Shown: in pieces, positions 1-64,000 of the stretch
Layout of the letters: each line of letters starts with the position of its first letter
How positions within the stretch are numbered: the stretch's first letter is position 1
From: Octopus vulgaris
Taxonomy: Eukaryota
Length of the DNA: 64,000 nucleotides
NCBI GenBank assembly: GCA_951406725.2
Contig: OX597818.1
Span: 30,814,001-30,878,000, forward strand
Direction of reading: 5' to 3'
Program-made: the position numbers and the translations under genes
Notes under the pieces: model-generated
The model's database searches: none
Seen by the model: only the letters and a program-made list of their open reading frames with translations
Told to the model about the DNA's origin: nothing

Positions 1-680
1 ATTTTCTTTGTTCTCCAACATACCATTATTTCTGTATATCTGCAGGCAAACATCATTATTTTTCCTAACCATTCAACCTTATTATACCTATCATTAAAAA
101 GAAATAAAATTTAAATTTAATTACTGGAGTCATAAGAAAAATACCTATACACACACACACACACACACACAAAAATCTAATCTCTAGATTAATTACTTCT
201 CAGTTGATTATTGATGGGATAAAATGCTGCAGAAAGAAAATTAAATTGGTTTGATATTACTGGGAAAAACTTAAAGCCACAGGGAACTTGCCACTGAAAC
301 TAAAGCTATTAAGAACATGTTGACATGTAAGATTTTGTATTGAATGGGAATGATGGGAACAACCATTCTCAGTTAAGAATTTAGCATTAAGAAAGCCATC
401 CAGCAATAATAAATAATCTGTATAACAGTATGAAAAAATTCCTTTCAGCTATAGGCACAAGGCCTGAAATTCAACTGGTGGTCAACTTTGAATTCAGAAC
501 ACAAGTACAACATTCTACCTGGTGTGCTTACAATTCTGAAAGTTTGCCACTTTGAAAAAAAAAAAAAAAGAAAGAAAAATAATAATAATAATAATAATAA
601 TAATGATAATAATAATAGTTTCTAACATGACCACAAGGCTAAAAATTTATGAAGGGCGGAATATTTGACTATCACCTTAC

Positions 681-939
681 TGGCACCTGTGCCGGTGGCA
701 TGTGTAAAAAGATTCGAGTGAGGTCTTTACCAGTACCGCCTGACTGGACCCTGTGCCGGTGGCACATAAAAGCACCCACTACACTCTCCGAGTGGTTGGC
801 GTTAGGAAGGGCATCCAGCTGTAGAAACTCTGCCAGATCAAGATTGGAGCCTGGTGCAGCCATCTGGTTTGCCAGACCTCAGTCAAGTTGTCCAACCCAT
901 GCTAGCATGGAAAGCAGATGTTAAACGATGATGATGATG
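681..939 (+). mobile_element. 5'-truncated RTE LINE 3' end with (GAT)n tail
   Basis: Matches the 3' end of the RTE at 60895-63363; further copies at about 7188-7453(+), 10374-10523(+), 26677-26833(-), 27165-27365(-), 45195-45360(-), 55433-55946(+), 59517-59710(-). Confidence 0.8.
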
Positions 940-986
940 AAAACTCCCTGTATTTGACTGGTATTTTATTTTATTAGTCCCTGGAT

Positions 987-1205
987 CAGTGCTTTTCAAA
1001 CTTTTTGCTGGAGCGGAACCCCAAGGAAACATTCCACTGGCTCGAGGAACCCCTGTGCAATAATTTAATAGTCTTATGCACACATATCTGCACAGGAGAA
1101 TTAAAAATTACTGCCAATTTTAGCAGTTTTGTAACTTCTTGCGGAACTCCTGGACTGTACTGGCGGAACCCTAAGGTTCTGCGGAACCATGGTTGAAAAC
1201 CACTG
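987..1205. mobile_element. hAT-type MITE (219 bp)
   Basis: TIRs CAGTGCTTTTCAA / TTGAAAACCACTG; perfect 8-bp TSD CCCTGGAT at 979-986 and 1206-1213. Confidence 0.9.
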
Positions 1206-2289
1206 CCCTGGATAATGAAATGTGTAGTTGAATTCAACAGTATTTGAACTTGGGATATGATGTAACTAATTATGGCTGGCACTGTACTGATCCTGTCACT
1301 TATAGCTCTCCTCCATAAAAATAGAACAAAAAGAAACGTGTATTATAACTAATATGTTATGTCCTGCTGGTAGGAACATCAAAGAGGCATTAAGAGAATC
1401 AAAATTACAGAGATTTACAGTTAGATAAAAGTTGATGAAACCCCTATAACAATGTTTCCCTATTTTTAAACAGGCTGAGGAAATAAAAGAAAACAAAAAG
1501 GTACTGGACTTTAAAAATTGGCACAAGTCCAGATTACCCAACAATTACGGAAATTGGATTTCCTTGAGTGCATTTATATCCTTAGAAAAATATTGGCCAT
1601 ATGAGGAAGAAATAACCAGATATATTTCTTCTCACTCAGTACACACACACTCATACAGGTATGGACATGTGCACAGATACAAACATGTAATTACATGATT
1701 AAATGCTCTGGGAACATAGCCAAGACTACACTACAATTCAGTAGGACTTGAACAATGAGAACATACAACCTGCAAGTCCATAAAAATAACACCAACAATG
1801 CTCTGGCAAGTGCGGAAAATAATTTTGAACATGTTTGAGACTTACTTATTAGACATCTTTAATGGAAGCATAACAATGTCATATGTTACTGAAGTATTTG
1901 TGAATGAATCACAAAGTAAATCTATAGAAATATATTTTCCAGTATACAAGTTGACATAACATGTTGTGTAAATATTCAAACACTGTCACTACTTTTCCAA
2001 ATCCTGTTGCATTTAACATGAAGTTTTTGGTCCTGCAAAGTTGTCTTAGTGTATAAGTTAATCTACTTTTTTGGTTATAAATTTTGGTCTGAAAAATCCA
2101 ACTTGTGTACCAAAAAATAAAGGTGTTTGTATTAGAGGAAAGAAATTATTTAAAAATGAAAAAATTCTGATATAGATGTAGCTGTTTATTATGATTGTAA
2201 TAGTCAGCTAACCACAGCTTTTCCAAAATAAAATTATCATTAGCAATTAAATCTCGGGTATTTATTTTGAAGAATAATAAAATAAATGC

Positions 2290-2520
2290 ACCCTTTTAAA
2301 GCCTAGCCAGGCTCATGGGCCCGATTTCACGGTTTCTATGGCGTATGTGTTCCCCACCAGTCCATCGCAGCATTACTCATTTTTGCCAGCTGAGTGGACT
2401 GGAGCAACGTGAAATGAAGTGTTTTGCTCAAGAACACAATGCATCGCTCGGTCCAGGAATCGAAACCACAATCTTACGATCATGGAGCTGACACCCTAAC
2501 CACTAAGCCACGTGCCTCCA
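2290..2520 (-). mobile_element. tRNA-derived SINE (head and core shared with 25460-25772)
   Basis: A box TGGCTTAGTGG and B-box-like GTTTCGATTCC; shared core CACGTTGCTCCAGTCCACTCAGCTGGCAAAAATGAGT. Confidence 0.8.
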
Positions 2521-3391
2521 CATTTTTTTTTTTTGAAGAATACAATCACTAATTAAAACTTCATGCTAAATAGTGTAACTTGATAATCCACACAGACTCA
2601 ATGAAGGCTGAGCATAGCAATCAGTAAAGTCTGAGAGATTAAGAATGCTATTATAATATATCTCAAAAAAAAATAGAGGAAGAAAAACAGCTCTAAAAGG
2701 AATAATGATGATAGTTAGTTTAAAAGTTGTTATGGATTCAAAAGCATGTTTGCTCACATAAAACAATGAACAATATCTCTTCAAGTGTTATTTGGCATAA
2801 CTTAAGCTGTATTTAACATGCCACACCGTTGTGTTTCATTTCATTTATTCATTGCCATTATTACTATCAGTTACCTCTTTGCTGTCATATCATCTGCCTT
2901 ATCACTATTATTTTCCTGCTTTCTTACAAGTAAACAATATTAGATTATGCTTCAGATAGGATTGTCACTCCTTGTAGACTTCGTTTATAGCTAAGGTGCA
3001 GGCATTGCTATGTGGCATAGCCTATACTTGTACAGTTGTGAAGTTCACTTTGCAACCACGTGATTTCTGGTTCTATCTGACTTTTGGTGTCTTCTGCTAT
3101 AGCTCCAGGTCAAGCAATATCTTGTGAGCAAAATTGGTTGATGAAAACTATAAGATTTGTTTCCATCTACTAATTTAGCTCACAAGTCATTACTTTGTGT
3201 GTGTGTATGTGTGTTTACTCTTTTATTTGTTTTAGTTATTTATTTGACTGTGGCCATGCTGGAGCATCACTTTTAATTGAACAAATCGACCCCAGGACTA
3301 CTGCATGACAATTTGGGCAAGTGTCTTATGCTATAGCCCCAGACTGACCAATGCCTTCTGAGTGAATTTGGTGAACAGAAACTGAAAGTCT

Positions 3392-3467
3392 GTGCGTGTG
3401 TGTATATATATATATGTTAATGTATGTATATATATATATTGTGTGTGTATATATATGTGTGTGTGTG

Positions 3468-3510
<43 letters not shown>

Positions 3511-3595
3511 CTGTGTATGTATGTATATATATATATGTGTATGTGTCTGTGTATGTATGTATGTATATATATATGTGTGTCTGTGTATGTATGTG

Positions 3596-3640
<45 letters not shown>

Positions 3641-3770
3641 GTATATATATGTGTGTGTGTGTGTATGTGTGTATGTATATATATGTATGTGTGTGTATAT
3701 TTGTGTATGTATATATATGTGTGTGTATTTATATATATGTGTGTGTGTATATATGTGTGCGTGTGTGTGT
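3392..3770. repeat. Compound (TA)n/(TG)n microsatellite following a SINE 5' half
   Basis: Direct reading. Confidence 0.95.
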
Positions 3771-5749
3771 TTACAGCTGCAATCACTTGTACAAAAGTGC
3801 AGTGGGTAGTGGTGTCAGTTTTCTTGTAAACAAATCATCTGGGGCACTTTTTGCCTTCAAAGCCATGTGAAATAAGTGATCCCTTACTTGAAAAACAAAT
3901 AAGAATTAGTCTCATAAAGGCGGGCATCTGACTGTAAAACAATGCCTCAGATAACACGTTCATCTAGCTCATGCAAGTATGGAAAAATGAAGGGTTTAGT
4001 TAATCAAATCACTGCATACCTCTCCTTTTGTCAAACTGCTAAGTTAGGGAGACATATATACAAACCCGCATTGTTGAGACAACCATGAATGCATGTACAC
4101 ACACGCAAAAACATGCACGCACACACACATACACAAACAAACAGTTTCCATCTACCAAATTCACTGAAAAAGCATTAGTCAACCCGGAGCTCTAGTTCAA
4201 GACAACAGCTCAAGATGTTGTGCAGTCACACAGAGCATGAGACTATATGGTTGTGAGGTGCACTCCACACACACACAGAGACAGACGCACACACACACAC
4301 ACACACAGAGACAGACGCGCACACACACACAGAGACAGACGCGCACACACACACACACACACACAGTGCACCATTCCTTACATCACATACATACTCATAT
4401 AAATATTGTGTCTCGGGCTGCAAAGAATATAAAACTTCATGTCTTAAGGCTGCAAGGAATATAAAACTTCCTGTCCTTAGTGCCTACAATGGTGTTGTGT
4501 AATTGGTGTGTAGTAACCTCAGATGGCTTGTTTATAAGTTGAGCTTAAATGACAGGTAAAATGTATGTATGTCAGGGTCACAATGCAGTGTGGTGACAGG
4601 AAACCAACCTTTTAATCTGTCATTCAACAGGTTAATTTTGTAACAAATCATCAAGCAGAACATTTTCATTTCAAAGTAGAAATACTTTCATTAGTGACAT
4701 GTGTTGTTTATTAAATTATGCTAATAAACTGGAGAAATATTTTATCTCTCTGTGAGAGATTAGCGTTATTTACTTTATACTGCTTGATAAATCATGTTTG
4801 CTTGCTTTATGGGTGTGAGTTCTTACAAATGAATAAGCAATCCATTTATTTGATTAAACATATTATCAATTAAGCTGTCATCGCTAACAGTAGCTTTGAA
4901 CATTTAAAACAGAACATTCACCCAAAAAGCATTTGGACATTAAAAGATATTCACTAATAGGTGCTGAAGAGGTGGGTATGTCAAAAGGTTGAGAAAATGG
5001 TAGTGTGCTAAGGGTTGCTTGTTTTTAGTATTAATTTAGTCCTGATCTTTGATGTTCCAGTCATGACCTTGCTGTCTTTTTCCCTGGCTATATTATCCAA
5101 TCTGTCCCTTTTTCTTTTTAGCTTCTATTTCCATTAGATTGAATAGCCATGTGGTGGTTCTCCCAGTAAAAGGTATCTGTGTAAGGAGAAAGACCACAGA
5201 ATTAGTGGTGTGAGATATTAAGATATTAGACTTCTTAGGCAAGATGACACGACTGACAGGAGTGCTTATATGCCATACTGCAGATCCATCCCACCTATTC
5301 TAGCATGGAAAAACAAATACAGGAGGATCGGTTATTTTATTCAACATATTCCACTCTCAGATTCACACACTTATTGCAGCGGTCCCTCAGTTTTTCTAAG
5401 CCCAGTAAAAGAATTTGGAAGGTTGGGCCTCCAACCAGGCCTTACATGATAGATTAAAGCTAGGACCTTTTCAGCACACTCTCGTATTTATGACAAGCTT
5501 CTACATAGACCCCATTTACCAAATTCATTCAAGAGGCATTGGTCAATTGTAGAAGACACTTGCCCAAAGTGCCACTCATTAGGACTGAATCCCAAACCAT
5601 TTGGTTACAAACAAGCTTCTTAATTACTCAGCCATGCCAGCACCTGTAGGAGAACATAATCACTATTTCTATTTCCCTCATCCAGCTTATTTTCTGCTCC
5701 TTCCCTTCTTTCTGGCTTATAGCAGGAAGATAGGAATTTGGAATTTGCG

Positions 5750-6316
5750 TCACTGGTCTGGGACCCCTATCTTAATTGTCTGGAAACCGTTCAGCGACAT
5801 GCAACCAAGAGAATACCCTCCATCAGGCATTTGCCATATTCTGAACGCCTTACTTCCCTGGTCATGGACACATTGAAACTCCGTCGTCTGGCAGCTGACT
5901 TGGCAGACACCCATAAAATTATTAAACCGTCTTACTAACAATAACTCTGAGCACCTTTTCAAACTCCACCTGTCTAACACCCATGGACATGTTTACAAAG
6001 TCAGAAAACAGCACAGCTCCCATGACTTTCGGAAACATTTTTTCACGCTAAGAGTTGCTGAAGTATGGAACAAACTGCCCGCATCAATTGTTAGTTGTCA
6101 GAGCACTGCATCCTTCAAAACTCCCATGTTTCCTGAGATTCACCAACACTACACCTGATTTTCTCCCCTCCATACACACACAAGCATGTATCTGACTCAT
6201 ACACTGTTCACTTCCCAGACGTTTGTACATTACTGCATATGCTTTATATGCACTTTTGACAAGTTGTGGTGCACCTGAGCACTGTATACAATAATTTCAT
6301 TATTATTATTATTATT
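5750..6316 (+). mobile_element. CR1-like LINE 3' fragment with (ATT)n tail
   Basis: LETVQRHATKRIPSIRHLPYSERLTSL..TLKLRRL, typical of the CR1/L2 ORF2 C-terminus; near-identical copy at 54985-55432. Confidence 0.85.
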
Positions 6317-7633
6317 ATACTTTCTGTTCCAAAATCTGTATTTTCCTTCTATTTGTTCTTTCTTTTAATCCCTAGATCAGTGGTTCTTATGTGGCATGAC
6401 TTGGCACACTGGTTTTTCCGTGTAGTGTAAATAACTAAGTTGGGAAAGTAATAAAGCCACATTATTTAAACTTAAACTATGTAAAAAAATAAGCTGAAAT
6501 TCTACATATATATTCCTTTATAGCTTTGCTTTATTTTTTAGATAAAGCCGTAAGAGAGAGGTATATAGATATATATATATATAAATGTTATGTGAATGAT
6601 GTTTTGTAAACAAAAGAGTTTAATATTTAATTTCATATAAATATTTATACATGCTTGAAACTGACAAACAAAATACAATTTACAATAAAAATTTAAACAA
6701 GATTTTTCACTACAGTATATAGTGGTGGACATTTGTTATTTCACAATGAGGTTGCAGTTAGTCAAACAACAGAACATCTCGGTCCTGAATTAACATGTAA
6801 GCAGCTGAGCATTCTATAGGCACTTGTATCCTATGCATATTTCTCAAGTGAAATAAGTATGACACAATACGACAGACCATGAGAAGGCTGACTCATAACT
6901 GGATGAGATCAATCTGGAAGCATCTGGAGCCCCGTAAGAAAGTTATAATCTTTGAATTACACATGACAGCTTTTTATAGTTTTCATCTTACCCCTTTCAC
7001 TCAGAAGGCGTGGATAGATGACATTCCTCCAAGATGCTGTTTAGTAGAATTGAGCATGTAGTCTTATGGATTCTGACACGTGCTTTTTCACCATTTGGCT
7101 ATATTGCATGTACATTTATATATATGTGCTAAAATACCGTAAATACTTTTAGATTTTATACTCAAACTGTGCCAGAAATATTTTTTTGGCCCCCATGTCG
7201 GTGGCACGTAAAAAGCACCATCCGACCGTGGCCGTTTGCCAGCCCTGTCTGGCACCTGTGCCAGTGGCACGTAAAAAGCACCCACTACACTCACGGAGTG
7301 GTTGGCGTTAGGAAGGGCATCCAGCTGTAGAAACATTGCCAGATCAGACTGGGCCTGGTGCAGCCTCCTGGCTTCCCAGACCCCAGTTGCACCATCCAAC
7401 CCATGCTAGCATGGAAAACGGACGCTAAACGATGATGATGATGATGATGATGATTTGTTTATGGATGTGTGGTGAGAAGTTTGCTTCCCAACCACAATGG
7501 TTCTAAGTTCAACCTCACTATGTGCCACTTTGAACAAATGTCTTCTATAGATCTGGGCTAAACCCAGGCCTCGTGTGTGGATTTGGTAGACAGAAACTGA
7601 TAGAAGCCTGTTGTGTGTGTGTACACAGATATA

Positions 7634-7689
<56 letters not shown>

Positions 7690-7712
7690 CGTGCACACAA
7701 ACACACATAGAT

Positions 7713-7745
<33 letters not shown>

Positions 7746-8443
7746 CACAGACACACACACACACTCATTTGTGTATTTGTATTTGTCCTAAACCAGCACT
7801 TGACAATTATTGTTGGTTTGTTTATGTCCCCATAACTTCTATCTATCTATCTACCTACCCATCTACCTATCTATCTACCTATCTATCTACCTATCTATCT
7901 ACCTATCTATCTATCTACCTATATATCTATCTATCTATCTTTCTACCTACCTACAGAGAGAGAGAGGTATATAGATTGATATATATAAATGTTATGTGAA
8001 TGATATTTTGTAAACAAAAGAGTTTAATATTTAATTTCATATAAATATTTATGTGTGTGAAACTGACAAACTAAATACAATTTACAATAAAAATTTGCAG
8101 TTTTATTTTCATTAAAATACCAGCAAATTTTGAACAAGATTTTTCACTGCAGTTCAACTATCACTCAACTCACTCCAACTGTCACTCGTATCAATCTGTT
8201 TATTGTTTTAGTCTTCTATCAGTATGACTGATGAAATACACGTGTTTTATTATATGTGACATGCACACAATGGGCTTATTTCAGTTTCTATCTGCCAAAT
8301 CCACTTGCAAAGCTTTAGCTGATACTGGCTCACTGTAGAAGAAGACACTTGCCCAAGGTGATGTCCTGTGGGACTGAACCTGAAACCACATGGTTGGAAA
8401 GCAAGCTTCATACTGATTTGAATTAATTTTTATAAATACTATT

Positions 8444-8636
8444 ACTCTTTTACTCTTTTACTTGTTTCAGTCATTTGACTGTGGTCATGCTGGAGCACTG
8501 CCTTTAGTCGAGCAAATCGGCCCCACAACTTATTCTTTGTAAACCTAGTACTTATTCTATCGGATTCTTTTGCTGAACCGCTAAGTTATGGGGATGTAAA
8601 CATACCAGCATCAGTTGTCAAGCAATGTTGGGGGGA

Positions 8637-8680
<44 letters not shown>

Positions 8681-8853
8681 CATTTATACGACGGGCTTCT
8701 TTCAGTTTCCATCTACCAAATCCACTCACAAGGCTTTGGCTGGTCTGAGGCTATAGTAGAAGACACTTGCCCAAGGTGCCATGCGGTGGGACTGAACCCG
8801 GAACCATGTGGTTGGTAAGCAAGCTACTTACCACACAGATACTCCTACGCCTA
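8444..8853 (-). mobile_element. tRNA-derived SINE with internal microsatellite (family A)
   Basis: Reverse complement of the full copy at 63374-63803; central (CA)n/(TA)n. Confidence 0.85.
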
Positions 8854-9266
8854 TGAACAGATTCTTATTTACATGAAAGGAAGAAGTGTTGGATGTTATT
8901 CCAATCTCTACTTGTTTTATGAGTTTTCTGATATATTACAAATAAATTGCTTAATGAGCTTTAGAAACCTCATCTAGCATAATTTCCTGTTTCTGTTTTG
9001 TGATGACAATTTCTATCATCAAACTAAAAATCAGCTCCTTTAACATGTCATCCAATATATTTTCCTTTTCAGCCAACACATTTAGACATTTTATTTCTTT
9101 TTCTTGTTTTTTTTTCATTCTTTTACTTGTTTCATTTGACTGTAGCCATGCTGGAGCACTACCATTTTAGTCGAACAAATCGACCTCGGGACTTATTTTT
9201 TTAAAGTCTAGCACTTGCTCTATTGGTCCCTTTTATGAATGGCTAAGTTATGGGGACGGTAACACA

Positions 9267-9617
9267 TCAACATCGGTTGTCAAGCACTAATGGGTTAAAG
9301 GGACAACCATGAAGACACATACGCAGATACATATATATATGTGTGTGTGTGTGTGTATGTTCATATGTATATATGTGTATATACATATGTGTGTGTATAT
9401 ATGTGTATATATGTGTGTATATATATGTGTGAGTGTATGTGTGTATATATATGTGTGAGTGTATGTGTGTATATATATGTGTGAGTGTGTGTGTGTATAT
9501 ATATATGTGTGTGTGTGTATGTATATATGTGTGTGTGTGTGTATATATGTATATATATATATATATCATCATCATCATCGTTTAAGGTCTGCTTTCCATT
9601 AAATGATGATGATGATG

Positions 9618-9665
<48 letters not shown>
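9267..9665. repeat. Compound microsatellite (TG/TA/GAT), partly SINE-associated
   Basis: Direct reading. Confidence 0.85.
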
Positions 9666-9668
<3 letters not shown>

Positions 9669-10343
9669 TGACCTTCGAACATTAGGCCTCACCAAGGCAA
9701 TGACTAGTGACCGGGAGCTTTGGAAATATGCTGTGCTTGAGAAGATTCGGCAAGCTCAAGTGAGACTATAACCTTGTGGCCTAAGCCACAGGTGTAACCA
9801 GCCCACTTATGTGTACCTTTCCTTCACTTGATACTAAACTTGCGAAGACCTGTTGAGGCAAGTGAAATTGAAATCGACATCGAATTTGATGACTAGCATC
9901 TGTGTTAGTGGAGTGCTGAGAGTACCATACAAGCGTGATCATTGCCAGAGCAACGAGCTGGCCTCCATGCTGGTGGCACGTAAAAAACACCATTCGAGCG
10001 TGATCATTACCTACGTCGCCTTACTGGCACTTGTGCTGGTGGCACATGAAAAAAACATTCGAGCGAGGTTGTTGCCAGTGGCGCTGGACTGGCTGCAGGT
10101 GGCACATAAAAAGCACCATTTGAGCGTGGTTGTTGCCAGTACCGCCTGACTGGCCCTCTTGCCAGTGGCACATAAAAGCACCCACTATGCTCTCAGAGTG
10201 GTTGGCATTAGGAAGGGCATCCAGCTGTAGAAGCTCTGCCAGATCAGATTGGAGTCTGGTGCAGCCATCTGGTTTGCCAGACCTCAGTCAAATCGTCCAA
10301 CCCATGCTTGCATGGAAAGCGGATGTTAAACGATGATGATGAT
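9665..10343 (+). mobile_element. RTE LINE ORF end plus 3' UTR
   Basis: HDLRTLGLTKAMTSDRELWKYAV (RTE ORF terminus), tandem 3'-UTR units, (GAT)n tail; begins directly after (TA)n. Confidence 0.8.
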
Positions 10344-11544
10344 ATCTATATATATATATATACATACATACGTCTGGTTGGCATTAGGAAGGGCATCCAG
10401 CCGTAGAAACACTGCCAGATCTGACTGGGCCTGATGAAGCCTTCTGGCTTCACAGACCCCAGTAGAACCGTCCAACCCATGCTAGCATGGAAAACGGATG
10501 CTAAACGATGATGATGATGATGATACGTGTGCGCGCTCACACTCACACACACATTCATTCCAAGTTGAGGGATAAGAAAGAATCTTATATCCTAATTCTT
10601 TATTTTCCAGTCATTTTCTAATCACTGAGAGGTAATATTTATACCCTCTTAAACATGGATGCATTGTTAGAACAGACTACACTGCAGTAAATACCATAAG
10701 AGTCGTATTGGCTTTTGTGCAAAATTCATTCTTGTTTATTTCGCCAGTTACCATTTTCATTTATTCCAGACTACTCATATTTCTATAATGTTGTTGGTAT
10801 TCACATCATGTTTTTTTCCAGACGTAAAAGTTTGTTAACCTCTCTTACAGATTATAAGCAAGGTCATACTATTTTATCTAACCATGTATGTCTTAGGTTG
10901 ATGTAGGTTTATAGTGGTGATAGAATAACCTTTTTGCAAAGCAATGTTATGTGCTGTTTGAATTCTGCTTATTATCAGCAGATATTATATTTATCATGTT
11001 TATGTTGATGTGCTATGGGATTGTGTTAGTAACACGCATATTATATGCTGTGTGAAGTATTGTTTTGGGAACTGAATTCCAGTTCTAGGAATGGCAAATA
11101 CATAAACACAGCAAGTACATTAACATGGCAGATGCATAAACCTGCTAATGAGTGCATAAACATGGTAGTGAGCACATAAATAGGGTAGCAGACACATAAT
11201 CACTGTGAAACCATAATTGTGGTGAATATGTAAACACAACAAACCTCAAAGTCATTGAGGAAGCCTCTATGTGGTTGCTCAGCCTACGAGAATAACTGCA
11301 AAATCCTCTTCAAATCACAACTTAGTTCTCTCTATGCCATGAGGTTGCATATATTATGAAGAGAAAGATAATCTAAAATGTATCTGAATAATAACATAGC
11401 ATATTTTCCGGCATGCAAACTAACATAGCATATGGTGTAAACATTCAAATATCATTATTCTTTCCAATTCCTGCTGTATTTTTACATGGAATTTTTTGTC
11501 CCCCATTGTCATCTTGGTACAGAAGTCAACCCTATATTTTTTGG

Positions 11545-11953
11545 GGATCTTTTCGATTTAAATGGCAGTTTTTTCTAGCGGTGTCATATGAAATTGTCAC
11601 CCATAATTATGACCCTAGTATCGATCTGTTTTGGGATTAGGGTTGGTTAGGGGTGGGGGGGAAGGGTATCTTTTTTTCTTCACAAATGTAAATAAACCCA
11701 ATCTGTTTCTTAAACGAGGGACATATTCATACGGCACAGAATGTTTTTTTACCTCAATACACGTCACTGATTGGTTGAAATTGCAGAAATTGAAGAAAAA
11801 TAAACAACAAATATCTTACAAACTATAGAATTTTCCCAATAAAGCCAAGAGAAAAAGATGTTTTATAAACACATTCTACCAGTATACGAAGTTTAAAATT
11901 TTTTAGTTACCTAGAAATTATGTTAAAAACTACTGTTCAAACTGAAAAGACCC
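11545..11953. mobile_element. About 410-bp MITE, copy 1
   Basis: Imperfect TIRs of about 28 bp (GGATCTTTTCG..GGCAGTTTTT); related copy at 22667-23044 in the opposite orientation. Confidence 0.8.
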
Positions 11954-12965
11954 TTTTTTTGTCCTAATAACTTGACTTGTATGCTGGAAAATATTGTATT
12001 TGAGTGGTTTATGAGCAGACTTTTAGGCTACAACTGGCCACTGTTTTGTGTTAGTGTCATGGCTGTGTATAAAGAATTTTAGTTCATTTCACACCCATGT
12101 GGTTCTAAGTTTGATCCAACTGTGTGATATTTTTAGAATCTTAAAATATAGCTTCATGCTCATCAATACCTTGTCAGTATAATTTCATTAATCAAAACTC
12201 TGTGGAAATTTGTGTGTGTGTGTGTGTGTGTACTTTTTGCTACTGCATATTGGGGAAAGTTGTGAAGACCAGAAAGAAAACTGATAAAATGGTGTGTTTG
12301 AACAAAGATGATATTTGTTCTGCCTGTGTTGTACAGATGTCTCCTATTCACTCGCAACATCATAAATGTAGTAAAGCAGTGATCATCTCATTGGAGACTT
12401 GTAACCAATAACACTTCTCTTCACAAAATAAAATAACTGGAAAATAAAATAGTCATGTCAAACTTAACTTATATATGCCATTGAGAGGCAAGATACTGTT
12501 GTTTTTAGCCAAGATAAAATCTCTTATAGATATGCTGTATCAAAAATACAACATGTGTATTGGAGAAAGCCAAAAAAGAAAAACCCATCTTGGCAGTGGC
12601 TTACGAGGACACCAGATGCACAGATGCATTTCAGCCTTCTTAGGCCTTGATGCGTACTTGCAGTCATATGCCTAGACAAAACTTGTTGTCTCTGATATAT
12701 AGAAAATAGTGAATAATACACATATATTTTATTCGGCCTGCAGCTATTCACAATGTCAGTGAATGCGTTATTTTTTTTATTCATTTAAGGCTGCTTCAAT
12801 TGCAAACACTGGATTTTTTTTAGAAAAATAAATTTTACATGGTAGAAAGAGACAGTTGTCTTTAATGACCATATCACCATTTTGAGCATAATTCATATGT
12901 GATTTTTTTTTTTTCTTTTTATATGGTTTGATAGCAATTAGTATAATGTTTCTCTTTTCTTTCAG

Positions 12966-13110
12966 CTCCTTGACTACCGTTCTTATACATACTCCTATAT
13001 CCTTGCTGATGCTTCTAGCAAAGAGGGTGTCCTTATTGATCCTGTTTTGGACAATGTCAACCGAGACCTTCAAATCATAAAAGACTTAGGAATTAATCTT
13101 ACAATTGTTG
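12966..13110 (+). CDS. ETHE1: ETHE1 persulfide dioxygenase, first identifiable coding exon (equivalent to exon 2; upstream exon not located)
   Basis: ttttcag acceptor and G|gtaaga donor; 145 nt; translates LLDYRSYTYSYILADASSKEGVLIDPVLDNVNRDLQIIKDLGINLTIV, matching the ETHE1 N-terminal TYLL..AVLIDPV..RD segment. Confidence 0.93.
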
Positions 13111-14320
13111 GTAAGATGCTAAATTAATCTTACAATTGTTGCTAAGATGCTAAGTGTGTGTGTTTGTGTGTGTAAATTTCTGTTGCTGTTTGGTGCCAAG
13201 AGAGTTTGTTGAATTCCTGTTAGCAGCAGCTGTAAAAGAAGAATTATCTTTGAGTTATTTATTTCCAGACAAAAGGCTAATCTGTAAAGAAGCATGCAAC
13301 AAAGAATATCTTGAATCTACTTTATTATTCACTCGTCTCTCACTCCACTCTTACACTGTGCTACATGTAAAGGGCATTGTTCTAATTCTAAACATTATGC
13401 CCTATTTTCACAGCACTTTTGAGTCTTCTGCTTTTTCTAAACAAGTCAACAAAAACAAAAGATGCCAACTACGACAATCTGTTATAACCATTCCATTCCA
13501 CCATTCCATTATTCCAATATAGCAAGATTTCTAGGTTAATCAAAACTAAGACTATATCTTTTATAACAATATAATAACAATAGGGATGCATCTAGATGAT
13601 TGCTTGCCCTGTTAGACATAGTAGGCAAATGTCCTCAAATTACACCCTGCCACCTTTAAAAACAAAATGGGCAAGAAAAGGAGTGGGGATAATGTATTTC
13701 AATGTACACTCTACCTGCGAAAAAAAAAAAAAGATGAGATGGTCATGGCTGGGATGCCTTTGATCATAAATCTGTTGACTTGGGGGCTTAACCAACAACA
13801 GTTGCCATTGAATGTCACAGAGATAATCATCCTAGCTGCTAAGAAGAATTCAACTTGTTTCATGATTTAATAACCTGAATTTAAAATGGTATCTTTTTAT
13901 TATTTATTTATTTATTTATTTATTTACTTGCTGAGTCTGGAGGTAAGGGTAGCACCCATTGTCTTTGCAGTCCTTACAAGACCAGTGAGCTTGGTGTTGT
14001 TAATGTTATGTATGAACTATACTTAGTTGACACCTGCAAGAAAGACATGGGGAAGAGCAAGATTCCAGAAGGACAATGTTCTGAAGGAGGCTTTGAGGAA
14101 CAGAGGCCATTGCAATAGTAATAAAAAAGATAGAGAAAGAAGACAATATGTCTGTGGGCCAGATGAATGAGTTGAACAACATGGGGGTTGAAGGACTTCT
14201 TAGTCTTGTGCAGATCATGACAAACCCTCTGGTGCTGGGTCCATGATAAAATGCACTTCTTACATTCAGCAGAGTGGGTGGTGAAGGAATATGGTGTACT
14301 TGAGACTATATTACTCAATG

Positions 14321-14548
14321 TGGTGAGCTAGCAGAATCGTAAGCATGCTGGGCGAAATGCTTAGCAGTATTTCGTCTGCCATTACGTTCTGAGTTCAAAT
14401 TCCGCCGAGGTCGACTTTGCCTTTCATCTTTTCGGGGTCGATAAATTGAGTACCAGTTACGCACTGGGTTTGATGTAGTCGACTTAATCCGTTTGTCTGT
14501 CCTTGTTTGTCCCCTCTGTGTTTAGCCCCTTGTGGGTAGTAAAGAAAT
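14321..14548 (+). mobile_element. SINE family B
   Basis: B box GAGTTCAAATTCC and core CCTTTCATC..GGGGTCGATAAATT.AGTACCAG; copies at about 23395-23625, 44622-44835, 48330-48490, 41760-41870. Confidence 0.8.
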
Positions 14549-27952: not shown

Positions 27953-30900
27953 CTATAAAAAAGGGGGAATATTTTCATTAACAAACACAAAAGACATTAC
28001 ATTATAGTCAACAATTTAAATATCAAAAAGAAAAAAAGACACTATATGAAACCAAACTTCTTAATGTCATTAACTTGAGACTTTCTTACATATCAAAATG
28101 TAGAGATTGACATAATTTACAATTGCTTCTTACAAGTTTTAATGCTTTATGAAATTAACTCAAACGGTTATTATCATGAGATTATTTCAATATTTTTAAT
28201 TGGTTGCATACAGTTACTTTAGAATATTGACAGATAAAAACAGTTAAGAACATAGACTAAAGGGAACAAAATGCCAATATATGTATTGATAAATTTATAT
28301 ATGAACATTAGCCGAACCAATTAAAATCTTGTATATGTAGCATGTTGATTGAGCAAGCCAACTTTAAACATTTGCTCATTTTATGTTTGACATCAGTTCA
28401 TGCACTAAAATTTGAATTTTACTTGAATATTTGATATAAAATCACAACAGCACATTTAGTAGCTGAATTGACAAAAGACAATATTCCAGGAATTAGAACA
28501 TAAGTGAAGCATAATAAGCACTCCTTTGTGGTCAAAAGTCTGGCACAAAGACTTCAATCAATCAACAAAAATGTTCTGGTGAAATACATTTAGTACATCA
28601 TCAAAGCAATTTTTTTTAGATTAGTCTTGTTGCATGCTGATACTTTCAACATGATTTTAAAGATTTTTTTTTCTAATTAAAATAACTGTAAAAGATATTT
28701 GGAAAAAAAAAATAATTTGTTTCATCATGGATGACTGACAATGATATTTTTAAATAATTCTTTAGTTTGTTTTAGCAACCAGAACAAAGTGATGGGCAAA
28801 GTGATATTGGACAGGGTTTCCACTATAAAGAGATGTAACCAAGTACCACAAAGTAGTTATATATGCCAAAACACACTCAAAAGTGGTTTGATTTGAGCAG
28901 GAGACTTTGAGATGCTACATTATGATAGAAAACTACAATATTTTTTGATTTCTACTTGACTAGAAATAACTATTTCTAAATATATTTGGAAATAAATTTT
29001 CAAAAGGTCCTATATATTTTAGGACAAATTTACTTTCTTGTGACATCTTCATATAACTCTGAAAACAATCCTCAGTATGATAAGCTTCTATGAAGTAACA
29101 ATTTGAAGCAAGATCATCTTTCAGAAAATGTAAGTTTAGGTAAAAATTGTCTCAGTAGGAAATTTAAATTAGAAATCAAAATAGTAAAAAAATTTGTCAT
29201 TCCATAAGCTATAAATTTTTAAATGCTTATATATATGATTCAAACTGGAGTATAATCATCAGGAAATTGGCATTTTAAGTTCCCTTAGATGTCTAAAAAA
29301 CAACAACAAAAAGTGCCCAGTCTAAACTGTTTAGGAAAACTTGGCACTAATGTTCAGGAATATTTTAAGAAAACATTGTTGAGGAAATTATGAACTGGAA
29401 AATGGAAACTGATTCCAAGTACACAATACAGTGCTTCAAAACAGAAAGAAGACACGTATCAGGTAACAGAATGGCAAAAATTAGCAAAAGAGAAAATTAT
29501 TTCAAAATGATAAGACATGGAGAATAGGACTAATCTTGTCTGTTACTGCAACCTGCTTGATAAAGAATCAATATATTGGCAGTAATTGAACTAAACTCAT
29601 CTTTAACAGAATGCCATGAGATGTATATCAAAATAAAATTATTGCATGACTTATTCATAATGAAATTGCAGCTTTGCAACTATGACAAAATACTGATTGT
29701 ATATTTGTCAAGCAGATACAAGCAAGAATAGTCCAGCTAATGTTGGTTACATTCAACAGTTACACCTTTCATAATAGTCATGAAATAGACGTTCTCATAA
29801 GAAGAAAATTATCTAGAACATCCTCTGTATGAATTTAAGATGAATTTCTGAATTTATTCCTATGGCTCATAATTCAAATAAACATATACAAAAGTGAAAA
29901 TATTTATAAATATAAATACAAAAGTTACAGGAAATGAGAAGTTAAGAATATGCAAAGCCCTGGTCCAACAGCAACAGTATATTTAATTTTTTTTAGTTTG
30001 TTGTTAGATATTAAGAGAGTCATTATCGATACAAGCAGAAATGAAGCAATAAAAAAAATTAGATTCAATATAACAAAGTAAATAGAACTATTTCTTTATT
30101 AAAATCTATCAAAAGCATGACATTTTAATTATTGATGCTTAAAATATCAAGCATTTTGAGTTAAGTTACTTAGAACACAATCTGAATGCCATCATTTTCA
30201 AGCATTGCCCTTGCGCTTCAGTTAGAAAACAAAAGTTATAATCAAAGCTGTATTATTATACATCAACTATACAAAATAAGCTAATAGAAAGTATCATTTT
30301 TAAGAAAAGTGCTATTCTAATTAAACAAACAGTTTGATTCCATTAACTTATGTGATAAGAACTTTGTCTTTCATTTTAATAGGTATTTATCCACTGTTAC
30401 ACACACATTGGTGTACTCATATTTGCTAGAACAGGTCAGCAATATTGCTTAAGCATTGACTAAATAGAATTGTGAGTAACGAAGAAAAAGAATGTTAAAA
30501 AACTGCTTTTAGATAAATAAAACTTCAAAGTAATAGTCAACATTTAGGGTGGACATTTGTAAATTATAAACTACCACAAAACCAATAATATTGTCTTTAT
30601 TTGCAGATTATTTATCGCTAGATCATAAAAATGGCAGTACTAATCAATAACTTAATATCTTATTTCCAAATAAACAAAGTTTGACCAAAATACTATTCAG
30701 AAATTGTAGAGCAATATACACATATATAAGACTATAACTTTACGTTTTGACGTAACAATTGAATTCTTATGTCGTCAATACATTATGGAACAATGTACTA
30801 GCAGACAAAACTATAAACTAACAGTAGAGAGAATGTTAACATTTAGAAATGAACAAAGACATTGTAACCATTTAATAAAATAATAGGCCTTGTCCCAAGA

Positions 30901-31716
30901 GGACATGAAAAACTTAAATATACTGACAAAAGAAAAGATAAATTTAGTGTTATAAACACTAAATATTAATGAAGAATTTTCAAATACATAGTCAAAAATA
31001 TACACAAACAGTAATAAACCAAAAAAAATTAACAAAGCTAGGTAAGAGTCCGAGCCCATCTGGCTCTCTCAATGTTTTATTTTTACACTTGCTTATTTAT
31101 GAAGACTGACATGTGCACACACAAGCTATGACCAAATTTTTATTTAGACTTGAAAAGAATCTTAATTTTTAACATTAACCTTACATAATTATTGTCAAAT
31201 TTTTAAACATCCATTTTCCTCTCTGTAGCATGGATTTACAGATTTGAACATTTTCACACTGTTGGACTAGTTTCTATTAACAGCAAAAACATCAGTCCTA
31301 ATAAAGTAGGAATGGAGCTTTTCAACTCAGCTGAAGCACATATATTTGCCCAGAAGGACACAATATGATGGCTAAAATAAGGTTTGAATTTGCTATCATG
31401 TGCTTCATAATTATTAACATATTAATGGAAGTTACTACAGAAAAAGAAACATTCATACAGATTAGTACAAATCAGAACTTAAATAGCATGTGTACTAGTG
31501 CTTAGTTTAACAGTAATTAAATGGTAATAAATATCAAAGAAGTTTTAGTGAAGCTGTTAGTATAAGTCATCAGCATCAAAGGTTAGTCAAGATCAAAAAC
31601 AAAATACAACAGTATTTTTTTAAGATTAATTTTGAAAACAAACTTAAATTTATTAGTAATTATTGTTTGTGGCAGCAACATCAAAGCTTAATATTGCAAC
31701 AGAAAAACAAGGTTAC

Positions 31717-31790
31717 CTTTTCCATTTCTACATAAACCTCTTCAAAGAATTCATCATAGTGCTGTTGGATCTCAAGCTCTCCCATTTGGA
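31717..31790 (-). CDS. U2AF1: U2AF1 exon 4b (mutually exclusive, 74 nt)
   Basis: tgttttcgtttag / AAG|gtaacc; xQMGELEIQQHYDEFFEEVYVEMEK; same phases as 4a, no stops. Confidence 0.88.
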
Positions 31791-32550
31791 CTAAACGAAA
31801 ACAGAGCACCAGCAGATATAGAATAGTGGGATAACAATTATAATACCTATAACCAACAGGCTAGGAGGAGCACTACACTAGGAATTAGAGTACAAAATAA
31901 CTATTTTAACAGCTTCAAGTCAACAAACTGAAAAATAATGTAAGAAGGAAACAAAAGCTGTAAAATGAAGTGCATTAGTTTGGACTGAAAAATGTAGGCT
32001 AGATGAGTGGAAATGGTATTATGAATTGTTTAAGTATTTTTATTACAAAATAATGTGAAACAAGTGCTTTATTGCAATCTTTAGAATGATTACAATAAGA
32101 AATATCATTTCCACTCAAACTGATCAAATAATCCAATGTTTATCTGCAAATGAAAATAAAAATGAGTTATTTGAAAAATATTTTTACCAGAGAATGGTGA
32201 AAACGATGTACTGGCTGTAAAAGTTGTAAAGCATGATTTGAAAGGTTATTAATTAGAAAACAGAATAAAAAAGAAAAAATTTTTTTATATCAGCCAAAAG
32301 TACTAACTATCACCATTCTCTGGTAATAGAAATCCCAAAATTTACAACATGGAAACAATAAGGAAAGGAAGGAAATGAATGATATATATTTAATTTAAAT
32401 ATTTTTGCAAAGAATATCTTGTTTCCATGACACAAATTCTGGACTGAAATATTTAGAGCAAGAACAATGAGAAAAAAAAAAAAACATTGCAAAATAATTG
32501 TTTGTTTGTCCTGTGCTAGCGCTGAAAGGAAAGCAAGAAAGGAGGGTTAC

Positions 32551-32627
32551 CTTGTCCTCTATTTCACAAAATACCTCCTCGAAAAAATCATCAAAATCCT
32601 GTTGCGCTTCAACATCGTCCATTGTCA
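32551..32627 (-). CDS. U2AF1: U2AF1 exon 4a (mutually exclusive, 77 nt)
   Basis: tacttcttttcag / AAG|gtaacc; xTMDDVEAQQDFDDFFEEVFCEIEDK; phase 1 in, phase 0 out. Confidence 0.92.
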
Positions 32628-35410
32628 CTGAAAAGAAGTAACAAACATGAAGATATTCCTTCATGGCACAACAGGGAAGGAATGTCATAGTGGCAGTTAA
32701 AATTTAGATAGAATAATGGGACAAGAAGCTTGTAGTTGATTTATAGTGACTAAAGTAACAGGAGGATAACTTGGGACTTGTGAAGATTTCCCCTCATTTA
32801 TACAATCCTTGCAGCGTCATATTAGTGCACAGAATTTAATTAATAACTCAAGATCCAAGCAGCGTTAAGGAATTACAGATTATTAAATTTATCGAGATCC
32901 ACTGTGCAGCATTAATGGAATATGTATTTATACAGAATGGAAATAGTAAGGTATTTATCACAACATCTTAAAGTCCAGTTAAAATACTAATTCAACTTAG
33001 ATTCCTCTGCAGTGCTCAAGAAGAGAGGTTCATTAGGTATGTCGAGTAATAACAAAACAAAAATAGTGAACCACTAAAAGATTTTTTCTAGACTTTTATA
33101 CCTTAGCTTAACATGCATTTCAACTATATACATTGCCAAACACAGTTTGAGGTTTTAAACAGGTAGAAATGTTTAGTATAATTCTTTTTAAAAATCCACA
33201 CTATTTTCATGATAAAAAAAAGGAATGAAATGATAACTAAGAATAAAAAAAAAACCGAGTGATGAGGTGAGGATATATTCATGAATATTGAAGTGATTTT
33301 TCTCAAAAGAGAATGGAAATCAGTTTTCAATTTCGTATTGTCACGACGACAAAACTTGTCAAAGTAAATGAAGATTAGAAATAGTAATATATATATATAT
33401 TTAAATGGTTGCATTCAAGAGGGGTCAAATAGTCATATATATATTATAATATATAAAAGACAAGAGTTTGCTTTTGAATCAGTTCTGATCAAGGTTACCT
33501 TAATATTTTTGTACTAATTATTTTAATATTCCATTGACGAGAACAAGCTGCTAAAATAAGTGCTACTGGCTGCAAGATATTTTTCTCGTTGCCCCAGAGC
33601 TAACTTGAATGAATGTGTTCAAGGATTACAATAGTGAAGAAATCTTAAGTTAAGGAGACAGCTAAGCTAAGTTGATAAAATACCAGAAGAAAAGCTGCTT
33701 TAGGGAGCAGTGAACATTTACCTTGCTGTCAATCACTGAGCAAGTTAAGCATACAAAGAAAAATGACAAATTGATGATTTTTTTAATACAAAAAATGAAA
33801 ACATTGTATTATGGACAATTGTACTATTTAAAAAAATAAATAAATAAATAAAGGAAAGCATAAAAATCAACAAAATACAAGAAGCAAATAATATAAGGAT
33901 CATATGTAATATGATTTCATAACAGCATGGCAATCTTAAGATTTGGCTGTCTAAGAAAGAAAATGGTCAAAACCATTTTATAGATAATAGTTATATATTT
34001 AAAATAATTTTCAATCAAGTTAGGAAGGAGTGTTGTGTGCGTAAGTATGTGTTTTAGAAACTTCAATTTGATTAGAAACCAGTTGCTGGTACTCCTTCCA
34101 AAGGATCACATTGTAACTTAATGATATTGCAACAAATCTGATATTGGTGGTCTTCAAGTAATGAATTCAATGTTTTAGTAGAAAACATCTTTAACAATGA
34201 TTCTGAATATAAAGTTACAAATCAAATGAAATGACTGCCAGGCTTTTATGAACACTGCTAAAGCAATAAAAAGAATAAGGCTAATGATAAAGAACACCAT
34301 GTGGACAAATACAACAATGAAGAATAACAAATAGAAAGTGACAGATCCAAAGACATGGAGACAAAGAAGCTGTGTGAAAGTGTTGAAATGGTCACAACAA
34401 CTAGTAAAACACAAAGACACAGCTTCAAAATTTAGAAGCCATTAATGTACACAAACATGTGGAAAGATAAATGGATAGATCAACTAACAATTTGAAATAA
34501 ACAGAAGAAAACACAAAATACAATTTAAACAAATTAAAATCACAACAATAAAAGTGACAACTCAATATATAATTATTTTGGCTCAGAGAAATTTTTATGG
34601 AGTTTATTTTTAACAATTGGATAACTTAGATTTCAATATTTTGTTAACTGGAATAATCAAATTGGTTAATAAAATACCAAGCAAGTTGATATATTGTTTT
34701 GTCACCGTGAAAAACATTCAAAAGGGTTAGTATACTGTGCTTAAATGAGATATATACAGAAAACTTTTGAAACAAAAATTTAAAACGTTTTAAATAATTT
34801 AGTAAGTAGTATGATTTCTTAAATAAGCTGAATTAAAAGTATTAATATACTCTACAAGTAGTTTTTCTTTTAATGTGATAGGTTAATGATTTTCAAATTT
34901 TTGCATATAATATTGTTTTTAACAAGTGAATATCATTAGAAATAAAGAATATTGTATAATTAATCCACATAATATAGCCAGAATAAAGTATTTAATACTG
35001 ATTTTTTATACTGACACAGGGTCACAAATTAGTTAAGAGAGAGACACAGGTCATTTAATTAATAGGATTTGAACTTAGAATATAGAAACCATGAAGACAT
35101 TTCGTTTGGTACTTTAGAATTTCTATCACTCTCCTTCCTAATAATAATTTGCAAGGGAATGAGGCAGGAAGTGGCCCAGCAATGCTAATGAAGATGCTCA
35201 CCAGTACACAAAGGACAGCTTTATGAGCATGGAATGGTAACAATCATTTAAGCAGGTAGTGAAATCTGTTAAAAAATTTATTTTAAAAACTGCAGACATA
35301 AGATTTAGTAGGACTACAGTCGGTGTAGAGCACACAGCATCATGATTAACAGTCAGCTTAAGTGGTAGGTGTTACAAATGTAGTTAGACCTACTTTCTTC
35401 TATCTCAGGA

Positions 35411-35830
35411 ACTAGTTAGTTAGTTAATTTTTTGGCTCAAAAAGCAAAAAGCAAGGCCATGTAGGGGGACATGGAGTTATGTACAGGGTGGTGTTCATGT
35501 AGAGTCCAGGCCACTTGTGGTCAAGGGAGACTTTGAACCGAGCGGTCGTCGGCATCTTCACCATCTCGTCCGGTAGCTTATTCCACGGATCCGCAACCCG
35601 GACGGAGAAAGCCTCTCTCCTTCGATTGAAATGAAATTGTTGCAGATAGAGCTTTTCGGAATGACCCTGCAGCCGACGCTCTGGAGCAGGAGTGAAGAAC
35701 AGCTCTTTCGAGAGGTTACACTTTCTGCTTATGATGTTGTGAGCAAGAATGAGATCACCATGGCGGCGGCGTTTTTCTAGAGAATAAAGGTCGAGCGTCT
35801 TCAGCCTTTCTTCATAAGACAAATTCTTGA
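35411..35830 (-). mobile_element. CR1-like LINE 3' fragment with (TAAC)n tail
   Basis: SYEERLKTLDLYSLEKRRRHGDLI...FSVRVADPWNKLP. Confidence 0.88.
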
Positions 35831-37469
35831 GACATGGCTATCTAGCTGCACTTTAAGATAAATCAAATTCTTGAATATTACTCATATTCCAGCAATTCAA
35901 GGACGATATATATTCATTTGCAATTATGATTTCATATATAAAAAAACTCCTTTATTCATATGACCAATTTATATCTAATTCTTAGTCTTGCATTTTGTTT
36001 TTAAGATTATGATGTTTAAATAAAAAAAGAAAACAGACTATGTTCATATTTCTTTGTTATTATGTAAAACCTTGAGCACTTCTCATTTATCACAGTATAA
36101 ACATATATATATATACACACATATATATATACATCATATATAACCCCACACAAAATTCTCTCTTAAATACAAACACAGCATGCAAGAAGACAATATTGCA
36201 AACAAAAATAAAAACCAATGAAAAATCCCCCAAAAGTTACATCATAAAAAATCAACTAATTGTCAACATTAAAAAACATAAAACACAATCCTGTGTAATG
36301 CCTTGGATGAATTGTGAAGAAATCAAAGAGAAAATTGTTATAATAAAAGAAGTAGCATAGATACTTTGTATGTAAAGCATGGAAAAGAGGAAACAATTTG
36401 TTGAAACTATAGAAAAATAGGTGTAAAGTTGTTTAAGTAAATACAATACTAGTATATGAAAAAAACAGGAGCTTAGAAATAGTTTAAGTAATATGCTAAG
36501 AAATATTTAAATTAAAAGATAAAGATGTAAAAATAGAAAATAAAAAATTAGCACTTTTTTTTAAAGTAACATTTTGTAAAATCAGGAACATGTAAGTATA
36601 TATTGTAGTTTAAGAACAAAAACTTTGTAATTATTAAATAATTAAAAGTTGACAAAATAGAACTGTCTTATGGGATGGCAGAAGGGAGAGAAAATATATT
36701 AAGGGGGTGAGCTATTTTTAAAATAAAGATTTGAATTAAAAGCAATATTTTAAATTAAGTATTATTCCAGTTCAGATACTTTTTAAAAGAAATAACTTCT
36801 AAAAATAATTTTTCTTATTAATTTCTTTCAAAATGACATAACTCTAAGTAACTGCTAAAAGTTATGGAATAAAAAAAAATCAATTAAAAAAATGTCAACT
36901 AAACAAATTTGCTACACAAATTCTTGCTAGAAGAACTAAAGAATAAGATTTTCATATACACATACACTAATATTAAATTAATTTGACCCAAATTGTACTG
37001 TTTACATTTAAAGAGGTTTTAGATCTTTCAATATTTCAATCGTAAACAGTCTATAAATAATCGAAATATCTGCTTAACTTCCAACACTGGAATTTTATAG
37101 TTTGATATTACATGTGTTCTATGATTTAAGATAGAACATACTTCAATTATAGGCACCCCTTTGTCTCAATATGTCATGCAAACAGCACAAATTGGTCTGG
37201 CTGGCAGGGAGATAGTGGATCATCTAATTATTGGAATAATCAAGAGTAGATAAATATAACCAGCACAAGATGTCTTGTCAAAAGACACATTTTCAGTAAA
37301 AATTTAATTTACATTCCCTGAGTGTACTAATGTATTAATTTATGTATTACTGACTAAATGTTCAAAACACTGTAAAACTAGTGAAGTGATTTGAACATTG
37401 AGTACCTCATTTTTCCTGGACACTCTCCCTTAATGTGGTATTTTGACCCTTTTTTAAAGATGGAGTTAA

Positions 37470-37865
37470 AAATCATGTTAGTTCATAAGTGAGTGCACCA
37501 GCCATTTGAAACATTAAATGTCCCGGTTCTTTAGTGATTTGCAGAGTGCATGGGCCAAAAGTTGCACATGTAACATAGGGCCATTGAAACAAAGTTCTAA
37601 AATCCACCCCTCTAGTTTGCTTTCCATTTTGGCATACACTGCGAATAAAGCCGTTTTTTTCCCCTTCTTTTTCATAAACTGTAATAAGGAACTTTTCAGC
37701 CTGTCTTCTTTTTGATCTCCAGTTGCTCACCATTTCTATTACTGTCACACCAAACTCATTTGGCTGCACTTTCTTTTTGTATGCTTGATTACGTTCAGTG
37801 TGAATTTCGCATAGTTCTGCTTTCTCTTCTGTGACACGATGTTTGAATATATTTACAGTTTTATA
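37470..37865 (-). mobile_element. Decayed pogo/Tigger-like transposase N-terminal fragment
   Basis: EFGVT..MVSNWR resembles the pogo helix-turn-helix; multiple frameshifts. Confidence 0.45.
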
Positions 37866-38320
37866 AACTGATGAGCAAGAATGATTTTATTTTTATTGAC
37901 TAACAAAGAATGCTAACTTAATGTGTAAAAACTTGTTACACAATCTTTTTATTGTATCTTAATTGCCATATTTAATATCAAATTAATCTATCAGCCAATT
38001 AGAACACACCTAAGTTTCACCACACATCCACTTATTGATGCATTGTTACGTCAGCCAATTAACATCAAGGGAATGGGGGGTCTGAAGCCATATTGTTAGT
38101 ATGTCCAGTTTGCATTACTCACTAACATCAAACGTTAATCCAAAAAGAGGCAGAGTTTGCTCAATTTAATCAGATAATGAAATACAGGAGATTGCAAACT
38201 GGAGAGAAACCAAAATAAAGGAAAGGAAAAAAAAAAAAAAAAAAAGAAACTCATTAAAACATATATTCTTTTTAATGTTTATCTGATTTGTCTTGTAATG
38301 GATCAGAGACTGCCACTTAC

Positions 38321-38326
38321 CTGTTT
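38321..38326 (-). CDS. U2AF1: Weaker candidate 6-nt U2AF1 microexon (AAACAG)
   Basis: Consensus CAG|gtaagt donor; nearest upstream acceptor (ttag) 6 nt away; proximal pyrimidine tract poor. Confidence 0.3.
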
Positions 38327-40297
38327 CTAATTCCGGTCCAAAATTGAATGTTTAAATGCAGTCGATCAAAAACAAACAAAAATGCCTATTAATTCATTTG
38401 ATTTCATATTTTCCGCAATAAAATTTTAAAAAATACTTATGTAAGAAAATATTAATCTTGGGTATCAATTGAGAGTACATTTCACTAATTAAACAGCTAT
38501 CATGAGCACTGTCATTTCACCAAGGGACAATGAATTTAAAGCTCAAATGGCTGGTGCACTTGCTTTATGAACTGACATAATTTTTTTTAAATCCCTTAAA
38601 AGAAATATCTGATAACTAGGTCTTGTGTATATGACAGCCCCAGTTGATTTTTAACCCTCAACCTGATGGAAAAATCAAATGGTAAGGTTGATATACTGAA
38701 TGGAGTACGTAAAATTTTCTTTATAGAAATTTGCCTTTTAGTTAGGAAAGAAAGCAAAAACCTAGCAGTAATTGTTAGCAACTCTTAAGAAAAGGTAAGA
38801 TAATTGCAAGAAATAAAAATAAAATAAAAAATTTTTTAAAAATAAGAAAAAAACATGCTTACAAGAAAATTTTTCTATGTCAAAAGGAAACAAGTCAGTA
38901 ATTTGAAATGTAAAGTATGCCTATTTTGGATAAACATACAATTTTAACATCAATGTAAAATGTAAACAGTGGTTTACACCAAAGGCTCTTGTCACTGTGG
39001 AAAGAAAAAGCAGGATTATCTAACTAGTTTCTAGTTTTCTTAACCTTAATCAGAGAAAGTATCCATCTGTCCACAAAGAGGATTAGGAGCTTAGAGCTAT
39101 TTATAGTGTATGGAAATTAGGGATTCAATTAAACTGGTCCTGCTCATTTACATAAGAGTTCATGACCTGATATGCTTAATAATGTACTATGCAGCATTTT
39201 AGATAATTTTGTAATGTATACCATTTTGTTTTGATAACCATAATAGTAAAGTAATAACCCTGTTATCAGCATATGCTTTATTAACATCAATCAAACAAAC
39301 CAGTCGAACTGCCTTCTAGTTTCTATACCCTAAAGTTATAAGCAATCACTCTTTATGCGAATAGATGAGTATATTTTCTGTTTATGGTCTAAGACTCAAA
39401 ACTAACCAGATCAATCCCATTTTTTCTGTCTACAGAAAGATCAAAACCAAATGCAACCACTATTTTTTACAGTAATGCTGAAATTGTATGTTTATCAGAA
39501 AGAGGTTTGCCATATATTTCAAATTATCCAAAATACTATGCAGTGCATTATTAAATAATTCATCTAGTGGCTTGTCGTCAGAAAGTGTCCAATTCTAAAC
39601 TATTTTAAATCCTCTTAAAGTTTTTGATTACATTTCACACAACTAACTAGGAAGGGACCTCACTTCACATAAAGTAAAAGATCTCACATTTCCTATTCTT
39701 TTAAGACAAAACTTCTTAAACTGCTAATCTGCCAAAACTTAGAAATAAAGTCATAACCTTTTTAAACTTTTAAAATTTCTGTCACATCAGTTAAAAGTAA
39801 TTTTTCTTAAATGTTTTAAAATGATTCTAAACTTTATTTCTAATTAAGGATTTTTATCAAATATACTATGAAGAATAATATAATTTCCAAAAGAAAATAG
39901 TTTTGAATATTATTTAAAACACTTTTTTCAAATTTTCATTACTCTGTAATTATTTTGATAACGTTTAGATTTACAAAAATAAAATAATGCATTTGTCATA
40001 TAACTTAAGCTGCATTTTAACGAAAATAAGTCAAATTGTAGTCATAAATATAAAAAAAAAAAAAAAAATACAAATCAAATATTTCAAAAAAATAATTTGG
40101 TAGTTTCAGTTTAAGACAGAAAGAAACCTAATTTTACATACTATTATTATTATATACCTATCATTAGGTCTACTAAGCCCCTGTAAAATGATAGTATTTA
40201 CACTAACTGTGCTTATCAGATTAAAGAAAAAAAAGGGCTATTTACTAATTGGCACAAACTTCCATAGGCTTCCAGGATAGGATGATGAATGACTTAC

Positions 40298-40303
40298 CAG
40301 GAA
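40298..40303 (-). CDS. U2AF1: Candidate 6-nt U2AF1 microexon (TTCCTG)
   Basis: Long T tract ending cttttgcag, then TTCCTG, then consensus donor gtaagt; frame-preserving. Confidence 0.6.
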
Positions 40304-40544
40304 CTGCAAAAGAAAAAAAAAAAATTACTTTATGAGGGTTTCGCAATTTTGATTTCTTACACAGACATGATACACTATTAAAATAACATCCATATAAACA
40401 TTATTCAATATATAACTTTTATATAACAGAGTTGAAGGAATACTCTGAACTGAAATTATTTGTATATGGAAATATTTTATAATTAAAGAAAATTGTAGTG
40501 TTGCTATCATAAAATGTAACAAAAGGTTTATCACCAATACTTAC

Positions 40545-40611
40545 TATGAGAGCCATCAGCTGTAAGTGCAGCATTTTGAGGGTTTAGGTATAGATTCTGT
40601 AGCAGTACTGT
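40545..40611 (-). CDS. U2AF1: U2AF1 exon 3
   Basis: tatatag / A|gtaagt; TVLLQNLYLNPQNAALTADGSH; 67 nt, ends in phase 1. Confidence 0.95.
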
Positions 40612-42233
40612 CTATATAAAGAAAGAAAAACAAGAAACAATTAAGATGCTTATAACTAATTCTTCATTTATAAAACACATCAACAATGCTCATGCTTTAA
40701 ATTACTCTTGTACTGCTTTCTCTATCACTACATCTAAACTACATTGAAAATATTCAGCCAAAAAGCAGAGTAGCTACGAGGTTAAAGTAGTGAACAATAC
40801 TGGCTGCTTGATCATGAACTTAACTACTGTGCCAATTAAAATGTTATGGCTCTAGTAAAGGCATATAGCCATTTGCTAAATATTCATGGTTGATAAATAG
40901 CACTACATCAACTTCATGATAAAATACAAGTAGAATCCAACAAAAATACTTGCTTCATAATGACTTGTGACATACAAACAAAGCCACAATGTAAGATGGG
41001 GAGGTAAGACAGACAGGCATGGCTGTGTGGTTAAAAAGTGCAACCACATGGGTTCAGGTCAGTCTCATTGCTTGGTACTTTGAGCAAGTGTCTTCTACTA
41101 TAGCCATTGTCCAACCAATATCTTGAATATGGTAGATGGAAGACTGTATGGAAGCCCTTATATATGTCTATCTTTTGTGTTTGTCCCTCTCACTGCTTGA
41201 CAACCAGTTACAACCCCACTGGCAAAAGAAGCAGATAGAGTTAGGAAAGGAAAGAATAAATTTTTTTAAAAAAAGTACTAGTGTTTATTTGTTTGACTAA
41301 ACTCTGAGGCAGCACCCTTGCATGGCCAGTTCGATAATGACTAAAACAAGTAAAAGATGAAAGATAACCTAACAGTAAAGAATATTGCAAATCTAAGTTT
41401 TAAAAGCATTCAAATGTTTAATATTTATTTATTCTTCTATAAACATCAAGTTTATAATTGAAAAGGGATTATATATTCAGACAAAATGATGCCAGGGTAT
41501 TTCAGGTGCCTATTTTATCCTTCAGAGATAAAAGGCCAAGTTGAGCCCTAAAGAATTCAGATCCAGAACAAAGAGAAACAGCATTAAATGCTGTAAGTTA
41601 TCTAATCTGATACCATACTGTTTCTGCCAAATTAGTATATTTTAAATATTTCCATATGGAATCATATTATGATTAATCATTCATGTTTTAATGCCTGTTA
41701 ATTAGAACCATGTGGAGAGCCAACCATGATTATAATTGTGGCAATATATTGCAGAATAAAGGCGGCAAGCTGGGCTGTCTTTATGTTCTGAGTTCAAATT
41801 CCACCGAGGTCAACATTGCCTTTCATCCTTTCGAGGTTGATAAATGAAATACCAATTGCATACTGGAGTAGAAAAGAATATATTGCAGAATAGCCTAAAG
41901 TAACTGTCAGGTGGAACAAAGAATTTACAGTGTCACTCAATCAGTTAATCATAACATAAGGTTCATGCACACCAACAAAATTTACAGAAAATTGAATACA
42001 TTAAAAAAAAAAAAAAAAAAAAAGGTATAGGTGTGACTGTGTAGTAAAAAGTTTGCTTCCCAAGCACATGGTTCTAAGTTCAGTCCCACTGCATGACACA
42101 AAGGGCAAATGTCTTCTATGATAGCATTGGGTCAACAAAGCCTTTGAGTGACTGAAAGAAGACAACCAAATATGTGTCCCCGTAATTTAGCAGTTCAGCA
42201 AAAGAGACTGGATAGGATAAGTATCAGGCTTAA

Positions 42234-43493
42234 CCCTTTCGATACTAACCTGGCTGTAGCCGGCCGAAATTTTTTTTGGTTCATAAGACCGACCCGGCCA
42301 TAGCCAGCCGAGAGTACCCATTGTTATTTAAATGTGAATTTAAGCACAAATCTCGTTAGTACATTTGTGAAAATATGTGATTTCACTTTGTAAATAGTTG
42401 GGTCATAGTATCTGACACTGCTTGACGCGATATCAACTCAGTGAATTTTGTGAGATTTTTTTGGCATCAATTTTTTTTTCAACTTTGAAAATGGATAGAA
42501 GTTTCATGCTATCAAGCAGTGATTCCGATTTTAAAGGTTTTTCAACAGAAAATATAGAGCTATTGAGAAAAAGTATGAATGAGGTAAAAAACACGTGGTG
42601 TACGAGAATGAATAGGATATTTCTGTATCCGAAACCGAAAGCAGCGATTCTGAAGAAACTGAAAGCGGCGATAGCGACAGCAAAGATGATTTTACATTGG
42701 AATGAAGTAAAAACTTTAAGAATGTTTTTATTAGCAATTTTTCTGCGGAGATGGGGTCTATCCAGTCATTCTTCGGAAGCAAAACCATTAGACTTTTACT
42801 TTTTTCAGTATGCTTGTTTGAAGTGATCACTGCAGAAACAAACTGTTACACAGAATGTAAACAAACAGTATATGCCAGGAAAGCCCACGAAATGTGGGAT
42901 CAAAGTTTGGAAAATTTGTGAGGCAAATAGTGGGTACTGCTGTGGATTTAGTTTTTATACAGGGAAAATAATGTTAGTCAGCATGACCTAGGGTACGATG
43001 TGGTCTGGAATTTATCACTTCATACCATAACCATTATTTTTTGACCGATTTTTTTAGTTCAGTCAAACTTGTGGTGGATTCTAGTATTTCAATTTATTTC
43101 ACCTTTATGGTACACCTGTTCTGTTGTGCTTTAAATTCAACTGATGATCTAGTGATGTGCACAATTCTTCTATATAAAAATTTTGTTGCATACCCAATTG
43201 AATATTAGCTGATGATTCATTTTCTATGGTGATGCTTAAACAAAATTTTAATATTTTTACCTTTTGCTCAGTTTACCCGGATTTACCTGTAATTAGAGTC
43301 ACTTTGAGACAAAAGTTATGCAATAGAATTGATTAAGAACCCTTTAATTACGTTCCAAACATCACATTAATATGTTGACAAATAATAAAGTTACAGTTGT
43401 TTAATGAAACTAGTCTAAATTCATGATTATTTTAGAATTTAATTGAAACTCATGAGGGGGTGTATTTTGGTCAGAAATATAGTAACGAAAGGG
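42234..43493 (+). mobile_element. Internally deleted piggyBac transposon (1260 bp) nested in a SINE
   Basis: TTAA TSDs at 42230-42233 and 43494-43497; CCC..GGG ends; remnants YMPGKPTKCGIKVWKICEANSGYC and LGYDVV; SINE A sequence resumes after the right TTAA. Confidence 0.9.
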
Positions 43494-43616
43494 TTAAGAA
43501 AAAAAGTACTGGGGTTGATTCATTCAACTGAATGTTTCAAAATGATGTTCATGTTGAAATAGTGCAACAGCTTGGGTAGGTTGAAAAAAATGAGAAAATA
43601 GCAAAAATTTACATAC

Positions 43617-43704
43617 CTGACTGAAAGTGGGTTTGTTGTGCAGGCGAGAACATCTTTCTCCATGCCTACAAGCTCCAATTTTGAAGTAAAAGGAACAATT
43701 AACC
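43617..43704 (-). CDS. U2AF1: U2AF1 exon 2 (zinc finger 1)
   Basis: ttttaag / CAG|gtatgt; (K)[33 protein letters not shown] finger; 88 nt. Confidence 0.97.
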
Positions 43705-45706
43705 CTTAAAAGGAAATTAAACACAAGTAAATACACTGAAAACGAAATTATATGCCAAATAAAGGAAAGTGAAACAGCTTTCAAATTAGCATAAAAAATG
43801 ATTACCACTGAAATTTCTTACTAGAATTTCTTTTGTGAATATTAAAATCATAATCATTCACTATAATTAACATATTTTTACTAAAATTGTATACATGTTG
43901 GTACTATGAAAAGCAAAACAGTTTCATAGCATGATTAAGAAATCATACAATATAGGAACTGCACTCTGCCACAAGAAAACGGTATGTCATTTGGAGTACA
44001 ACAATGTTATTAGGTAGAGTCAAGGTTTCAGAATAAAGCTATTAAGATTTTATACCAGTGTATCAAGAATGGCAAAAGAGAATGTCAGCTTTTATTTCAT
44101 GAATGCAAAAAGGGGAAAAAAAAAACAAAAAAAAACTTAATTATAAAACAGTAGCCAATAAGATGGATTGTACATGGAATTCAAAAAGGTATAGCCTTTT
44201 CACATAGTTTCATGTAAATTCAACTTGGGAATTATGGCAAGAATATGTCTGTGGAATGCTCAGCTATTTGTATCTAATAACTGAATCCCCACTGGCAAAC
44301 AACAGAAATCCACCACTGCTCCTGTACACTGTAACCGTGATGGACTAACTAGCCTTCTGATCAGGGAGAATGTTGCCCAGCTTGCCTAGCCAGCAGGATG
44401 GCATCATTTGAGAGCTAAAACAGTGCAAAGCACATTGTGACCAGTGACATATAACAACACCAAAGAGTCTGGTTAATACTGTATTTATGCATACATACAG
44501 ACACACACATATATATATGATGATGATATATATATACTGCATTTTAGGTTGTTTGGAAAATATTGTTCTGGAATAGATGTTTAGTAAATCAGAAAGAATC
44601 TAGGGTTTTATTATTATTATAAGGAGGTGAGCTGGCAGAATTGTTAGCACACCAGGCGAAATGCTTTGCAGTATTTCATGCCGATATGTTCTGAGTTCAA
44701 ATTCTGCCAAGGTTGGCTTTGCCTTTTATTCTTTCGAGAGTTGATAAATTAAGTACCAGTGAGACACTGGGATCTATGTAATGGACTAGTCCCTTCCCAC
44801 CAAATTTCAGGCCTTGTGCCTTTAGTAGAAAAGATTACTATTATTACTGACAGTAGAGATGAGGAGGTATGCAAGGGAAAGATGGTACTCCTTTATTTAA
44901 AAAAAAAATAAATCCAGGAGTTGAATTTTTATAGCCTATGATTTCAATCCTGAACCTCAACATACCTTAGTTCCAAAAACTCATTTCCATCACTGATTAT
45001 TGGATGTGGTCTGAAGGAGGGAGCTAAGCCTGTGGCCCTAGCCAGCCCACTGATGTTTATGCCATTAATGTTATTGAACAGTTAGTTTTGATTAGAAAAC
45101 AAAGAGTACTGAATTAAGCATATCACCATCATTATTTAATATCCCACGTAAGAGCATTTCGTAGATGGAAACTGAAAGGAACCCATTGTATACCATCATC
45201 ATTTAACACCCCTTTTTCCATTCTGGCATGGGTTGGATGATTTCATAGAATACAGCAAGCTACAGGGCTATGCCAAGCTGATTTCTATGTCAGAATGCTC
45301 TTTTTAAAGCCAACCACCTTACAGTGTGTAGTGGGTACTTTTTGTGTTATTGGTATTAGTGACGTCACCAAGTGGCTTGCAAGACGTAGGAAAGTCTCTG
45401 TAGAGGTCACAGGAGGTGTGACGAAAGATTTTCAGACAATGGACACCAAAGTAAGAACAATAATAAATCTGAAGTGAAAAACGAGCATATAGTGCGTGGG
45501 TTTATTTGGAAAAAGAGAAAGACCATCCAGAAATATAACAATATCTGTTTCAACGCACGATTTCACATCGGGAATATTGTAAAACAAATACATAAAAATA
45601 AAAAAAAATTGAGAGGAAATGGGGAGGAGAGGAAGTCTTTCCCTCTATACTTCTGCCGAGTACAAATTTATTATTCATATACAAGAATGTTGTTGACGGT
45701 AATGGC

Positions 45707-45956
45707 TCACCTTTCTGCAACGATTTCTTTCAGAGTAATTTCCCGCAGGAATATGACAAAGTGAAATTAAAGTGTTCATTCATATCGTGTATGCAAACAC
45801 ATTTTACTTGTGGCAATAAAACCGTTTGTTTTCAAAAAATCCATAATTTTCTCTGGAGCAAGCTGCTTCAATATTTTCTCAAATGAACACTTTAATTTCA
45901 CTTTGTCATACTACATGCGGGAAAGTACTCTGAAAGAAATTTTTGCGGAAAGGTGA
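45707..45956. repeat. Foldback/MITE with inverted arms of about 75 bp
   Basis: 45707-45780 is the imperfect reverse complement of 45882-45956. Confidence 0.85.
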
Positions 45957-47114
45957 ATAGATTAATTACATATTTCTTTCATTATGTCATCGCAGTTTTG
46001 TGAGATTTGGCTATTATTTCTAGCATGTTAGTAGCCTGCTTGAAGGCCAAGGCCGTAGAATCGGGAAGGGAGGAGCAATTGAAATTTTGAAAAATTTTTT
46101 TTCATAATTGGATCCTCCATAACCAAAAATGTAGGATTCCGTAAAAAACAAAGGAAAACCAATATTTTCCCATTTTACTCGAAGTTATGACGGAAAAATT
46201 GGATCTTGTGAATTTTCCGAAAGTCCCTTCCCCACTCCACGGGTCGGCAGCGCACATTTCTTTTTTTTTTTTTTCATATTCGTTTTCCACACCAGGCTGG
46301 TTTATTATTATTATTATTATTATTTTGTTCCTGGGTGAAGGTCTTTATATTGACCATCTATTCTGCCAGCCGAATGAATAAAATAGCATTTCACATTTTT
46401 TAATCTTGCAAGTGATGCCCTAGATATTACCTCATAAAAATCTAAAATTTACACTGCGCCATCCCACAAATAAATAAATACATATGTACACCCACACATA
46501 TCTAAAAGCTAACCGCAATTAATTAAAATGTCTAATACTAATAAATTGTTAGTTTAGTAACAAAATCATTTTCCCTATCTCCCTCTAAAATTAGCAATCT
46601 AGTGCGACGAACATTGAAAATAACTTGTAATTAAATTATCATAAATTAAGCCATTTCGTTTTATTCCTTATGACTTTAATCCTATACGAATGTCGCTATG
46701 TTCTGTGTGACTGACTGAAAAGAAAGTCAATATTAGCCGACATAATTTATTCACATAATTATCATCGATTATTTTCATGAAAATGGCCTTTAACACATAA
46801 AAACTAATATTTTAAGAAATAAAACGTAATGCTTTTAATTAAAGGATGCCAAACAACATAGAGGGAATCATTTTCATTCAATATTTATAACAAAGAGATT
46901 GCTTTTTCCCCGTGAAAATATTTCTCGACAGAAAAAAATCAAATAAATTTGATAAATGGAAGCGGGTAAAACTGCTACACGGCATACGATGAAGGAAATA
47001 TGAACAAAGCTTCTTCTATATAAATCAATAACAAACAGAGATTGGTTTAAATAACAGAAAGATACATAAGGATAAACATTTGAGATATAAAATAAATTTG
47101 TATAAATGAATTAC

Positions 47115-47158
47115 TTGTCCTTTTCTGTGCCAAAAATTGACGCAAGATACTCAGCCAT
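47115..47158 (-). CDS. U2AF1: U2AF1 (U2AF35) coding exon 1
   Basis: ATG at 47158; MAEYLASIFGTEKD-AA|gtaatt; 44 nt. Confidence 0.97.
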
Positions 47159-50100
47159 CTTCCCAACGTCTTCAGATGAGCTGAATTGTATTATGGGAAA
47201 ATATTTTGACAATTTTTGTTATGTCTTTTCTCAAACAAACATTTTTACTTTAATATAAACGGGATTAAATTTAAAATCTAAAATCAGATAAAGAATAATT
47301 TTCTAAAACGTACTTTTATGAAATAAATATCATCGGCTAAACCCGTAAATTAATGTTGATTAGCAAAGGGAAGTAATGCGCTAGCTTTTAGTAACAGTTT
47401 TATGTTAATTAAAAAAAAGAGGCTTTTATTAACGAAGTCACTTTAAGCTCATTAGAATAATTACTTTGGTGTATTACTACTTTGAGATTAAATCCTGATG
47501 CAGTTAACTTTGCCTTGCTTTTCCTTCATTCGGGCGCAATAAATAATTTTAGTACTATAATGGGTCTGTGATAACGTTTTCATATTTCGGCAAAAAAATT
47601 TCATCGAGCTTACTTTAACTACCATTAACCCTTGAACGGTGGGAAAGGGTTGCATGAATGCGTGTGCTAAACGGGCAAAAAATTAAAAAAAAAATAAAAG
47701 AATATTTCTATTAATAAAAAATTTTCAAAATATTTATTTTTACTTTAAAAGAGTACAAAAGCTATAATCTCTTGTACATTAAATTTACAATCTCCATATC
47801 GAAAAGTGCCTTAAAATATTCACTTTCTTTTGGTGATTGCTATATACATGTACAATTTTTGAAACATTCGCCGTTCTAGGGTTAAGAAGAGCCAGAAGAG
47901 ATCTAAATAGGATCTCGTTAAATAAAATCCTTTCGGTAATATACCAATTGGATTGACATAGTGGCAACGTCTTGTTTTTGCGAGGAATCGAGAACTGCTT
48001 TCTCCAAACGTGCACCTACTGCATTTAAGAAAAACACGAAGAGAATAATTTTGTGACTTCAATTGGCACAAATAAATTTTATCTTCGGTGTCACAGGTCT
48101 GGTAATAATACAACAAAATCCCTCAAATCTCTATGAATGCAATGACATGCAATATCTGAAGATTTCTCATAGCAACCAGATTGATATGCTTAACTACAAT
48201 TTAGAGCATATTTGTCACCCTCAGCTTCAGCAAAGCTTTCGATGTATGGCATGCGAATCTCTTATCTAAATCAATGTGTTTTATCCGTCTCTCATCTCTC
48301 GGATCAGTAGCATCTCTATCATATCGCAGTACTGTCGCATGTATTTTTACGTTTCGAGTTTAAATTCCGCCGAGGTCACCTTTGCCTTTCATTCTTTCGG
48401 GGTCGATAAAATAAGTACCAGTCGAGCACTGGGTCGATGTAATCGACTTACTCCAGCCCACGAAATTACTGGTCTTGTTCCAAAATGGGAAACTAATATC
48501 ATGGTGTCAATGGAGACCGTTCTCTCCCTCTATCAATTTCGGTGTGTCCCAGAATTTTATACTCACTGTATTCTCTCTATACATTAATGATGACAATACT
48601 TCATGCCTCCCTAACATTCTCCATCTATATATCACCCCGGGCTCGCAACCAAGAAACTTCATGCCAAACTCACAATGACACCCTGAACAGAGATCCCGAA
48701 AGCAACCCTCCAGTGAGGATACAGCAAACTTGTCTCTTTCAACGGGAAAATACAAACGCTAGTCGTATCAAGAGAGCATCATTACATCACATCCTCTCAA
48801 TCATGAGTAACACTCAAATAGAACTTTCGAAGACTGCTTGAGTGTTTCTTATGACTGAGACTCAACAGTTAGGTGTCTCATTACCGTTGGGGGACCTCTT
48901 TTGGTAAAAAACACTCCTTAACAGCGCAGAAGATACTTCAATCCCCAAATAGCAGTCAATTTGCGACAAAGTTGATGTTAGGCCTACAATAGATTCCTGC
49001 GCTCACACTCATACACACATCCTTGACCAAATCTAGAAAAGGGTCACCCGACTGACTGGCATAAAGTCACTTAGAAACACATTCCTATCACTATGTCACA
49101 GGCGCTCTTACTATCGTTCTTTCTGTTTTTCTACCTTTACTACTGGGTAGGCTCCACTCCAGCACTCACATTCTACTCGTCATTTTCCCTCATCCCCCTT
49201 GTTATGTCTAATCCCCATTCCACGCACTAAACACAATGTTCAGTCTTTCTTTCCAGAACGTCGGTCTTTCTGGATCCTTTCCAGCAGGTGTTGTCTTATT
49301 TGAGTTCAAGAGAAACGATAACGACATTTTTCAATGTTGTGACTTTATTTTCATTTAGCGAAATTTACAACATAAAGGCATTATATAAAGTTGTCCATGA
49401 TACGAAACCTCGACTATTTAATATTATTTGCTTCCCTTTCTGTTTTACGTGATACTTTCCTATTACGTGATAATGATACCGTTATAATTTGTTGTTCAGG
49501 AGTGGCAAGCATACCTGACACACACCAAACAACCCCATTCTTAATTTCCCTCTACTAAAAAAATAAGCACAGCGAATAAGATACATAGAAAAAAAACGAT
49601 AAGAAGCTCAAGAATTAAAATGGATTATAATAAATTTGACAGCTACACTTGTGTCCTCTTGCAACTTTTATTTTCTTGGAACTTCCAAAAAATGCCCATT
49701 TCCTAAAATTTTTTTGCTGAGATAAGGGTGTAGATAATGATTATGTAAGTAAAATGTAGGAATAGAGAAAATTTTCATTATCGAACCATTCTTCCCCTCC
49801 CCCTCAGACATCGTTATCAATTAATTTCCGTAACTAGCATTTTTCACTTTCTAATTTATTTTTTTCAGATATATATGGTTAAAACATACGTTCCCTTTAC
49901 TTAAAAAAAAAAGTCATTCGAGAATGTGTTTTAAAGAGAGTGACAAAGAAACAAAGTTGAAAGTGGGTGAGAATGATCCCTGATCAACACCGTCGAAAAC
50001 ATATTTCTGCAAATTTTTATTTAAAAAAATGTATTTTTGAGAAAGATATGAAGAAACAGAGTCAGGAGAATAGGGGCGCCAAACTATAGTCATGGCATAC

Positions 50101-52870
50101 ATTAGTGATATTCATGATTATCATAGGTAACTAAAACTACTGATAAGTACATGCAAGAGACAAAGCATTCCGCAGTAAATAAAGTATAAAAATCGAAATT
50201 TCCATAAATGTTAACTTCATACAAAATGCCTATTTATATATTTAAATATTTATGACAATAATAGTTCACTTTATTTTTCTTGTTTTTTTTTTCACTTGTT
50301 AAGTTGTGCAGAAGAAAATTATGTGCAATTCTAATAAAGTTACTTCCTGTTGTAAGTGTATGTGTCATTTATTTAAAGGGAGTGACGTGACTGACTCCCT
50401 ACTAAAATTTATTGCTAAAAACCAAGTACGTACATATTTATTGTATATTATTAATTACTGTTTGAAAGTACATCTAATTTTCTTTGTAATGATGAACTTT
50501 TCCTTTTGAATTTTTAACTGTGACTAATATGAAAACAAAGCTCAAATAATACTGTCGTTTATTTTTTTATTTAAGAAAAAACTCATTGAATTTTAATTTT
50601 ATTCCTTTTCAGTAATAGGTTGAATAGTAGATATATTTAATCTTTATAAACAGGGCTTAGCCATAAGTCAGTCCTAATCGTTTCCTTAGTAGTATCTTGG
50701 ATTCCATTAATTAGCGTGTCCTTTAAAACATCAGGATGTTAATTTGAAAGAGATTTGGCTGCCATTTCTAGCAGCTGGAATGGTCATGTAGAGACTACCT
50801 ACTTAACTCGTATAAACTGTTTTTTTTTGTTGCTCTACAGGGAATTACACTGGAGCAATGGAACCGTAGGTTCAACTCCCATTAGGGTCTCACTTTTTAT
50901 AGACCAAAAACAAAACAAAACCAAGACAGAAACGAAAATCAGGCAAAATAGGAAAATGTCAACTCAAGTTTTATTTTTCAAAATGTTATCTTAGCTAAAG
51001 TTGTGCCTTGTTTTCAGAAACTTAAGATTCTTTTAACATCTCGAATATAAACTTTTTAATATCGAGTTAATGAGCCTCTACCGCGGCCTTTCAATTTGCT
51101 AGAATTAACTGCCAATTATTCCTCATATTACACGTTTACCGACTTCAAAACAATACAATGAACAGTGTAGTTTTGGACAAATAAAAATCACGGTATTTGT
51201 CATGGGTTGAACGTTTTGGTCATTATTAGGTTTGCACGATCAAGAATGCTTTTTGTGCACAACTTGACAGGTACCAGTTAAGATTGATATACAGTTATTT
51301 TGATAAGAAAATTTTTTATCATTATTTTTATTTACATTCTCAGCTTTATCATTCCATGATAATAATATAGAAATAGAAAACCACAACAATGGGGGAAAAA
51401 ATGGGCATATCTACACAAATGTGCCCTCGCCCCTCATCCGACTTTGTTTCCTTATAACTTTCCTATAAATGGATGGTTTTTAATGAAATTTTCTACAACT
51501 ACCTTTCAGGTTGTTTAAATTACGACTGTATTTGAATCTGATGTAAGAAAAGAAAAGAAAAATAATTTGTGGGCGCAAATACATACAATTCTTTTCAAGA
51601 TTTCAAGTTTCATTTTGTTGATACTAACAACTCATTTCTAAAGCTGTGTGAACTGGAATCATGTGAAATAGTGTCTTGCTCAAGAACACAACATGCAGCC
51701 TGATCCGGAATTGAACTCACAACCTCAAGATCGTAAGCTTGATGCTCTAACCACTGAGCCATGTGCCTTCATATATATATTCATACATGCAGGAATATCT
51801 ATGTGTGTGTCTTTCTGTCTCCCCACCACCGTTTGACAACCAGTGTTGGTGTGTTTGTGTTCTTGTAACTTAGCGGTTTAGGAAAAGAGACCAATAGAAT
51901 AAGTACCAGGCTTAAAAAATAAATACTGGGGTCGATTCATTTGACTAAAATTTCAAGGTGGTGTCACAGCATGGCCATAGTCATAGACTGAAACAAGTAG
52001 AAAAAAAAAAAAAAAACTACTTTTTTGAAAGTTACAAAGTTGGCACCGCTGTGTGGGAGTACACTTGTGTAGGTATATCAAAAATTCAGTATGCTATTTG
52101 ATACAATAAAGATAAGTACCTTTTTGTCTTAGTCTCTAGGAAGATCAATGTATCCCTTTGTAGCCCAAAAATGTCCATCTAAGGGTGTACTCTTATATAT
52201 TACGGGTTTAATGTTGCTTAACCCCTGTCCCTGTCAGTCCCGATTGATTTATGGTCAAAGGCTATCCATAAGTGACTATTCTCTCTAATTGTATTTTTAG
52301 GTGATAGACTTAATCTGCCTCTCTGTTGCCTTTAACGCTTTATCATTTAAACTGACCACATCTGACCCAACTATTTGTATTTGTTTTATATTCAAACTGG
52401 ACAGATCTAGCCTTTCAACACCACTACAATGTCATTCTACAAATAAACAACCACATCATTGAATCTCAAAGCACCAAGATGATGCATGATTAGTTCAAAA
52501 CAATATGAATAAATAAACATTACATTTGACAATGTAATCTGATTGCTAAAGGGTTAGCAGAATCCAATTTGTTGTGAGCATTTGAGCCTTGTTTCTGGCC
52601 TGAGAATAAACCTTTCTCCTATTGTTTTTTTTATCTTGAAAGGATCTGGGTGTTTGCCTTTCATTCTCTGACTGTTATTAAACCAAAAACAAACTGAAGG
52701 GCTTTTTTGATTGCTAATCAGTTTGACATACATACATACACATGCATGCACACACATTCACTCACTCATGCACACATCCATTTGCAAGCACTTCTACAAT
52801 ATAATATGTATGTGAATATTTTGGCTTGTATTGAAAACTTTTAACATATATTTAAAATTATCTTCTAGAC

Positions 52871-52931
52871 ATGGATCTCCGAAGAGTGAAGGATGATGTC
52901 AAGTTAGACTTATGCCGGACATATTACAAAG
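52871..52931 (+). CDS. PSENEN: Gamma-secretase subunit PEN-2, coding exon 1
   Basis: MDLRRVKDDVKLDLCRTYYK G|gtaatg; acceptor ttctag 2 nt before the ATG implies an upstream non-coding exon. Confidence 0.93.
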
Positions 52932-53521
52932 GTAATGTTAATGGAGAAGAAACAGGGTGTATGAATAAAATAGATAATGTTACTAGCAGATAATAAGCAA
53001 TTAAAGAATAAACCATGAAGATAATGAGGCCTTACTGTTGTCAGTTAATCCCCCATGTCAGGTCTGCTCAAAGTTGTTTCAGCTGTGACTGATATGTCAT
53101 TTTGTATGTGAGTGTCTATACTGTCAAGTATCTCCTTTTGAAACGGGAGAGAAATATGGTTGCTATATCTAGCAGGTTAAGTGATCATACAGAAGCTTTT
53201 GAAGTTTTGACTGGAAGGGTGTCCAAGTATAAGAGTCTCTTTACAAGACAAAGTGTCCAGATTTATGAAAACTAATCCATTCATGTGACACATGTATGTA
53301 AATAGAGAGATCTACAGAGAATTATACTTGAGACATTTTTGAACCTGTAAGAAGGCCATTCACTAGATTTTGCCCTGGAGAAAAATTCTTGTAGACAAAA
53401 ACTTGTAGACACAGGAATTTAGATAGAAAATAATGAAGTGTGGTAGCAGTGAAATAACAATTTTGAAAATACACACTTTGATGACAGTGATATTTTATTA
53501 TATTATTTTATTGTTTTTCAG

Positions 53522-53626
53522 GTGGTTTTGCACTACTGCCATTTTTATGGTTTATTAACTTCCTGTGGTTCTTCAGAGAAGCTTACCGCCGGCCAGAGTT
53601 TGAACAACAGAAACAAATCCGTACAT
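53522..53626 (+). CDS. PSENEN: PEN-2 coding exon 2
   Basis: tttttcag / T|gtaagc; [35 protein letters not shown]. Confidence 0.96.
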
Positions 53627-54363
53627 GTAAGCAGCTATTTCGATTTGCTTTCTTCACTTCATTACTGAGTTGATATGTCTTCATGTATTTTTCTTTGAAA
53701 TAACAGAATCAACAAGGGCTTATAATGATTAAAAAATGAGAATAGTGATTGTTAAATGGTGAGGATTTTTTTGAAAGTTACAAAGTTGGGTGTGGGAGCA
53801 CACTTGTGTAGGTATACCAAAAATTCAGTATACTATTTGATACAATAAAGATAAGTACCTCTTTGTCTTAGTCTCCGGAAAGGTCTATGTTTCCCTTGGC
53901 TGTATTGTTAAGAAATGTGCTTTTCAACTACATGGTTTCAATCCTACTGCATGGAATCTTGGACCAGTGTCTTCTACCATTACCTCAGAATGTTCAAAAT
54001 CTTTTGTTTGAAATTTGGTAGATGAAGCCATATGGAAGCCCCCCCAGAAGGATCATTTCTATTTTTGATTGGTAGACATAATTTGTCATTTGTTTATAAT
54101 ACCACCATCTGGCCTTTGGAAACCTTTAGCTGTGGCCATAGTGGTTGTTGCAAGTTTTCAGACTAGATCTCTGGTTTGACTATAACTTCCTACCAGTTTC
54201 AGAGGCCCTGAAGAGAATCATTGGTGTTGCACTTCCTCTTCTGACAAAACAAAATGAAAAGCCTGGCTATTAGATTCAATAGTTTCAAATATCTTTGTAT
54301 GTTTACTTTATTTGACGGCATAAAAGATGCATGAGCATATTAGACATCCCAATTTCAGCAGGG

Positions 54364-54730
54364 CATCATCATCAACATCATTTAACATCCATTTTTCCAG
54401 TGCTGGCATGGGTTGGACATTTTGATAGATGGCAAACTGAAGGGCTGCATCAGGCCCCAATTGTCTGTTTTTGGTATGGTTTCTACAAGTGGATGCCATT
54501 CCTAATGTCAACCTTTTACAGAGTATACTGGGTGCTTTTTATGTGGTGCTAGCATAGGTACTTTTTCATGTGGGACTGGCATGGGTGATTTTTACATGGC
54601 ACCAGCATGGGTGCTTTGTACATGGCACTGGCATGGCTGCCTTTTATGTGGTGCCAGCATGGGGGTTTTGTACGTGACACTGGTGGTGCTCTGTATGTGG
54701 TAATGGCACAGGTACTTTTTACATGGTACC
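54364..54730 (-). mobile_element. RTE-tail copy with a short diverged 26-bp array
   Basis: (CAT)n start and RTE 3'-UTR match, then repeats of the GGCACCAGCATGGGTGCTTT type. Confidence 0.7.
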
Positions 54731-54984
54731 ATTCAAGAAAAATAGTTTTAGTGCATTAAAACTTAAAGGAGGCCCAACTTTACAATGGACCAGAGGTGAT
54801 TTCTTTTGAAAGAGTTTTTTGAAGAAAATTGCATCTTATATGCCATCAAATACAGTATGTTTAGATTTGTACCTACTGTCAAGGATGTTTGAACATGTTT
54901 GTAGATGAGGGGAAAAGATGAGGACTGAGCTTTTCTCTGTCCTCTTTACACTGTTGGATATACTTTCTTAAATGGCAAAAATGA

Positions 54985-55432
54985 ATGGGCATGGACACAT
55001 TGAAACTCCGACGTCTGGCAGCTGACTTGGCAGACACCCATAAAATTATTAACCATCTTACAAACAATAACTCTGAGCACCTTTTCAAACTCCACCCGTC
55101 TAACACCCGTGGACATATTTACAAAGTCAGAAAACAGCACAGCTCCCCTAGACTTTCAGAAACATTTTTTCATGCTGAGAGTTGCTGAAGCATGGAGCAA
55201 ACTGCCGGCATCAGTTGTTAGTTGTCGGAGCACTGCATCCTTCAAAACTTCCATGCTTTCTGAGATTTGCCAACACTACACCTGATTTTCTCCCCTCTAT
55301 GCACACACAAGCATGTATCTGACTCATACACTGTTTGCTTTCCAGACATTTGTACATTACTGCATATACTTTGTACGCACTGTCTGACAAGTTGTGGTGC
55401 ACCTGAGCACTGTATACAATAATTTCATTATT
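54985..55432 (+). mobile_element. CR1-like LINE 3' fragment
   Basis: Near-identical to about 5860-6310. Confidence 0.85.
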
Positions 55433-55913
55433 AATCAAACCAAATCAAAATCGATGAACATCAATGGAATTTGTATCCTTGTGGTACCAGTGCCGGTGGC
55501 ACATAAGAAAACCATCTGAGCGTGACCGTAGCCAGTACCGCATCGACTGGCCTCCGTGCTGAGGGCACGTAACAAACACCATTCGAGCGTGGCCGTTTGC
55601 CAGCCTCGTCTGGCACCTGTGTTGGTGGCACATAAAAACACCATCCGAGCGTGGCTGTCTGCCAGCCTCGTCTGGCACCTGTGTCGGTGGCACATAAAAA
55701 CACCATCCGAGCGTGGCCGTCTGCCAGCCTCTGCTGGCACCTCTGTCGGTGGCACATAAAATCACCCACTACACTCTCGGAGTGGTTGGCGTTAAGAAGG
55801 GCATCCAGCTGTAGAAACACTGCCAGATCTGACTGGCCTGGTGCAGCCTTCGAGCTTGCCAGACCCTAGGTGAACCGCCCAACCCATGCTAGCATGGAAA
55901 GCGGATGTTAAAC

Positions 55914-55947
<34 letters not shown>

Positions 55948-56052
55948 AAGGAAAGTTCTTAATTAAAATGGAGTTATGCTTATTGAAATTTAACTACTAA
56001 GGTGGAAAAATTTAATTATTTGTTTCTTCTCTTTTTTTCTTTTTCTTTTCAG

Positions 56053-56192
56053 ATGTTACTCGTTCATTGATTGGGTCTTTGATCTGGTTCAGCATCATGA
56101 TTGTATGGATTATAATTTTTCAGATGAAACGAGCTGAATGGGGAGCTGTGGCTGATTACATGTCTTTCATCATTCCTACAGGCAGAGCGTAA
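56053..56192 (+). CDS. PSENEN: PEN-2 coding exon 3
   Basis: Long pyrimidine tract then cag; YVTRSLIG...FQMKRAEWGAVADYMSFIIPTGRA-TAA (DYLSF-like motif); total CDS 306 nt = 101 aa; AATAAA at 56294-56299. Confidence 0.96.
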
Positions 56193-57339
56193 CTTTCTAC
56201 AAGTGACTTAACAAGTCATATAGAAGTATGGTTGTCAGTCAATAACTGCCAACTGACATTTTTGCTCTGTGGCCACAGTGGTTGCTGATCTGTAATAAAC
56301 TTGAACTTGCTCTGAGAGAAAAAGAGAGTATGTGTGTGTGTGTGTGTTACAAAGTAAAAGAGTGAAACCTGTAAAATATCTGCGAATGAATACTCATGTA
56401 CTGAGAGTTCCTATTGACTTAAATCGAACTGGAGACTATTTTACCTATATGGTCTTTGATTAAAATAACATCACATATAACTTGAATAATTGTCCTTATT
56501 GTAATTAAAGTCCCTCAAATAGCCTATGTGTTTAATCAACAAACTTTATTTATGTCCGCAGAGATGTTGCATGAGGATTATGGGTCATATCAGAGGTGAC
56601 TCCCGGTCATCAGTGTTACTTGGGCTCATCATAGATTTTGCATGAGACACATGTCTGCTCAAAATATTTCATGTTTTTCTGCTTTATTTCTAGCCCCAAA
56701 TGACTTATTTTTTTTTATATCTAGCATTATGTCTTTTTCCATTTCTAAGTTAAGGATAAAATAAAGCAACCCTGCAAAACACAACTGATCTTTACACATA
56801 GGCACACAGAATAACAGCAATCAAATAATGACAGTGGAGTGTGCAACAAACAGCGATTTGATTGTCGCCTGTACTCTTGACAAGAGATGTCAGTTAGTTT
56901 TTTACACCTACTAGGCTCATTCGTATTAGCCCAAGTTGCTGGATAAATTTTCGTTCTTTTAAGAATATTGTAGAACGGAAGCTTTTCATTGATTGGAATT
57001 TAAATACTAATCTCTACAGAAATTTTTTGTTTCAAGAAAACTGGCTGTAACTTCTGAGCCTGAGTCAGGCGCGTGTGAACGATGTTAAGAGAATGTCTGC
57101 TATGAATAATATTTTTTGACACTGGGCACTTCTAAGACACTGCCAGACACTGAATGAAAAATAAATGAACTGCAGCCAGGCTCAATAAAAGGAGCCCGAG
57201 TTATTGGCCGAAATTACTTTCTTGAAGTCAGTGTTGGTAGAAATTAAATCAGCTTGCAAATACATGTTCACTTTACTAAATTTATATTTGGGCTAAGGCT
57301 CAACAGCCCGATTGCTAGAGTCGCCACTGACTCATATAT

Positions 57340-59050
57340 ATGCGATGGGTGTGCGAATGGCCCCCTCCTTTGCCAACCTAGTCATGGGATATCTAGAAAT
57401 CAGTCTGTGTCATAAGGTTCTAGAAAGATATGGCAGCCCTTTCTCCCTCTACATAGAAAACAACTGGAAGAGGTACCTAGATGACTGTTTCATTCTTTAG
57501 CATGAAAATATGGAGAAACTCAAAGAATTCCAAGCAATTTTAAATGGACTGGACGTAAACATCCAATTCATGATGGAATATAGCCAGCAACAACTCCCCT
57601 TCCTCAACATCCTCATTAAGAAATCTAATAACATAATAGAAACAGATATATACTATAAGCCTACAGATTCCAAGCAATATCTACCATTCAATTCATGCCA
57701 CCCCAGACACCAGAATGAATGTCCCCTACAATCTAGCAAAAAGGATATGTATTATAGTTTCTAATGCAAACACCAGAGACACATGACTACATGAACTAAA
57801 AGATACACTCATCACCAGGAACTACCCACCTTCACTAATTGACATATGCATTCAACTCAACATCCAGGAACTCAGACATCTCAAATTAAAGAAAAATTTA
57901 CAACAAAAAGCCTTACCATACATCTCCACACAACCCTCTCAACAATGAAGCCTTCGACACCATCCTCCAAAACATACCCCTGCTAAAAAAAGGACCACAG
58001 AATGAACTTAATCCTCCAAACACACACGATCATAAAAAGCAAGAGACAGCCCAAATCTATGAAAAGTCTCCTAACACAAGCCCGAATACGCTCAACAACA
58101 CAGAAGCCGACAGTAAAAAAATGTGGAAGACCCAATTGAGGGATCGGAGTTCTCCTTCAAACAGGGACAACGTTTCACAGTGAAAAGCAACTTCACATGT
58201 GCTTCGGAGAACCTGATATACACACTAACCTGCTCTGGGTGTCAAGAGCAATACATAGGCCAAACAAAAAATAGTTTACGTAAAAGAATGGCCCTGCACA
58301 GATCCCAGATAAAAATTCCCCAAAACAGAAAAATAGCATTTAGCCAACACGTAGACATTTGCACCAACAACAAAACTCCAAGCTTCAGGATTTTCCCCCT
58401 CTACCAATTCAGGGACGATACAACCTGGAGCCAACAAATTAGTAAAGAAACTCTCTTTATTATAAAATACAGGCCCCTTCTGAACAACATATCCACCTTT
58501 GCCTTAGAATAACACAAATACACACTGCAAATATTACATTCCTAAGAATCCATTAAAAATCAGCCCCAATCACTGCCAACTTTAAGTCATTCAACACCTC
58601 ACTACTTTCGCTCATTCATATTCTCCCTTCTTCTTCTTCCTTTCTCCTTCCTTCTTCCTAACTTTATCACTAATGCTTTTTAGTATAACACCTAAGCAAA
58701 TTCTATAAACAAAACATTCAATAGAAATATTTTCATGTATTGAACAGCAACTGCTAGCCTCCACTGACCATTCAAAATACTACAATCATGACACTCCCAA
58801 ATTCTTCTCCCCTCTCCTCCTCCTCCTCTTCCTCCTTCTTCCCTACCAGAGTAAACAAGAGAGACAGAAAGGCAGAAACAAGGAAAATGCCACTTATATT
58901 TGAACACTATACAAATATTCTTTTTAAAAAATTTTTCTAAATTTAATTATTTAATTGTTACAGTTGAAAAAGTCTCAATGACTGAAACCGGTACTGAAGT
59001 GTTCTTTATAAAATTATTTTAGCATTTTCTATCCTGACTTGTGTTTTCAT
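57340..59050 (+). mobile_element. Second Penelope-like element, 5'-truncated and decayed
   Basis: MG.RMAPSFANLVMGYLE, WKRYLDDCF, IYYKPTDSKQYL..SCHP, NLIYTLTCSGCQEQYIGQTK; stops and frameshifts. Confidence 0.9.
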
Positions 59051-59749
59051 ATATATTATATATATATTTATTTATTTGAAAGTCTTTGTGAAAATTACCT
59101 AACATAGTTCTTAAGCATAAAAGGGATTAAAAAAAAATTCTTTTTTCAAAATCTTGGAAGAAGATTTTTCGTAGTTTGTGTGTGTGTATATATATAGTGC
59201 AAAGATAATCTGGAACTCAACTGAGGATAGAAAACTCCGTATGATCTGTCCTTGTTTTCTTTTTATCGCCTGTCTGGATATTTTGTTGTCCCTTTTTTGT
59301 ATCACCTAACTGTCTGGATGTTTTGCATTCTTGTCCCACTTTTGTATTTATATATATATATATATATAGAATATGAGGGATTTAGTTCACTGATGATCTA
59401 AATGAATATGTACATTATGTAAGTGCTATAACTGGTCATCCGTTAGGTCCAAGTTCACAGCTGATTCTGGAGCTAGGGATATATAATGAGCTTCTGAGTT
59501 AGCAGGTATTCCTCTTCATCATCATCATCATCATCGTTTAACGTCCGTTTTCCGCGTTAGCACGGGTTGGACAGTTCGACCGGAGTCTGGGAAGCCAGGG
59601 CTGCACCAGGCTCCAGTCTGATCTGACAGTATTTCTACAGCTGGATGCCCTTCCTAACGCCAACCACTCCGTGAGTGTAGTGGGTGCTTTTTACGTGCCA
59701 CCTGCACAGGTGACAAGGGGGGGGGGTCTGGCGATCATATATATAACCT

Positions 59750-60540
59750 AAATTATGTGAAGTAATTTACATATCTTGGTAGTAAAGTGAATTTGAGCGC
59801 TTCCCTTCATGATGATATCAACTGTCTTGCAAAGGCAACCAATGCATTTGGCCAACTCTATCATCACCTATGGAATGAAAGGGCCATCAAACTTGACACC
59901 AAAGTACAGGTCCATAAAGCTGCCATTCTTTCTACTCTCTTGTATGGCATGGAATCATGGATACCTTATAGACGACACATTAACCAACTAGACATCTCTC
60001 ACAAAGGCTCTCTAAGGACAATCTGTGGTTATTCACTAAAAGGCTGTTTTGCAAGTGTAAGATTGATGGAATCAAGTACTTCCTTATGCAATCACAATTG
60101 TGCTGGGCTGGCCATGTCGTCAGAATGAGTGACAAAAGAATACTCAAAGTCCTCATGTACAGCCAGCTTGATAGTGGGCACAGGAATTTTGGTCGATCAT
60201 GGCTCAGATATAGGGACAAGCTGAAGAGTAACCTCTTAGAAATGAAGGTAGCTCACAACACCTTTGAGCGAACAGCCTTGGAGTGAAGAAAATGGAGATG
60301 TCTCAAAATGGTAATAGAAACTTTGTTGCAACCAGCATTAACAAGCTTTGTGGTGCAAGGCAAAGGAGAAAAGCAGCTGCAAATATACCACCTACACTGA
60401 CCTATAATCCTCATACTTGCAGGATCTGTGGGGTTTGTTGCAAATCGTTGGTAGGACATAAGTGTTGCATTAGACATAAGCATTATGACTGACAAAGAAA
60501 GAGTAGGTTGGATCCTCATACGTCGGAACTGATGGGTGAA
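59750..60540 (+). mobile_element. RTE (BovB-like) LINE C-terminal fragment
   Basis: FTYLGS..AKATNAFGQL..TKVQVHKAAILSTLLYGMESW, QLCWAGHVVRM, terminal CxxC..H motif. Confidence 0.85.
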
Positions 60541-60543
60541 TCC

Positions 60544-60607
<64 letters not shown>

Positions 60608-60614
60608 GAGGTAT

Positions 60615-60833
60615 GAAATTCGGATGGTTTTATATTTACAGATATTTATTTGTATATTACATGTTTTTATACATCATATATTAGTGCTTTCTCCCATTCT
60701 AGTGGGGTTTTCAAATCGAACTAAAACCCCACTAGAATGGGAGAAAGTGCTAATATATGATCTAAGTTATATGCTGTATAAAAACATGTAATATACAAAT
60801 AACTATCTGTAAATATAAAACCATCCGTATTTC
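60615..60833. repeat. Near-perfect foldback hairpin between (TA)n arrays
   Basis: Left arm 60615-60711, 11-nt loop, right arm 60723-60833 with a small insertion. Confidence 0.9.
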
Positions 60834-60894
60834 TTCTAATATAAAATACCTGTACATCATCTCCAAACCTTCCAATATATATATATATATATAT

Positions 60895-63363
60895 CTGCTA
60901 TGTTCCTCACAGGTACAAGATTTTCTGGGCAGGGAACGCTGACGGTGTCGGGGCGTGGGTATACTTCTTGCGGAGAAATCGGTGGATAAGATAATCGAGG
61001 TAGTCAGAGTATGCGATAGACTACTTAAGATTAGATTAGTGCTACATCATGGGTTAGCAACCATTATTTTGGCCTATGCCCCTCAGCCGGGGCTACTTGA
61101 TTCACAGAAAGACTGATTTTATGACACCCTTTTGCAGACTACCTCGTTGACGAATGACAGGGACCGTCTCTTGGACAGAGATTTAGAGACGAATTACTCG
61201 AAGCCTTTGACGAATTGGAGGGGGATATAGCATCACATGATGTGGAAGACAACTGGAGATTTCTATGGGACCTGCTGAGGGCCACTGAACAGATCTGTGG
61301 ATGGTGCAAACTCCCCTCTCGACCCAAGATAATGTGGTAGTGGAATAATGTTGACAGGGCTATTAGGGAAACGAAACAGGCTCGGAAGGACTGGAAGAAT
61401 GGTGGTAGCAGGGAATTGTATCAGACTGCCAGAAAGGAAGCTGAGAGACAGATTTATTTAGCCAGAGGGGAATCAGATAAGAAAAAAAATTGCCAATGTT
61501 CTGCGCCGTGAGGACCAAAGCCTTGAGGTATTTTGTGTTGCAAGACAGTGTGTGAGAGAGAATCGTGATGTAGGAGAGAAATGTGTTCGCATGGATGATG
61601 GTTCACTTGCATTAAACGAGGCTGCAAAGAGAGGTTTGGAGACGCCACTACGAAAGGTTGCTCAATAAAGAGAATGAATGGGAGAAAGAGAGTGTGCCGA
61701 ATGTCGACCAACAGAGGGACCAGCTATCCGAATTGACAGTACCTTGGTAGATAAAGCAATTAAAGGTATGAAGACAGGGAAAGCCCCTGGTCCATCAGGA
61801 ATCACTGCAGAGATGCTCAAAATATCTGTCTGTGTTAGCTATAGTCATCCGTATAGTTAACCTGGTGATACATGAAGGAGTCATACCCAATGACTGGTGT
61901 AGCAGCACGATAGTCAACTGCTACAAAAGTAAAGGCGACGCTTTAGATACAAATAATTATAGAGGTATCAAGTTGTTGGATCAAGTAATGAAGGTCACGG
62001 AGAGGGCCATAGCCCAACTAATTAGGGAGAGAGTCAGTTTAGATAAAATGCAGTTTGGGTTCGTGCCAGGGAAAAGCACCATTGATGCTATATTTCTGGT
62101 AAGACAGCTGCAAGAGAAATACCTAGCCAAAGATAAACCTCTGTATCTGGCTTTCGTTGACGTGGGGAAAGCCTTTGACAGGGTCGCCCGATCCCTTATC
62201 TGGTGGTCAATGAGGAAACTAGGGATAGATGAATGGTTAGTGAGAGCTGTGCAAGCTATGTACTGGGATGCTGTCAGTAAGGTGAGGGTTGACAACGAGT
62301 ACAGTGCAAAATTCCGTGTAGGGGTACGGGTCCACCAAGGATCAGTCCTCAGCCCCCTCTTATTCATCATAGTCCTCCAGGCATTAACAGGAATTCAAGA
62401 CAGGATGCACCTGGGAGCTCCTCTATGCTGATGACCTTGCTATAATTGTTGAGTTGCTATCAGAACTAGAGGAGAAGTTTCAGGTGTGGAAGTAAAGATT
62501 AGAATCGAAGGGCCTTAGAGTCATCCTAGCTAAAATCAAAGTCTTAATAAGTAGGAAGGCAAACCACTAATCCCTTTGGGTAGATGGTCTTGCTCGTTCC
62601 GTAGAAAAGACGTAGCGAGAAACTCCATATGATGTACCCACTGTAAGCTATGGACACATAAGTGGTGCAGCAATATCAAAGGAAGGCTAACTGGGAAGAT
62701 AGTTTTCGTATGTGGCAAATGTTTAGGAGCAATAAACTCTAAAAAGGAGCAGAGAACAGCTTCTGTCACATTCCAGAAAAACAACAAGTAGGTGACAGCT
62801 TCCGTTACCTAGGTGACTCAGTACCCCTTATTCATTGGACAATGAACTTTGCTTGCGAAGACCTATTGAGGCGATGTAAACAAATCAAAATCGCTGACGT
62901 GGCCGATGACAGTACCGCCTGATGGGCACTCGTGCCAGTGGAACGTTAAAAGCACATCCGTGCGTGATCGTTGCCAGGGCCACGGATGGCTCCCGTGCTA
63001 TTGACCCGTGAAAAGCACCATTCGAGCGTGATCGTCGCCTTACCGGCACATGTGCCGGTGGCACGTGAAAAACAACATTTGAGCGAGGTCGTTGTCAGTT
63101 CTGCCGAACTGGCTCCTGTGCAGGTAGCACGTAAAAACCCCTTTTGAGCGTGGTCGTTGCCAGAACCGCCTGACTTTTCCTCGTGCCGGTGGAACGTAAA
63201 AGCACCCACTACACTCTAGGAGTGGTTGGTGTTAGGAAGGGCATCCAGCTGTAGAAACTTTGCCAGATCAGATTGAGCCTGGTGCAGCATTCTGGCTCAC
63301 CAGTCCTCAGTCAAACCGTTCAACCCATGCCAGCATGGAAAGCAGACGTTAAACGATGATGAT
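60895..63363 (+). mobile_element. Decayed RTE LINE (RT domain, internal deletion, repeat-containing 3' UTR, (GAT)n tail)
   Basis: KAPGPSGI, NYRGIKLL, QFGFVPGKSTIDAIF, AFVD..KAFDRV, VHQGSVLSPLLF, LYADD. Confidence 0.92.
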
Positions 63364-63373
63364 ATATATATAT

Positions 63374-63542
63374 AGGTGCAGGAGTGACTGTGCGCCAAGT
63401 AGCTTGCTTACCAGCCACATGGTCCCGGGTTCAGTCCCATTGCGTAGCACCTTGGGCAAGTGTCTTCTACTATAGCCTTCGGGCCGATCAAAGCCTTGTG
63501 TGTAGATTTGGTAGACGGAAACTGAAAGAAGCCCGTCGTATG

Positions 63543-63588
<46 letters not shown>

Positions 63589-63803
63589 GAATATGTTTGT
63601 GTGTCTGTGTTTGTCCACCCAACATCGCTCGAGAACTGATGCTGGTATGTTTACGACCCCGTAAATTAGCTGTTCGGCAAAAGAGACCGATAGAATAAGT
63701 ACTAGGCTTACAAAGAATAAGTCCTGGGAGCGATTTGCTTGACTAAATGCGGTGCTGCAGCATGGCCGCAGTCAAATGACTGAAACAAATAAAAGAATAA
63801 AAG
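63374..63803 (+). mobile_element. Full-length SINE family A with internal (CA)n
   Basis: tRNA-like head with B box GGTTCAGTCCC, central microsatellite, 3' half ending AAAAGAATAAAAG. Confidence 0.85.
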
Positions 63804-64000
63804 AATGTGTGTGTCTGTTTCTTTGTCTGCGAACACTCACAGATTGACGTCTGGTGTCAGTTTGTTTATATCCCTGTAAGGTAGCGGTTCGGCAAAAATG
63901 AACGATAGAGTAAGTACCAGGATTAAAATCCGTCAAAGTGGTGTCCCAACATAGTCGTAGACCAATGGCTGAAAAAATGTAAATGGTGAAAGATAATCTG

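What the first reader, a model, noticed from the sequence alone, without database searches (positions are those of the whole stretch)
31717..32627. Tandemly duplicated, frame-enforced mutually exclusive exons in U2AF1, distinct from the vertebrate 3/Ab pair
Seen: two paralogous exons about 760 nt apart, 4a (77 nt, TMDDVEAQQDFDDFFEEVFCEIEDK) and 4b (74 nt, QMGELEIQQHYDEFFEEVYVEMEK). Both are phase 1 to 0, with intact acceptors and identical AAG|gtaacc donors. Including both or skipping both shifts the frame. They differ at many nucleotides yet keep the QQ..D.FFEEV..E.E pattern, which argues for purifying selection on both. Known: vertebrate U2AF1 has mutually exclusive duplicated exons 3/Ab, the preceding 67-nt exon, and the segment duplicated here is the acidic helix A of the UHM that contacts U2AF65/ULM partners. 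Inference: an independent, convergent two-isoform switch in a core 3' splice-site factor, which could tune partner binding or AG selection by tissue.
Basis: partly seen in the sequence, partly recalled or inferred. Interest (0 to 1): 0.9.

Follow-up and report, generated by a model that had tools for sequence, protein, structure and literature searches.

The report
Mollusc-wide twin exons in U2AF1
The octopus gene for the core splicing protein U2AF1 holds two tandem copies of one exon, both also found in clams, oysters, scallops and limpets, which are likely used one at a time to make two versions of the protein, an old arrangement that likely arose separately from the similar one known in vertebrates.

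Summary
Observation confirmed. The pair is not octopus-specific. Nine named mollusc species have isoform pairs identical outside this exon, and 3 of 3 metagenome loci carry 4a then 4b at the same lengths. 4b forms one clade (95/92) over cephalopods, bivalves, gastropods and a chiton; 12 of 12 non-mollusc animals have one 4a-length form. Orthologues are under strong purifying selection. The exon encodes UHM helix A, next to but not the vertebrate 3/Ab exon. New here: 4b lacks one residue and so has the helix end of fission-yeast U2AF23; heterobranch snails show only 4a-type, in two genes; two microexons and a likely poison donor lie upstream. The isoforms already exist as unnamed RefSeq models (O. 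sinensis X1 to X5 match letter for letter), but nine paper searches found no description. No junction reads were obtained; tissue regulation and functional difference are untested, and the one dataset seen shows under 5 points difference between gonads.

The parts
47115..47158 (-). U2AF1 exon 1, coding part (44 nt from ATG)
43617..43704 (-). exon 2 (88 nt), zinc finger 1
40545..40611 (-). exon 3 (67 nt), single copy; homologous to the vertebrate duplicated exon 3/Ab
   Evidence: no second copy in the window
40298..40303 (-). microexon 1 (6 nt, frame-keeping)
   Evidence: isoforms with it are identical to O. sinensis RefSeq X1-X4
40246..40303 (-). extended form of microexon 1 (58 nt, downstream donor); stop at codon 92, likely poison isoform
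   Evidence: its out-of-frame ORF is identical to O. sinensis X5 (P0027); a like model exists in O. bimaculoides (P0003)
38321..38326 (-). microexon 2 (6 nt, frame-keeping)
   Evidence: O. sinensis X1 and X2
32551..32627 (-). exon 4a (77 nt, phase 1 to 0), helix A of the UHM, animal-type length
31717..31790 (-). exon 4b (74 nt, phase 1 to 0), helix A one residue shorter, mollusc-specific
27881..27952 (-). exon 5 (72 nt)
26482..26615 (-). exon 6 (134 nt), holds the RWF motif
26299..26397 (-). exon 7 (99 nt), zinc finger 2
26018..26198 (-). exon 8, coding part (RS tail to stop)

Best explanation
U2AF1 in this octopus carries two tandem copies of the helix-A exon, both kept across molluscs, that are likely spliced one at a time to give two working U2AF35 proteins, with messages holding both or neither predicted to be removed by nonsense-mediated decay. 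Shown: the two exons, their phases, the early stops, their presence and order in other molluscs, purifying selection, and proteins on cDNA-sized contigs that join each exon to exon 5. Inferred: one duplication before the molluscan classes split; 4b is the common form and 4a the minor one; both forms still bind U2AF2, because the acidic and aromatic core (human 79, 81-84, 88) is invariant and 4b has the helix length of the solved fission-yeast complex; the differences (74, 77, 78, 80 in the first half of the helix, 86-87 and the missing residue 91 at its end) retune packing against helix alpha6 and the U2AF2 extension, and so the stability or amount of heterodimer and, through that, 3' splice-site choice, as reported for the vertebrate pair.
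For: Anatomy. Single gene: 7 of 7 matches in G000 lie in this locus. Conservation: 9 same-species isoform pairs identical before and after exon 4 (O. sinensis, Pecten, Mercenaria, Gigantopelta, Patella, Magallana, C. virginica, C. angulata, Sinanodonta); 3 of 3 metagenome loci hold 4a then 4b at 77 and 74 nt. Selection: pN 0.068-0.138 among 4a, 0.016-0.072 among 4b, 0.24-0.29 between paralogues, with pS 0.36-1.15. One origin: 21 of 21 4b rows form one side of a branch, 95/92; 12 of 12 outgroup rows have the long form; both 4a (12 of 12) and 4b (19 of 21) have D at position 70 where outgroups have S or T. Transcription: P0151 (4a to exon 5, 1003-nt contig) and P0011 (4b, 986-nt contig) share an identical downstream sequence; a pearl-oyster rMATS table lists two MXE events in this gene. 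Structure: 4b aligns to 4YH8 without a gap at the helix end and to 1JMT with one gap; alpha2 packs on alpha6 and the large subunit (passages, PMC4536312). Precedent: PMC5224494 section 23, PMC6821156 abstract.
Against: No junction reads were obtained for this species, so exclusivity and the ratio of forms are not measured. Gene models from 6 species (Tegillarca, Mya, Nucella, two Mytilus, Magallana) put both exons in one frame by shifted boundaries; most look like prediction artefacts, but M. californianus X2 is a RefSeq isoform. No conserved intronic element or pairing that would enforce exclusivity was found. Heterobranch snails show no 4b in 10 of 10 rows, so one form can suffice. The pearl-oyster MXE rows carry no coordinates and differ by only 0.028 and 0.049 between ovary and testis. 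The 4a rows do not form a single group on the 25-column tree (3 changes). No binding or stability data exist for either form.
Confidence: 0.62

Rival explanations
1. The two forms are close to equal in function; the pair is kept mainly as a dosage control, in which competing exons (with the poison donor upstream) send part of the message to decay and let U2AF regulate its own level.
For: Both-in, both-out and the 58-nt extension all give early stops. The vertebrate both/neither messages are degraded by NMD (passage, PMC5224494). The core ULM-facing positions are the same in both exons. Gonad difference is small.
Against: Each exon keeps its own diagnostic residues across classes (4b: Y86 in 21 of 21, missing 91 in 21 of 21, I or L at 74; 4a: A or G at 74 in 12 of 12, no H at 77). 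Equal function would not hold such paralogue-specific patterns; dosage control needs no second coding copy.
Confidence: 0.2
2. The pair is a strongly tissue-specific switch (for example neural 4a with microexons against general 4b) that drives a distinct splicing programme.
For: Two 6-nt microexons sit directly upstream; U2AF1 contacts the eMIC domain and represses neural microexons in flies and humans (passages, PMC8797185). 4b dominates among unnamed short-contig proteins, 13 to 1 after 9 heterobranch-like rows are set aside, which fits a restricted 4a.
Against: No tissue data were obtained; RefSeq joins the microexons to both 4a and 4b; the ovary-testis difference is under 0.05; the 13 to 1 count is biased, since 2 of 3 searches used 4b queries.
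Confidence: 0.13
3. One exon is a dead duplicate or only a gene-model artefact.
For: No reads laid here; the O. vulgaris GenBank annotation splits the gene into two odd models (P0099, P0041).
Against: Both exons are intact with low pN in 4 of 4 loci, appear in isoform pairs of 9 species and on cDNA-sized contigs (P0151, P0011).
Confidence: 0.03

Closest known systems
Vertebrate U2AF1 exons 3 and Ab (U2AF35a/b; PMC5224494, PMC6821156, PMC4494069)
   Same: Same gene and domain; tandem homologous exons, neither a multiple of three; both or neither gives a premature stop; changes fall in or beside helix A (alpha2).
   Different: Different exon: vertebrates duplicated the 67-nt exon (octopus exon 3, single here); molluscs duplicated the next one, human residues 68-92. 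The mollusc copies differ more (55% mean identity between types, against seven variant residues in vertebrates) and differ in length by one residue. Vertebrate origin is given as jawed vertebrates.
Mutually exclusive homologous exons from tandem duplication in general (PMC4494069 passages; PMC9741552, PMC8373072, PMC3342872 seen as search listings only)
   Same: Origin by tandem duplication, same phase, long conservation, one copy lost in some lineages after gene duplication.
   Different: No enforcing feature of the short-intron or conserved-pairing type was found here; in heterobranchs both gene copies keep the 4a type rather than dividing the two exons.
S. pombe U2AF23 (PDB 4YH8) and other UHMs such as Tat-SF1 (2DIT)
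   Same: 4b has the same E-x-x-K-Y/F-G end of helix A, with no gap in the alignments.
   Different: These are single constitutive forms; animal U2AF35 otherwise has one more residue (1JMT, 12 of 12 outgroups), so 4b reached this length again by a deletion.
Duplicated U2AF genes in the tunicate Fritillaria borealis (PMC13326754, passages)
   Same: Two versions of U2AF1 with changed UHM that can form different heterodimers.
   Different: Whole-gene duplicates tied to non-canonical introns; here one gene, one exon, canonical GT-AG sites.

Membership tests
U2AF1 / U2AF35 orthologue | CCCH zinc finger, UHM with RWF motif, second CCCH finger, RS tail; best match to U2AF small subunits | tested here: met
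   (4YH8 E 4e-77, 1JMT E 2e-47)
Tandem-duplicated mutually exclusive homologous exons | Two adjacent homologous exons of like length and same phase in one gene | tested here: met
Tandem-duplicated mutually exclusive homologous exons | Each exon joined singly to the flanking exons in messages | tested here: inconclusive
   Indirect only: RefSeq isoforms identical to the window's, cDNA-sized contigs P0151 and P0011, uncoordinated MXE rows in pearl oyster. No junction reads.
Tandem-duplicated mutually exclusive homologous exons | Both-in and both-out messages are absent or degraded | tested here: inconclusive
   Both give stops about 300 nt before the last junction; decay not measured; 6 species have in-frame both-in gene models
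Tandem-duplicated mutually exclusive homologous exons | Both copies under purifying selection in related species | tested here: met
Vertebrate U2AF1 3/Ab pair (orthology) | The duplicated exon is the 67-nt exon holding RNP2 and residues 45-66 | tested here: not met
   Exon 3 is single in the window; the duplicate covers residues 68-92
Sterically enforced MXE (branch point close to the upstream donor) | Short intervening intron or long AG-free zone with a distant branch point | tested here: not met
   Intron 458-1608 nt; AG-free zone before 4b 20-71 nt in 4 of 4 loci
RNA-pairing-enforced MXE (docking site and selector) | Conserved complementary intronic elements beside the exons | tested here: inconclusive
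   No 8-mer shared by 3 of 4 loci in any flank; longest inverted repeats are AT-rich, 70-90% paired and not in shared positions (5 longest shown per locus); species too distant for a firm negative
U2/U12 splice-site incompatibility | One flanking intron with a U12 donor (GTATCCTT consensus, recalled) | tested here: not met
   None of the 8 donors in 4 loci has it
Functionally distinct U2AF35 isoforms | Different stability, partners or 3' splice-site preference | not testable with these tools
   needs bench work

The most novel reading that the evidence does not exclude
U2AF1 is a recurrent target of tandem-exon duplication: vertebrates (exon 3), the nemertean Lineus (exon 3 again) and molluscs (exon 4) each made two versions of the same alpha2 surface. 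In molluscs a Cambrian-age switch toggles helix A between the animal-length and a yeast-length form, yielding two U2AF heterodimers with different 3' splice-site preferences that are regulated by tissue and combined with microexons in cephalopods.
Probability: 0.3. Interest if true: 0.75.

Novelty: new variant of a known kind. Interest (0 to 1): 0.5.

Why it matters
U2AF35 reads the AG at nearly every 3' splice site, so any isoform switch can shift splicing genome-wide. A second, independent and very old exon pair on the same helix suggests that this surface is a repeated tuning point and gives a natural experiment on what the animal-specific extra residue in helix A does. It also offers a phylum-level marker (gain in stem molluscs, apparent loss of 4b in heterobranch snails, which include Aplysia and Lymnaea) and corrects broken or both-in gene models in several mollusc annotations. 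The kind of system is well known, which caps the score.

Tried and rejected
Read evidence: the run search listed 23 runs, all as contigs, no RNA holder on record; no reads or contigs were laid, so junction use stays open. No complex prediction was sent, since the pair is a textbook one and one job cannot compare isoforms. Conserved intronic elements: none at 8 nt or more in 3 of 4 loci; inverted repeats unconvincing. Leftover likeness of the introns beside 4a and 4b: downstream not significant (193 of 2000 shuffles), upstream borderline (24 of 2000). Silent-site constraint in 4b: identical codons 44 of 57 against 31 of 60 for 4a, but on two-fold codons 4b 0.78 equals exon 3 0.75, and pairs are not independent; left as a hint. 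A third copy of exon 4 or a second exon 3: none. A second U2AF1 gene: none. Cephalopod-specific origin: rejected. Orthology with vertebrate 3/Ab: rejected. Identical donors as a mechanism: rejected, not conserved. One recalled review was not held. Earlier scan notes were not consulted.

Full report
1. Observation. The window lies on contig C5 of a 2.80 Gb genome; the contig's length, 147,548,901, equals that recorded for Octopus vulgaris proteins. A U2AF1 gene runs on the minus strand from 47158 to 26018 and is single copy: 7 of 7 matches among 62 scored candidates fall in this locus. Exon 4a (32627-32551, 77 nt) and exon 4b (31790-31717, 74 nt) have AG acceptors, AAG|gtaacc donors, phase 1 to 0, and a 760-nt intron between them. 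They match at E 8e-9 within the window, the next hit being E 0.05, and there is no third copy and no second exon 3. Both-in and both-out give stops 316 and 297 nt before the last junction, the position expected to trigger nonsense-mediated decay (established knowledge).

2. Two 6-nt microexons (40303-40298 and 38326-38321) lie between exon 3 and 4a. Splicing the window's exons by coordinates gives proteins identical to O. sinensis RefSeq X1 (both microexons, 4a), X2 (both, 4b), X3 (first, 4a), X4 (first, 4b) and O. bimaculoides X1 (4b alone). A downstream donor lengthens microexon 1 to 58 nt and stops the frame at codon 92; the out-of-frame ORF equals O. sinensis X5. That is likely a poison isoform (inference).

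3. Spread. Three protein searches (26 of 32, 76 of 77 and 119 of 120 candidates) and three cluster look-ups gave 224 proteins: 61 join a 4b-type exon to exon 5, 45 a 4a-type, 118 match neither pattern. All 48 named proteins among the 61 are molluscan; 13 are unnamed. Nine species have 4a and 4b isoforms identical before and after exon 4: O. sinensis, Pecten maximus, Mercenaria, Gigantopelta, Patella, Magallana gigas, Crassostrea virginica, C. angulata, Sinanodonta (9 of the 13 pairs compared; the other 4 were cross-species, unnamed or partial, and all 13 are identical downstream). Six species have models with both exons in a row. A metagenome scan (554 pattern hits, 3 confirmed) gave L002-L004, bivalve-like by their peptides; 3 of 3 hold 4a then 4b at 77 and 74 nt with introns of 458, 889 and 1608 nt.

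4. Age and selection. On 55 chosen rows (of 195 then in hand; one or two per named species), all 21 4b rows, from cephalopods, bivalves, gastropods and the chiton Liolophura, form one side of a branch (95/92); the 12 4a rows need 3 changes, and the tree has only 25 columns. All 12 outgroup rows (nemerteans, annelids, a flatworm, echinoderms, a hemichordate, a mite, a nematode, an acoel) have one long form; further isoforms of echinoderms and hemichordates vary only in the linker before the helix. Both copies share D70 where outgroups have S or T. The simplest reading is one duplication in stem molluscs, over 500 million years ago (date recalled). Caveats: 4a was not seen in the chiton, and no named brachiopod or phoronid was among the hits. 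Among four loci pN is 0.068-0.138 for 4a, 0.016-0.072 for 4b and 0.24-0.29 between paralogues, while silent sites are at or near saturation. Heterobranch snails show only 4a-type exons in 10 of 10 rows, in two genes that differ downstream (88-90 of 95 residues): an apparent loss of 4b, not yet checked in genomes.

5. What the exon encodes. It covers human residues 68-92 (alignment to 1JMT), the long acidic helix A or alpha2. The vertebrate pair is the preceding 67-nt exon (passages of PMC5224494), of jawed-vertebrate origin (passages of PMC4494069), so the two events are independent. Positions 75, 79, 81-84, 88, 90 and 92 are invariant across the 33 4a and 4b rows. UHMs bind the ULM through the RXF loop and an acidic helix with a conserved glutamate (passages of PMC5113200); that these are E84 and E88 in U2AF35 is recalled. 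Diagnostic differences are 74 (A/G against I/L), 77 (D/E/A/M against H/F), 78, 80, 86 (F against Y), 87 and residue 91, absent in 4b; net charge of the octopus peptides is -10 and -7. 4b aligns without a gap at the helix end to S. pombe U2AF23 and Tat-SF1 but with one gap to human U2AF35; yeast and human domains superimpose at 1.19 A, and alpha2 packs against alpha6 and the large-subunit extension (passages of PMC4536312). So 4b very likely folds and binds (inference), and the differences sit where helix packing, not the tryptophan pocket, is set.

6. How it likely works. Each exon is recognised on its own; no steric or U12 barrier is present and no conserved pairing was found; wrong combinations would be cleared by decay, as reported for the vertebrate gene. 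4b is probably the common form: unnamed short-contig proteins run 13 to 1 for 4b once 9 heterobranch-like rows are set aside, and 8 entries without an isoform label (Ylistrum, Mizuhopecten, Haliotis cracherodii, Dreissena, Liolophura, Mytilus edulis, M. trossulus, Ostrea) all carry 4b; 2 of 3 searches used 4b queries, so this is biased. In vertebrates the isoforms differ in U2AF65-dependent level through alpha2/alpha6 contacts (PMC5224494 section 23) and in 3' splice-site preference (PMC6821156 abstract). I infer the same kind of effect here; it is untested. Confidence: about 0.95 that both exons are real and used, 0.62 for the full mechanism.

7. Expression evidence and its limits. No reads were laid. 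P0151 (4a to exon 5) and P0011 (4b) lie on contigs of 1003 and 986 nt, too short for the unspliced gene, and share the same downstream sequence, distinct from Octopus. Supplementary Table S5 of PMC12000136 (Pinctada maxima; rows seen, file cut when stored) lists two MXE events in this gene with ovary-testis differences of 0.028 and 0.049 and no coordinates; its main text names only U2AF2 (passages). Against strict exclusivity, M. californianus RefSeq X2 holds both exons in frame; in the window the first in-frame AG inside 4b is a weak GAG (sequence).

8. Novelty. The isoforms are in public databases as unnamed predictions. Nine full-text searches of the held library gave no paper that describes a molluscan U2AF1 exon pair; only the top 20 or fewer rows were seen for the broad ones, and subscription papers are not held. 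Passages of PMC8797185, PMC13326754 and bioRxiv 10.64898/2026.09.05.749416 showed no mention of it. Verdict: a real, old, apparently undescribed and independent variant of a known kind. Interest 0.5.

Noticed in passing
proteins P0082 and P0092 (Lineus longissimus RefSeq X2 and X1): Same length, differing at only 2 residues (50 and 53), both inside exon 3: possibly a third independent tandem-exon pair in U2AF1, on the same exon as in vertebrates. Protein-level only.
   Followed up: partly
window 40246-40303 (minus): A downstream donor extends microexon 1 to 58 nt and stops the frame; annotated as a 215-residue isoform in two Octopus species, more likely a poison isoform.
   Followed up: partly
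window 38321-38380 (minus): Microexon 2 has a strong donor, a weak purine-rich acceptor, a U-tract set about 45 nt upstream and a UGC between them, recalling eMIC/SRRM4-type neural microexons (pattern recalled).
   Followed up: no
window 33722-33735 (minus): A 14-nt candidate exon with cag acceptor and AAG|gtaaat donor, phase 1 to 0 like 4a and 4b; it would join exon 3 to exon 5 in frame without helix A. Not seen in any protein fetched; may be chance.
   Followed up: no
heterobranch proteins P0080/P0118, P0107/P0101, P0115/P0089, P0109/P0117: Two U2AF1 genes per species, both with a 4a-type exon; no 4b seen.
   Followed up: partly
proteins of oysters, snails, echinoderms and hemichordates (P0060, P0138, P0114, P0116, P0159, P0218, P0219): The linker between exon 3 and helix A varies by small inserts in many phyla, several starting with S-K as if reading into the exon 3 donor; the pearl-oyster table has an A5SS row in this gene with difference -0.133.
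   Followed up: no
proteins P0099 and P0041: The O. vulgaris GenBank annotation splits this gene into two partial models, one ending after 4a and one starting in 4b.
   Followed up: yes
window 35440-35860: A GC-richer stretch inside the intron before 4a that looks like the end of a LINE-type element (judged by eye).
   Followed up: no
window 21000-21800 and 18250-20140: A tandem array of about 23-nt units and a long AT/ACAT microsatellite downstream of the gene.
   Followed up: no

Follow-up and report, generated by a model that had tools for sequence, protein, structure and literature searches.

A 6-nucleotide exon, probably included by default, and a second microexon in Octopus U2AF1

The U2AF1 locus and its small exons

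The window analyzed here, a 64-kb stretch of Octopus vulgaris DNA, carries on its minus strand the gene for U2AF1, the protein that reads the AG of 3' splice sites, and its coding exons were placed by joining and translating them in a script (Table 1). The product has the architecture of U2AF35, with two CCCH fingers around a UHM and an RS tail (Pfam zf-CCCH in two stretches, and RRM_1). This identity is borne out by PDB matches found by sequence (4YH8, 7C06-7C08, and 1JMT) and by the fold of the octopus U2AF1 model, which matches yeast U2AF1 chains at TM 0.87-0.95. Exons 4a and 4b are homologous tandem exons that behave as a mutually exclusive pair, inclusion of both leading to a stop after 114 residues and of neither to a stop after 70. 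Separate 4a and 4b isoforms occur in records of Octopus, Patella, Gigantopelta, Mercenaria, and Crassostrea. The pair, with the same 77- and 74-nt lengths, is common to octopus, bivalves, and gastropods, and recurs in two metagenomic loci (L001 and L004). Just upstream of 4b, the intron translates into a peptide resembling that of P0129, a cephalopod-type record at greater distance; for the intron before exon 2, no such resemblance was seen (P0132).

Table 1. Features of U2AF1 in the window (positions counted from its first letter)
Feature	Position	Strand	Description
Exon 1, coding part	47115..47158	minus	44 nt
Exon 2	43617..43704	minus	88 nt; first CCCH finger
Exon 3	40545..40611	minus	67 nt; first UHM strand and loop
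Microexon 1 acceptor region	40304..40335	minus	Branch-point-like pentamer at about -30, U tract, YAG
Microexon 1	40298..40303	minus	6 nt, TTCCTG; exact RefSeq product matches
Microexon 1 proximal donor	40292..40297	minus	GTAAGT; 8/9 positions match the U1-type consensus
58-nt extended microexon 1	40246..40303	minus	Donor 52 nt downstream, weaker (5/9); frame-shifting
Microexon 2 acceptor region	38327..38392	minus	AG-free zone of 57 nt; branch-like pentamers at -63 and -40
Microexon 2	38321..38326	minus	6 nt; adds E-T; with microexon 1 gives I-P-E-T-V
Exon 4a	32551..32627	minus	77 nt; encodes helix A; mutually exclusive with 4b
Exon 4b	31717..31790	minus	74 nt; mutually exclusive with 4a
Exon 5	27881..27952	minus	72 nt
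Exon 6	26482..26615	minus	134 nt
Exon 7	26299..26397	minus	99 nt
Exon 8, coding part	26018..26198	minus	RS tail and stop

Elsewhere in the window, exon-like frames at about 15800-25300 on the plus strand converge on U2AF1 tail-to-tail, ending about 0.7 kb from its stop codon. By their motifs they resemble a persulfide dioxygenase (ETHE1-like); the one piece tested had no Pfam hit. The segments 16447-17397 (plus), 35424-35837 (minus), 42416-42991, and 48200-48850 look like remnants of retroelements or DNA transposons, with no Pfam hit in the three pieces tested. In all, five intronic or neighboring ORFs of the window had no Pfam match. A TA-rich simple repeat of about 2 kb lies at about 18100-20200 (GC 12.6% in 18001-20000).

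An earlier note, made from the letters alone, had singled out a T tract followed by cttttgcag, TTCCTG, and gtaagt on the minus strand as a candidate 6-nt exon (microexon 1) located 241 nt downstream of exon 3. The letters lie where it placed them, the U-rich tract and acceptor running from about 40325 to 40304, and the coordinates give the same 241-nt intron. Translation in the script also bore out the predicted change of protein, with the frame kept and GSH-M-T (with 4a) or GSH-I-Q (with 4b) turned into GSH-I-P-V-T or GSH-I-P-V-Q. The acceptor has pyrimidines at 16 of the 17 proximal positions, the highest count among ten acceptors measured, and an AG-free zone of 22 nt. One UGC lies inside it (-5) and another upstream of the branch-like site (-42), with none other between -30 and the acceptor. 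On its sense strand, the 21-kb gene contains GTAAGT four times, each time as a donor (exon 3, exon 7, and the two microexons). Under a strict rule, set post hoc (17 AG-free nt with at least 15 pyrimidines, YAG, 3-27 nt, GTRAG), microexon 1 is the sole match in the window, both strands included. Of 100 dinucleotide shuffles of the gene, 7 contained one or more matches (mean, 0.08), and Markov shuffles scored for a GTAAGT donor had means of 0.00-0.03. A laxer rule found three matches in the gene against 0.76-0.91 expected from shuffles. Taken alone, the splice motif of microexon 1 is suggestive but no proof; the stronger evidence is at the protein level.

The second small exon, microexon 2, has a donor that fits the consensus at 9 of 9 positions. 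Its acceptor has only 8 of 17 proximal pyrimidines, the lowest of the 10 acceptors, with a U tract at about -56 and a UGC at -34. Both microexons, at 6 nt between canonical AG and GT, fall within the 3-27 nt of the microexon class. The pattern YAG-(3n)-G/GTAAGT has two sites in the gene, which are the two microexons, and at least two sites appeared in 4 of 200 shuffles.

Spliced forms in Octopus and other cephalopods

With exon 6 as the query, 1,742 relatives were retrieved, of which 120 are listed, and cephalopod members were named through cluster look-ups. Window exons joined in the script agree with several of these proteins over their full length. Microexon 1 with 4a is identical to P0005 (Octopus sinensis X3, XP_029636792.1), and microexon 1 with 4b to P0127 (O. 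sinensis X4, XP_029636793.1). The form that skips the microexons and uses 4b is identical to P0006 (Octopus bimaculoides XP_052824283.1), the only record of a putative skip form; no database protein compared with the joined exons combined skipping with 4a. EukProt copies of the earlier O. bimaculoides proteins XP_014773174.1, XP_014773175.1, and XP_014773176.1 have the sequences of O. sinensis X2, X3, and X4. RefSeq XP models are automated predictions. Within the 7,917-nt intron, 12 hexamers could encode I-P, and the one flanked by AG and GT is microexon 1.

Twelve cephalopod-type proteins span the junction, and I-P is present in 11 of them, five from named Octopus species and six derived from contigs. 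The latter (P0007, P0128, P0130, P0131, P0132, and P0146; JGI, Logan, and MERC assemblies only) all carry I-P-V-Q, and all do so without microexon 2. P0128 is present on 7 contigs, the six proteins need not be independent, and P0146, whose tail looks foreign, may be chimeric. Assembled contigs display dominant forms only, and some could come from nerve-rich tissue. A short contig with an ORF running uninterrupted through exons 3-5 points to spliced RNA, and it is through such ORFs (6 of 6) and the exact RefSeq matches that microexon 1 is placed, indirectly, in spliced mRNA. We regard it as almost certain that microexon 1 is a real exon, one already in automated annotation.

The contig-derived proteins also bear on conservation in other cephalopods, a check that the earlier note had put forward for the flanks and that holds, for the residues of the exon, at the protein level. 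Five of the six have RS tails with 3-6 changes from Octopus, and Argonauta has 1. Since these tails are more diverged than that of Argonauta, microexon 1 probably predates the split of Octopus and Argonauta and probably reaches beyond octopods, although no named squid or cuttlefish record carrying I-P was among the relatives retrieved. I-P was absent from every named bivalve, gastropod, and chiton record fetched, an absence that a gain of microexon 1 in cephalopods would fit. A metagenome scan with the end of exon 3 returned four loci, none of cephalopod type. Two (L001 and L004) are genomic with the mollusc layout of exon 3, 4a, and 4b, each with 2 weak microexon-like candidates (9-12 of 17 pyrimidines), and two (L002 and L003) come from spliced sequence and are longer by one residue.

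The same junction varies in other molluscs. Crassostrea/Magallana proteins P0043-P0057 have I-Q or I-V-Q (+3 nt, as from NAGNAG or a 3-nt exon) and also S-K-F-Q or S-K-L-I (+6 nt, consistent with a donor shifted by 6 nt), and Biomphalaria P0173 and P0174 have longer insertions. In molluscs, the exon 3-4 junction of U2AF1 may be where small splice variants arise repeatedly. In records P0091 and P0092 of Lineus longissimus, the isoforms differ within the segment encoded by exon 3; this hints at a duplication of exon 3, perhaps convergent with that of vertebrates.

A view that such exons are often missed by annotation is only partly upheld. The later O. bimaculoides records seen skip microexon 1 or start downstream of it, but RefSeq O. 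sinensis and the 2015-series O. bimaculoides have it. The full-length microexon forms found in earlier accession versions do not appear in these later RefSeq records (P0004, P0006, and P0125). A further model, O. vulgaris CAI9722651.1 (P0168), joins microexon 1 to a 98-nt segment (37828-37731), then to a 4-nt piece whose only AG/GT-flanked fit is 33725-33722 (minus strand), and then to exon 4a. The 98-nt segment lies within a 137-codon open frame with no Pfam match and may be a modeling artifact or a rare exonization.

Microexon 1 also occurs in an extended, 58-nt form, an exact match to O. sinensis X5 (P0126, XP_036359213.1) that agrees with O. bimaculoides X2 (P0004) from residue 6 on. Its stop falls at codon 92, in exon 4, 360-363 nt upstream of the last junction, as in a poison form, and the transcript is probably a target of NMD. 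The peptide read from the 52 intronic bases is identical between O. sinensis and O. bimaculoides, and so are 20 codons translated from the intron that precedes 4a; this identity may reflect conserved flanks.

The proteins that include microexon 2 always include microexon 1 as well. Both microexons with 4a give P0134 (O. sinensis X1, XP_036359212.1) and with 4b give P0008 (O. sinensis X2, XP_029636791.1), each exactly; X1 and X2 read G-S-H-I-P-E-T-V at the junction. Of 14 hexamers coding for E-T, one is flanked by AG and GT, namely microexon 2, and the intron holds no single 12-nt exon encoding I-P-E-T. Its presence in mRNA is predicted by the RefSeq models of two Octopus species, and its occurrence in 2 of the 12 spanning sequences and none of the six contig-derived proteins points to a minor form. 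With two 6-nt exons and a choice of 4a or 4b, up to eight in-frame combinations can be made, five of which were matched to database proteins. The earlier count of at least four isoforms was right in that microexon 1 combines with both 4a and 4b, but its list was incomplete, lacking microexon 2 and the 58-nt form.

AlphaFold modeled the skip isoform (122 sequences) at a mean pLDDT of 81.9, with a short helix at 55-58 followed by coil at 59-70 and by helix A at 71-90. The microexons insert at codon 67, in the coil and about four residues before UHM helix A, in agreement with their proposed position just before that helix. A model with both microexons and 4b (mean pLDDT, 49.5) is too poor for a comparison of isoforms; it does place residues 67-71 in coil of low confidence, ahead of a helix at 75-94. 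Loop length ranged from 17 to 64 in the 87 measurable of 150 U2AF1-family representatives, with a mode of 29 (32 of 87) and lengths of 30-32 in 24 of 87; the octopus loop is 29, 31, or 33 by isoform, and fission yeast aligns with a segment 7 residues shorter. Given this natural variation, insertions of two and four residues are probably tolerated by the loop, with a small predicted effect on the fold. Human U2AF35a and U2AF35b differ here too, at seven residues, of which some are "in or close to" helix A, and human residues up to 65-66 are so placed (PMC5224494, PMC4402522); the inserted proline may therefore contact the first turn of the helix region and have more effect than assumed. The available text of PMC5113200 gives no residue limits for helix A. 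The two human isoforms have different splice-site preferences and interactomes (PMC6821156).

Default, constitutive, or neural use of microexon 1

We consider it probable that microexon 1 is a genuine cephalopod U2AF1 exon included by default in most transcripts, and it is very likely that its use is default or constitutive rather than neural. What we establish are coordinates, frames, exact agreement with database proteins, and presence in contig ORFs; inclusion level, breadth of tissues, NMD, and function are inferred. The compact acceptor is of the kind expected for an exon that can do without a dedicated enhancer, in keeping with the 11 of 12 spanning sequences that include it. Flanked by very strong splice sites and preceded by an intron of only 241 nt, it could be spliced without a neural enhancer, adding two residues (net P-V) to a length-tolerant loop before UHM helix A. 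In the splicing cassette that we propose, the acceptor of microexon 1 would initially pair with either the near donor (6 nt, in frame) or the far donor (58 nt). The premature stop of the 58-nt form would likely bring about NMD and might tune the dose of U2AF1. Microexon 2, with its weak acceptor, would be added in a minority of transcripts, and the last step would be the choice of one duplicated exon, 4a or 4b.

The same preponderance of inclusion could mean that microexon 1 is strictly constitutive in coleoid cephalopods, a fixed two-residue extension of the loop, and that the lone skip protein reflects failed alignment of a 6-nt exon. That record is one of the later O. bimaculoides entries, among which XP_014773175 went from a full I-P-V-T protein (.1) to an N-truncated one (.2), and the lack of a skip protein with 4a among database matches points the same way. 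Insect-type U2AF1 likewise has the same +2 length, apparently fixed (LVANVS or LVVANVS in 44 of the best 120 hits, Drosophila included). Nevertheless, the RefSeq skip model P0006 exists, and the 58-nt form in two species speaks for a variable choice of donor by microexon 1. We hold strict constitutive use to be unlikely. Should microexon 1 be a chance splice-like motif, I-P would have to come from another junction or from an annotation error. The laxer rule does yield nearly one such site per gene-length shuffle, but microexon 1 is the only AG/GT-flanked I-P site in the intron, shifts of the neighboring donor or acceptors by 6 nt give other residues, I-P-E-T has no 12-nt exon to come from, and contiguous ORFs on assembled contigs carry I-P. 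We find a chance motif scarcely credible.

The earlier note had assigned microexon 1, by inference, to the neural SRRM/eMIC program, a reading for which we see no support. A Srrm234/eMIC-dependent exon skipped outside the nervous system would fit the size of 6 nt and the preservation of frame, UGC is not strictly required for a response to SRRM4 (bioRxiv 10.1101/2024.09.17.613571), and the including contigs could stem from nerve-rich tissue. Against this stand inclusion in all six contig-derived proteins and an acceptor that is strong and compact, where eMIC acceptors are extremely weak with long AG-free zones (PMC8797185). The acceptor of microexon 1 lacks the eMIC layout of weak acceptor, set-back pyrimidine tract, and long AG-free zone, and the exon should therefore not be filed as an eMIC-type neural microexon; we judge such a neural, eMIC-dependent role for it unlikely. 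Microexon 2 does have that layout, UGC included. The match is only modest, because UCUC is absent (none in 94 nt upstream) and long AG-free zones are also found at exon 5 (87 nt) and exon 4b (54 nt); its flanking introns, of about 2.0 and 5.7 kb, depart from the UCUC-rich tracts and short introns of fly eMIC exons as well. From its splice signals, microexon 2 is a better candidate than microexon 1 for nerve-specific use.

U2AF1 interacts with the eMIC domain, and its knockdown raises inclusion of eMIC exons in fly and human cells (PMC8797185). A partner that both binds the eMIC domain and represses eMIC exons would make a neural microexon inside U2AF1 of interest. We speculate that cephalopod U2AF1 is a tiered microexon cassette in which microexon 2 is neural and eMIC dependent, so that neurons would make a U2AF1 with a loop four residues longer before helix A while the 58-nt form would set its dose, both closing a feedback loop on the cephalopod neural microexon program; as a whole, this scheme is unlikely. 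If microexon 2 is neural, the microexon machinery would here regulate its own core cofactor, a compact example from an animal whose brain enlarged independently. If microexon 1 is always on, it is a detail of annotation, with the lesson that exons of 6 nt can come and go from one release of the gene models to the next. Slight differences between mammalian U2AF1 isoforms in the same loop and helix alter splice-site choice (PMC6821156; PMC4402522). Cephalopods appear to have built their own U2AF1 isoform system, which combines a duplicated exon 4 with a pair of 6-nt exons and a form that is likely subject to NMD. What this analysis adds to the earlier note is microexon 2 and the 58-nt form, microexon 1 itself being already annotated by a pipeline.

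Comparison with known systems

The closest counterparts are the RefSeq predictions for the O. sinensis U2AF 35-kDa subunit, whose X1-X5 proteins are identical to the five corresponding forms of the window. X1-X5 are automated predictions, and we found no paper that describes these as microexons or measures them. Our literature search, with subscription papers outside its reach, found no paper on cephalopod U2AF1 microexons and no match for U2AF35, cephalopod, and alternative splicing together. The main text available for a study of eight O. bimaculoides tissues (bioRxiv 10.64898/2026.09.05.749416) does not contain "U2AF"; its supplements could list these exons. An insect microexon at the same junction was also considered, without support from the protein records: among the best 120 hits, lengths were stable by type (LVANVS, 42; LANVT, 54; LANVS, 12; others, 12), with no isoform pairs.

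In vertebrate U2AF1, the mutually exclusive exons 3 and Ab give U2AF35a and U2AF35b, and double inclusion or skipping leads to NMD (PMC5224494). Octopus 4a and 4b alter the same part of the UHM (the loop and helix A), and use of both or neither likewise brings a premature stop; the isoform differences are functional in mammals (PMC5224494, PMC6821156, PMC4402522). The duplicated exon differs, being exon 3 in vertebrates and the next exon in molluscs, and the available text of the same three papers makes no mention of a vertebrate microexon at this junction.

In fly eMIC exons the acceptor is extremely weak and has a UGC nearby, the AG-free zone is long, and tracts rich in UCUC occur (PMC8797185). 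In human SRRM3/4 microexons the pyrimidine tract is set back from the AG, and UGC, present in 74-79%, is helpful but not essential (bioRxiv 10.1101/2024.09.17.613571). Like the octopus pair, eMIC and SRRM3-SRRM4 microexons are 3-27 nt long, preserve the frame, and lie in a loop of a protein-interaction domain. With microexon 2 they share a weak proximal acceptor, a distal U tract, UGC, and a long AG-free zone, although microexon 2 lacks the UCUC repeats and short flanking introns of the fly exons. Microexon 1 departs from them in its strong compact acceptor and apparent default inclusion.

Poison or NMD-coupled splicing of splicing-factor genes is a general class (for U2AF1, see PMC5224494). 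The octopus 58-nt form shares with it a premature stop well upstream of the last junction, but would arise from an alternative donor on a microexon and not from a separate cassette, its NMD and autoregulation being putative. Microexon 1 resembles other frame-preserving microexons in the loops of interaction domains and is a member of the microexon class.
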